In this document: one piece after another, positions 1 to 64,000 of the stretch
Position numbering within the stretch: the stretch's first letter is position 1
Layout of the letters: each line of letters starts with the position of its first letter
NCBI RefSeq assembly: GCF_000143415.4
Contig: NW_003314345.1
Coordinates: 768,637-832,636, forward strand
Reading direction: 5' to 3'
DNA from: Selaginella moellendorffii
Lineage: Eukaryota; Plantae; Lycopodiophyta
Length of the DNA stretch: 64,000 nt
Made by a program: the position numbers and the translations under genes
Notes under the pieces: generated by a model
Told to the model about the DNA's origin: nothing
Databases searched by the model: none
What the model saw: only the letters and a program-made list of their open reading frames with translations

Positions 1-1822
1 TTTCGTGTACCATTGGCGTGGCGACTGCTTGAGTCCGTAGAGAGCTTTGTTAAGCTTGCAAACGAGGTGTTCTTCTCCAGGCTGGATAAAACCAGGAGGC
101 TGAGCCACATACACCTCTTCATCGATGTCGCCGTTAAGGAACGCAGTGCAAACGTCAAGTTGATGGAGCTCGAGATCCAATTCTGCAGCTAAGATTAGTA
201 GCATACGAATGGTTGTGAGTTTCACCACCGGGCTGTAAGTCTCCGAGTAGTCCAGCCCATGAACTTGAGAAAATCCGCGTGCCACAAATCTCGCCTTGTA
301 GCGCTCAATGCTTCCATCAGCGTTGTACTTTTTCTTAAACAACCACTTGGATGAGACGAGCTTTCTGCGAGCTGGAAGTTCAACCAGCGACCAAGTGTTG
401 TTTTTCTGGAGAGAATCATACTCCTCCTGCATAGCTGCCTGCCAGTGTTCAGCTTCTGGTCCATGTAGAGCCGCTTGGGGACCGAGAGAGGCAGGTGGAG
501 CCGACAGAGCCCAGAAGTAGGCACGCTTTCCTATAGGCATCGCCTCCTTGGCTTTAAGAGATGGTTTCACGACACGACCCAAGCGTGTCACCACTGCTGT
601 GCCGGCTGGAGGAGGTGGTAGCTTGGGAATGCTGGGAGGAGTGGTGGCATCTTGATATAACTCGTCGCCAACGAACAGGTCAGCCACAAGCGTGGAAAGA
701 TCTGGCTGTTCATTGGTGCTTGAGGATGCAGCCGCTGTGGCCTGTGGAGTCGTCAGAGGAGGTGTCGAAGGAAGAGAAGTACCGTGATCAGCTCCTCCTG
801 CCAGACCGCCTCCTTCGGGCGCTCCTTCAGCAACTCCTCCTGGCTCTGCAGCGGCTGGATTGTCTGGTGCTGGGTGGAGATGTGGAACGTCGTCCAAAAT
901 CTCAGAAAGATCCACCAGAGATGGTGGAGAAACAGGAGGGAGTCTCAGGGTATCTCGATAAAGACGAGCTTCATCAAACACCACATCTCGGCTCACCACC
1001 AGTTTCCTGCGCTGGCAGTTATAGAGTCGATAGGCTTTTACCTGGGTGTGATAACCCATGAAGATGCATTTCTCGCTCTTGGGATCCAGCTTCCGCCGCT
1101 GAACATTGGGAATGTGGGCGTAGGCTATGCAACCAAACACCCTCAAGTGCCCTAACTTGGGGCGCTTCCCAGTCCATACTTGAAACGGCACCTGTCCTGT
1201 GGAACGTGTTGGCAGCCGGTTCCGGAGATACACTGCTGTGTTGAGTGCCTCTCCCCAAAACACCTTGGGCATGCCAGCGTGCTGGAGAAGGCAGCGTACA
1301 CAGTCCATAAGTGTCCTGTTCAGGCGCTCGGCGACCCCATTCTGCTGCGAGGTGTGGGCTGCGGTGTACTCGTGGTGGATGCCAGCCTGAGCAAGAAATG
1401 CCAGAAACTCCTTGCTCATATACTCACCGCCGCCATCTGAACGTAGTGTCCGGATGGTACAGCCAGTGGCATTTTCTGCCCAGCTTTTGTAGACCTGGAA
1501 GTGATGGTAGACCTCTCCCTTGTGTGCCATGCGAACAGCCACCGCATAGCGTGAGTAGTCGTCAATGAACGAAACGAAGTACCGCTTGTGACTGAGAGTT
1601 GCTTCTGGCACATGGCACACATCCGTGTGTACCAGCTGAAGAAATCCTGAGGCGCCATCTTCTGGACTTCTGCATGGAAAGGGTAGTCTTGGCTGCTTCC
1701 CCAGTTGGCACGTCTCACATACTCCCAGTTGGCTGGCACCGGTGAGGGTAAAATCATCAGCAAGCTTGTGGCTAGCAAGTAGCTGGATGTCGTGAGAATT
1801 GGCATGCCCTAGCCGAGCGTGC
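1..1822 (-). CDS. Copia pol segment (integrase plus reverse transcriptase), separated from gag by the nested insertion
   Basis: Manual translation gives HARLGH...CETCQLGK...LVHTDVC...YFVSFIDDYSR at 1821-1550 and IERYKARFVARGFSQ...ALYGLKQSPRQWYTK at about 310-1. Both ends are in the same frame; the middle was not checked codon by codon. Confidence 0.92.
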
Positions 1823-3543
1823 TGTGAGACACAAAATCCCTAGGCCCCAAAGTGGAGCCGGAAGGGCGCCACATGGTAGTGGCCAAAGCGAGAGCCAAAC
1901 GAGCGCAACACGTTTGGACCAAAAGCTCCAACTTGAAAAGTCAAGAGCGGGAGTGGAACTCCCAACGAAGTGCTCGAGGAACGAGCACAAAGCGAGCAAA
2001 AGGCAAGGCTCCAAAAAGGGACCCAAAAGGACCAACACATGACACGTGGGAGTGTCCGAGATGGAGTCCGAAGTGGAGTCCGAGGTGGACCCGAGATGGA
2101 CCCGAGTTGGAGTCCGAAGTGGAGTCCGAGATGGAGTCCGAGGTGGACCCGAGATGGACCCGAGTTGGAGTCCAAAGTGGAGTCCGAGATGGAGTCCGAG
2201 GTGGACCCGAGATGGACCCGAGCTGGAGTCCGAAGTGGAGTCTGAGATGGACCCGAGATGGAGTCCGAGATGGAGTCCGAGATGGAGTCTGAGGTGGACC
2301 CGAGATGGACCCGAAATGGAGTCCGAGATGGAGTCTGAGATGGACCCGAGATGGAGTCCAAGATGGAGTCCGAAGTCAAGACCGAGACCGGGACCGAGAC
2401 CGAGACCGAGACTGAGATCGGGACCGAGACCGAGACCGAGGCCGAGGCCGAGACCGAGCCCGAGCCCGAGTCCGAGTCCGAATCCGAGTCCGAGTCCGAG
2501 TCCGAGTCCGAGTCCGAGTCCGAGTCCGAGTCCGAGTCCGGAGCCTGAGAGGGTGAAAGCCCAAAGCGTTCGTCTCCCAGACCCTGGGGGGTTTGGTGAG
2601 CTCCAAAAGTATAGTAGGGGAAGGACTGCAGTGGAGCCAGTTTGGCCAGGAAAGGCCAGTTTGGCCCAGGAAGGCCAGACCCAGTGTTGGGTGATGAGCT
2701 GCCCACTGGGAAGTCCAAGACTAGAGTGAACACAGACCGACAAGCGGGGTGGCTTGGTGAAGTGTTCAAGAGCCAGCTCTAGTTCCCCCGGGAGATCGAC
2801 TGGCCGATGCTCCCAGTCCAAGTGTGGGTGGCACTACCTACTTGGATACCTGGTGTGGCTCAACGGAACCCGCTCTAAGCCCATGGCTAGAGCACCCAAG
2901 GGCAGAAGGCGAGGAGAGTACCCAGGTGGCTCGCGTAAGGCCACGGTGTTCCGAAATGTTGTCCCAAAGGCCTAGACTGTGGAAAGGAAGAGGAGCAGTC
3001 CTTTGGGGTAGTGACCAAGGACACAGTCGTGTGGTGAGGAAGTCCCAGAGGACTGTGGGACTTAGTGGTCGGGCCTGTGGGTCTCGATCCAGTGGTAGTG
3101 TTGGCAAACACGGCCAGGGGCAGAAAGGGACTTAGTGGGGACTGACAAAGGGATATTGGGGAAGGCTATTCCCCTTGTCGGTGGGCATCCTAAGGATGCT
3201 AAGGAGTGGATCTGAGATGACCACTCACGGATGGTTTGCCTAGTCTTGGGGAGCCAAGACTGTGATGCAAGTGGTATTGGACTACCAGTGTGGCAAAGGT
3301 GATTGGGCATGGCCTTAGCGTAACGGGCTGCTATGTCGGTGGTACCTTTGAGTGTCGGTCATGGGATCGGACACGTGGAGCACTTGGACCAAGTGCAAAT
3401 GTTGAGTGGCATGGATGCCGTTCTCGGGGCTAGCAAATCCCAAGTCCTGGATTGGACTTATGGAGGTTGTGAATGAGACTCCTCCAAGTGGTCGGAGGTG
3501 TGGTTAAGTGACTAAAGTAGAATGGAAAATTTAGTCGCTTACA
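1823..3543 (+). repeat. 5' LTR of the nested element (1721 bp)
   Basis: TGTGAGAC...CGCTTACA; near-identical to 7606-9326, with about 6 transitions seen by eye. Confidence 0.96.
2050..2545. repeat. Compound minisatellite in the LTR (GAGATGGAGTCC / GAGATGGACCC units, then GAGACC / GAGTCC hexamers); second copy at about 7833-8328
   Basis: Directly visible tandem units; they generate the spurious SD/RS/LG-repeat ORFs. Confidence 0.95.
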
Positions 3544-3546
3544 ATT

Positions 3547-3558
3547 TGGTATCGGAGC
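3547..3558 (+). promoter_or_regulatory. Primer-binding site (tRNA-iMet type) of the nested element
   Basis: TGGTATCGGAGC 3 nt after the LTR end. Confidence 0.85.
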
Positions 3559-6500
3559 TGTTCCTTAGTCCGACTTTTATTGGTGCTCAAGTATATCACC
3601 ACTAGTGTTGGCATCGGAAGGTCCGAGGAGTGGGCCTATCCTTGAGGAGTAGCAAGTCTGGAAGACATGGCTCTCCATTACAGTTCATGTGTGAACTTGT
3701 AGACGAGGTGGTGGATAGAAAAGGGCCAATAATGGAACGACTTTGGGATCTTGGGAACAGTGCAAGGTTTTCCTCATTGAGTTGAGGATGTGATCTGGAT
3801 GAGCATTTGTCTCAGCAAATTGGCTTAGGTTGTTGTGGTAAACAACTAAAGTTGGGATCACGGGAAAGATAGAGACTCCAAAACAATAAAGGAGTCACAA
3901 GATTATCCTCATATAGTTGAGGTTGGTGCTCATGAATGTGAGACCAAAGGTAATGACCGTGGAAGGTCAAATACGGAAGAGGACTCAAGTCCTTGAAATG
4001 GTAGCCGGGGCTACCTCTAATAAATGCTGGAACAACCCAAGGAGTTGGGGGTGTATTAAGTGGATGAGTTGGTATTCTCATCACATGGACAAGTAGTCCT
4101 AAGGGGCAAAGGTTGCCCCCAGAGAACAAAATCAAGTGTCGGAGTAACACTTTTGAAAATAGTCCTTTTGAGTAGGACAGGAATGCAATAAGTGTATTCC
4201 AGTGAGCTAGTGCCTCACAAGTAGGACCTTACGAGTCTGTGGATTGACCAAGTCCAAAACTGCTGGATGACTCAAGTAGAGTCAACGGATGGTCCTAAAA
4301 AGGACTGAATGAAGCATTTGGACTGAGGTGCGTTGTACCCCACAAAGGATGGGGGGGGATCATAGGATCCAAGGATGAGAACAGAGAGTATCTCATCGAT
4401 GGCAAAATGTGCCATGCTAAAGTTATAGGAAAGGTGTTCCCAGAAGAAAACAACTTTGACATGAAGTTGTGTGTGACCTCTATGGGGCAGTGCTAACAGA
4501 TGGTTGGCATGAAAAAGAGCGGTGTTGGTCTTGGCAAAGACTTAGACACGAATGGAAATGTCATAGAGGTAGGCTCGTGGAGCCGATAGTGTGGAGACAC
4601 CAAATGTGCCAAGGTGTGATACCTTGAGGCTATGTTGGTGGGTTCATGAGAACCCCTTGCCAAAGGAATCCCAATGGAAATGGGAATGGCATAGCCTAAG
4701 CTGCAGAGCATGCAGTTGGAGTGTGGTGACCCAGATAGTGATGGAGGTGTGAAAGCACCAAGTAATGAGTTGTAGGACTTGACAACTATGAGGCAACTAA
4801 GCAAGAGGTGCAAAATAACTGGTTAAATGGGTAGAAGGTAGCTACCCAAGACTTCTAGTATAGGGAAGTCGGATATACCCTTACGGGGGATAAGTTGCTT
4901 ATGTTGCGATATAGTAAGTCAATGTCATAAAAGGAAATACTCATTGTCAAGAAAGCCATCATTGGGACACCCGAACACTCTAGAACACCAGAAGGTGGTG
5001 TTTGATGTCGCGAGGGCAATGGATAAAGCCCAAGGGACTAAGTCCCTAGCGAATGATGGATAGAAGGTGCTATCCAAATGTCCAAGGTTGCGGAGACAGG
5101 AGAGGACTGTCTACCCAAGTTGGACAAAGCCAAAAATGGAATTTTGGCAAGGCTAGTGATGGGCATGTAAAGGCCCATAAGCAACAATGTAACCCCAGTG
5201 TGTGGGATTATAAGCTGAGCATACCCGGATTGAGGAACCACTCCCTGGGCTATTGGGTAGGTTCATCCCTAAGAATACTTGCTAAGGCATGATAGAAAGT
5301 GCAAAGCTATCCTCCTGGTCTGGAGGAGAATGACCGAAGGAAAGGTGTGAAGCCAAAGGCAAGTAGTGTTGGGATGGAACTAAACCATAGAAATCAAAGG
5401 GCATATCCAACAGTGGTTATGAAAGTTGGGAGTGGAGAATCAAGAGGGTGCTCAAGGATGTTGTTGCTAGCAACCGTGATGCCATGGAGAGTCTAAAATA
5501 TGGAATTGTCCATGTTAGACTATATGGCAACTATAAAGCTTGCGAAAGGGGAGGCCTTAGCAAGCTGAGGGACAGAGTTCCTTCAAGGTTCCCAAAGACG
5601 ATTCTAGGTAGCGTAGTACCTAAAAAGGCCAAGTGTAAATGGTTCATGGAACGTGCGAAATCAGAGTGGCGCAGCAGGAGCGTGGTCTTGAAGCTTGCCA
5701 TGAGGCAAGGTTATCAAGGTTAGGGAAGTAGTTCCCGAGTGTTCAAAGAGAGGGCTTTGAACGAAAGTCGATGGTCAAGGACTTTCACGCTTATGCAGGA
5801 ACCATGTTACAATGGTCGGAGGACTTGCCAAGTGAGATTGGCACGTCGGGGGAACAAAGACCCTAGTTGAAGGTGATATCTTCAAAAAGGGTGGGCCAGG
5901 GGGCCGAGCATGGAGGAGTCCATACATGATCACAGACATGTCAAGTGAGAGGACTTGGCAGTGTGGAGGAACTAGGTTCCTAAGCTGTGATCTGTAGCGC
6001 GCTTTAAAAATAGGTTGGTGCACCGGCGTGGGGAGTCACGCCAGGCATCTAGCGTGATGCCGTCCGTAGATGCATATACGGAGGTTGGGTTCGAGTCCCG
6101 ACCCTCTAGTGCTTGGGTTCGAGTCCCAAATCACTAGGGCGTGGTGATGGTTTGGAATATGAGGACACTCATATTTCGGTGGTCATGGACTCTCAGTGGG
6201 GAGACTGGTTTGGGCACACCGCCAAGCGAGGGATGCCTCGGAGTCGTGATGCACGGTTAGATTGCTTAGTGTGAAAGCTCGGCATATCTAACTTGAACGC
6301 TTTGGTGCAAGTGGCACCAAGGTCGTGGTGAGTGAGATGGGGACACCTAATCTCAGTTGCTATGAACCCTTGGCCGTAAGGGCTAGCTTGGGTGCACCAC
6401 CAAGTGTGGGGGATGCCCCCGGGGTTATAGTCAACAACTTGGAGGTCTAGAAGACCAAGTACCTCTTGGCAACTCTGTTAAGGTGCCAAGGTGAGATCAC

Positions 6501-7605
6501 TAGGTGATCTTATGGCCAGATAAGGACAAGGTCCTTGGTTTGCTAAGGAATGAAGTTCCTGGTTCAAAATGTTGAAATTGAACTGTTTAAGATGGTGTGG
6601 CTTGGTCGTGATGACCAAGTGGGAAGAGCACCTAAGGGAAATAAACTATGTCCGTCCGATGGCATAGTGAGTCCGAGGAAAGTAGTCTCTATAAAAGACC
6701 CATGGGAGGGTCACGAAGTTGGGCCATGGATAGAGCCCATAGCAGAATATGCTAAAGAGACATACTAGGGGTGAACATCCTCCGGACTTGGCAAAGAAGA
6801 GTCTTTGCTATGGAACCGAATGGATACCTCAAAAATGGAGGTAGCGATCCGATGTTGCTGGGTGCAACAATCAAGGATAGGAGCAAAGGACTAGTGGCCA
6901 AAGTTTGGGCCATGGAATTTAATGGAAGGGATCCAAATGGCAAAGTTAGCCAAGGAACACTAATGTGTTCGATGCTAACAGCTTGTGGGAAAGGAAGCGG
7001 ACTTTCAAGGATGGATTCCTAAGTGCTCCAATTTGGCGAAGTAAAGGCTCCAAGTGAGGGAGCGGTAAGGTAGCCAAATGATAGGGCCATGGACAGCCCT
7101 AGCACAAAGTATGATAAATGGAACTTAGTGCCCAAGGTGGCACGAAATAGAAGAGAGGATGATGGTGCCCTCAAGTAATGAACTTCCTAGGATAGGGAAG
7201 TGGAGTTGCACAATCTGTGCAATGCAAGGTGTTGGAGACACCTAGAAAATTGACTTCCAAAAAGTCAAAAGAGTAAAAGTTCCAAGGTGCAAACATTCAA
7301 TAGATGGAAATTGAGACTATTCGAGAAGGAGTAGTGGGATTGACTTAGAGAAGGGTCTCTAAGAGGTTTAGCGAGAACTAAACCAATAAAAGGGGAGAAC
7401 CATTACATGTGGTCCAATCAGTCTTTAAGTTGGAGAGACTACGCTCCTTAAAGGATGGACAAGGCATGGTGAGCCTTTGATGTCAAACCATAGACAAAGA
7501 TTGGCTAGGTGCCAAGGATGGAAATGGTAACACGTGTGGGTGTTACTTTATGAAAGGGTTTACCGTTCGATGAGGACATCGAACTTCGTCTATGGGTGGT
7601 GGAGT

Positions 7606-9326
7606 TGTGAGACACAAAATCCCTAGGCCCCAAAGTGGAGCCGGAAGGGCGCCACATGGTAGTGGCCAAAGCGAGAGCCAAACAAGCGCAACACGTTTGG
7701 ACCAAAAGCTCCAACTTGAAAAGTCAAGAGCGGGAGTGGAACTCCCAACGAAGTGCTCGAGGAACGAGCACAAAGCGAGCAAAAGGCAAGGCTCCAAAAA
7801 GGGACCCAAAAGGACCAACACATGACACGTGGGAGTGTCCGAGATGGAGTCCGAAGTGGAGTCCGAGGTGGACCCGAGATGGACCCGAGTTGGAGTCCGA
7901 AGTGGAGTCCGAGATGGAGTCCGAGGTGGACCCGAGATGGACCCGAGTTGGAGTCCAAAGTGGAGTCCGAGATGGAGTCCGAGGTGGACCCGAGATGGAC
8001 CCGAGCTGGAGTCCGAAGTGGAGTCTGAGATGGACCCGAGATGGAGTCCGAGATGGAGTCCGAGATGGAGTCTGAGGTGGACCCGAGATGGACCCGAAAT
8101 GGAGTCCGAGATGGAGTCCGAGATGGACCCGAGATGGAGTCCAAGATGGAGTCCGAAGTCAAGACCGAGACCGGGACCGAGACCGAGACCGAGACTGAGA
8201 TCGGGACCGAGACCGAGACCGAGGCCGAGGCCGAGACCGAGCCCGAGCCCGAGTCCGAGTCCGAATCCGAGTCCGAGTCCGAGTCCGAGTCCGAGTCCGA
8301 GTCCGAGTCCGAGTCCGAGTTCGGAGCCTGAGAGGGTGAAAGCCCAAAGCGTTCGTCTCCCAGACCCTGGGGGGTTTGGTGAGCTCCAAAAGTATAGTAG
8401 GGGAAGGACTGCAGTGGAGCCAGTTTGGCCAGGAAAGGCCAGTTTGGCCCAGGAAGGCCAGACCCAGTGTTGGGTGATGAGCTGCCCACTGGGAAGTCCA
8501 AGACTAGAGTGAACACAGACCGACAAGCGGGGTGGCTTGGTGAAGTGTTCAAGAGCCAGCTCTAGTTCCCCCGGGAGATCGACTGGCCGATGCTCCCAGT
8601 CCAAGTGTGGGTGGCACTACCTACTTGGATACCTGGTGTGGCTCAACGGAACCCGCTCTAAGCCCATGGCTAGAGCACCCAAGGGCAGAAGGCGAGGAGA
8701 GTACCCAGGTGGCTCGCGTAAGGCCACGGTGTTCCGAAATGTTGTCCCAAAGGCCTAGACTGTGGAAAGGAAGAGGAGCAGTCCTTTGGGGTAGTGACCA
8801 AGGACACAGTCGTGTGGTGAGGAAGTCCCAGAGGACTGTGGGACTTAGTGGTCGGGCCTGTGGGTCTCGATCCAGTGGTAGTGTTGGCAAACACGGCCAG
8901 GGGCAGAAAGGGACTTAGTGGGGACTGACAAAGGGATATTGGGGAAGGCTATTCCCCTTGTCGGTGGGCATCCTAAGGATGCTAAGGAGTGGATCTGAGA
9001 TGACCACTCACGGATGGTTTGCCTAGTCTTGGGGAGCCAAGACTGTGATGCAAGTGGTATTGGACTACCAGTGTGGCAAAGGTGATTGGGCATGGCCTTA
9101 GCGTAACGGGCTGCTATGTCAGTGGTACCTTTGAGTGTCGGTCATGGGATCGGACACGTGGAGCACTTGGACCAAGTGTAAATGTTGAGTGGCATGGATG
9201 CCGTTCTCGGGGCTAGCAAGTCCCAAGTCCTGGATTGGACTTATGGAGGTTGTGAATGAGACTCCTCCAAGTGGTCGGAGGTGTGGTTAAGTGACTAAAG
9301 TAGAATGGAAAATTTAGTCGCTTACA
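7606..9326 (+). repeat. 3' LTR of the nested element (1721 bp)
   Basis: Direct repeat of 1823-3543, followed by TSD CGTGC. Confidence 0.96.
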
Positions 9327-10680
9327 CGTGCCAGAGCTGGAGAGAGTTGGCAGCCCAGGAGCTGGGGCGAATTGCAAGCAAATGCCCCTGCTCGTGAGTT
9401 GAGAGGATCAACTGAGCATTGAGCTTGTAGAGAGTCTCAGCTCGTCTACCAAAAGCTACTGGATGGCCAGTCTCGTCAAAGATGGTGCATCCGTCTGCAT
9501 TGAAGAGTGTTGAGAAGCCTTGATCTGCTGCTACACCGACTGAGAACACTGTCTGTCCTGCTTCTGGTACGTAGTAGACCTGGTTCACGAGCTTCTCAGC
9601 TCCACTCTCCAACTTTATGATGACCGTTCCTTGTCCTTCCACTGTTAAGGGGCGTTTGTCTCCTACAAAGACTTGCTTTTCTTGCTCCAGTGGCCGGTAC
9701 TTGTGAAAAGCTCTCTTCAATGGTGTGAGGTGCATCGAGGCTCCAGAATCCATCCAGAGCACTTCGGCTTCGGACACAGTGGATGAAGATGCAGCGAGCG
9801 TCATCATCAACATCGTGTCAGGTTGGCGTGAAGAAGAGCTTCTTTCAGCGTGAGCTTTCTCTGCGGCTTTCTTGATCCGGCATTCACGCTCCACGTGGCC
9901 AGCTTTGCCGCAGTAGTTACATGGGCCCTTGCGTTTTTTATTGGTTGCAAATCCAGGGCTGGGAGAAGGGCTCTTTTGTCCTCGAACAGGGCCATCTCGT
10001 TTCTTCCCACCCGATTGCTTTCCCATGATCAAGGCCTGCTCCACCCGAGCAGCCTGAGAGGGCGCCTTTTGTCTCCGCTCGTTCTGCTTTCGTTCTTCCT
10101 CGATCAGGTCCGAGTAGAGCGAGTCCAAGTCCTTTCCAGGTACAGCCGAGAGCATCGATGCGAAAGGTTGGAGATCAGGGGAGACAGAGCTCAGAAGGAA
10201 TGCCTTAGCTTGGTCAAAGGTGATTGCCGCTTCCGCGTCCTTCAGCTCGCTGATCATCGCTTTAAACTTTCCAATGTAAGTGGCCATGGTGTCATCAGGT
10301 TGCATTCTCATCGTGAAGAACCTTTGTGTTAGCACCACCTTAGCATTGGCAGCTTTGGCAGCGAAGATTTGTGTAAGGGATGTCCAGTTCTGGTGGGCTG
10401 TTTTGGTAAGATCAAGGAGATGAACGAATTCATCCCCAAGACCTAACCCGATGACAGAGAGCGCTTTTCGATTCTTGGAGTCCCAGTCGAGCCGTTGGGT
10501 TACATCCGCAGCAGCCGGACGTTGAGTCGTTCCATCCACTATAGGCCAGCAGTCCTTGGCCAAAAGGATAAGCTGTACTTTTGTTTTCCAAGTGGAGAAA
10601 TTCTGTCCCGTGAACTTTTGGAGAAGTTTCTCCCAGCCCCCAGAGTCCCAAGAATTTCCTGCTGCGTTAGCAGAAGACAT
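9327..10680 (-). CDS. Copia gag-protease portion of the polyprotein
   Basis: 452-aa ORF with F-x-G-x-N-F-x-x-W gag N-terminus, CCHC knuckle and DSGA protease motif. It ends LQLWH at the insertion point and continues in frame as ARLGH at 1818 once the insert is removed. Confidence 0.95.
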
Positions 10681-10937
10681 TCTATCTATTAATCTAAGAA
10701 TAGATTAAACAGAGAATTTAGAAAGGACGGCGTGGAGAAGAATCGTGAAAAACTCGGCCGCAACAAGGGCACACCTTCCGGCAGGCTGGGCAAAGAGCTT
10801 GTTGGCGCTTTCGCTCCTGGATCTTCCGCTCCACCCGCGCCAGCACTGCCAAAGCCCTCGCGCGCTCCTGAGCCAAGGGTTCCTGGCCCCTTTGATTTTT
10901 CATCTGCCACTGTCCTCTGGCCATTAGATCGTTCGCT

Positions 10938-10949
10938 GCTCCGATACCA
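10938..10949 (-). promoter_or_regulatory. Primer-binding site (tRNA-iMet type) of the Copia element
   Basis: TGGTATCGGAGC on the minus strand immediately after the LTR CA; the canonical form is TGGTATCAGAGC. Confidence 0.85.
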
Positions 10950-11089
10950 TGTGGTATTATGAAACGGTGTTGTGTTATTATTATGACGGTTGATACATGG
11001 TTAAATGTATGGGTTTATCGTGACGATCCGTGGCGGCGTCTGGATCGCTCACGTGGCTGTGTGCTGACGTGGTCTTGTTCACTCCCACA
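10950..11089 (-). repeat. 5' LTR of the Copia element (140 bp)
   Basis: Bounded by the inverted termini TGTGG...CCACA and abuts the PBS. Its outer edge is exactly where similarity to the 15562-16148 repeat begins. Confidence 0.8.
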
Positions 11090-11658
11090 ATCCTCCACTG
11101 GTATTCTCCAGCAGCAGGATCGTGGACAGCATCCCAATCCATCGTGAGAGTACCGAATTCCGAGTAGCATCTGTCTTGAACTGTGGAAACAGCCAAACAT
11201 CGCTCGAGTCTGAAAAGATAAAAATGTTAGAGAAAACGATGGAAGAACAAAGACGTGCCAGGATTTTGCCGCGACAGATTTTCCAACAACCTGTCGAATC
11301 GAAGAACCAATAGAAAGGAAAGGCTCGTAGCTTGCCAAGATGCGTTTATCCTCGCAAGGTACACGAGATCTGGCCATGATATCGAACAGCAGAAAAGAAG
11401 CGATCTACTCACCGAGGCGCAGGCGCTCGAAATCCGGTAGCGCATTCACAAGGCGCTCAACCCCGCCGCTGCTGCTGCGAGAAAGATCCATAAACCCTAG
11501 CTCGTGCCCCGGCATATTCTCTTTTTTGAAATGATTCTTAGAATATTCAATTTTAGGCGTACCGTTAATCCTTTAATTTTCTGGTAAGCTTAAAGCATTC
11601 GCACTGCATGCTCACGGATTTATTCGATTCCATAGAAATTCAAGCTTGTACATGAGGT
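11090..11658 (+). repeat. Diverged copy of the sequence upstream of the multicopper oxidase gene (matches 15562-16148)
   Basis: Colinear shared blocks: ATCCTCCACTGGT, CAGCAGGATCGTGGACAGCA, AAAATGTTAGAGAAAACG, CTCGTAGCTTGCCAAG, GGCATATTCTCTTTTTTGAAA. Confidence 0.85.
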
Positions 11659-12304
11659 CGTGTCCTCCGACATCATCGGATAAAAAACAGTGCCATACAT
11701 CTGTGTTCTAGGCGAGGAATTATGGAAATGTGAAACAACACGGATGGATCGCGAGAAAAAGCCAAGATTCAATAACAAAAGGATATTCTCTTTGAGCTTT
11801 CAGGGCATCACAGAACAATATGTAGACAGCAATTTCTACCAGATTACTTATTTGATTTAGTAGCACTATGCTGCTGAGGGCGCTTGCTATCTTTGCAAGT
11901 CTCATGCCCCCAACCAGCAATACTGCTTGTTTCCTGGCATAAGTTTTCCGACCAGTACACAGCAAATGCCGCGACCAGGCACCTGCGACCTTAGGTCTGA
12001 TTTGTAGTGTGAGAATGACAGGGGGCGGGGGGGGGGGGGGGGGGGGGCGGCGCTATTATTTCTATCCTAAGAGAAATAGCTATTGACCTCAAACACTCGC
12101 CCTAGAAACGGCCATGGCAGGCCATTAGCTACTTTCATAAAATGGGCAAAAATGAGTACACAACCTCATCTCCTACATACAATGTGGTTTTGGGCACATG
12201 CCACGTGGTGGCACTGGAAAGAGAATTTTCTTTATAGCCATTTTTTGAGAAAGTATAGTTATAAATGAAAACTATAAATAGAGCTTCATGTGGATATATT
12301 TGTG

Positions 12305-12380
12305 TATTGTGCTACTTTAAAATCCACAAATATCTTTATATTCGTGTGGATCTATTTGTGGATTTTAAAGTAGCACAATA
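12305..12380. repeat. Perfect 28-bp inverted repeat with a 20-nt spacer
   Basis: TATTGTGCTACTTTAAAATCCACAAATA (12305-12332) and its exact reverse complement (12353-12380). Confidence 0.9.
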
Positions 12381-13879
12381 TTTATCACAGATTGTTGTAG
12401 AAATATTTCCATGTCAATTGCATCTACATGAAGCTCTTTTGTTCAATATTTTCTTCCTAGATTATTAAAAAAATACATTAGTGTCAAGATCTATCAATAA
12501 CTAAATATCAACTTGAGTGTTTGTTTTGCCATAACATACAAGCATTTATAAAACTTATTATAATATGTCTAAACTTGTTGGCATAGTGAATTTTTCATTG
12601 AGCTCTATCACTATTTTTGAATGTGATCAATACTTTTTAGTAGTTGAACAATCATAACTGTTGAATGCCATAATTGTATTTCTCACAATATACACAAAGC
12701 TACACTAAAAAGAAATAGGTTGATTCAATTTTTATTTTTTCTTGAATTGGAAGGTAAACTAGCTCATGAGCAATTATAATTGTCATAACCATTCCACATC
12801 ATAACCTCTTTAATATTGGATAAGTTTACCCCAACAATCACATAGTTTCCCACAAAAAATATAATGTCCCAAATTTTCAATTCAAAACGGGAAAATGAAT
12901 ATACCCATCTAATACCCAAGACATGATCCTCAAAAGTCATCTGAAGGGCTTAAATGGGACATGCAGTCACTACAAAAGAATGAAACATGGATCCATCTGC
13001 TGCAGAATCCACTTACACTGATACAGCAGATCTCGTGATTGTTCCAAACAAGCCATTCAACATCAACCCGATACCCTGCAAGCAAGGACAGAAGGTCTTG
13101 CCATCCGATGCTTCTTCAACCAATGAATAAAGGTGGAGGAGTCGCATTGGCGAGCCATGAAATGCCATATATCATGGCTGTTACTGTTTGTTCAGATCAG
13201 TACCCAGTTGTGAAACAAACGCTGATGCATTCACTGGCATCAAAAAGTTGGAGCACCCACTCCAGTTGATACGGGATTACTACCCTGTACACCATGCTTT
13301 CCAAATCAGAAACTAGATTCGTAAAAGGAAACAAACTAACTTGGGTGAGAACTATAAGAAGAAGTTCTGGCAGTCCAATTTCAATACATTTAGCTCCCTG
13401 GGAAAAGAAAGGAAAAAGTTCAGGGACAGCGACATTCAAATTGAAAGACATTGCGGGAATCCATACTCAAACAATCCAAGACCAACCAGAGCGGAGAACA
13501 ACCAAGCCGAGAGGTCAGAACCCGTGCAAGCAAAAAGGAGACTCACTGGAGCAGAGTTCCCCAAAGCCCTCGAAAGCCAAGTACATTGATTTGTCGACGC
13601 ACAAATCAATGCCCCCTGAATGTCTCAGAATCTCTGAAGATCAAGACAAAGGAAAAGAATGTTTTCACTTGAATGCGAAGAGAATAAAAACTTTCTGACC
13701 TCATGATCATCAAAGATAGAGCGAATTCACAATCCTCTAGATTGGAATAACATACGAGAAGGATGGATTCAAATTTATGTGAAATTGTTAGTAAGAAAAA
13801 GTTAATTGAGTTTTAAAAATTTCTATTTATAAACTAAAAGTCATTCTTTCTCTTAGATGAAAATTTTTCATAAATTTTT

Positions 13880-14960
13880 TTAAGCACTACAAGACTCCAC
13901 TACCAGAGCGGAGCGAGTGTCTGTCCAGCCAGCCGTGGTTCCGTCCAAGTCCAAGCACCCGACACAAGCGCTGCTCGAGCAAATTCCAAAAGGCTGGCAA
14001 TGCTGAGGCAGCAAGCACGAGTCATTCCTCGTGAGAAGATTGTAACTATCCGACCATATGAGCAAGTTCTCCAGAGTATACGCGTGAAGATCCCCGTCAA
14101 ACTCAAGCCGGATGAACGACTGGTTACGTGGAGTGTTTGCCGATGATCTCGTGGGCAGCAAACCTCCCGTTGCATTCAAGCCACACAGAGCTTGAGACCT
14201 CGTTCCGGACGGAGCCGTGTCGTTGCTAAGCATCATGTTGAGCACTAGATTCAAACCATCTCCATTGAGAACCGCCGCTGCGAGCAAGTCTCAAGCTTGT
14301 CGAGCAGCTGTTAGAGTGTCAACTCCATGGTATCCTCGAATCCAGTAAGGCTCTTGACGAGTTCCCGAGAAGTTGGAGTAGAGAACCAGGCCACCAGAGA
14401 ATAGAATCCTAGAGAAAAATCGCTCCTACTCTGGAGCCTCATTCCCGGTCGAAGGACTTGACCAGCCATCAAAGTATCTGTGGGACGATCGAAGCTTTGC
14501 CACAAGGTGGTGTTGTTGCGAAACACCACCAAGTTCCCAGTCTCTCGCACAACTTCCACCCGGGTAGCTCCCCTGTTTGCTGTTCCAGTCGACCACACCA
14601 GCCTCCCGTTGCGATCTCTCAGCACGGGATCACCGTCCGAGGCGAGCGTGGTTAGAAAACCCGAGAGCGTGGCGTTGAGTTCGACTGGATCTTCCCTGTT
14701 TGCCTCCCAGATGATCCTCTGCGTGGTTAGAAAACCCGAGTCGACGTTCATGACACTGTGAGTGTGCGATCTGGAGTAGAGTTGACAAAGCCAAGGTTGT
14801 AGACGCCACAAAAGAAACCTGTCATTCTCGTGGTAGCACCGTAACGTCCTTGTTCTCTGAGTTTTGGGTAGCTCGAGCCGGATCATTGCCAGTGGAGTTG
14901 ATTCGTGGCACATCGAAGCCCAGGGACCTAACAGCACCAATGGCGCTGCAAGGAACAGGA
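13880..14960 (-). pseudogene. EP1-like / bulb-type lectin glycoprotein, frameshifted
   Basis: IWEANREDPV, VWSTGTAN, GNLVV, LWQSFDRPTDTL and, in another frame, FIRLEFDGDL...CLLPQHCQPFGIC. The motifs are split across frames. Confidence 0.8.
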
Positions 14961-16166
14961 GAGTGGTACTTTGTTTGCTGTGCGCCGAATCCATACTATC
15001 ATCAGGACCAATCGATGTGCTCCTCCTCCTCTTCTCCGCGCTGGCTAGATTGACTGCGTGAATGACTGGATCAACGCGACCCTGCACTGTAGATGAAACA
15101 ATCATAAAACAATTACTGGCCTTGGCATTACCTTGGCATTATCGTCCTCTTTGCGAGCCAACAAAGATGTATGAGAACGTCATGTTTCACACTGACAATC
15201 TGGGAAACCAACAAAACGAAAATACAAATTGGAGAAAACTTGGCAATAAGCATATACAACCTGTAGTTGTTCACGTTACAGTGAATCTCGACCGATCCAA
15301 ATGGGTCAGTATTCTACTCGTGGAGCATCATCGTCTCGGCGTATGCCAAGATCTAGACTCCAGAAGCACGATCGTCACGAGGATGGATTCATCGATCTTG
15401 AATTAACCGCCGGACTCTGAAAAGAAGAAGAAACTGTTAAAAACCGAACAACCGAAGAACAGGAAAAACAAAGAGAAAAGCTCACATCTTTGTGCTCTGC
15501 TAGCAGCTTTTCACGTCAGTAGATAGCGATCAATCAAAAGTTTCATGGCGCAGGCTTTGTGATCCTCCACTGGTGTCCTCCGGCAGCAGGATCGTGGACA
15601 GCAGTACTGAATTCCGAGTGGCATCTGTCTGAACTGTGAATTGTGAAAACAGCCAAACTCTAAAATGAAAAATAAGATTAAAATGTTAGAGAAAACGTGG
15701 AAGAACAAAGACATATCAAGATTTTGCCTTCCAATGACCTATCGAATCGAAGAAAGAATAGAAAGGAAAGCTCGTAGCTTGCCAAGCTGCGTTTATCCTC
15801 ACAATGTACACGAGACCTTGCCATGGATATTTTGATTGATATCGAACAGCAGAGAAGAAGCGATCTACTCCGAAATCCGGTAGCACATTCACAAGGCGCT
15901 GTTGCGAAAACTTTGCTCGAGAAAAACCCCCCCTGGCATATTCTCTTTTTTGAAAAGATTCTTGGAAGATTCAATTTTAGGCGTGACATGCTTTTCTCAT
16001 CCTTTAATTTTTTGGTTAGCTTCTTGGTATGAAAAGCATTCATGCGCACTGCATGCTCTCACCTTCGAAATTCTTTGTATGACACGGATTTAGTCTATTC
16101 CATGGTATAAAATGGCACAATTGCAAGAAATCCAAGCTCGTACGTGAGGTACCTCTCTTTGTCACC

Positions 16167-18197
16167 ATGTCGGTGGCGGCCAGCTTGATCCTCCTCCTCT
16201 TCTTGTCCTCTCGAGTTTCTCCATCAAATTCTACTTCTTCGTCCTCGCCAATTAACACTACTGCTGCTTCATCGATCACTCAAGCCCAAGATCAAGCTCC
16301 ATGGCTGCACCGGGACGATGAGTTTTGCCTCAATCTCACAGCCTCCCCAGATCTCGAGAAGTTCGTGGACGCGCTCCCAACAATTCCGGTGATCTCCCTG
16401 TTCAGGAACCCCAGGATCACAATCGGAGCCTACAAGATCACCCAGGTTTGACTTTGGCTACCATTGACTACACCGTTGACAATGCGCTGACTCGATTGAC
16501 CTGTCCCAGAAACTCCACAGGGACCTCCCACCCACGACGCTCTACGCCTTTGGTACCAGCCAGTCAACGGCCACGTACCCCGGCCCAACGCTGGTCGCCC
16601 AGCAGGGTCAAACCGCGTGGGTTCGCTGGGAGAACCACATCCCCGACGTGGAGCCCATGCTGCCGTTGGATCGGAGCCTAGACTGGGCGAATCCACGGCT
16701 GGGCGGCGTGCCGCACGTTGTCCACAACCACGGTCAAGAGGACCCGCCCTGGTCGGACGGTCACCCCCAGGCGTGGTTCACCCCACTTGGGGAGCACGGC
16801 CCCAGTTACGTCACTCAGGACTACGTCTACCCGAACGAGCAGCTCCCCACCACGCTGTGGTACCACGACCATACGTACGGGATCACGCGGCTTAACATCG
16901 CCGCGGGGCTCGTGGGGGTATATCTGGTGGAATCTTCCGCGTTGACTCCTTCGTGGGTTCCTCGCGAGTACCATACATTGCTCATCCAAGACAAGGCGTT
17001 CTTTGCGGATGGAGGGATTAAGTATCCCAGCGTGGGGATCAACCCTAGCGTCCACCCGGTGTGGTGCCCGGATTACTTTGGCGATGTGGTGCTAGTTAAT
17101 GGCAAGGCCTGGCCGTATCTCAATGTTTATCCCAGGATCTATAGGTTCCGGCTCGTCAACGCTGCCAATTCCAAGTAAGTTGGATCTGTTCTTCCAATTT
17201 TGCTTTTGTTAAGGGTTCCATTTGATAACCTTTACCACCTTTTGTCGTCAGGTTTTTCGTTCTCACGCTGAGCGACGATTCCTTGCGTTTTATCAAGATT
17301 GGATCCGACAGTACTTTCCTGCGAACTCCAATCTCCCAAAGCACCATGCGAATCGCACCAGCCGAGCGCTGGGACTTTGTCATTGACTTCTCCCGCGTTC
17401 GTCCCGGAGGCACGATCGAGATGCGCAACATCGGCGCCACTCCATTCCCAGCCGGACCCCCAGCAAACCAGAGCGTCATGCTCTTCCGGGTCGTCCATGA
17501 GCCCGAACGGAAGAACCCACCAGCCAGCAACTTCCCAGCTCCAATCCCGGTGGAAAATCTCTTGCAGATGCCTCCAGCTCGCATGATCGAGGAGACCACT
17601 GGCTTGAAACTCACAGACTCGGAGTGGTACCGCCTCTACAATCGCCCATTTGTGACAAGCGCCCAGTTCGACTCGGGTATGGGTCTCACCGGGCTTTTCC
17701 TCCAGGATCACCTCCACTTTAACGATCCGGCTACTGAGGTTATGAAGCTCTACTCCGACGAAGTTTGGGTTTTCATCAATGTCCTCCAGACCAGCCATCC
17801 AATTCATCTCCACCTCGTCAACTTTCTCATAGTCGCTAGCCAAACTTTCAACGTTACAAGATTTCTGGAGAACTCGTGTTCTTTCCACTTCGGCTACCCG
17901 GATCCCAGGAGCTGCTACACGGCTCCACTCCAAGGGCCCGACCAGGATCAACTCGGCCTCAAGGACACGGGCGTGATCGCTGCTGGCACGGTTACGTGGT
18001 TTTACGTGACAGCATCGCCAAACTATGGCACCCGGTATTCGTTTGATCCCACCGCGTCTCCTCACTACATTTGGCACTGCCACCTGTTGGAGCACGAAGA
18101 CAATGAGATGATGCGACCATTTGTCATGTCTGATACTCGGGCTTTGATGGTTAATGCGTCGTTCCCTCCACTGGATATCATGAGGCAGTATGGCTAA
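16167..18197 (+). CDS. Multicopper oxidase, LPR1/CotA (bilirubin oxidase-like) family; 3 exons (16167-16445, 16510-17174, 17252-18197)
   Basis: Signal peptide; LEKFVDALP; KLHRDLPPT; copper motifs VHNHG, WYHDH, HPIHLH and WHCHLLEHEDNEMM; GT-AG introns restore one frame. Confidence 0.93.
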
Positions 18198-18969
18198 GGG
18201 AAGAGGCAGTGCAAATGCTAAGCGATTTGACAATAAATTGAATATTACACAGAAAATTTAATAAAGGTAACATTGATTTAAGATGGGATCTCCCACGTGA
18301 TGACGTTTTCTTTCGGAGTCGAGCAACTAATGGAGGAGAGTGCTTTCAAATAGTTTTTGCATTTTATTATGCTCCAAAAGGTGGTAGAGAGTCAAATGAA
18401 TACTGTGCGAAGTGCTTTTTGGATCACGAGCCCTCCAAATAACTTATCACGTTGAAATCCTCAAGCCAAATTAACAGTGTACTGTACAGAAGAGTAGTCT
18501 AGCTTTGGAAACCATTGGATGAAAACTTCTGTTGGAAGCTTTTAAAAATGAAACGTGCCTTTAAACATTATCAAGTCAATGGATGTCCTCAAGAAATGAT
18601 GATATAATCATGTTTAAAAACATTTACGGGAATTCGATCCATCGATCTAGCGCTAGCCGAGCTCATACTCGCGGAGAGAAAGTATACGGTTTCATGGGTC
18701 ATCAAGTTGAATATTGTCAACGAATGTAAGCAGAGAGAAGTTAATAAGCAGACAAAAAAGTTTTTTTTTTCTAAGTGTGGAGTGGTGTTGATAAGTTTCA
18801 AGTCCAGATGGAGATGCAATATAAATTAACAAATGAGCCACGTGTCAAAAAAGAATCACGTAGGAGAAGAGAAAGAAAAACCTTGACAAATGTACACTAC
18901 CATCGAGTGATATATATACCTATCGCTTTGGAGACTGATTTTTTGCGTTTTTTTTTTAACATCAGAATG

Positions 18970-20060
18970 TGGCGGCCGTTTTCAATAGGAGGATCTATAA
19001 AAAATATGACTTATGAGAAGCTGAGAACCATTGTCGCCAAAGCCTTGTCCAACAGGTTTCTTTGTCATCGTTTTCTTGCTGCCGTCTTTCTATTCTAGAA
19101 CGAATTTACATTTATAGAGAAGAGCTTGACATATTTCTCAGCTAGAAATACAGACATGGCTCGGCAGACAATGTTTCATGTGTTATTGCAAAAAATTCCA
19201 GGATTATGTATTTATGTGAGACAGATCAAAAGATGGGAATCTATGTGGGAAGTCTCTTCTTCTATGCGCCAGAAACTAGAACTTCGCATGTGGATCACCT
19301 CAAATCGTCCCTGGCTGAGGTGTTGGATTCAGATGATTTCTGGGGCGGAATGCTGAGATTCGGAGCTGGAGATCGACTGTAGCAATCAAGGAACTTTCTT
19401 CACATTTGCTACTTCTGATCTTGGCATGGAACAAGTGACAGCTGATGACTTGGATGATTTTTTTCTCTTTCGACGATGACAATATTAAAACCTCGGAAGA
19501 TCTTCCATCGTTGAGGATCCAGGTACGCCACAAAACTCACATAAGTTTTTTAGAAAGCTTTTCTCCATAGGTGACTCACATGTTGGTAATGGCTACTCAA
19601 TTTGATAATGTTTCACCATGTTTTGGTTGATGCAGCATTCATTATCACAACCTTGCATCGATCAACCGGGCGATGGTATCTATAAGGCCCCAAATGGCAA
19701 GCTCAAGCAAGTTGTTCGACAAAGGACCCTTGACTTGCACCACTTTTGAGGCTCTGGCAGCTTTGATATGGTGAACACACGCTCGATCCATCCCAGGCAA
19801 ATCTAGCAATGATGTTCTTCACCTTGAAATTTTGGTATGACCCACCCTTATCCTTGCGTTCTATCCGGTGCATGCCGACACTTATGGATATCCGCAAGCT
19901 TCTACTCGTTGCTCGACTGCAAAAGACGAAAAATGAATGACAAATGAATACGTTCGATCTGGACGAGATTTTTTCCATCTCAATCCCAACTGCACCGATG
20001 GTGATCAAAGCGTGGTCCCGACTGATGTAAAAGCTCCTGGTTGGGGTAAGCCTTCACAAG
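18970..20060 (+). pseudogene. BAHD acyltransferase pseudogene (deleted and frameshifted copy of 23624-25004, including upstream sequence)
   Basis: Near-identical blocks (GAGATCGACTGTAGCAATCAAGGAACTTTCTTCACATTTGC; GGTTGGGGTAAGCC) with indels and stops. Confidence 0.88.
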
Positions 20061-20929
20061 TAATTCCCTGACGCTTAGTCTTGGAAACTATAATCCCTAG
20101 GGGTATCTTTATTCAACTTTTCAACACCCTTTAACTAGAATAATCTAGAATATTTTACCTATTCACAGGAAAAATAAATAAAATAAAATAAACTAATTAA
20201 ATTGATTGCTGACAAATCCATGAAATATGTGTAACTTCATGGCATTGTCTATAATGGAAAGTTGTTTTCTTTCAACAAATGTTTTTGTTTATACATGAAT
20301 TTTCTTTAAACAACTAAGAGGACGATTTGTACTCAGTGGCTGTGTCCAAATCAAAAGGATAGATAACACTTATATATATCCCATAGTATACCTTAATTGA
20401 GTAATAATGTATGATTTCTTCCAAAATATAATAGCTACAATTGCATGAATACATGGATTATTAATTTTATGTCAATTGAAGCAAGAAGAAGTTGTTTTGG
20501 CAATGTTTTGAGTGACTCTTGAATATTGTAATATCAACCAACCAAACAATATAATAATAAGTATAAATGGATGCTTCACAAATTTGAGCCTTCCATTAAA
20601 TTAATGGAAGCCATATCAATTTTGATCTAATGACTTTTAATCAAAGAGAATGGCTTAAGAAATAATTTATTAATATAGCACATCTGATAATAGGATGAGA
20701 TTTAAATATAACTGTGGATCTTTAAAACTTTAAAGGATAAATAGGGATAAAATAACTATTAATTAAGTAAGAATAACTATTAATTAAGTTTTCTAAATTT
20801 AGCTATGTTTTCTATTACATTTTGCATTGCCACCTTTTAGAGCACTTTCATGATATAATTACAATCTTAGATGGGAGAGCTAGATCATTCACTTGAGGAC
20901 ATTTCTAGGTGGTCTAGAGTTTAGTGGGA

Positions 20930-21290
20930 TTCATTGTAGAGAGCCACCTAAACAGCTTTGTCAATCTCATTTAACATTAAAAGCTTTCTAGAGAACTCAT
21001 GTTCTTTTCACTTTGGGTAACCAGATCCCCCAGCAGCTACACAATTTCATTCTTGGGTAGGATTAACTTGGCCACTTTGGGTAACCAGATCCCCCAGCAG
21101 CTACACAATTTCATTCTTGGGTAGGATTAACTTGGCCAAGGATATGGGCATGATTGCCACCAGCACTATTACATGGTTTTATATGATGACTGTGCCCCAC
21201 GGTCACGCGGTCACTTGTCTACTTGTTTGATTCCACCACATCTCCTTAATATACTACATTGGCATTGCTGCCTTTTGAAAACATGAAGCT
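20930..21290 (+). pseudogene. Degenerate 3' fragment of the multicopper oxidase gene, containing a 64-bp tandem duplication (21009-21138)
   Basis: TTTCTAGAGAACTCATGTTCTTTTCACTTTGG and CAAGGATATGGGCATGATTGC align to 17860-18100. Confidence 0.75.
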
Positions 21291-22405
21291 GATGTGGCTT
21301 CTTGTTATGTTTCATAGGCAAGAGTTGAGGAAGTTGAAGATCTACACAGCTGGAGAAGCTCTTAGGCATAATACAGTGTGAGTGCATATGAGATGTAACA
21401 TGGTATTAGAAGTTCATTTTGGTTAGCATCATTTATTAGTGTTAGTAAATTGTGTTTAGCACCTGTATTTAGCCAGATGGACATAAGGTAGGAACTTCTA
21501 TGTGTTTCTTGCTGAGTATGCTTGGCTTGGCTCTTAATTCTGTTTTGCTCTATCTTGCATTGACTTGAAGAGAACCTTTGCGTATTGAGACTAGTCCCTC
21601 AATAATGCTAAATGATAGCTTACCGTGTTTGCCAAACACCCTACCCTTTATGTTAGTACCATTTTGTCCTAAATATTATTTATGGAAAGTGTCGAGATTT
21701 TCTCATTTGGCATATCTACGGAATGTAGAGATTGTCTTGAACACAATGGTGTTTATCTCATGTCCAAATTCACAATCTACGGACATTCCATATTTAGTAA
21801 ATTTCAAACTTGTCCCAGAGACTAACTCCTGGTACTAAAGGTGGCTAAGAGGGGGTTGTAGGGGGTTCTAAATGTATAGTAAGGATAGTGGGTAGATTGG
21901 GCATAGCAAACCAACTTGAGGCATAGTCTAGCTCTTGCTTGCGTGTTTGTCTTTGTGTTGCGTCTAGCTTGGGTCTAAGCCTAAATTCCATGGTGGAGTC
22001 TCACGTTAGGCCACCAGTATGCTGAAATAGCACCAGACTTCATTTGGCTCTGTTTTGCATGTTGGTCCTGGCATTGGGATGCTAGATACTCTAGGACAGT
22101 TCCAAGTCACTCCGCGCTTCTGTCCCTTTGCTCCTTAGGCTGTATGCTTAGGAGTTGTTCCATGCTCCAGTGCCATCGTTCCTTGGGTTCATGCTTAAGA
22201 GTTTGGCACCATTCCTTCATTTAGTGGCCCAAGGCTCTGAAACTTAGGTTCTGCATTGCTATCCTTTGGATGTGTGGCATGTGTCACATAGCATATGGAT
22301 GGTTTAGGTTCACTTCATGGTTATCCTATAGTAAAACACTATAGAATAAAAGGTGAAAACCACATGCACGATTCTGGAGATCTGGAGTGCGAGAGAGCTA
22401 GAGCA

Positions 22406-22760
22406 TGATGGGCAATTCCACAGAGCCGCCAGCGTCCACGTAGAGCTGGGAAATCCCCAAGGTTGCCGCAAATTCCAGCTTCACAGATGGTGTGGCGTCA
22501 CGGGATGTCAAGCTCGGCAGTGGCGATAGTCGTGTGTGGGTCAAGCTCTATCTCCCCGCGGCAGCACTCCAGATCAATTCCAAGTGCAAGCTCCCAATTG
22601 TGGTCCATGTCCATGGTGGAGGATTCGTCCGATTCAGCGCTGCCACGTCCTTGTACCACGATTTCTGCAAGAACGTAGCCACTGATGCCACTGCTCTTGT
22701 TGTCTTGCTCAACCACAGATTTGCGCCGGCCTCACGCCTCCCCGCCGCCTACCAAGACCT
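22406..22760 (+). pseudogene. Carboxylesterase (CXE/GID1-like alpha/beta hydrolase) N-terminal fragment
   Basis: DGVASRDV, VKLYLP, KLPIVVHVHGGGF, APASRLPAAYQD; in-frame TAG at 22441; ends before the GxSxG motif. Confidence 0.85.
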
Positions 22761-23623
22761 GAGTATGCCAATCTCTTTGAATTTAACATATCGTCTGAAG
22801 CCAAGATATTTAGTAAGGAAAGGAAGTGTGAGAGAATGGGAAAGCAATTGGAGAAACATGAGCTGAGCTCAAGGACCCTAATGTACTAACACATCCTAAA
22901 CTTAATTCATCATACTCACATTAATATGAGTTTCTTGAAAACTATATATAAGTTTTTGCTACAAGTTTCTCAAGGATCTCCTAGTGCACTCTTTCCATGC
23001 CTGGAGACATGTATGAACTAAAAAGACTGGTTAAATTGACTTGCACTGTTTATAGCTCATCTTATCAATCGGAATCTAGCAGCAAGAAAACGACAGAAAA
23101 GAAAACTGTTTGCTAACTTCAGAACGGCAATGGAGATTAGAAATGTTTTTATTTGTCACGTCAGTGGTGTCATTCCATTTGGCAGCTCTATTCCATGAGG
23201 ATAGAGCATACGTTTTGTCTCAGCTATATCTCCACCACATAGCTTTGATCCTCCATAGAACTTTCAGTAGTTTCCAACACTTCATTATGGCTGTGCTTTG
23301 ATTTATATATGAGAATTTCAACGTGATAAGCTCTTTAGGCTAGGAGCTCACAGGCCCATTCGTTTAATATTCTGCCACCTTTTGAAACATAATAAAATGC
23401 AAAAATTATTTTAAAGAAATGGTTTCATGGTGTACTTGGGGCGGCTGTTTTCAATAGAAGCTTTGAATCCTCAAAACGGAGACAACCATTGCCGTCCAAG
23501 CCTTGACCAACAGGTTTCTTTGCCATCGTTTTCTTGCTGCCATCTTGCTATAAAATAGGAAAGTCAGGCGTTGCTCGAAACAGTCATTCGTTACATAATT
23601 CTTAGATCTCAAGCAATACATAC

Positions 23624-25004
23624 ATGGCTCCAGGCATGGTGAGAGTTTGCAATGTTTCATGTGTTATTCCCAAGAATCCAGGCCCCAATCGTACTATGTA
23701 TTTATGTGATATGGATCAAAAGGTTGGATACTATGTGAGAACTCTATTCTTTTATGCGCCAGAAACTAAGACTTTGGATGTGGATCGTCTCAAATCGTCC
23801 CTGGCTGAGGTGTTGGATTCACATGATTTCTGGGGTGGAAGGCTGAGATTCAATGAAAATGGGCGTATGGAGATCGACTGTAGCAATCAAGGAACTTTCT
23901 TCACATTTGCTACTTCTGGTCTTGGCATGGACCAAGTGACAGCTGATGACTTGGATGATTTTTTCTCTTTCGACGATGACAAGATTAAAACCTTGGAAGA
24001 TCTTCCATTGTTGAGGATCCAGGTACGTAGTTACAGCAAACATATAAGCTAGAAACTTGGATTTTAAACTGCTTTCTCTACAGGTGACTCACATGCTTGG
24101 AGACAATGGTTACGCAATTTCGATATTGTTCCACCATGCTTTGGTTGATGCAACATCTGCTATCAATTTCCTGCTCAACCTTGCATCCATCAACCGGGGA
24201 GATGGTCTCTATATGCTACCAAATGGCGACCGGACTCGACTTAAATTCCGGGATCCACCACAAGTAAATTTTGAGCACGAAGAGTTTTCTATACAAACAC
24301 CTCACAATGGTGGGGTCGGTGTCTTTACTTTCACCAAGGAGTCGGTGATTAGCTCGGAGTTGAGGCAAAAAATGGCTCCAAAGAACGAGAGGAAGACCTT
24401 CCTCTTCAGGTTTGACAAGCTCCGCGAGCTCAAGAAAGCTGTTCTAGACGAAGGACCTTTGAGTGAATGCTCCACTTTCGAGGCTCTGGCAGCTTTGATC
24501 TGGCGAGCCCACGCTCGATCCATCCCAGGCAAATCGAACAACGATGTTCTTCACCTTGGATTTGTAGTGGATACAAGAAACATCCTGGATCCGCCATTGG
24601 GTGAAAACTTCTGTGGCAATGCGTTCTATCCAGCATATACCGAGCTGACACTTATGGATATATGCAAGCTTCCACTCTCTTCCGTCGTTGCTCAAGTGCA
24701 AGAGGCAAAAACACGAGTGACGAATGAATACGTTCGATCTGGACGAGATTTTCTCCATCTCAATCCCAACTGTTGGTACCGACGGTGTGAGACGGTGATC
24801 AATGCTTGGCCCCGGCTGATGCAGAAGTCCCTGGAGCTCGACTTTGGTTGGGGTAAGCCATCACGAGTGGAATTTCCACTGGATCCACGATCCTCGGTTA
24901 TCGCGTTCCTCCCGTTTAGCTGGGATGGGATTTTAGTCTCGGTCTCTGCTAATGGCATTGCACTTGGCATCTTTGAAGATGCTATAGCACAATTCTACAA
25001 GTAA
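23624..25004 (+). CDS. BAHD acyltransferase; 2 exons (23624-24022, 24084-25004)
   Basis: HxxxD (HALVD) and DFGWG motifs; conserved intron in IQ|VT; open frame. Confidence 0.94.
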
Positions 25005-25619
25005 TGCCTTCTTATTGTCTTCGGAAATTTACAAGGCAAATCCGTAACATATTCCTCTTTGCTTTGATTTTATCTGATTTTAATTAATTCTGATTGTATA
25101 TGCAAAATGCCGGACTTTAAAAGTTCACTAAGCATAGAGTGTTTTTCTAGCTTGGAAACTCTTCTTATTTGGTTATAGCATTAAAGAATCCCCATTTGAA
25201 AGTGGTAGCAACGTCTTTGTATATAGACGGAAATAACAACAGATAATAGATATGGCTGATTTTATTGGAAATTTTAAAATACATTATGATTAAAGTGGTT
25301 TCAACTTGGTATCATGTCTCCAGTTCAGACCTCGATGAAGCCATGCATTTCTAGCAAATCAAATTTGGCAATTCCATCAACCATGCATGTCGTTCAGTCA
25401 CGGTTAGCATTAAGGTTTTACCTCAAAAGTTAGTGCAGGCTCAAAGGAGTAAGCTTGATTTGTGCAGGCTCAAGCTTTGACCTATGTCAAACTCCAGGCA
25501 TCGCTACACCAGTTCCTATTTCCAGCTTCAGTTCCAGTTTGTTCTACACTGTCCCTGAGTTCTTCCAACTAGCGAGCGTGCTTTGTGTGAAAAACCACAA
25601 CTCTCTCCATGATGGCTGG

Positions 25620-25890
25620 TCAGAATCCCACTGAGCGCGGATCCTTAATCTTGGTGTCCTCCCCACCAGCCATCCAATCCATCTCCACTTCGCCAACTTT
25701 GTCATTGTCGCTAGCCAAGCTTTCAACCTTGCTGCCTGCATACCAGGAGCTGTCCGGCCAGACAACTCGGCCTCAAGGACACAGCCGCCAACACGGTTAC
25801 ATCGCCAAACTATGGCCCACGGTAGTTGTTTGATTCCAGCGTCTAAATTGGCACTGCCACATTTTGGAGCACGAAGACAAAGAGATGAAA
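25620..25890 (+). pseudogene. Multicopper oxidase 3' fragment
   Basis: CCAGCCATCCAATCCATCTCCAC (HPIHLH), CAACTCGGCCTCAAGGACAC and TGGCACTGCCACATTTTGGAGCACGAAGAC (WHCHILEHED), with deletions. Confidence 0.85.
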
Positions 25891-26439
25891 CAACCTCTTG
25901 TCCTTGTTCCCTCTGATGAAGATCACGGCTAAGAAAAGAGAATTTTTCATTATAAAAAGAAAATGATATTGTTGTTAGTAATGAAGCCATTAAAAAATTG
26001 ACAGATGTATCTCATAAATGTATGACTTTTAAATTGATCTCTTAGAAGAGGTGAGAACAAATGTGAAAGTTCGCACACATTTTTACCAATTTTCCAGCAA
26101 ATCCAAGGATTTTTGAAATTCAAAATAGATGCTGCTTGGAGAAATACGCTCACCTCTGCTTGGTGCCTCGCACCAGCCCTCTCTCAGCGCCTCTGCCAGA
26201 GCCTCCGGGCCGGTCTCTGCTCAATCACGCCCTAGCACCTTGCGCAGTGCCAAATCTTGGCACCTCTCAGCCACGTCCGGGCATTGTCATCCTCGCTAGC
26301 CTCTTCAGCCAGCACCATCATCCCAGGATCTGGAGCCCCTCAGGGCTCCGATACCATGAAGAGATATGTGGAAGCTGTGATGTTATATATCGACTATCTT
26401 TCAAGTCATCTTTGTCCATCGTAGCGTCCGCATATCTCT

Positions 26440-27462
26440 TCAAATCACCGATGAACTTGGTCACCTGCGGGAGCAAGCAAAAAATAGGATTAGAAACACT
26501 CCCTCGAGCTACCAAGTTGAGGACGCTACGATGGGCACAGCGGCCTGGAGGCGGCTCAGTATATCTACGACCATCTCTGGCAAAACTTGCAAAGTGTGTG
26601 CTCGATTCTTTTGCTGTATGGTAGTCTCTAACTCTTCTTCTTCCAGGACTTGCTTCGCAGGAGGGTGACTTCACGAGCGATGTTTTGCGAAGAGTGATCT
26701 TGTCAACCGAGGATGGTTTCGAGAGATACGTCGCTGGCTCCTGGGCATTAAGACCACAGATCGCGACGGTTGGATCGTGCTGCCTCGTCGGGTTGATACG
26801 AGGGAACCAACTGTTCGTCGCCAACTTGGGCGATTCGAGGGCGGTCATGGGAACTTTCCTGGGACGGGATAACAGGATCACAGCGATTCAGCTCTCTGCT
26901 GAGCACAATGCCAGCATAGATGCCGTGCGTCAGGAGCTCAAGGACTTACATCCAGACGACTCACACATTGTCGTTCTCAGGCATGGAGTCTGGCGTGTCA
27001 AAGGGATAATCCAGGTACAGTCTCGATCTGGGTGTGATCCTCGAGTATGGAGTTCGCCTGTACTACAGCTATGGAGAAGTCGCCAAATGCGTGCTTCCCA
27101 ATGTCGTGGAGCCAGAAGAGAGCATCGTTGCGACTGGGAGCTGTGGCGCCGATATGGACATACTCTCCAGCATCCTACTACCATCTTCGACAGTCGTGCC
27201 AGCATCCCTCATTTCATCACAAAAATTCCACGCGTTCCACAAACCTGTGCATTCTTCCTCATCTTTATCCCTCCATCGATCAGCCAACCTCGTTTCGCAT
27301 GGCGCCCTGGAAACCATGGAGACAGCAGTCCGCCAGATTGCTCAGCATATCAATTGCGAGTCATGCAAATGGCAAGAAATGCCCCAATCAACGGATTGGA
27401 GAGCGGAGGACCAGAAATGGAGCTGGGTAGCCGCTTGCTGCAGCTGGAATTCGAGGAAGAAG
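26440..27462. pseudogene. Rearranged partial duplicate of the PP2C gene with an internal inversion of about 0.5 kb
   Basis: 26443-26524 matches 32722-32801 directly; 26522-27016 is the reverse complement of about 32803-33295; 27020-27462 matches 33322-33776 directly. Introns are retained. Confidence 0.9.
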
Positions 27463-27849
27463 CCCATCAACTCTCACACCATGCATATAAATTAAATGCC
27501 AAGATCCAATCTCTCTTAAAAAAACTTACATTTAGATAATTTTGAATAAAGTTTGTTGTCTTTCAAAAATTGCAAAACATTTTATATATGCATCTTATGT
27601 GTAGAGTTAAACATTACAATATCATTAAAATAGTCAATCACAAACTTCCCTAAATAACCTAGTGCAAGTTATGCAGCAACCCCTACACATGCACTAAGCC
27701 ACTCTAATCCTGGCACTCAGCAAGACTCATCCTCCTTGCTAGCCTCTTCTTTGCTAGCGTCCATTGTCCCACCTTCAAAGGCAAAAACTAAAGAGGCTCA
27801 CAACCTTTGATATTATACTGTGATGATATTTGAGCATATACCGCTTGTT

Positions 27850-27937
27850 TTATGACATGGTATTGGTAATCTCCAACAATCCCCCCATGTAGTTGGCACT
27901 GCCACCTTTTAAAGCACGAAGACAATGAGGTGATGCT
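27850..27937 (+). pseudogene. Short multicopper oxidase fragment (WHCHLLKHEDNEVM)
   Basis: TGGCACTGCCACCTTTTAAAGCACGAAGACAATGAGGTGATG. Confidence 0.7.
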
Positions 27938-28032
27938 CTAAGCCACAGATTCAAAGCTCGAGTATCAGGTATGACAAGGGCATGGAGAAGAGTGTAAACG
28001 CTAATTCAAGAAAAGAAGCCGAGAAAGCTTCC

Positions 28033-29281
28033 CTACATGTCCCAATTATTTTTTGCAGGAAATCGGAGTTCTGGGATTTCCGCAGTTCCTATGAATCCCA
28101 TTGCAATTGCCCCCTTTGAAGAGCTTATAACACACTCCACTCGTGATGGCTTTCCCCAACCAAAGTCGAGTTCCAAAGACTTTCGCATCAGCCTCGGCCA
28201 AGCGTTGATCGTCGTCTCACATGGCTGGTACCAGAAGTTCGGATTGAGGTAGAGAAAATCCCGTGCAGAACGAACAGACTCATTTGTCAATCGCTTTTTC
28301 GCCTCCTGGATTAGAGCAACGATGGAGGAGAGTGGAAGCTCGCCTAGATCCGCGAGTGAGAGCTCGGTATGCGCTAGATATATCGAATTACCGCAGAAGT
28401 TTTCACCCAATGGAGGATCCAGAATGTCAACTGTGAATCCAAAGTGAAGAACATCGCTGCTGGATTTGCCTAGGATGGATCGAGCGTGGGATCGCCAAAT
28501 CAGAGCTGCCAGATCCCTCGCTCAAGATTCCTTCGTCCAGAACAGCTTGCTTGAGCTTGTCAAACGTGAAGAGAAAGGTCTTCCTCTCAATTTTTGAAGC
28601 CGTTTTCCTCTTCGATTCGGAGCTAATCACAGACTCCTCGGTGAGAGTGTAGATACTGTGGCCACCATTGAGAGGTATCTGTTTAGAAAGCTCTTTGTGC
28701 TCGAAGCTCACCCGCGGTGGATCTCGGTATTTAAGTTCCATTTGGTCTTATATAGAGACCATCTCCCCGGTTGATGGATGCAAAGTTGAGCAGGAAATTG
28801 ATACCAGAGGTTGCATCAACCAAAGTGTGGTGGAACAATACCGACATTGCGTAGCCATCATCAAGGAAACGAGTTACTTGTAGGCAACAAGCTCATGCCA
28901 CAGGGGCTGGGTAATTTTTGAGTTGAGTTCAAGTCAACAGAAGTCAACATAGTCTAGGTTTTAATCTTGCATCAAAGTGATCAGCGTCACTTGATCCAAG
29001 CTAAGATCACACGTTGCAAACGTGAAAAAAGCTCCCTGGTTGCTACAGCTGATCTCCATACGCCCATGTTCATTGAAGTGCAGCCTTCCAGCCCAGAAAT
29101 CATATGAACCCAATACCTCAGCCACAGATGATTTGAGGCGATCCACATCCAAAGTCTTAGTTTCTGGCCCATAGGAGAAGATACTTCTCACATAGAATCC
29201 CAGCTTTTGATCCGCATCCATTATGCGGTTAGGGCCTGGATTCCTTGCAACAACACATGAAACACTGCAAACTTTCACCAT
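28033..29281 (-). pseudogene. BAHD acyltransferase pseudogene, inverted paralogue
   Basis: MVKVCSVSCVVARNPGPNR, YRDPPRVSFEH, GENFCGNS and LELDFGWGKPSRVE in different frames, with deletions. Confidence 0.88.
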
Positions 29282-30672
29282 GGATATCCCTTGCTCTTAT
29301 GTAAATCGGTTCTAGCAATAGAAAGACGGCAGCAAATGACAAACAAACGTGTTGGACAAGGCTTGGGGTCATTTTGAGGATTCAAAGCTTCTCAGTCAAC
29401 CCTATCCTATTGAAAACAGCCGTCACCTTCCTGTTTCAAAATCACGTAAAGATCAAGAAATTGAAAGTAGTTTTTTGAAAAGAAGACGGCAGCATTGAAT
29501 GTTCCAATTTCTAAAGAACAGATGAAGAACTTAATGTGGATATTTTTCTTCATTCTTTTGTTGTGTGTTTGTTTTGTTTGTTATTGGTCAATTTGTCATC
29601 ACATCAGTGTAAGTCTCCAGTTCGATCCTCGATGAAGCCAGTGTCAGACAAGAGAAAGAATGTTGCACCTTTCCAGCTGGAAGGAACTCGAAAATTGTTC
29701 CTTGAAAGTTTACGAAGAGATCACTACAACCACGAGTCAAATCCCCCTGTTGCTTTCGAAATCATCCACCACCCTGCCAATCTAAACATTCTTTAAGAGA
29801 AAAATGGAAACGCTACGAAGCAGTTTAAAACTGCAGCTCTCGAGGACACAGTGAAGGAAAATACGACCTGAGCATAGCTTTCAAAGCAAACCTGGATTTG
29901 GCAGGAATTTAGGAAGAAGAAGAGCATTATAATCGTTCCTTTATAAACAAGAGAGGGAGAGAAAAAAGATTCTACTTAACCTCAAGCCAGCCTCAAGCTT
30001 TGAGCGAGCTATAACGAACGAGATAGTGGGAGTCCACTGGGCGACGCGCTCCTCTCTTTTGTGATCTTGGTGTTGGAGCTGGCGTGTCGTTAAGCAGTGT
30101 TCTTCATCGTGAAGCCTCGAGATTTCTGGCGCGGAAACCGACATGCGGAGAGGCGCACTCGCTGATGCTATGATCTTGCTGAGAGCCACCATACGAGAAC
30201 ACAGGCCAATTCTCTCTCCATTCATTCCAGTAAATTTCCTGTTCGCTCGCGAGTCCCCGTCTTACGATGCCAGCAGCTTCTTCCCAGTCGCTTGGACGGT
30301 CTCTATAAGCTTCCAGCAATTCCTTCCTGTCTATGCCGGTGACGTTTCGTCGGACGTACTGCCTTCGACAGCCTCCACGAGGTATATAAGCCTGGTCATC
30401 TGGACGAGGACTTAAAAAAAAGGTGCTGCTGCTGCTAACCAATCAGCTCTGCCAGTGGGAACAGCAGGGAGAAGGATTCTTGTAAAGTAGGAACATGATG
30501 TTAATGTGCATTGGCTGGCATTACGTACCTTCTTTGTTTGCTTTCAAATAGTCACTGAAAAGGAAGACAAGTTAGATCCATAAACCGGTTTTGAACAGCT
30601 ACAAGCGCAGGTTGCTGGCTAGCTTGAGCAAAGCCTCTTGAACATAATATTTTCGAATGTTTTATTTTGCTA

Positions 30673-32047
30673 TCAAGCCAAGATGTCTTTAATAGAAGCA
30701 ATTGTGCCAGTTACTGCCAAACAAATCCCCACTAACAACATGATTACAAGTCCAACCATGTGTGCTCTTGGTAGTGTAAACTGATAGATCTTCAAATAGA
30801 AAACTATAGGCAAAATTACTCCTAGTAGCATGTCAATGGATGACCCAACAAACTCGATAATACCAGCAAATTTAGGAAGGCCCAGCGCAATAGCCATAAT
30901 CACGAGAGTAGTAAAAGAGCTCACAACAACTCTTATCACTATAGACACAAGGCTCTTTGGCTGAATACTGAATTTCCTTGCAATAATTTCATGGACATCC
31001 GATGTTATAGGATGCATAAGAAGTGGAAATTTAGAAACTGGAATAACAAAAGATACCCAGATAGCAAGCCTGAAACCACATACTATATAATCTAAAAAGA
31101 CTAATATAGAAAATCTAATGAACAAACCTTGAAGCCAGCAAATGACTTGGTAAGTTTTGAGTGATCAAAGGGGCTGTAGTGAACCCAAACATAAAGCTTC
31201 CCAATAATCCAAAGAGTAAAAATACAGCTGTGAACACTCCAAAAGCAATTGAGAGTACCTGAAAAGAAGTGCAACACTTCCATGAATATTGGTTTACAAA
31301 ATAACGCACCAGTGTGAAAGATCCTTGGTTTCTCATTGAATAATAGATGCTTGGATAAATTGGAGCTGATCCATAGCCAAAAGAATAAATTCCAATGGAC
31401 TTTGATATCTGTGAAGTTCGAACAAGTGGAATTCGGGCTTTGAATCCAACCCCATCAAAGAACCCGATGTAAATGGTCAATGCCATGACAAATAAGAGCC
31501 CAAGTGTACAACACAACGAGAAAAAGGAGACTGTAGATAACTTCTCGAACCAAGTCGCAGGAACGATAACCCCCATAGCAACAAATGTTGCAAACTCTCT
31601 TGTGTTTAGTAACCCAAAGTGATGCAAATGAGTTGGAATACTTTGTGCTAAATCCCCCACTGCAATTAGAAATCCCAAAAGCGTGCATAATGTTTCCAAG
31701 TAGAAAAGTAAGCTTGTGATTAATCGCCCCCATCTGGGAAATGCTGTGGAAGCAATCAGAGTGTAACGTGAGATATCTCCACTATATTGCATGCATCCTA
31801 TCATCAGGAGCACTCCACACCAATAAAATAATCCAATGCCAATGCAAATGCCAACCCCAACATAGCCAGAAGTAACCATGCTGTATGGGCTAGCCAAGGT
31901 TGATACACCTGATCAAAAAGAGCTAATAAAAACCCAAAGAGAAAAAGAAAAAGAAATCAATATACCAAATAACACAATGAAAGAATTCCACATCGCTTGC
32001 CAGAAAGTAGAATTGCCACCACCAGTGTGTTCTTGATGATCTGCCAT
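30673..32047 (-). CDS. Amino acid transporter, AVT1-like (Aa_trans family), multi-exon
   Basis: STFWQAMWNSFIVLFG|VSTLASPYS, GIYSFGYGSAPIYPSIYYSM, KFPLLMHPI, ILPIVFYLKI; many TM segments; short GT-AG introns. Confidence 0.88.
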
Positions 32048-32178
32048 AGCTTTGCTGTACCAAAAGCCCTTTTCAGCATTTGTATATTAGGGTTTATACT
32101 GCATTGTTCCAAGGGTCCACCAGAAATGGAATGTTCGAATCTTTTTGTATAGCGTTTTTGTGAAAAATTAATCGTAAT

Positions 32179-33518
32179 TTACACTCCAGTAGCTCCATTA
32201 GCTCTTGCTGCCACCGCGCTCTCGCCCCCGGCTCTTATGGACAAGGGGCTCATACTCCTCGAGCCTCCAGAGATCACCATCTCCCTGTCAAGAAACACCA
32301 CCGCCACAGTTATATCGTCGTGGAAATGCCGCCTCACGCCGCGCTCGATGCGTATCAAGTCCAAGTATCTCATCTCTCGTTTCCTGGCCGCCTCTTGCAA
32401 CGCAGCCTTGATCAGTCGCCTCGCGATCCCCTGGAAAACAAACCGTTCAGTCCAGCTATAGTTTGAGTCGCACCAAAAAACGAGCAAAGAGAAGGAAAGC
32501 TTACTGCTCGAGGATGGCTGTATACAATGTCTACGGCTTCCTGGCTGGACAAGTGCTCCCACAGCCCGTCCGACGCGAATATCAAAAACTGGTCCGCTGG
32601 TCTGAGGGTGAAGACACTGATCGATGGTTCCGCAGTCAGCACAGGCCTCTCTAGTGGCTGTGGAAGGCGAAACCGAGCGATAAGTGGCTCCCTGTTAAAT
32701 TCCGCTTTCTTTAGGTACACATCACCGATGGACTTGGTCACCTGCGGGATCAAGCAAAAAATAGGATTAGAAACACTCTCTCGAGCTACCAAGTTGAGGA
32801 CTTACCTGGATTATCCCTTTGACACGCCAGACTCCATGCCTGAGAACGACAATGTGTGAGTCGTCTGGATGTAAGTCCTTGAGCTCCTGACGCACGGCAT
32901 CTATGCTGGCATTGTGCTCAGCAGAGAGCTGAATCGCTGTGATCCTGTTATCCCGTCCCAGGAAAGTTCCCATGACCGCCCTCGAATCGCCCAAGTTGGC
33001 GACGAACAGTTGGTTCCCTCGTATCAACCCGACGAGGCAGCACGATCCAACCGTCGCGATCTGTGGTCTTAATGCCCAGGAGCCAGCGACGTATCTCTCG
33101 AAACCATCCTCGGTTGACAAGATCGCTCTTCGCAAAACATCGCTCGTGAAGTCACCCTCCTGCGAAGCAAGCCCTGGAAGAAGAGGAGTAAGAGACTACC
33201 ATACAGCAAAAGAATCGAGCACACACTTTGCAAGTTTTGCCAGAGATGGTTGTTGATATACTGAGCCGCCTCCGGGCCGCCGTGTCCATCGTAGACGCCA
33301 ACGAAAGTTTTGCCAGGCCCGGTCTCGATCTGGGTGTGATCCTCGAGTATGGAGTTCGCCTGTACTACAGCTATGGAGAAGTCGCCAAATGCGTGCTTCC
33401 CAATGTCGTGGAACCAGAGGAGAGCATCGTTGCGACTGGGAACCGTGGCGCCGATATGGACATACTGCTCAACGCGTTTCCAGCATCCTACTACCATCTT
33501 CGACAGTCGTGCCAGCAT
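32179..33518 (-). CDS. Protein phosphatase 2C, clade D; 4 exons
   Basis: [68 protein letters not shown]. Confidence 0.95.
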
Positions 33519-34243
33519 CCCTCATTTCATCACAAAAATTCCACGCGTCCCACAAACCTGTGCATTCTTCCTCGTCTTTATCCCTCCATCGATCAGCCAA
33601 CTTCGTTTAGCACGGCGCCCTGGAAACCATGGAGGCAGCAGTCCGCCGGATTGCTCAGCATATCAATCGCGAGTCGCGCGAATGGCAAGAAATGCCCCGA
33701 TCGGCGGATCGGAGAGCGGAGGACCGGAAATGGAGCTGGGTAGCCGCTTGCCGCAGCTAGAATTCGAGGAAGAAGCCACCCTAAGAGAAACCCTAGGAGA
33801 GGAGGGGCACCCAACGAGGCGAAAATTCCACTGGCGATCCACACAGAATGGAGGAACCACCGAGGACGCCCCGAGCTGCTGGAGGCCAAGAAGAAGAAAC
33901 GAATGGATTCCCCTCTCCTCCACTCCACTGTTCCTCGCGAGCGCCTTCACAGGGCAAAATGAGAAGACCTAAAAACCCACACATACGCGCTTATATCTTT
34001 AAAAGTCGCCATTGGCGAGCCACGTAAGCTAATGGAATCTCTCGGCATATCTTCCCATGAGTTCGAGAATCTTTTCATCTGGCACTAAACTAGAACGATT
34101 CCGAGCATATGCTGCCTGACGTGGAAAGTATTTAGGGCGTGCTGACTTGGCAAGGGATATTCGTTTGCGAGAAGCCCTAGAACATCAAGGGTTTCGGGAT
34201 CCTTGCGGCTTGGGCGCGTAGGTTCTAGGATTGCGATCTAGGA

Positions 34244-35020
34244 ATGAGTTCTTCCGCAGCTCCGGAAGAGGAGGCACAGAGCAAGGCGGCGGCGGCAGCG
34301 GTGGCGGCGGAGGTAGAGCAGGGCTCGTCGCCGGAGGTAAACGATGCGGTGGGAAGTGAGAGCGGAGCGGCGGCGCAAATTCAAGCCGAGGACAGCGGCA
34401 ATGGCCAGGTTGAGGCCGCGGATGGGAATTCTCGGGATGGCGTGTCGGTAGAGAATGGGGGGAAGGAGGAGGGAGTGGTTTGTCTGGAATCTCCGGGGCC
34501 CCTCTCGGACATGGAGAAGAAGCAGCGGCGCGCCGAGCGCTTTGGCGTGGGCTTGAATTTCAGCGAGGATGAGAAGCGCAAATTGCGAGCGTCAAGGTAA
34601 GAAAGAGCTCACATCCTTTTTGTTTCTTTGCATTCCAGGCTAATATCTTGGCTTGCAGGTTTAACGCCAGTGATAAGAAAGGTGTGTCGAAAGCTAAAGT
34701 TTCGATTGAATCAGAGACGGAGAAGAAGAATGCCCGGGCTGCGAGGTTTGGAACCGCCAATGTTGCGAGCGCCAACGAAGACGCCAAGAAAAGGGCCCGG
34801 CTTGATCGATTCTCTGGAGTAGATTCCAACTTAGAAGCCGAGAAGAAGAAGGCAAGAGCTGCGAGGTACGTAGTGCTCGCTTCGAGTTTTTCCATTTTTT
34901 TCTCTTCTGTGGCTCACTGCTCTTTGTTGGCACAGGTTTGCGGCGACATCAAACGAGGAAAATCTGAAGAAGAAGCTGGGAACCGACACGACTCCGGTGG
35001 CTACTGCAGCGCAGGGATAG
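34244..35020 (+). CDS. MOS11/Tho1/SARNP-like mRNA export factor; 3 exons
   Basis: Repeated KKxxRAxRFG motifs (EKKQRRAERFG, KKNARAARFG, KKKARAARF); introns at about 34597-34658 and 34866-34935. Confidence 0.82.
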
Positions 35021-35798
35021 ACGCTAACAATCCGGATGGACGCTGACAGGAGTTTATGGGTAAGAGCTTACTGATGCATCTTCGCATCGTCGTCACAAGG
35101 TCCTTAGTTTACTGCATTCTTGGGTGAATTTTTGCCTGTTTGACTGCTTGTTTGCTTCTATTAGCGTAGAGCTTGTAGAGCTTGTAGTGTTCTTTTCGTG
35201 TAATGTATAAACAGGTGTTCTTCGTTACTCCCACAACTGTGTAGCGTCAAACGCAAGCGTTGTCCGGTCCTGGTATATTCGTCACGCGTCCATTGCTTGG
35301 GGAGCAAGGCATTGTCTCGTAGTATAAAAACTTCTTTTTTTGAAACTGTTGCGAGTGGAGTCGAGACACTCTTTGCGCGATGGTGACGATAATTCACACG
35401 AAGACGAAGGCGGAGGTTCGCGAGGAGGAGAGGAGAGCGAGAGAGGCAGCGAAGCAAGGTTGGTGGCAGCCGCATTCTTGTTTTTCTCTGCGAATTTAGC
35501 TCTAAATCTTCTTTCTTTCGCAGGGGCCGGAACAAGCACGAAAACTCCGGAAAAGACAAGCACGAGAACTCCGGAAGCGGCGCCAAGAAAGCCTGAAGGT
35601 GAGTTCGAGGAACGAGAGACCGAAGTTACGTTGTTCCTTTCCAGCTGCAGAGCCAAAAGATGAAAACACGAAGAAGAAGCTGGAAGAGGATGAGCTCCAA
35701 GACGTAAAGAAGAAGCGCAGAAAGAGCCTGGAATCAGGGGAGTCGAGTAACCCAGCTTAAGCTTCTTCTCTACGGAGGTCAAAACCTTTTTTTTTCTT

Positions 35799-37853
35799 TC
35801 AAAACTTGTGTTCTATGATGTTTGCCAGAGCTACGTAAGGCCCGGCGTTGCAATTCTCGTCGTTGATCGCCGATCGAGCAGCATGGGCTGCGAAGTCCGA
35901 GCGGCTGTGACGCCTACAAGCCCCCAGCAAATTCGCCCAGTCGTGGAAATCCGGCTCGAAAGGCATATGGGCGATGAGATCTCTCATGTCGCGAACGTAT
36001 CCCGCTCGCCCAAGCATGTCGATCAAGCAGCCGTAGTGCTGCTTTGTTCTCGAGACCTGGTGATCGCCCAGCATCGAAACGAAGAAGTTGGAAGCCACTT
36101 TGACGTCGCCCGAGTGGCTCGAGCCGAGCAAAACGCAAGTGAAAGAGATTTGCTCCGGCTGGACGCCCTCCAGTTTCATGGCCTGGAAGTAGTTTAGCAC
36201 ATCGCTTGGATCCGCATTGTGAGCAAACACTCCGAGCATACAGTTCCACGAGACAAGATCTCGCTCGGGCATTCTAGTGAAGAAGTCTTGCGCGAGTTTG
36301 TAATGCCCGCACTGGGCATACACTGCAAGCATAGCGTTCCACGAGATTAAGTCGTGATCGGGCATTTGATCAAACGTTTCTTTTGCTTTAGAGATTTTTC
36401 TGTGTTGGCCATAGCCGGCTAGCAACGCGTTCCACGATCCGATCGCTCTTTCGGGCATAGAGTTAAAGATCTTCTCAGCATCTTCTATATGCCCGGCTTG
36501 GGTATATGCTGCTAGCATCGCGTTTCTTGAGATTACGTTCTTCTCTTGTATGGAATCAAAAAAGCATCTTGCATTTTCGAGTTGCCCCTTGTTTGCGTAA
36601 GCTGTGATCATCGCTGTGGCGGCTACGATGTCCGTATGGGGCATCTCACCGAAGATCTTTCTGGCATCTTCCAAGCGTCCCAGCTGCGAGCACACCGCTA
36701 CCATTGTACTCCAAGAAATAAGATTCCTTCCGGGCATGGAATTAAAGAGTTCTCTCGCGTTTTCGAATCGACCGTTCTCAGCATATGCAACCAGCATTGC
36801 ATTCCAGGAAATGACGTCACGATTGGGCATGGAATCAAAGACGAGCTTGGCTTCACGAAGATGCCCATTCTGCGAATATGCCGTGAGCATCGCGTTCCAC
36901 GAGGCAGTGCTCCTGTCGGGCATGAGATCGAACAAGCGCCTTGCCTCGTGGATATTCCCTTCCTGGGCATATGCGGACAGCATCGCGGTCCAGGAGACGA
37001 GATTCCTATCCGGCATGCCGTCGAAGATTCTCCTTGCGATCTGGAGATGCCCAGCCTGAGAATATGCCGTCAGGAGCGTCGTCCACGAGACCAGGTTTCG
37101 CTCCGGCATTCGATCAAACAACGCTTGTGCCTCTTCCAGATGCCCGGTTTGGGTATATGCTGCAAGCATGGCGTTCCAGGAGATCAGATTCCGGTATCTT
37201 ATTCCCGCAAACGCATATTCTGCACCACAGAGATTCCCTCCTTGGGCATATGCTCCCAGCATCGCGTTCCACGAGACGGCATCCCACTCAGGCATCGAGC
37301 GGAGAATCGCTTCCGCAGGTTTCAAATGCAGGTTATTCGCATATGCTGTGAGCATCAAGTTCCACGACACCATATCCATCTCGGGCATCGCATCGAAAAC
37401 TCGTCTTGCTTGGATCAAGCTCCCGCTGCTGATCGTTGCAGTGAGAATCGCATTCCATGACACCACATCCCTGTCCGGCATTCGATCGAAGATTTGCTTC
37501 GCTCGATCAAGATCTCCGACACGAACATACGCCGCCAGTATCGAGTTCCAAGACACCACATCTCGATCGGGCATGGCATCAAACACCGCAGATGCCCACC
37601 GCAGATGCCCGTTCTGGGCATATGCTGCGATCAGGAGATTCCAGGTATATACATCCCGGGCTTCCATGGAATCAAACACCGCCCTTGCGAGCTCCACGCT
37701 GCCACACCGTCCGTACATCTGTATGAGAAGATTCGAGAGATATACTCCCTGGCTGGTGGTGGAATCGATCCACGGGCTGGCTGCGTCGTGGAGATTGAGC
37801 GCGTCAGCGAAGCTTTGACAGCGCTTGATACAGTCGCCCAGATTCGCGGGCAT
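35799..37853 (-). CDS. PLS-class pentatricopeptide repeat protein with E domain and no DYW
   Basis: 684-aa intronless ORF with about 16 31-aa repeats (RxxVSWNAMLxAYxQxG...FDxMP), then HYGCLIDMLGRAG, MPFEPD and LLGACRRH. Confidence 0.95.
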   Translation of the reverse strand: MPANLGDCIKRCQSFADALNLHDAASPWIDSTTSQGVYLSNLLIQMYGRCGSVELARAVFDSMEARDVYTWNLLIAAYAQNGHLRWASAVFDAMPDRDVVSWNSILAAYVRVGDLDRAKQIFDRMPDRDVVSWNAILTATISSGSLIQARRVFDAMPEMDMVSWNLMLTAYANNLHLKPAEAILRSMPEWDAVSWNAMLGAYAQGGNLCGAEYAFAGIRYRNLISWNAMLAAYTQTGHLEEAQALFDRMPERNLVSWTTLLTAYSQAGHLQIARRIFDGMPDRNLVSWTAMLSAYAQEGNIHEARRLFDLMPDRSTASWNAMLTAYSQNGHLREAKLVFDSMPNRDVISWNAMLVAYAENGRFENARELFNSMPGRNLISWSTMVAVCSQLGRLEDARKIFGEMPHTDIVAATAMITAYANKGQLENARCFFDSIQEKNVISRNAMLAAYTQAGHIEDAEKIFNSMPERAIGSWNALLAGYGQHRKISKAKETFDQMPDHDLISWNAMLAVYAQCGHYKLAQDFFTRMPERDLVSWNCMLGVFAHNADPSDVLNYFQAMKLEGVQPEQISFTCVLLGSSHSGDVKVASNFFVSMLGDHQVSRTKQHYGCLIDMLGRAGYVRDMRDLIAHMPFEPDFHDWANLLGACRRHSRSDFAAHAARSAINDENCNAGPYVALANIIEHKF

Positions 37854-38298
37854 GTGCCGTTCGCCACGGTGTCACGCCGTAATATTCCGTCAAGACAGCT
37901 CACATCACGCGGGTGAGACGTGGCGCGCTCGTGCCTCTTGAGATCGACGACGCAGGGAGCTCCGCTGGTGCTATATAGCGTCTCTCCTGGGACGTGGTCT
38001 GTGTTCTCGCCCGAGCGCTGCCCTACTGGTTCTAGGATCTCTCTTCTCTCCGCGAAATTCTCGATCGATCTTCTAGCAATGCCGACGCTTCTCCAGCAAT
38101 TGCCATTCCGAGTGAGGTCGACGATCAAGCGCGACGAGGATGCGAGCGACGCGCCCCCGATTGGAGGTCTCCTTCCCTCGATCTCTCGAAATCTCTACTC
38201 ATTCTCTTCGCATTGCGCCTTGTTTCTTGGATAATCGCTGTCTTTCTTGGTGTTCTCTCCCTTTCCTGATCGATTCCGCCTTCTTTCTCGCAGAATCC

Positions 38299-39382
38299 AT
38301 GGCGGAGAACATCTTCAAGGCGATGGAGAAGGCCATGATCGAAGAGGAGGAGGAAGGCCGGTGTCTTTCGATCGCATGCACAGAGATTTTGGATGTCGAT
38401 CTTTATGTTCTTGGTTCTTTCTTGCGCAGAGAGGTACGAGCGGTACGGGAAGGAGAAGGAGCAGAAATTCAAGCTCCACGTCTCCTGGCTCGAGACATCC
38501 GAGAGCCACATCATCGCTGTCGAGCTGCCCGGTAGTAAAATCTCTCCCCTTGCGTTGCATCTCTATTCTCTCGGACATCGCTGACCCCCGCTGACATTCG
38601 CTGACCCTGGTCCACTAACTCTGACTCGTTGCTCGTTCTAACGATCGTTTTGCTGAATCGATGTAACCTTCTCTTTGTTGTCGCGAATGGGATTTCTAAT
38701 CTTCCTCGTTTTCTTTCTTTATCTAGCGATCTAACCATTTCCATTCCTCTTGTTGTCGCGATCTTTGTTCTTTCTTTCGCTCGTTCTCTCCATTTTTCGA
38801 AATTCTTTTGTTCTTTGCTCGGCTCGCGAAATTCTTTTGTTCTTTGCTCGCCTCTTTCCACCAATCCAGATTGCTCGGCATTGTTTTGTTCTTCTCGTTT
38901 TCTTCTTCGGAATTCTTATTGTGATCCAACGATTTCCATTTCTCAGAGTTTTTGTCTTCCGGATAGATCGGTTGTTCTCTTCGAATTTCTCTTCCGCTGC
39001 TCGCTTTCCATCAATCTAGAGCGCGTGACTAACACTTCCATTCTTCGATGTAATTCCTCTTTCGTTGCGCTTTCGTTGCGCTTTCGTTGCTAATGGCTGG
39101 TTGGCTCTCTCGATCGCAGGAGTGGAAAAGTCGGGCATCAAGCTCCAGAAGATGGGCGATCAGGCGCTGCAACTCTCGGGCGAGCGCGAGGACGTGCTGC
39201 CGCTGCCCAAGGACGACGCCAAAGCCAAGTTCCGCCAGAAGGAGCTCCGCGCAGCCACCTTCTCGCGGGTCTTCAAGTTCCCGTCCAAGGTCAAGGAGAT
39301 CAAGGCCACCTTCACAAACGGCATCCTCACCATCACCGTCCCCAAGGAGCACGACACCGTCATGACCATCGCCATCCAGTAG
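38299..39382 (+). CDS. Small heat-shock / alpha-crystallin domain protein, spliced
   Basis: VSWLETSESHIIAVELPG|VEKSGIKL...LQLSGER...FSRVFKFP...IKATFTNGILTITVPK; the first intron boundaries are uncertain. Confidence 0.82.
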
Positions 39383-39634
39383 AACAAACAAGAACAAAAT
39401 CTTATAGATCTCTCCTTCCCAATTCTCCTCTAGCTCGAGGCTGGCGCCATTTTTTTGCGCTGCCGAGAGAGATCTAGTTCTTTGCTGATCAATCAATCGA
39501 TTCTATGTTAGCTTCCATCTACCCTGGGATCGATCGCCATCGATTTCCACGTGATCGATCGCTCGATCACTCCGCGTTTAGTTGTATCATTCCTCGCGCG
39601 TTTCTAGAGCTAATCATCACATTGTATTGTGATA

Positions 39635-40970
39635 ATGGCTGTGATAATGGCTGCCGCGATAGCGCTAGAAAGACCATGGCCAGTGCTTTGCTTGCCCAAA
39701 TCCTCTTCGCGAATTCGATGTAGCGCCAGCGATTGCTCCGGTGGAGGGGCTGGACGAAAGAGAAGAGATCTCCTGCTGGCGTCGGGAATTCTCACTACCC
39801 AGATCGTTGGCGGCGCCGCTAGAGCGATCGAGGCGGGTAGCGCGGCGGGCATCAGGGCGCTCGTCCAGGAAGCCCAGGAGGAATGGGGACGAGGGTTGGA
39901 TCCAGAAAACCCTGATCGCGCAACGAGCTTGGATCGCGCGTGCCGGATTTTCGACCGCATTGTCGCCATGGATCCCGCCAGGACCGCGTGGCTAGAAGGG
40001 CGAGGCCAGGTAAGATTCTTTCTTGGAAGATCGATTCGAGCTTCTTCTCTCGCGCAGGTTCGTGTGGATGCCAAGCGATTCGAGGAAGCGGTGGCCGATT
40101 TCGATGAAGCGATTCGCAGGTACTGAGGATTTTTTTTCTTTGTGATCTTAGAGGATTCGTGGCTTAGGCAGCCAGGGAACTATCGAGCTTACTCCGGACG
40201 AGCGCTGGCTTTCGAAGGGCTGGCGCAGTGGAGCAACGCGGTCGCGGATTACACGGAAGCTTTGCAACGAGGAAGAGCCGCGACTGGGTATCGGGATCCA
40301 TACGTGATGAACAGCCGAGGGAATGCTCTCGCTTCGCTTGGGCGGTACAAGGAGGCACTGCGCGACTACTCGGCAAGCTTTGACGTGAGAGCATCGATCG
40401 ATCATAAAACTCTTCGTTTTGCTTGCTCGAGAGCTGCTCGATCTTTCTAAAGTTTAGAGTTATATGTGTATGATCTTGGCAGGCTTTCCAGGATGCAAGG
40501 GAGCTGGACGGGGCCATCTACGCGAAAGCCAACGCTGCTCTCATGCGTATCCAGGTAATTTGGCTTCCATCTCCCACCGATCGATCATCGAGAAACTCTA
40601 ACTTTGAGAATGTTTCAATCAGGTTGGCGATGAAGCAAATGGACTCAAAGAGTTGCTAGCAGTGGCACGAAGAGCTCCCGGAAGCATCGACATGCGAGCG
40701 GCACTCGCGGCCGTGTACTGGTCCATGGTGAGAGCTTCGATCTCCAGGATCTCATTTCATCGCTACCATCTTTTCGAAACTTCACAGGGCCGAGCCAACG
40801 AAGCCGAGGACGAGTGGGAGTTTGCCTGCGAGAAGATAAACTCGGGCAGGCTCTTCGACGGCTGCGAGCGCTACAAAGACACGGACTGGCTCAAGAGGAT
40901 CCGGCGATGGCCCCCGGTTATGATCCAACACATGGACGATTTCTTGCGAGTCCGTAAATCTCCAAGGTGA
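39635..40970 (+). CDS. Plastid TPR protein with a probable Tat (twin-arginine) lumen signal; about 6 exons
   Basis: Transit-like N-terminus; RRDLLLAS...ARA; TPR motifs AYSGRALAFEGLAQWSNAVADY and NSRGNALASLGRYKEALRDY; C-terminal YKDTDWLKRIRRWPP. Confidence 0.83.
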
Positions 40971-41040
40971 CCACCACCATGCCCGGATCATCCATTTTTA
41001 TTTCTCGATCGCGGCCACAAGTTACGGAGAAAACCAGCTC

Positions 41041-41928
41041 TTACACTTCAGTGTTCGAAGCCCAGACAGGGATCTGCTCGTCACTTCTATACAAGACCAA
41101 GTTCCTATCATCCTGGAGCGCCAGAATCGACGACACGAGCTTGTAGCCGGAGACAAAGGTGTTGGTCGCCCAAAAGCAGACCTCGTCATTGTCGATCACT
41201 AGATTCCCATCCTGCTGGACCAGCAGGAAGCAGCCGCTTCCCTTGTCACTGGTCGGGGAGGCCCAGATCCTGTCGGCTCCAGCGTAGAGCACGGCCTCGC
41301 AGCTTCGCTCCATGGCGAGCCTGTATAGTCCGTTTGGAGACGAGAGAGCTTGGGTGGCGAGAAGCTTGGAGTATAAGCGCGGCCTTGGGCCGCTCTGGAT
41401 CATACTGCCGTAAGGAAAGCAGGTGTAGGGGAAGGAATCGATGCGCTGCAAGGGGGGAATGCTGCTGCTGCTGCTGCTGCCTGGATCCAGCGATTCCTCG
41501 ACGGCGTACTCCATGCCGAATCGCCCGTCGATGGCAGTGATGAAGCTGTAGCCCCAGGCGAAGAGGGAATTGGCGACGGCGTCGTGGAGGTCGCGGAAGG
41601 CGCTGATGAGCATGAAGCCGGGCATGGTGTTGTCGGCGGCGGGCGTGGCGTGGCAGTCGCTGGTGAAGAACCAGAGGCGGAGGAAGACGCGGTGGCCGTC
41701 GACGGTGATGGTGTCGGAGAAGGAGCGCGGGGCGTGGGGCGTGTAGGGGATGTTGCTGACGAGCGTGGCCAGGGCGCTGCTCACCAGGACGCGGGAGTTG
41801 CTGGCGATTGCGCGGGGGATGCCGCGATCGAAGATCTCCGGGTAGCCGGCGCTGCCATCCAGGAGCAGCGCGAGGAGGACGACGAGTACGAGGAGGGATG
41901 TGCACGCTGGGATTGGCAGTGCTGCCAT
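41041..41928 (-). CDS. Secreted protein with an unrecognised N-terminal domain and a C-terminal bulb-type (GNA) lectin domain
   Basis: Hydrophobic signal peptide; LSSPNGLYRLAM, QQDGNLVI, WATNT, QDDRNLVLY, VWASNT; intronless. Confidence 0.85.
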   Translation of the reverse strand: MAALPIPACTSLLVLVVLLALLLDGSAGYPEIFDRGIPRAIASNSRVLVSSALATLVSNIPYTPHAPRSFSDTITVDGHRVFLRLWFFTSDCHATPAADNTMPGFMLISAFRDLHDAVANSLFAWGYSFITAIDGRFGMEYAVEESLDPGSSSSSSIPPLQRIDSFPYTCFPYGSMIQSGPRPRLYSKLLATQALSSPNGLYRLAMERSCEAVLYAGADRIWASPTSDKGSGCFLLVQQDGNLVIDNDEVCFWATNTFVSGYKLVSSILALQDDRNLVLYRSDEQIPVWASNTEV

Positions 41929-42499
41929 GGACAGCAAACTTTTGGATTCCTTCCATAGCTTTTTAACTTGGACAGACTGAATTATTTGAGCGGAACATTT
42001 TTGCAAAATGAATATTCCTTGGTGTTCTAACTTTTTGCAATAATTATAGACTTTACTTTATGAAATATATAATTGTTAAATGAAATTTAAAAAAAAAACA
42101 TGATTTTTATAAAGTATAATAACTTATCATTGCCGGTGCTTTTAAATAAAGATCCACTCGGCATGCAGAGAAGATGATTTATTTTCTCCTGATGGTAGTT
42201 CATGCTTACTCATTAAATTCCTGTATTTGAAAGACATGGTTAAGAACTTAGGCGAGGAAAGTACACTTTCCAAACTATGCAATAACCTTGTTTCCTGTTT
42301 CAAACGCAAACAAATTGAAGGCCCAGGTAGAAGAAAAGCTCACTTCAAACAAAATATGGAGGCAAGGAAATTTTAACGCCCGCAATCCTGCTCCGTGTTT
42401 ATCAATTCTATGCATCTTCTTTTCATCTCCTTGTAGGCTGTGAAACAAAACGTAACGTTTGCAGCTGAAAGTACTTGAAGCTTACTCAATCAGTGTCGA

Positions 42500-43900
42500 C
42501 GATTGCTTTGTCATCGCAGTCAAACGCTACAATCGTATGCTCTCCGGCTGTTGGAACTTATTTGCGACAAGTTTAGTAACAATGGTGTGAGCAACACGAT
42601 CAAACTGAAAGGGAAATATGGTTCAAATGACCATAGGCATTGCTGAGTTCTTTTAGTCACCTCCCTCCAGGCAAAACTTGTCCTTGCTCATTGCTCATTG
42701 TCACCCCACGCATAAACGTCACCTTATGATGTTAAGGCTACAGCATGACGAGCTCCCGCACTTGCCTGGACAATATTGTCATTTTCAAGCGCGCAAACCA
42801 GCTTTGAAACAAGGATGTTATCTTGAGTGTCTGACCCCAGTGACCATGCCCCAACTATAGCAAGCAAACTCGTAAGCTCATCCTAGTTCATGTATGCAAA
42901 ACAGTAAAACTCACTGAAAAACGCTGGCCATCTGAATCAATGGCCATGGTATAGTCCGCACCACAGAGAACCTGAGTGAGCAGGCGATCACTGAGAGCCG
43001 TGACGGGCACCGGCTGCAAATGCTTCTCAACGCTTCCACAGCCAATCTGCCCATACTTTCCTCGTCCCCAGCTAAAGAGCGGCAAACTTCTCAAACTTGT
43101 TGCCTCGATGAAGTTCCTGAGTACAACATACCTGACCCTCAACTGTCAAAGCGCAGTTGTGATTGTCACCGTAGGCGATTAGCAATGCTGCATATCCATG
43201 GCATTCTAGTTTTCTGTCTAGCTAACACAGACAAATACCTGGACGATTCCCAAGCCCCAAAGGCTGTCAACAATAACCGGCGCGCCGAAGCTTTCCGTGG
43301 CTCCGTGACCGAGAGCACCAAACATGCCTTGTCCGAATGAGTAAACGTCCCCGCTGCCTGCACAGAAGTATAAATCTCATCAACCTTGAGCCATTTTACC
43401 TGTGAGAGCGAGTGTTCGGCCAGAACCACAAGCAACACGGACAAACAGGAGTTCGCGAGATGAAGCGAGGCAGCGGGCTGTTAAAAACGCCAGCCGCATG
43501 GAGCTGGCCAAACTCTCCACATCCCCAGGAAACTAGCGAGCCAGTGTCTGAAACTCAAAGTTTAAGCTAGAAGGAACTCGAGGGAAAAACAAAAGATACC
43601 AGTCACAGCGACAGTGTGACCGTGAGAAACAAGTGAAGTATCTAGCGTTGAACCTCTCACAGGAGAGAATTCACACCCGGAAGATTTCGTTCCAAGCCGT
43701 CCGGAATCGTTCGAGCCAGTTGTGTAGAGTTCCCCTTCGTCTAGAAACAAAGAAACAAAAAAAAAAGGAGGATCGCCCGAATCACTCATTCTCACCTGTT
43801 AGAAATGCCGTGTGATAATCACTGGGCGCAATGTGTACCACGTCCTTGTGAGCGAGGCTGCTGGTCCAAACGAAAGTGCTGCACTCGATGATCTTAGTGA
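42500..43900 (-). pseudogene. RCC1-repeat protein pseudogene fragments
   Basis: DVVHIAPSDYHTAFLT, GELYTTGSNDSGRLG and WGRGKYGQIG...PVPVTALSD...QVLCGADYTMAIDSDG; discontinuous. Confidence 0.72.
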
Positions 43901-44384
43901 CAGTGGGCGACGCGCCAGAGAACAAAATATTAGGGTTTATAAGGACATGGACTGGGGGAGTTTTGCGCTTGTCCAAGAAAGGGGTGAATACACAGGTCTC
44001 GGAGCATTCCTTAGATTAGATGGTTTACACGGTTGTAACGATTGATTGCATTGGGAACTAGGACCAAATGCCTCAACGCAGCCTGCCATGCCGAAGTGAG
44101 CGCTAGAAGAACATTGCTCAAGTAAGTTATCCCGTTGTTCCTCATATATATTGCAGGCGTTCCTACGGGTTTTTTTTGGTAGATGAGGGGCAAGATTCCC
44201 GAGTTTTTCAAGAGGGATGATAATGGCAAACTGCGCATGCATCTCTACATCAGCCAGTCACCTTGTAAGTCTTACTATCTCTTTGATCATCCACTCTCTC
44301 TTTGACCATCTGGTTCTTCCACTCTATCTCTTTGATCATCCGGTTCTTCCATACTATCTTTGATCATCCGGTTCTTTCTACTTG

Positions 44385-45130
44385 ATAGTGGAGACGCATG
44401 CATCTTAGGAGTTGATCCTGGGGCCGGAGAAGACGATCACAGTGTTTTTTGCTGCACGACGGTGGCAAAGCTGGTGTCTACACAAGTTCACTCGGAACAA
44501 AGCCTGCAGACAATGGCCATGCTTAGGCGAAAGCCTGGCCGGGGAGATGCCACTTTCTCTAGGAGTTGTAGCGACAAGATCGCAAGATGGAACGTTTTGG
44601 GAGTTCACTCCTGGATCAAACACTGTATGTAGGAGCTCTCTTGTCCTTGTTCCTCAACGAACCAGGATACATCTCGACGGTTACTGTTGCTAGGAGCACG
44701 AAAGCATCGTGTGCTCAGTGGCACGGAATCTAGAAGCTCCTTACAGACTCAACCAGGTAAGACTTTGTGAAATGCTTTTGTAATCCTCGTATGCAGCCAG
44801 TGATTTGGCTCGCACCAACACCTCCGGAGGATTACATGCTCTATCCAAGTGGATTGCCTGCGGGTTTGGCTTTCACTCCGAGGCAGCATATGTGATGCTA
44901 TCGTTCCCTGTTAGATATTCGATCAGCTGGGACTCGTCCGGCCCCACTAGGTTGTGATTAGAACAACGGGAAGGAAGCAAGGCACTGCGGGCAAAGGAGC
45001 GTTGTTGCTAGCTACAGAATCAAAGCTCAACAGGTTAGACAAAGAAGAAGATCACTCCATACTGAAAAACTTTCGTTTTTCTTCCTCAGGAAGTCACTGG
45101 GGAGATCATTTAGACACCTGTTGACGCATT
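44385..45130 (+). pseudogene. tRNA-specific adenosine deaminase (TAD1/ADAT1-like) fragments
   Basis: [28 protein letters not shown]; downstream YSISW and TTGRKQGT remnants with stops. Confidence 0.78.
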
Positions 45131-46143
45131 TCTTCCCTGGCTAGCAACTACTTGGAGTGCAAAGTAAAGCATCTTAGTCTTCTGACTCACAGCTTCTTAA
45201 CTTTCTCTTTCTTTTTTATTTTCTTGAAAGAGATTCTTTTAGATGGCTAAGTTGTTTTAGCTTTGTGACAGTTAGATGAGACACAATGCCTCCATCAGCC
45301 TTGTAGATAAGTTATTTATCTTCCATCAAGCTGGAAAAACCTCGTCATCTAAGACTATTGGATCGCTTGAAGCCACCATCACGGGGAACTTGGATCACTG
45401 TCACAACCTTGGAATTCTTGAAACTGCCCAGATATTCTTCTGGCAGCTCACATGGCGGAATAAAATCTTGTCATTGCTCACTCGCCAGCTGGAGTGCCTC
45501 CCATGACTTCTTGCCACATTCGTATATCCGCCCGATATACAACGATTTGGCCCTGTTGGCTTTGTAGATCCGGTTGGACCCTTGCAATGTCCGCCACTTC
45601 CTGGGAATGATCTTGTGTTGAGTCGCTCCTATCACTCGAGCTCACAACCATCTTGTTGCGATCGACAACGAGGGTCATATGGTCTCCAGTGATGGGAGAG
45701 GATCCAATAGATCCTCCACCAGATTGTATACCTTGGTGTCTGGTTCCTTGCTCTTATGGTTGCCACCCCCGACGTAGAGCTGACCATCCATAGCTCCGGA
45801 CACAGTCAAGGATACAGCATTGGTGCCATGGCGCTCCATCAATTTGCATGTGAGTCAAAGATGCTAACTGATTTCCCAATGCCCCAGGAGAAGTTTAACA
45901 GTGATTCCTCTGCACAGGGCTTGGACTTGTCGTCATGACGCATAGAATTTAGGAGCAGCCTTGCTGTTTAATATAAAGAGAGTGGTTATCAAATTTGGGC
46001 ATGCTTCAAAACCCTTCCAAAAAATATTCTCCCACTTGAGAAAGTGAAGCCATCACTTTCCTTATCTCTTAGCTCAGCAACAGCGATGTCATTATTTTAC
46101 CTTTTTCCCTCTGGATGAGATCTCTTTCTCTTTTTCTTTTTTC

Positions 46144-46605
46144 AACCACTAGTTTGTTGGTACAGCATATATAAAATATCCAAAATTGTCCATTTGAAAA
46201 CCGCAGATCTTTCGTGGTTGCTAGAATATATATTCACTCTGAGCCAAAAGCATCCACTTGTTTATAATAGTTCCACTTCAACTCATTTGTTGTCATGCTA
46301 CTGTTCTTTGCTCTCTTTATATTTTTTTATTTTGTTTCCAATGGATGAAGATCAGATTAATACACATTTCTTCTTTCTCTTTTTCTTTTTGCACACAGTA
46401 ACTGAACCACTAGTTTGTTGGTTGGGTCACATTACAGCATATATAAGATACTCAAAATTATCCATGTACTTTTCGTTAGGAATCTTTCTTGATTGAGTCC
46501 CCATAGTTGCTAGAATGTATATTCACTCTAAGCTATCCACTCATTTATAATAGATCCACTTGAACTCATTTGTTTCTTACTATATTCTACTGTTTTTTAC
46601 TCTCT
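46144..46605. repeat. Diverged tandem duplication with a period of about 260 bp
   Basis: AACCACTAGTTTGTTGG, GTTGCTAGAATRTATATTCACTCT and TTTATAATAG.TCCACTT.AACTCATTTGTT each occur twice in the same order. Confidence 0.75.
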
Positions 46606-48575
46606 GTCACTATCAAACCACGGGATTCAAGCTTAACTAGCATTTAGAACACCCAAATTAGATTAGATTAGTTATCATTTTTCTTCTTTTCTTTTATCTT
46701 TATGCAAAGTGTTTTTGGCTACAATCTTCATTAGAACAATGTCTTGCTCATATGTTTTATTATTCTTGCAAACAATTGTCATAATGTCTTGAGTTTAGGC
46801 TTCTTAAGGAATTATTCAACTTAATTCTATTCAAACCTAAAGAATATATCTAAATTTATTTACAATTTATCACACTTCCTTATAAGTTTAGACCTTCGTG
46901 AACAAAAGTTAAAAATTATAACTTTCCCATTTGACACCCTATCTCTCAAGTTTGTCAATTTTTTGACAATATTGCTAAAAATGCTAGTGAAGTAAGTCTC
47001 TCAAACTATCCATGTTATATAACATTTTTTATTCATTACATTTAACTTAATGCCAAAATTATTCTCTATATAATGTCAGTTTATCTTCAAGAGAAGGGAA
47101 GACAATAACAGACTACTAATAAAAACAAAAGAAAAAAATAAGAATGATTAACTATAAAACATTTAACACTTTTAACTTATTAGTATGAAGTATTTAGAAA
47201 CTAATATAATCCAACCGCAAACTAATCTAGAAGATGAGTTAATGTTAATTTTAGATGCCATATGGCAAGTCTTGGATTCAAATCCTATGAGCACACTTAT
47301 GAGATTTGAATTGCATGGTAGACAATAGTGGCAAAATATACTTTAGTAAATATAGAAGATAGTGACATTCCCCTCTTTAATGATAAGCATCAAGTGGTAA
47401 CTAAAAAGGTGTTAAACTTGAGTTGAGGGGATATGACCAATGGAAATCCACAAGCATGAGTAAGATAAGAATATGATCACTAAGAAAATCTCAAGTTAGT
47501 CAATTAAATAATAAAGTTTGTAGTATTAATATTGATGTCAACCACCTCAAACTTCAGCTTATTAGCAATGATCTTAGGAGGATATGGTGGTGGAATATAA
47601 GTAGGATTAAAAAGCTTATGATACAATTTTAATAAAAAAACATAGAACACTAAATGAAATGGAGGAAGGTTGAGTTGGTAAGAATCTCAAAAGCATGAGA
47701 GAGCACAGAAAAAAGGATATAAATATTAATAATTCTGCTTGTTATACAAACATATGGTTTTTCAATAATAACAAAGAAGCTAAACTTGAAATTCATCTGA
47801 GAAAAAGGATTAAATTAATGAAAACAATTTACAATATAGCAATTAGTAATTTAGGCATAAAAAAAAGTGATGATGAACTTCCATGTGAAGATAATCTAAG
47901 ACACAACTATGCAATTTAAAGGTTTTTTTTATCCAGTCTTACAGCTATCATAATAATTAAATCATTGGTAAAACCAAAAGTTGGAGAAAGTGAATATGAA
48001 CAATGAAAATAAAGCAAAATAATTTTTAAAAAGCTTGGGAAATAGATAATAATGTGAAAAGAGCAAGATGAAGAAGATGTTTTGATGGAGGAACTCTTTA
48101 GAGCTGATCAAAAGGAAGGTCATGTTATAAAAAGATCCAATAAGAAGTGTAAAAAGGACAATGCCAAATTTTTTTATGATAATGTCATTTGACAAAGAGT
48201 GATAAAGAATATAATTTGCATCCATTGCATTGTTGGTGCAACATGAGAAAAAACATGTTTATATATTGTCCATAGGTGTGTGGTTCTTTCATTTTCTTTG
48301 AATCTGAAATAAAGTGTATATCATGAGGTGGGATGCACAGAAGTCTTACGAAAGTTTCCATGGCCAGCCAGTTGGTTTGTTCTTACTAAAGTAGAGAGAT
48401 ATGTTATAAAAGTTGCTTGGTTTTTTAAATTACAACCAGTTCCAAGAAAATTCTCCCTGGAACTTATGTCTGATATAGCGTAGTACATAGGGCTACATGG
48501 ATTCTTTCTCATATTTATTTATTACATGTTTTAAATCTTTTATGTTTCTCGTAGAAACACACAGAGGATAAATGA

Positions 48576-50255
48576 CTAGCTAGAACTATTATTACGGTTT
48601 ATAGCAATAGCTCTCTCTCCTTCGAACAATCTCTTGTGGACTCTAGCAAACACAGATGGCTGCGGACCGCAACTGTTGTCAGTTGTCTTGAAGTTGTCAA
48701 AATCCAAGCCGACTTTAGCAGCAGCAAGCCGCAGCTCGGGGAAAATGGACTTGGGGAGGCTTGAACTCCGTGTGTAGACGACAGCTCCACCATATCCGTC
48801 CCATGCATCGTTGGACCCATTGTAGTACACGAACATGTAGTCGTCAGGTTGCTTGTTGAGCCGGGCGGAAACGATGAACCTACGGAAGAGCCACCAATCA
48901 ATCCGTCAATTGCTCATTCAGAATCCGCAGCTATGCTGTCAATCGCGCACCGGACCTATGCACACGGAAGCTTTGGAAGATTGCGAAACACTCACCAATC
49001 GTCTTTGTAATTGAGGTACTCGTTATCATGATTGGAGAGGACACCCGGGCGTTTGGGATTACTCTGCACGAAATTTTGTATTGCGTTGCGTGTGATGAAG
49101 CCGCCGTCGGGGGTGGTCACCCTCCACGTCAGTTTTCCGGTGAGCTTGTGGGGACTGGCCGAGAACTCATGAACTTGGCAATCGTAGAGATCGAACAGGG
49201 GGTTGAGACCGCTGGTAATATACCATGTGCCTGTGAAGTCTTGCGTGTTGAACTTTTCCACCAGAGCGCAGTCTGGAGGTACCGGGTAGGAGCCGTCGTT
49301 GGCACTTTGAGGGATGCACTTTTTTTTGCTCAGGAGGCATGTGTTGAATTCCTCTACGACCTTGTTCTGGAAAATGTCTCCGCATCTGACCTATATTCCG
49401 GTACAAAACGAGAGAACAGAAACATAGTGAGAAACTTGATCCGAGGAAACCTGTATAAAATCAAATAATACTTGGCAATTCAAGTCCCCTGGACTGCAAG
49501 TTTCCAGACAAACTAAATTGGCAGCGCATGAAGGATCTCCCACGCATCGAACCAGCTCGGATCTGAAGAACATGCACAACTATGAGATCAGGTGGATTCA
49601 AAATAAACAATGAAACCCAACAAATGAGAAGTGGAACACAACAGCACCTGCATCCACTCAGAAGACATTTCCATGTTTTTTGAGCAGTCTCGATGTCCAG
49701 AGCTCCAGCACGGTTTGCTGGGTGCAAGAGCAAACATGCCCCCAGGAGCAAGCCCCATGCATTGACTTTGAATCCCGGTCCGGTACTTGTCGTTGTTACA
49801 TTCTTCACACTTCGGACAAGCGGGGGCGGAGCCGTGGTACTGGCAATCATCTGCTCGTTCTTCTTCCCGCATAGCAGGTTACTACTCTTCACATTCGGCC
49901 CAATACTTGTTGTTGCTACTCTTCGAACAAGCCAGTGCGGAGGCGTTGTAGTGGCAAACATCTGCTCCTTCTTCTCCCCCTTCCAGCCGCAGCTACTCAA
50001 GTTGTAAGCGACCGCCTTGCAGTGATACATTTCAGGAAGCCTCCGCACAGGACCGACCTGAGATGGACGTGCGCGGGGTGCTCTTCCTTCCTCCTTCCAC
50101 AGGGGTACAAAGTCCGTGTACGCAGCTGGTTTGGTCCGAGCTGCGTACAAGCCTTGCTGTGTACGTTTCTCGGACAAAGTCTTTTTCTCGATATGACATT
50201 TGGGTCCTGTGGGCCATTTTAAAAGCCTGGGACATTCCACCCGCCAAGATTCCAT
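48576..50255 (-). CDS. VDE: Violaxanthin de-epoxidase homologue lacking the Glu-rich C-terminal domain; exons 50255-49648, 49562-49472, 49390-48996, 48879-48576
   Basis: Cys-rich domain ([29 protein letters not shown]...RCGDIFQN) and lipocalin motifs WYITSGLNP, DCQVHEF, TPDGGF, NHDNEYLNYKDDW, YYNGSNDAWDGYGG, TDNSCGP; GT-AG introns; lumen signal ending AGA. The start ATG is uncertain. Confidence 0.92.
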
Positions 50256-50394
50256 GTGATTCAAAAAACGCACGTTTTCTAAAGGTACGATAGTTTGAAG
50301 ACCTGGTGTCAGCTTTATAGGGCCGATTTGCAGTCGCTTTTTTTAATAAATAATAGTAGTAAAAAATCTTTTTCGTGGTGCTACAATCAATCTA

Positions 50395-51513
50395 TTATTT
50401 TTTAAGCTGACGACTTGACACCAGCTTCTCCAGCTCCACTTCTCCACCCACCGCTTCCAGTTCCTATCAGGGCAACGAATCCGTCAAAAATTTCGTTTCC
50501 ATCTCTCACTCACCTTTAGCCCCAGGAACAAACCGTACGGAACGCCATCAAACAGATTGGCATGGTGAATCTGAGGTTTGATGCTGAATCTAGAGCTGAA
50601 TGATTTATGGACAAACCTGGTGAGCAGCTGCTACCTTCTGGAAGTATGGCACATCGGCCAGTGGGCCAACTGGAAACCTTTGGTGCACCAGGCCGTCGTG
50701 AACAAACATGTAGGCCATCCCGAAGATGGTGATGCCCAGGCCCTGGAATGCAATATTTTCAAAGCTACAAGAAATACTTCTATTACTTACTGCTCCAAAG
50801 CACAGACCAGGAAGGAGTCCTTCGTGGGAGAATCCGTAAGACATGAGAGCTATAGCAGGGACTGCGTTCACAATGGCAAAAACGTCGTTGAGCTCGAATG
50901 GACCTTGGCGAGGAACATGATGAGACTGTTGTAGAGAGACTTGTGGCAATTAACTGTCGGAAAATTTGTGTGTGCGTTACCTTGTGCATGCTCCACAAGC
51001 AAGAGTGCCATAGCGCTTTGTGTGCCCATCTAGCCCAAAACTCCATGCCCACCTGAGATTCGAGAAACAGAATAAAATCAATCTTGAACAGCAGCTTTGA
51101 ACATACTCACAGCTGCGCCTAATGCCAAAGACACGGTACCAAGGATTTCCAGAGCAGGCAATTCACTGCTGCCTTTCTGAACATAGTTAAAGATTTCTCT
51201 TTTGTGATCAAGCCTATGTGTGTCAAAGTTCACATACCTCCTGCATTTGCCACACGAATCTGTAACACGCAGCTCCAATGCTGAGACCGCCGATCAATGT
51301 GCTTGAGGCAACAGCAGCGAACAAATATGTTGTGCGCGCTGCTTTCTTCTTCTTTGTTGCATCTTGCTTCTTGCAAGTACGAGATTGCCCATCCTCCGAC
51401 ATTGACGCACCCAATACAATCGCTTTCAACTTCGGCCTTCTCAGAGATTTGCGCAATGGCGGCAAAGAAAGGAGCCCGCGAAGATTGAACGACGAACAAG
51501 GCACTAGCGCCAT
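50395..51513 (-). CDS. BCH: Beta-carotene hydroxylase (non-heme di-iron); 7 exons
   Basis: VGMEFWARWAHKALWH, HKSHH, GPFELNDVFAI, AYMFVHDGLVHQRFPVGP, HQIHH, GVPYGLFLG; all introns are GT-AG and in frame. Confidence 0.95.
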
Positions 51514-53899
51514 CGAAGCTGCCAATTCAGATAAACCTAGCGTTCCGTACAAGACTAGAGAACAGTATCCTGGACTCAACACGTGAGTTGCGAATCTCAG
51601 GAACTGTAGCAGCAATTTGAAAAAAAAAAGAAGAATGAGAATTTATCTCTGAGTTACAGATGTGTACATGTTCCAATATAGACAAATGCAAATTGAACAA
51701 GCAGAAAGCAAGAAGAGGTTGGACTCCACATGGCCAAAGAAGTCCAGCAGCAGATTGTGTGGAGCAAGGAGCTTCTTAACAACTCACAATACACTTGCAT
51801 TTTTGCATTCATCAATTTCATGGTTCAAAATAGCACAATAGAAAAATTGCTGGAGCTTGATGCCGTAAGCTTTGTGACCTCATGAAATGACAATTAGTGG
51901 AGCTTGGAAGCGTGCATTTCATCGCATTTGCATGGTAGTGTGGGTGAAATTCACGCTCGTCCAATCCTTCCACCATCTCCCATCACCATTGCTCCATCGC
52001 TCCATCACTTTTTTAGCTGTGGTTTGTAGTTGCGCTGGTTGAGGGGTGGTCTAAACTCTCTGCAGCTTGGCAATGTTGTCCACCGCCACCTGGAACAGCT
52101 ATATCGATCTCCCAGGTGCTCGTGGGAGAATTATCGATAGCCTTGTGATGAGCTCCTGAGGTGGAGTGACATAGCTGTCCAATGGCGGTGTCGTGTAGTT
52201 TAAGCTGGCTGTGCTAGTGGCGCTGGTTGTGGTAGTGCAGTAGCACTGGAGATCGATATATCGATACTCATGCTCTTTCTTTTTCAGACTGTCAGGATAC
52301 TTCCAGATTAAAATGAGAATCCAGGACTGATTGGATGACGCGCTTGTATGAATCTCCCCTCCAACTTTTTCTGGAGCACTTCGAAAGGTGGTGGTGTTGT
52401 ATTCTCATTGAATTGTGCCAGCCAATGTAAAGTGCCATTAGTTACACTAGAGAAGAAGCAGCCTGGCAATAATACTTCGTCTCTGCCATGGCCACCGATT
52501 CTTCCGGCTAGTGGTTCCACTGCCAGACACTCCAGCACTCGTTCACCTCTCCAGAAAACTAGCCACAGAAGAATTCTCCATCATGACCATCAACATCGAG
52601 AGCATCCATAGGAGGAAGTGCCCCACATCCAGCTGAAGTCCATTCCATTCTCTTCGTCCATTCTGAATAGGCTCGACACTCAAGCCTTAAGAACTGTAGA
52701 TCAAGTTTCTAGTTCTCTTAGTCATGCAAAGAGAGCTGTTGGGAGCTTTGCCACTGGTGAGAGCGAGATATTCCTTGAATATCCCAAGATCCTTGTCTAA
52801 AAACTCGCAGAGAATATAAGGCAAACATCATACCCCCAACAAATGGTGAACACGACCTAACACATGCTTTTTGATTGGAGATTGTTGTTCCACTATGGGC
52901 TTTGAGCGCTCTTTCCTCACTCATCTCTGAGTGGAATTCCTTTGTTTTGCTTCGGAAAGTTTATGGTCTCCTCTTTCCAACAAGGTATGGTGCTAGCTTA
53001 GTTGTGGAGTGATCTTAGAGATATTTATATTTTTCTGTTGTGGTGCACATTTATTATGTCCTTGGAGCATGCTTTTTAGCTGGAGAATTCCTCAGTTTTT
53101 GAGCGGAGATCTAAGCCAACAGGAATCACCTTTCATCACAATTGAGCCATGGGTTGCCACAAGCAACTAATTTCCTTTTGTACACACTTGGAGCTTCACT
53201 CACTTGGATCTTGGGATATGGTGCATGGTTTATGGTAATATTTGGTTTGCTAGGAGCGTTTTGAGGACATCTATCACCACACTGAATACTGCTTCCATCC
53301 ATGTTCAATCTTGTGAGTTTTAAAGATTTCTATTTTAGTTTTTACTTTGAGATGAGAGGCATTTTATTGTGGTTTGTCACGGTTTCTTAAATTTTTTGTG
53401 TGAATTTTTATGTTTAAGGTTTGGTCTTATAGTTTATACATTTCTTTTTTATTATTTTTTTATGTTTCTTTCTTGTTTTATATTTATTGAAGGAATTTGG
53501 TTTATATGAGAACATTTTTTTTTCATTTTTTTTTGTCATTTTCTGGTGAGTATGAGCATGTTTGAGTCCTTGAGTGGTTCTGAGTGATTTGTATTTCTTT
53601 TTCTGGATCCTGACTTTTACCCTGAAGCGGCATTTACAGGACACACAACTTGATGCCCATTCAAACTCTGGCTTAGAGCTCTACTCAGCTAGAGTGTTTT
53701 CTCCATAACATATTATTTTTAAGAAGTATTCACAACTCACAAAGGAACTTGAATTTCCTCTTGGCCCAGATATTGGTGAGGCTTCCTCCCTTGTGACACA
53801 TCCCATTGACAGGCATTTATTGCTATTTGACAAACTTTTCAAGATGGAGCCTCTCGCTATCCATATCCTCTAGCGCTCCATGGAGATGCCATGGTTCAC

Positions 53900-56800
53900 T
53901 TGTAGACAAGGTGTTGATGCTGAAGAACATGTTCAGCACTTTGCTATGTATATTGCACATAATCATATCAATGATGAGGATCTTGTTCACGAGCATTTAT
54001 TACTTTCTCTTTGTGGGTGAGTGAGTGGGCAACTTCTCTCCTTCCTACAGAATGGCCAGACCTTGAGACAATGAACAGAAAGTTCCGCAAGAAGTTGTAA
54101 TAAGAGGACTAACATTACTCAGAGCTTTTCTCTTTTCAGCAATGACACAATAAGAGTATGGCAGATTATGTCATCTGCTTCAAACATCACTGGAAGGCAT
54201 GCCTTACTCAAAACCTCATAGAGGACAAGAAGCTAATCATCTCTGCTTTCATCCAAAGTCTCAAGCCAATGATCCAGCACAAAGTTGCAAAGCGACAACA
54301 CACAGCATGCACTAATGCCTTTGATCATGCCAAGGAGTTGGAGCGTGAATGCCTCCAGGACTTGGTCGTCCCAGTCAGCACTGAGGATGATCCTCCACCA
54401 ACTTGTGCCACAGCTTGTAGTGTGCCAGCTGTTTCAGTTGAGGAGAAACTCCCACCCATGATCGTGAAGGCACTTGACAAACTCGTGACTTACAAGCAAC
54501 TGATCCAGCAGCAACAACAGCAACAAGACAAGTTTATAGAGGAGTTGAGGTCCCTCAAGCTCCAGTCTTAGGCCGCACAAGAGAGCAAGCCTTGTGAGCG
54601 ATAATGGTGTATGCATTGCCAAATTTCGGCAGATAGCACCGATTGTTGCTGGACATTGCATCCAGAGCAGCAATCACTGAGGACACAGCATGTCCAGAAA
54701 CAACCTCTTGCTGACAATAGCTCAGTTCCAAAGTTTCCTTTCTCATTGAGCACTTGAGGCATTCGTCAAGAGAAAGTTATCTTGACAATCTGGATTGCTG
54801 AAGAGGAGCATGCACGTATTTCTGTCACCAGGGCTCAGAGGAAGAAGCTCACTTCTGCAGAGGAGCTTGATGGTTCCTAGAAACCAGCCCAGGCCAAAGG
54901 AAAAGTTGCTGCTTACAAGATTCCCTTTCTTGAGGTATTTGCCACACCTGACACACCCTTGAAATGCAGACGTCTGGATCGGCTCTAATTTTTTATCAGG
55001 TCTAGCCAGGTATTTCTTCCACACTCATATGTGCCCGAGTCCCTTATGCAACAGTTGCTTGACACCAAATGTTCGGTTTCACTTGATGAACTTTTATGGA
55101 GTATTCCTGGATTCTCACAGCTACTTGAGGCATTTGCCAAGCATCAGACCAGCCCTTCAACTCCTGTACAAGGTCTCCCACAGTCAGTCCAGATTTTGGA
55201 CTTGAAATCTTCCCCAGATCCCGGGGCATTCGTCACGAATGTTACAATTGGAGGATGTAATGCCGGAAAAGGCCTTCTCGACTCTGGTTCTTTGAAAAAT
55301 GTGATTTCTTCTCACCTGGTGAAGGCTCTTTATCCTTCAGAAAAAACGACCGTGCTGCTCAAAACCTTTGTGAACCATACAGTGGTGCCCATGGGAGTTT
55401 GTCAAGACATCTTGATCCAAACTGATGGCATTTCAGCGTGTGCAGACTTCATTGTGGTCAACTTCTAGATGTGGCGTGACCAAGATTAGCGACAAGACAA
55501 ATGAGGCAAATCTTTTCAACTCTTCTGGATACATACAACAACAGAAGCACGTGTCTACAGTTGCATACAAGCTGAGGCCAATCAAGCACTTGAGGAGATC
55601 TCTCTGGAGATCATTCAAGACTCCACTTTTCCGGTCGTCCATTTCCTTCAATGCAGCATGATCATGCATGTCATGGGACTCTCGTCAATCCTTGATGATA
55701 GACAACTTAATTCTACCCCAGGGATCTCAAGGCAATGCCACTTTGATGCCTTGGATCCGATCACGAAGCAGCTGGACGCCACACTGCAATCAACACTTCA
55801 TGACCTTCCGCCTTGGGACTCAGAGCCTGACTTAATAGCCATGAGTGACCACTTTCTTTCCAAGAGTTGGGAGTTCTCATCCCATAATGGCCACACGACA
55901 GCTTTTGGGGGTGGATAGGCGGCCGGCCTCTACAGCTCCAACCTTCATATACCAGATTCTTATGACCCAGCTCACGAACAGTGAACACAATGCTGGAGAG
56001 TCACCTCCCCTCATAGCCACGACCTCTCCTTCATTTGTCCAACATGATGATGACGATATCATCAGTCCAGCGCCACTCTTTCCTGAGGACACTCCAACTC
56101 ACATAGCTTTCTTTGATGGTGCATTTTGCCCGAGAGCACAGCAAGAAGGCATTGGCATATGAGAAAAACGTGTTCTCACCTTTCGTGCACTCTCCCAGCA
56201 CTTTCAGTGAATGAGGCAGAGTACCTTGCTGTGATTACTGCCATGGAGACAGCTCGAGATAGCCGCATCCACCACGTCAACTTTGTTGACTCATGGTACA
56301 GCAACTCAATGGGGAGTACGTGGTCAGGAAGGAGTGCCTCAGAGATCTCTGGCAGTGAGCAATGGATCTTCGACAACACTTTCATTTCATCACGTTCACA
56401 AATGTTCCTCATGGTGACAACTTTTGGGCAGACAAACTTTCACATGAAGCTATATTTAAGATGCGAAGTGCTCTAGAAAACATCCAGTCAGTTTTCAACG
56501 TGGAAGCCATTCTAGTTTTGTCTTCACCCAAGCCCGATCCTTGCTGCTGTGAGACACAACTGCTAGAAGATGACCACAACGTCTTCATCAGCAGCTCTCT
56601 TGACGATACCTCCAGGTCAGCCCTTCTTTCTCTCCTCCAGAGGTACCACGACATCTTTGCATGGGATTATTACCACCTTATGGGAGTCCCCTTGGAGGTC
56701 ATCATGCACAAGATTGAGTTGGAGACTTCAGCCAAACCGATCCATGACAAAATGTGACGTACAACCACACTCTTGCTGGCAATCAAAGAGGAAATGAGAA

Positions 56801-57900
56801 GCTCCTTGCTGCGGGTTTCATCTTCCCAGTTGAGCATTTTGACTAGATTTCCAACATTGATCCAGTCTGTAAGAAGAATGGGAAATTCCACATCTAAGTC
56901 AACTTTTGGAGCCTCAATGACTTAACACTCAAGGATCGTTTCCTGACAACCAGCTCCAGCTTCATCCTCATGATCAAGAAAAGACATATTTCCACACGCC
57001 ATGGGGTCTCTTCACATACAAGGTACTTCCATTTGGTTTGTGTAATGTAGGAGCTACTTTTCACAGCTTTGTCACATATGCTTTTCATGACCTCCTCGAC
57101 TCCTCTCTTCAAGTTTACATGGAAGATCTTTGCTCAGCATCTCACTCTTTTGGAGATCATCTAGTTGGCTCACGTAAGGCCACGATGTTCCGAATGTTGC
57201 CCCAAAGTCCCAGGCTGTGAAAAGGAAGAGGAGCCGTCCTCTAGGGTAGTACCTCTATTATTAATTTTGTATTCTCATGTATCAAAGACATTTCAAATGT
57301 TCAAATTGCAGCAAATAGATGAGTGAGTTTTCCAGCATTGCCACTTATATCGATTTCACTCAACCCTGGCAAGTGCAAGTTTGGAGTCACACAAGGGAGG
57401 CTGCTCGGTTTTGACATCTCGGCTTCACTCCCCATGCAGAGAAGTGCATAGAGATTCTTCAGAGTCCACCTCTGACATCACCTAAGATGCTCCAACGCTT
57501 CCTCAGCCAAGCTGGTTGCTTTTGACGCTTTATACTAGAGTTTGCTGCAATCATCTGTCCTTCTCAGCATCTCCTCAAGAAGGACACGCCTTTCCAGTGG
57601 ACTGGCAAACAACAACAAGCTTTCGAGGTGATCCAGTCCCTTCTTTGACAACTACTTATTCTCCAACCACCAATTCTTGGAGATCCCTTCAAGATTTTCA
57701 TCACCATTGGAGCTGAAGCTTTTGGAGCATGTTTTTTGTCAACGAAAGGAGCCAGAGGACCCACTACATGCTGTCTAATTTGTCTCACATTCATTCAAGG
57801 TTTCAGAGCAGCAATACCTCAAGCTCAAGAAGGAAGCTGTGGTAGTAGTCTGCACATTATGATGTTTCTGCCACCTTTTATTTGGAGCCCATATCCACGT
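53900..57900 (+). mobile_element. Decayed Ty3/Gypsy element of the Tat lineage (gag, protease, archaeal-type RNase H, RT remnants)
   Basis: gag-like AFIQSLKP; protease LLDSGS; aRH FFDGAF...NEAEYLAVI...NFWADKLS at 56100-56450; RT DIFAWDY...HKIEL, YMEDL, LNPGKCKFG; many stops and frameshifts. Confidence 0.82.
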
Positions 57901-60900
57901 CCATGTCTCCTCCAATGTATTGACTTTACTTTTACAGAAAATTAATTAGTGACCATGTATTTTATTGTGGTTTCTCATGAGCCAAGATCTTTAGCATTGA
58001 AGCTTGTCATAACATCAAACCATTCCTCCTTAAGATCTGAATGCAAGATGTTAATCAACTTCATTATCTTCACCATATCTTTCTTGATTTTGTATTCCTC
58101 TTTAGCAGCAATATTAATGTCAAGTGTCTTTTGCTTCAATCTCTTTATGTCCTTGATGTCATATTGGAGAAGCCAAAAAACTTGAAATGAATAATTTAGA
58201 AAATTTAAGTACCTCAAATAGGATGGATCAGGGGAACTTAGCATAATTATTGTATTTCTTTGACCGATTTTCCTTATGTTAAGTTGTTTTTAATCCATAA
58301 ACTCATTTATAATCTTGCTAACATCTACTTAAAAAATATTCCACACAATTGTATAAAAGAGTCTTTTGACTACCATATCTTCACATTGCCTATATAAAAA
58401 AAAAACTTAACAAAGAATTTAGAGAATGAGTGTACTTATTCATTGAAGTCAAAATTGTCATGTGCTCTTTGTCCTAGAATACTACTAATGCAACATCTGC
58501 CATGATATAATATCTCACAATCTCCTCATTAGTTAGATTTGGATAATTTAAATTTATCCACAACAACCATGCTTTGTGCTAATAATATCCCTCCCACACA
58601 AGCAATATCCAATTATAAAGAACCTCCTTTAGCATAAGTTTTATATTTCAAAGTAGCCTCAAATTCCATATTAAACTAATACTATATCTCATTCTAGGAA
58701 GCTCTTTTCTCATTCAACAATGCTGAACACTTCACCATAATAACTTCAACTCTATTTGTATGAATGCTTGCTATTGAAGGGAAAATCTAGATTGGTCCAA
58801 AATTCCTACTATTGATTGCATTATTAGATTCGAAATCATGTGGCATAAAGGCACTCGAGGAGGTGGAACTTTCTTCTTGATTATTAGCTGTGGTAACATT
58901 GTGGCATGATAGCAATATTCTTAATAAATATTACCTTTTTGCATATGTTTTAGCAATTTGGCAAAGTTAGGCATAAACTTGAAAAATAAAATAAAAATAA
59001 AGATCAATAATTGCAAATAAAAAAATTGACTATAAGAATTAGCTGCGATTCGAGTTGCCATGTGACGAAGAGTATTGCCATATCTCCCCCTTACACAACA
59101 GCTCCAAGTAGCACTCCACCATCTGGAGCTCACTCTTATACAATAGTTTGTTGTGGTTAATTTCTATAGTTAGAGTTGTCACAAGAATTGCTATAATGTT
59201 GCCTAAACTTCTATAGTAAATCACTCTTGCCTAACTTGGGCAGCTATAGCTATGGAAGGAAGAACTTACAATGGCATGGTAGTTATTATAGTAACCTCTT
59301 GAGAATATTCATTTCTTGTGTGCTTGCTACTCCTTGTTACATTCAACCTATCTCCTACACACTAACCTTAGCTACTAAGTACTTAAAACTAATTTTAATG
59401 TTGACATCAGCTCTATAAACCCTTAAAGCCTTAAATAAATTTTTAAAATAAAAATAAAATAAAGTTATTGTTATAAGAATTTACTACTATTAATGACTTT
59501 ACTTTTCTTCCAAGTGATTTTTTTCCCCTCATTTGAGATATGGCTAAAGATCCAATAGTGAGTGATATTGTGATGGTGATAATGAGATATTAAGAGAAAG
59601 AGTTGTTGCTAGAAATTGAGTCATTGGTAAAGAAAAAGTCCTTGTGTGCTTTCTTTGAAATTTAATTTATTAAGTTTAAATGTTGTCAAGGGCTAAAAGT
59701 ATAGAGTCATTTTAACTTATAGTGATAGAGATTTCTTTAGGTGGGAAAATATATTTTGCACTAAATTTAATTGTAGAAGCAAAGTTTTAGATATAGAAGT
59801 TTGTGGTAGATTCGAATGATGTATCAACCTAGAGTATAAAAGTTTTTTTTCAATGGCAAATGAAGAGTTATGTGCATTTTTAGCAATAGCAAAATCTTCA
59901 ATAATAAGCTCAACAAAAAATGCAAATGTAGAAAAAAGATATATGGGTAGTGGATTTGTGTTTGAGCTACTAAAGCTTATAAAAGCTACAAACACACTAA
60001 TTTGAAGTATCAATACAGGAACTTTTGTGCACCAATCTGGACTTTTTAAAGACTATGATAGTGGCTTGGTCTTTGAGCTTCCACCTTCTAAAAAATCTAT
60101 AAAGGGAGTGTATTGCAATCAAGATGGGCATTTTTAGATGGATTTTATGGTTTAAAGAGTTGACTACTTTACTAAAAGAATCCAAAGTAGATCTATGATG
60201 GATTCCTTGAATGTTTCAACTTGGACTACCTATATTATGATTAGTTTCAAAAGTTTAATAGCAAACAGTTTAATGGCATATTCTATATTAAACTTAAATA
60301 TGGTGAGGTACTTATAGAGTAGTTTGGTTTTGTGCAATGTCACTTTTGCAAGGAGTTTCTACAATGAGAAGGAGAATGTGAGTTCACATATTTTATATTG
60401 TCCCAAATTATATAACATTCACTAAAGTAGTAGTTCATATTGGTCAACATAAGTGGTAAGTGAGATATACTTAGAGTTTTTGGATGTGGTTATGTGTGTT
60501 ATTTCAAAGGTAGTAAGCCAATCTTCAAGAGTTTGACTTACAATTATAGTTATTAAAGCAATTAATGAGTTGATTTTGCAAAATGTTTTGCAATCAATTG
60601 CAAACACTTTGATGCATTCACCTCAATAATTGAGCAAAATACTTGATAGTCTGTTGGCACTTATCAATAAATAAAAGTAATATTTATTCAATTTAAAATA
60701 TTATTTTGCATTTACTTTATAATATCATTGTGGGATACAAATTGTGATAGAGAACTTTTGAAGGAAATCTCTTTTTTATTTTTGAATCTTAATGCAATTT
60801 TAAAGCTAAAATGAGTTCATTTACAACTTCTTTCAAAGAATTAGTTTTCCGAGATTAATCTAAGTTGAAGCTGAAGAATGATATCATCTTTTCAAGATGT

Positions 60901-61494
60901 TGCTGGATAGTATTGGAAGTGGAATTAATCTTGTTAAATGCATATTATTGAGTATAGATTTGTAATACTCATAAGTGTGCTTCGATCATACATATAAAAT
61001 TTTTGAGTGGTTTATAATGACTACAACTGTGTATGACCCTAAGTAAATGTGCAAGTTATTATACTAATAATGTTCTTTTATGTAGAGCATATCCTTGATA
61101 GTGAGAGCTGTTTGTGAGATGAAAGGAAAACATATGCCAACTTAAGTTTTTCTTTTTGGACATTACTGAATAAAATAACCAAGTTACTAACATTTTATGA
61201 TTTCAGGAGTGGTAAAGCATAAGAAAATTGATGAGCTATTAGAACCATCTATAATGGTGGTCTAGATAAAGTTTTAGTTAGTCAAGAGATGAATTGCATT
61301 TCCATTATGAAAATATTTTACATGAACACATGGAGAAATGGCATTCAAGTTGAAAATCGTGAGCACAAACAGTTGCACTAAAGTTTAAAAGTTACAAGCA
61401 CTTTAGAAGATGCAGAAAAGTAGTATAAATTCATATGTTTATAATGGGTTGAAGATAATATAGCAATTCTAAGACTATAAATTTAGCTGATATG

Positions 61495-62336
61495 TGTAAG
61501 AGATTAAATTTTTCATTTTACTTTAGTCACATAACCATATATTTGACTAGTATGAAGAGTCTCGCTCATAACTTCTATAAGTTTTCATCCCAATTTAGGG
61601 TACTTGCCAACCATATTGCATTTACATTTGGTCCAAGTGTTTTATATGTCTAATTCCCATTATAAAAACCCAAAAGTACTATCAACATACTAGTATATTA
61701 TGCTAAGGCCATATTTATTCATACTTCTCTCATTGGTAATCCAAAACCACCTTATATTATAAATCTGTTTTTCAAAGACCAAACCATCCAATATTTGAGT
61801 GGTCATTTTATGACCACTTTTTAACATCATTAGAATGCCTCAAGATATGCCTCAATATAATTGCTAATTAGCAAATGCACAAATGCTAATAACAAAAAGC
61901 TACAGCCTAAGTATCAACACTAATTGCATCAAGACTAATGAAACTCATATCAATCTTACGGAGAGACATCTCATCCTACTTGAATCTCAATATTTTTTCT
62001 TCAATCCCCACAAAATCCTTCTCTAACATTGCCACTACTTATCAACACCTCCATTGATTAGGCATCTCTGGGACTTCTTCACTATGTAAATATACCCTTA
62101 ATTATTAAGTAAAAAAACTATTTTTTTTAATTTCTATACTCAAGAATTTTGGGATGACATTTTGAAAACACCATAACCCAATATAAATTTTATAAAAGAT
62201 GCCTTAACTATGTATTCTAATGAATTTATGTAAGGTAGGTAGTGTTACCCACAGTAAATATTGACCATTTGATCTCTTGGAGAAGCTAGAGTTGGCTCTT
62301 GAACACTTCATTAAATCACCCCACTTGTCTATTATG
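61495..62336 (-). mobile_element. Old, AT-shifted LTR fragment of the same family as the nested 1823-9326 element
   Basis: TGTAAGAGATTAAATTTTTCATTTTACTTTAGTCACATAACC vs LTR reverse complement TGTAAGCGACTAAATTTTCCATTCTACTTTAGTCACTTAACC. Further colinear blocks: TTGGTCCAAGTG, GCTAAGGCCAT, CTCTGGGACTTC, GGCTCTTGAACACTTCA. Confidence 0.85.
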
Positions 62337-64000
62337 TCGGGAAAAATTTTCAGCTAAAAATGCCATATTTTAAGTCATGATATAAAGTATATATATACAA
62401 AATTATACCCCCTATACCTCTACCATTATTACTTTACTATTATACCACCATCTTTTCTCTATAATCTAATATTTGAAGTTAAAGTAAAAAAAAAAGTAAA
62501 ATTAAAATTTTTTATGATTTTTTATATCTTATATTCATCCTAATACCCATCCACCCTACTCTATCACAAACTTTATATTCCACTACCTTTATAAAATAAT
62601 TTGTTATATAACTCCTACATTTAAGAATACCTTCTAACTTTATAATATTTCTATCACCATTTAAAAATATTTTTTATTCAACATATGCACTCAACAATGG
62701 TCATCTAAATCTACCACCTCTAATACACTAATATTTTATGATATCAACAATAAAACATAAAATATGATCTAAGGACTATATAAAGAGGAATCTTTATGAC
62801 AGAAGGCATTAGAGCATGGAGTGAAGTGATTTTAATTTTAATTTTTCTTTTCTAATTTTGCAATGTTTTTTTTTTTGAGTTCTACCTTTTTGAAAAATAT
62901 AAAAATTAGGAGTTAGAGGAAATCATGGAAGTGTTTTGAATTTTCTTCTTCTTTCCTTTTTCCTTAAAGTAATGAGTGGTTAAGTAGAGTTTGATCAAGG
63001 AGTTATTCTAATCCATCGTCCTCTAGGAGATCATAACTTGTGATAAAGTTTCTTTCATATTTCTAAAGGAGTTTTTTGCTCAATATTTAAAAAATCTCAC
63101 TTCTTTGTTAAGAGTAAGAAAAATCTTCATCTTGGAGTTATTTCAATTCCAGCTTCATTAGAGACTCTATGAGACAATCTGTACTCTTTCAAAAGTCTTA
63201 ATAAAAAAAGAAGTGATTGAGAAAATGCTCTTAGATATTTATGGGTGAGTTGGTAGGATGAAATTTGGCTTTTGGACTTGGCTTTTGGACTTCTTTTATA
63301 AATGGGTGCCATATGAGTAATAAAGATTAAAGTTTTATGTTTTTGAAGAAGATATTTAAAATAGTGATAGATTGAGAGATATTTTTATTGGAGATGCAGA
63401 CTAGATATATGAGTGATAGTGATAAGCATTTTTGGAATAAGCTCTTTCTATTACCTTGTCCTATTTAAAATTATATATTGAAATTTTGTTTTCAAGATCC
63501 TCACCACCTTGCACTTGATAATTTAATTGATGTCATTCAAGCTTGAGGATTTAGAGAATTTGACTTTGAAATTCTCTTAGCTATAGCTAATATTCTTATA
63601 ATGAGAAAAACTTGATTACAAATCTAGCATCCTTCTGATAGAATCACATTTAAAGATACATGTTGCTACAATAATGACTTACCTTATAGCAAAAAGAAGC
63701 CATAGCAAAAGTCTCCCAATAGATTCATTCTTTCTTTTGGGACTCTTGTAGTTTATAAGTTTGTAAAATATTTGGTTGTAATTGCTAATGTGGCAAGTGA
63801 ATTTCAATAAAGCATTCAAGTTGAAGAAGAAAGTAGTTGCCATTAAAGTTATTATCACTTATTCAAAAAGCAACAAAATATATATTAGAGAAGTTACTGT
63901 AAATACTCACACTTGCAACCAAATTGAGTATGCCGCTTTGATTTGAGGATTGGAGGAAGCAAAAGTATTAGGAGCTAAGGAAAATTGATTGGAATCAAGT

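What the first reader, a model, noticed from the sequence alone, without database searches (positions are those of the whole stretch)
1823..9326. Non-coding retroelement built as a continuous array of short RNA hairpins
Seen: the 4-kb internal domain has no recognisable coding remnant but is tiled by back-to-back local inverted repeats (5-8 bp stems, 3-10 nt mostly purine-rich loops), roughly one per 20-40 nt by eye. Examples: GGGGCAA-agg-TTGCCCC 4103-4119; GATGAGA-10-TCTCATC 4374-4397; ACAACTT-7-AAGTTGT 4450-4470; TGGATAG-6-CTATCCA 5057-5076; GCCAAAA-6-TTTTGGC 5129-5148; GTTCAAAG-6-CTTTGAAC 5741-5762; CTTGGTC-5-GACCAAG 6601-6619; CTTAGAGA-4-TCTCTAAG 7344-7363, followed 1 nt later by GGTTTAG-6-CTAAACC 7365-7384; GTAACAC-6-GTGTTAC 7527-7546; GTTCGATG-4-CATCGAAC 7565-7584. 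Stem sequences mostly differ, so this is not a simple tandem repeat. The LTRs show the same pattern outside the minisatellite (GTGCTCG-5-CGAGCAC 1970-1988). The imperfect stems examined read as G-U wobbles on the sense strand (GGAATGCA/TGTATTCC, GCTAAC/GTTGGC, CTATGTC/GGCATAG). Known: LARDs are non-coding LTR elements reported to have structured internal domains. Inference: a parasitic RNA whose information is mainly structural. Possible roles are repeated Gag packaging signals, RNA compaction, or keeping duplexes below Dicer-substrate length. Near-identical LTRs and a clean TSD show it moved recently.
Basis: partly seen in the sequence, partly recalled or inferred. Interest (0 to 1): 0.9.

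Follow-up and report, generated by a model that had tools for sequence, protein, structure and literature searches.

The report
Hairpin-packed protein-less spikemoss retrotransposon
A recently inserted, protein-less jumping gene of the spikemoss Selaginella moellendorffii really is packed with about 100 short perfect hairpins, far more than chance gives, but the sequence cannot show whether its RNA needs them or they are a copying by-product.

Summary
Window 1823-9326 is a complete non-autonomous LTR retrotransposon of S. moellendorffii (scaffold GL377649.1). It has 1,721-bp LTRs 99.65% identical, a tRNA-iMet-type PBS, a PPT, and a 5-bp TSD (CGTGC) confirmed by an uninterrupted paralogous site. 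It sits in a Copia gag-pol.

The 4,059-bp interior has no coding remnant. It carries 101 perfect hairpins of 5 bp or more against 24 in dinucleotide shuffles, 53 against 6 at 6 bp, and 20 against 1.5 at 7 bp. The rest of the window and 185 kb of other genome loci show nothing similar.

The G-U wobble claim fails. Both strands gain equal excess stability, G.U is no commoner than A.C at mismatches, and predicted G.U pairs are depleted.

The only signs pointing to the sense strand are purine-rich, C-poor loops (7% C) and one duplicated junction module. That module has 10 compensatory pairs and conserved G.U pairs.

Where the family majority differs from this copy, hairpins were lost 10 times and never gained, at the neutral rate. 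Single hairpins are therefore dispensable.

My best reading is a redundant, selected RNA scaffold for parasitic packaging (0.4). A template-switch by-product remains a live rival (0.28).

The scan has already found this family and related ones elsewhere in this genome.

The parts
1818..1822 (+). 5' copy of the target-site duplication, CGTGC
   Evidence: The paralogous Copia fragment L002:14962-15040 reads GAG-CGTGC-CAGAGCT without interruption.
1823..3543 (+). 5' LTR, 1,721 bp, TG...CA. It has a hairpin cluster at 1868-1988, a minisatellite at about 2040-2540, and a hairpin-rich part at 2576-3498.
   Evidence: It differs from the 3' LTR at 6 positions, 99.65% identity. Hairpins are listed, enrichment is, and the minisatellite is.
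3549..3560 (+). Primer-binding site TGGTATCGGAGC, tRNA-iMet type
   Evidence: Read directly from the sequence. The match to plant tRNA-iMet rests on established knowledge, with one G.U position.
3547..7605 (+). Non-coding internal domain of 4,059 bp, carrying about 92-101 short perfect hairpins
   Evidence: Enrichment and anatomy are. The longest stop-to-stop reading frame is 138 codons, there is no Pfam match, and there is no tblastn match.
6140..6254 (+). Module A: a hairpin with a GACA loop followed by a four-way junction
   Evidence: On its own it folds better on the + strand (z -2.5 against -1.3).
6318..6435 (+). Module B, an old duplicate of module A
   Evidence: Ten pairs are changed on both sides and still paired, against 0-2 in slid controls and 1 of 500 shuffles. 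The + strand gives z -2.9 against -1.5.
5660..5686 (+). Sense copy resembling the 5' half of tRNA-iMet
   Evidence: Read directly from the sequence. The family-majority letter at 5678 is closer to the tRNA. The tRNA sequence is recalled from memory.
6083..6129 (+). Two tRNA T-arm/B-box-like hairpins (GGTTCGAGTCC)
   Evidence: ARAGORN and Rfam do not call them as tRNA.
7592..7605 (+). Polypurine tract, GGGTGGTGGAG then T
   Evidence: Read directly from the sequence.
7606..9326 (+). 3' LTR
9327..9331 (+). 3' copy of the target-site duplication, CGTGC
9322..10680 (-). Host Copia gag / Pol beta-barrel ORF that the insertion interrupts
   Evidence: Pfam Retrotran_gag_2 at 6.4e-27 and Pol_BBD at 1.1e-19.

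Best explanation
This is a LARD-type non-autonomous LTR retrotransposon. Its genomic RNA is transcribed from the LTR on the + strand. That RNA has evolved into a 'beads-on-a-string' chain of about 100 short hairpins (5-8 bp) with unrelated stems, separated by purine-rich, C-poor loops and linkers.

The element makes no protein. It must therefore be packaged, reverse-transcribed from a tRNA-iMet primer and integrated by the Gag, RT and IN of an autonomous partner.

I infer that the hairpin chain is a redundant cis-acting property of the RNA. Many small helices presenting unpaired G/A would give multivalent, low-specificity binding sites for Gag/nucleocapsid. They would also keep the RNA compact and free of long-range or long-duplex pairing, which would help it compete for the partner's particles.

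The duplicated GACA-hairpin/four-way-junction module is a more specific signal within the chain.

Shown: the anatomy, the enrichment, the local-pair dominance, the covariation in the module, and the dispensability of single hairpins. Inferred: selection on the bulk array and any role in packaging.
For: - Enrichment of 4- to 13-fold, confined to the element.
- Exact 4-bp stems are not enriched (83 against 73.8). Stems of 5, 6, 7 and 8 bp are (48/17.8, 33/4.5, 16/1.2, 4/0.3), and none reaches 9 bp. Longer stems are AT-richer (rho -0.22, p 0.03). Together this gives a bounded size and stability window.
- Loops hold 7% C and 71% purine on the sense strand, and 86 of 92 loops contain G.
- The global fold keeps 75 of 101 hairpins. 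Only 3% of pairs span more than 500 nt, against 25% in a shuffle.
- The old internal duplicate keeps its structure through 10 double changes and conserved G.U pairs, and favours the + strand.
- The family-majority letter restores or lengthens a perfect stem at 11 of 34 sites, so the source sequence was even richer in hairpins.
- In this lineage there were 10 losses and 0 gains, which argues against an ongoing mutational generator.
- The few RNA-seq reads lie mostly first-mate-on-minus, which would mean + sense RNA if the library is of the usual stranded kind.
- LARDs are reported to specify conserved RNA structures (PMC7215508, citing Kalendar 2004).
Against: - Excess stability is the same or larger on the minus strand (mean z -1.88 on + against -2.53 on -).
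- There is no G.U preference.
- Imperfect stems are only 2- to 3-fold enriched, so complementarity is almost purely Watson-Crick. That is unusual for old selected RNA helices.
- Copy-specific changes hit stems at the neutral rate, 10 observed against 9.1 +/- 2.5 expected. They made more A.C (6) than G.U (3).
- There is no shared loop motif and no GNRA or UNCG tetraloops.
- Expression in two RNA-seq runs is very low: 10 and 21 reads per 9.2 million records.
- No partner element and no Gag binding were examined.
Confidence: 0.4

Rival explanations
1. Mutational by-product. Short perfect inverted repeats were written into an unconstrained non-coding body by template-switch (fold-back) copying, most plausibly during reverse transcription. 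They are tolerated rather than needed.
For: - Stems are almost purely Watson-Crick, with no G.U excess, and both strands are equally stabilised.
- Stems are all different and share no loop motif.
- Hairpins are lost at the neutral rate in this copy's lineage.
- Template switching is documented to create perfect stems and multi-base 'compensatory' changes in one event (PMC8794818).
Against: - No gain of a stem of 5 bp or more accompanies the 10 losses in this lineage, and no clustered multi-base differences appear in the listed variants.
- There are no long stems of 9 bp or more, although template switches are not length-limited.
- Loops are C-poor and purine-rich on one strand only.
- The process would have to be specific to this element's replication, because 56 kb of the window and 185 kb of other loci lack the pattern.
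- The junction module has long-range compensatory pairs and G.U pairs.
Confidence: 0.28
2. Shield against RNA silencing or decay. Dense local structure with short, purine-only single-stranded gaps limits RISC and RDR access. Stems of 8 bp or less stay far below Dicer substrate length.
For: - Stems are capped at 8 bp, and the longest inverted repeat anywhere is 11 bp, which equals chance.
- The median linker is 17 nt, and local pairs dominate.
- The family is very abundant (145,583 contig pieces laid in one DNA run), so it is a likely siRNA target.
Against: - No small-RNA data were examined.
- Only about 51% of bases are predicted paired, so many 21-nt windows remain partly open.
- The same strand-symmetry problems apply as for the packaging model.
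Confidence: 0.14
3. Degenerate tandem array of one ancestral hairpin unit.
For: - A few internal paralogous pairs exist: 6127/6307, 3727/3847, and around 5467-5647.
- Hairpins 3771-3788 and 3907-3922 share a stem.
Against: - The pyrimidine track shows no periodicity in its autocorrelation.
- BLAST self-comparison finds only the self hit.
- Mean self-similarity is barely above shuffles, 13.9 against 12.1.
- Stems are unrelated to one another.
Confidence: 0.05
4. Ordinary decayed gag-pol.
For: None was found.
Against: - There are 45-92 stops per frame, and the longest stop-to-stop reading frame is 138 codons.
- Ten ORFs have no Pfam family.
- tblastn with 41 proteins finds nothing significant.
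- The family majority is more hairpin-perfect, not more coding-like.
Confidence: 0.02

Closest known systems
LARDs (large retrotransposon derivatives, e.g. Sukkula of barley; Kalendar et al. 2004, as cited in PMC7215508)
   Same: LTR element with PBS, PPT and TSD. It has a several-kb internal domain without gag or pol, depends on a partner in trans, is abundant, and is said to specify conserved RNA secondary structure.
   Different: No sequence relation was tested or is expected, since this is a lycophyte and Sukkula is from grasses. The LTRs are 1.7 kb, not about 4.4 kb. Dense tiling with about 100 short perfect hairpins is not described for LARDs in the papers I could search.
Dispersed packaging signals of ssRNA viruses and HBV (PS-mediated assembly; PMC6281560, PMC7612645, PMC5431903)
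   Same: Many stem-loops spread over the whole RNA, with variable stems and purine-rich loops. Individually they are weak and redundant.
   Different: Those signals share a loop recognition motif, for example RGAG in HBV. Here no shared motif is found. No capsid or Gag binding is known for this element.
Template-switch mutations that create and maintain hairpins (Monttinen and Loytynoja 2022, PMC8794818)
   Same: They produce perfect reverse-complement stems and apparent multi-base compensatory change without G.U intermediates.
   Different: They are described as rare events in DNA replication of RNA genes, not as a process that fills a 4-kb retroelement. No such event was caught in this copy's lineage.
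Small-RNA-derived TRIMs (Cassandra, Helenus-1_SMo; PMC10886601)
   Same: Non-autonomous LTR elements, one of them in the same species, that carry tRNA or 5S fragments. This element holds tRNA-like pieces at 5660-5686 and 6083-6129.
   Different: In those elements the small-RNA part lies in tiny LTRs and acts as a Pol III promoter. Here the pieces lie inside a 4-kb body and are not recognised as tRNA.

Membership tests
LTR retrotransposon | Two direct LTRs ending TG...CA, flanked by a 4-6 bp target-site duplication | tested here: met
   The LTRs are 1,721 bp and 99.65% identical. The TSD is CGTGC, and an empty paralogous site exists.
LTR retrotransposon | PBS next to the 5' LTR and a polypurine tract next to the 3' LTR | tested here: met
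   TGGTATCGGAGC lies 5 nt after the 5' LTR, and GGGTGGTGGAG lies just before the 3' LTR.
LARD (non-autonomous, large) | No gag/pol coding capacity | tested here: met
LARD (non-autonomous, large) | Total length above about 4 kb, with a long internal domain | tested here: met
   The element is 7,504 bp, with a 4,059-bp interior.
LARD (non-autonomous, large) | Internal domain and its RNA structure conserved across family members | tested here: inconclusive
   Only read-level family data and one internal duplicate were available. No aligned copies could be fetched.
LARD (non-autonomous, large) | Mobilised by an identified autonomous partner that shares LTR or PBS features | not testable with these tools
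   No partner lies in the window, and this genome's TE proteins are absent from the protein collections.
Dispersed packaging signals | Many stem-loops dispersed over the RNA | tested here: met
Dispersed packaging signals | Shared loop recognition motif | tested here: not met
   No loop k-mer stands out (best 3-mers 1.7- to 2.1-fold). The only common trait is at least one G, in 86 of 92 loops.
Dispersed packaging signals | Binding by the capsid or Gag protein | not testable with these tools
   This needs biochemistry.
Selected structured RNA (generic) | Strand-specific stability and G.U tolerance | tested here: not met
   Not met for the bulk array. Met only for modules A and B.
Selected structured RNA (generic) | Compensatory base changes | tested here: inconclusive
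   Ten double changes appear in the module A/B pair. None could be tested for the bulk hairpins.
Template-switch-generated hairpins | Clustered multi-base changes that copy the neighbouring complement | tested here: inconclusive
   None appear among the 40 listed differences, but 418 rows were hidden and there is no phylogeny.

The most novel reading that the evidence does not exclude
This would be a retroelement whose heritable 'information' is a bulk physical property of its RNA: the density of generic short hairpins with exposed purines. Selection among thousands of competing copies would maintain that property, and no single hairpin would be required. Such an RNA would act as a multivalent Gag-binding and compaction scaffold, and perhaps as a silencing shield. 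It would be a new design principle for parasitic non-coding RNAs, found in several S. moellendorffii families.
Probability: 0.3. Interest if true: 0.8.

Novelty: new variant of a known kind. Interest (0 to 1): 0.6.

Why it matters
How protein-less LTR retrotransposons out-compete their autonomous partners is poorly understood. It is also unclear what selection acts on in their long non-coding bodies. This family gives an unusually clean, quantifiable candidate trait: about 100 independent hairpins in thousands of copies.

With the copies aligned, it becomes a natural experiment. It could separate selection on RNA structure from hairpin creation by template switching, which is an open issue in RNA evolution.

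If the array proves to be only a by-product, it would still be a striking footprint of reverse-transcriptase template switching.

Tried and rejected
Attempts to fetch other copies for covariation all failed:
- The spurious internal ORF 3812-4150(-) has no relatives.
- The flanking Copia gag has no Selaginella relatives in the protein collection.
- The LTR ORF 1772-2821(-) hit only low-complexity proteins among 1.84 billion representatives.
- Eight S. moellendorffii loci fetched through PPR genes (L001-L008, about 185 kb) hold no copy.

Other tests that led nowhere:
- A covariance model of modules A and B finds no further copy in the window.
- Rfam shows no family in the element apart from sub-threshold noise in the minisatellite.
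- The old relative LTR at 61.5-63.3 kb is too decayed by C>T and G>A changes to test conservation.
- No periodicity was found.
- No special tetraloops were found.

Readings rejected: decayed gag-pol, and a simple degenerate tandem repeat.

The Kalendar 2004 paper is not held, so it is cited only through PMC7215508.

Full report
**What is there**

Window 1823-9326 is one complete LTR retrotransposon on the + strand.
- The two LTRs (1823-3543 and 7606-9326) are 1,721 bp long and differ at 6 positions, 99.65% identity.
- They begin TG and end CA and are flanked by CGTGC on both sides.
- A paralogous fragment of the same Copia family, fetched by chance, reads GAG-CGTGC-CAGAGCT without interruption (L002:14962-15040). 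This proves the 5-bp duplication and the element's limits.
- TGGTATCGGAGC follows the 5' LTR and is a tRNA-iMet-type primer-binding site. GGGTGGTGGAG precedes the 3' LTR.
- The insertion sits in a Copia gag / Pol beta-barrel ORF on the minus strand.
- An exact look-up of an intronless PPR gene places the window at the last 64 kb of scaffold GL377649.1 of Selaginella moellendorffii GCA_000143415.2. This confirms the species named in earlier notes of this scan.

**No coding capacity**

- The 4,059-bp interior has 45-92 stops per frame, and its longest stop-to-stop reading frame is 138 codons.
- Its ten longest ORFs match no Pfam family.
- Forty-one proteins, from the window's long open frames and one Copia gag relative, find nothing in it by tblastn.
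- Rfam finds no family.

By structure and size it is a LARD-type non-autonomous element.

**The hairpins are real**

Perfect stems with loops of 3-10 nt, counted against 200 dinucleotide shuffles:

| Stem length | Observed | Shuffled |
|---|---|---|
| 5 bp or more | 101 | 24.3 |
| 6 bp or more | 53 | 6.1 |
| 7 bp or more | 20 | 1.5 |
| 8 bp or more | 4 | 0.4 |

- No shuffle reached the observed value.
- The flanking Copia sequence is at chance.
- Along the window, stems of 6 bp or more run at 10-14 per kb in the element's body and about 2.8 per kb elsewhere.
- 185 kb of other S. moellendorffii loci show only (AT)n artefacts.
- The LTRs are enriched too outside the minisatellite: 6 against 0.8 at 1823-2040, and 22 against 7.1 at 2560-3546.

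Excess by exact stem length:

| Exact stem length | Observed | Shuffled |
|---|---|---|
| 4 bp | 83 | 73.8 |
| 5 bp | 48 | 17.8 |
| 6 bp | 33 | 4.5 |
| 7 bp | 16 | 1.2 |
| 8 bp | 4 | 0.3 |
| 9 bp or more | 0 | about 0.1 |

- Longer stems are AT-richer (rho -0.22, p 0.03).

Folding agrees with the counts.
- 120-nt windows have a mean z of -1.9 on the + strand and -2.5 on the - strand. The Copia control gives -0.4.
- The whole domain folds at -1527.6 kcal/mol, against -1254.9 for one shuffle.
- That fold keeps 75 of the 101 hairpins.
- 61% of its pairs span 30 nt or less (39% in the shuffle), and 3% span more than 500 nt (25% in the shuffle).

'Continuous array' is somewhat overstated. The 92 non-overlapping perfect hairpins cover 39% of the domain, and about half of the bases are predicted paired.

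**It is not a disguised repeat**

- There is no periodicity.
- BLAST finds only the self hit.
- Sensitive self-alignment shows just three paralogous pairs.

**Which strand, and RNA or DNA?**

- Excess stability is the same or larger on the minus strand.
- Stems with one internal mismatch are only 2- to 3-fold enriched. They give G.U 7, A.C 5 and other 18, against 2.4, 2.3 and 9.9 in shuffles.
- At the ends of the perfect stems, G.U against A.C is 24:11 outside and 13:7 inside. This fits the 0.60:0.40 ratio expected from composition.
- G.U makes up 10.4% of predicted pairs, against 16.6% in shuffles.
- The complementarity is therefore almost purely Watson-Crick and is symmetric between strands.

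Two features do point to the sense strand.
- Loop composition: A 0.34, C 0.07, G 0.37, T 0.22. Loops are 71% purine and linkers 61%.
- The region 6000-6440: z is about -7 to -8.

Region 6000-6440 holds an old duplication.
- Module A is 6140-6254 and module B is 6318-6435. Each has a hairpin with a GACA loop followed by a four-way junction.
- Of module A's 58 predicted pairs, 95% of cells stay paired in module B.
- Ten pairs are changed on both sides, against 0-2 in slid controls and 1 of 500 shuffles. Four of these lie in the long-range helix that closes the junction. Several G.U pairs are conserved.
- Each module on its own folds better on the + strand: z -2.5 and -2.9, against -1.3 and -1.5.
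- G.U is 17% of pairs in this region and 9.5% elsewhere.

There seem to be two layers: one RNA-like conserved module, and a bulk of simple perfect hairpins.

**Family data**

- One DNA run holds the family in huge numbers: 145,583 contig pieces at 85% identity or more.
- Two RNA-seq runs gave only 10 and 21 reads per 9.2 million records. Most lay first-mate-on-minus, which would mean + sense RNA if the library is of the usual stranded kind.
- One run guessed to be RNA has contigs identical to this copy.
- At 34 listed interior sites nearly all family contigs differ from this copy.

I evaluated these sites one at a time and built no consensus.
- The family letter lengthens or creates a perfect stem at 11 sites. 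Examples: 5193 goes from 4 to 8 bp, 5623 from 6 to 9 bp, and 7425 from 0 to 7 bp.
- It shortens only three 4-bp stems.
- It has no effect at 20 sites.

The source sequence was therefore richer still in hairpins, and this copy's lineage lost 10 stems of 5 bp or more and gained none.
- Random substitutions with the same spectrum would break 9.1 +/- 2.5 stems.
- The mismatches created are A.C 6, G.U 3 and other 2.
- In the LTR part, only 1 of 5 such differences is discordant between the two LTRs. Most of them therefore predate the last insertion.
- The element transposed while carrying broken hairpins, so single hairpins are dispensable. No purifying selection per hairpin is visible on this short branch.
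- The absence of gains argues against a currently active hairpin-writing mutation process.

Two caveats apply. The table showed only 40 of 458 variable places, and contigs are not phased.

**Interpretation**

- The safest statement is that the element is a LARD-type retrotransposon whose RNA is predicted to be a chain of local hairpins. This trait was ancestral to the family's expansion.
- I rank first (0.4) a redundant, selected RNA scaffold that helps the parasite's RNA be bound, compacted and packaged by a partner's Gag. It resembles the dispersed packaging signals of ssRNA viruses and HBV (PMC6281560, PMC7612645), but without their shared loop motif.
- The main rival (0.28) is that the hairpins are footprints of template switching. 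That process is known to write perfect stems and multi-base 'compensatory' changes in one event (PMC8794818). It fits the Watson-Crick purity and the strand symmetry.
- It does not explain the C-poor loops, the 5-8 bp size window, the lack of gains, or the restriction to this element.
- A silencing or decay shield (0.14) is compatible with the 8-bp cap and the local-only pairing, but it is untested.
- A degenerate tandem repeat (0.05) and a decayed gag-pol (0.02) are essentially excluded.

**Novelty and standing**

- Full-text searches found no description of hairpin-tiled LTR elements.
- This scan has, however, already reported the same phenomenon on other DNA of this genome. The notes are s1-337345, s1-374824, s1-402665, s1-398746 and s1-392230, with the same unresolved question. 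This is therefore a further copy, not a first sighting.
- New here: the negative strand and G.U tests, the contrast between the junction module and the bulk hairpins, the empty-site proof, and the 'losses only, at the neutral rate' result.
- The decisive analysis could not be run, because no tool gave access to other copies. It is covariation and branch-specific rates across aligned genomic copies.

Noticed in passing
window 5660-5686 (+): A sense copy of about 27 nt resembles the 5' half of plant tRNA-iMet, the element's own primer. It lies 2.1 kb downstream of the PBS. The family-majority letter at 5678 is closer to the tRNA. The tRNA sequence is recalled from memory, and the origin of the copy is unexplained.
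   Followed up: partly
window 6083-6103 and 6113-6129 (+): Two adjacent hairpins carry the tRNA T-arm/B-box motif GGTTCGAGTCC. ARAGORN and Rfam do not call them as tRNA.
   Followed up: partly
window 2040-2540 and 7823-8323: A minisatellite inside each LTR has 12-nt and 58-nt periods. It creates long spurious ORFs on both strands (227-353 aa) that match only low-complexity proteins.
   Followed up: yes
window 61495-about 63250 (-): An old relative of this LTR, about 65% identical and 70% AT, ends in TACA with no PBS after it. It is decayed mainly by C>T and G>A changes and no longer shows hairpin enrichment. A further 100-bp LTR-like piece lies at 57152-57250 (+).
   Followed up: partly
L002:14962-15040: A fragment of the same Copia family holds the uninterrupted target sequence GAG-CGTGC-CAGAGCT, which serves as an empty-site control for this insertion.
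   Followed up: yes
window 35799-37853 (-): An intronless 684-aa PPR gene is annotated in GCA_000143415.2. Its exact match located the window at the end of scaffold GL377649.1.
   Followed up: yes
window 26526-27464 and 32799-33777: A pair of repeats 92-98% identical, partly inverted, lies next to ORFs of 187-284 aa. I did not examine them.
   Followed up: no
window 6989-7006: The family majority reads GGAAG-tgga-CTTCC here. This copy's change at 7005 shifts the register to GAAAG-gaagcgga-CTTTC, so a 5-bp stem survives by slipping within a purine repeat.
   Followed up: yes
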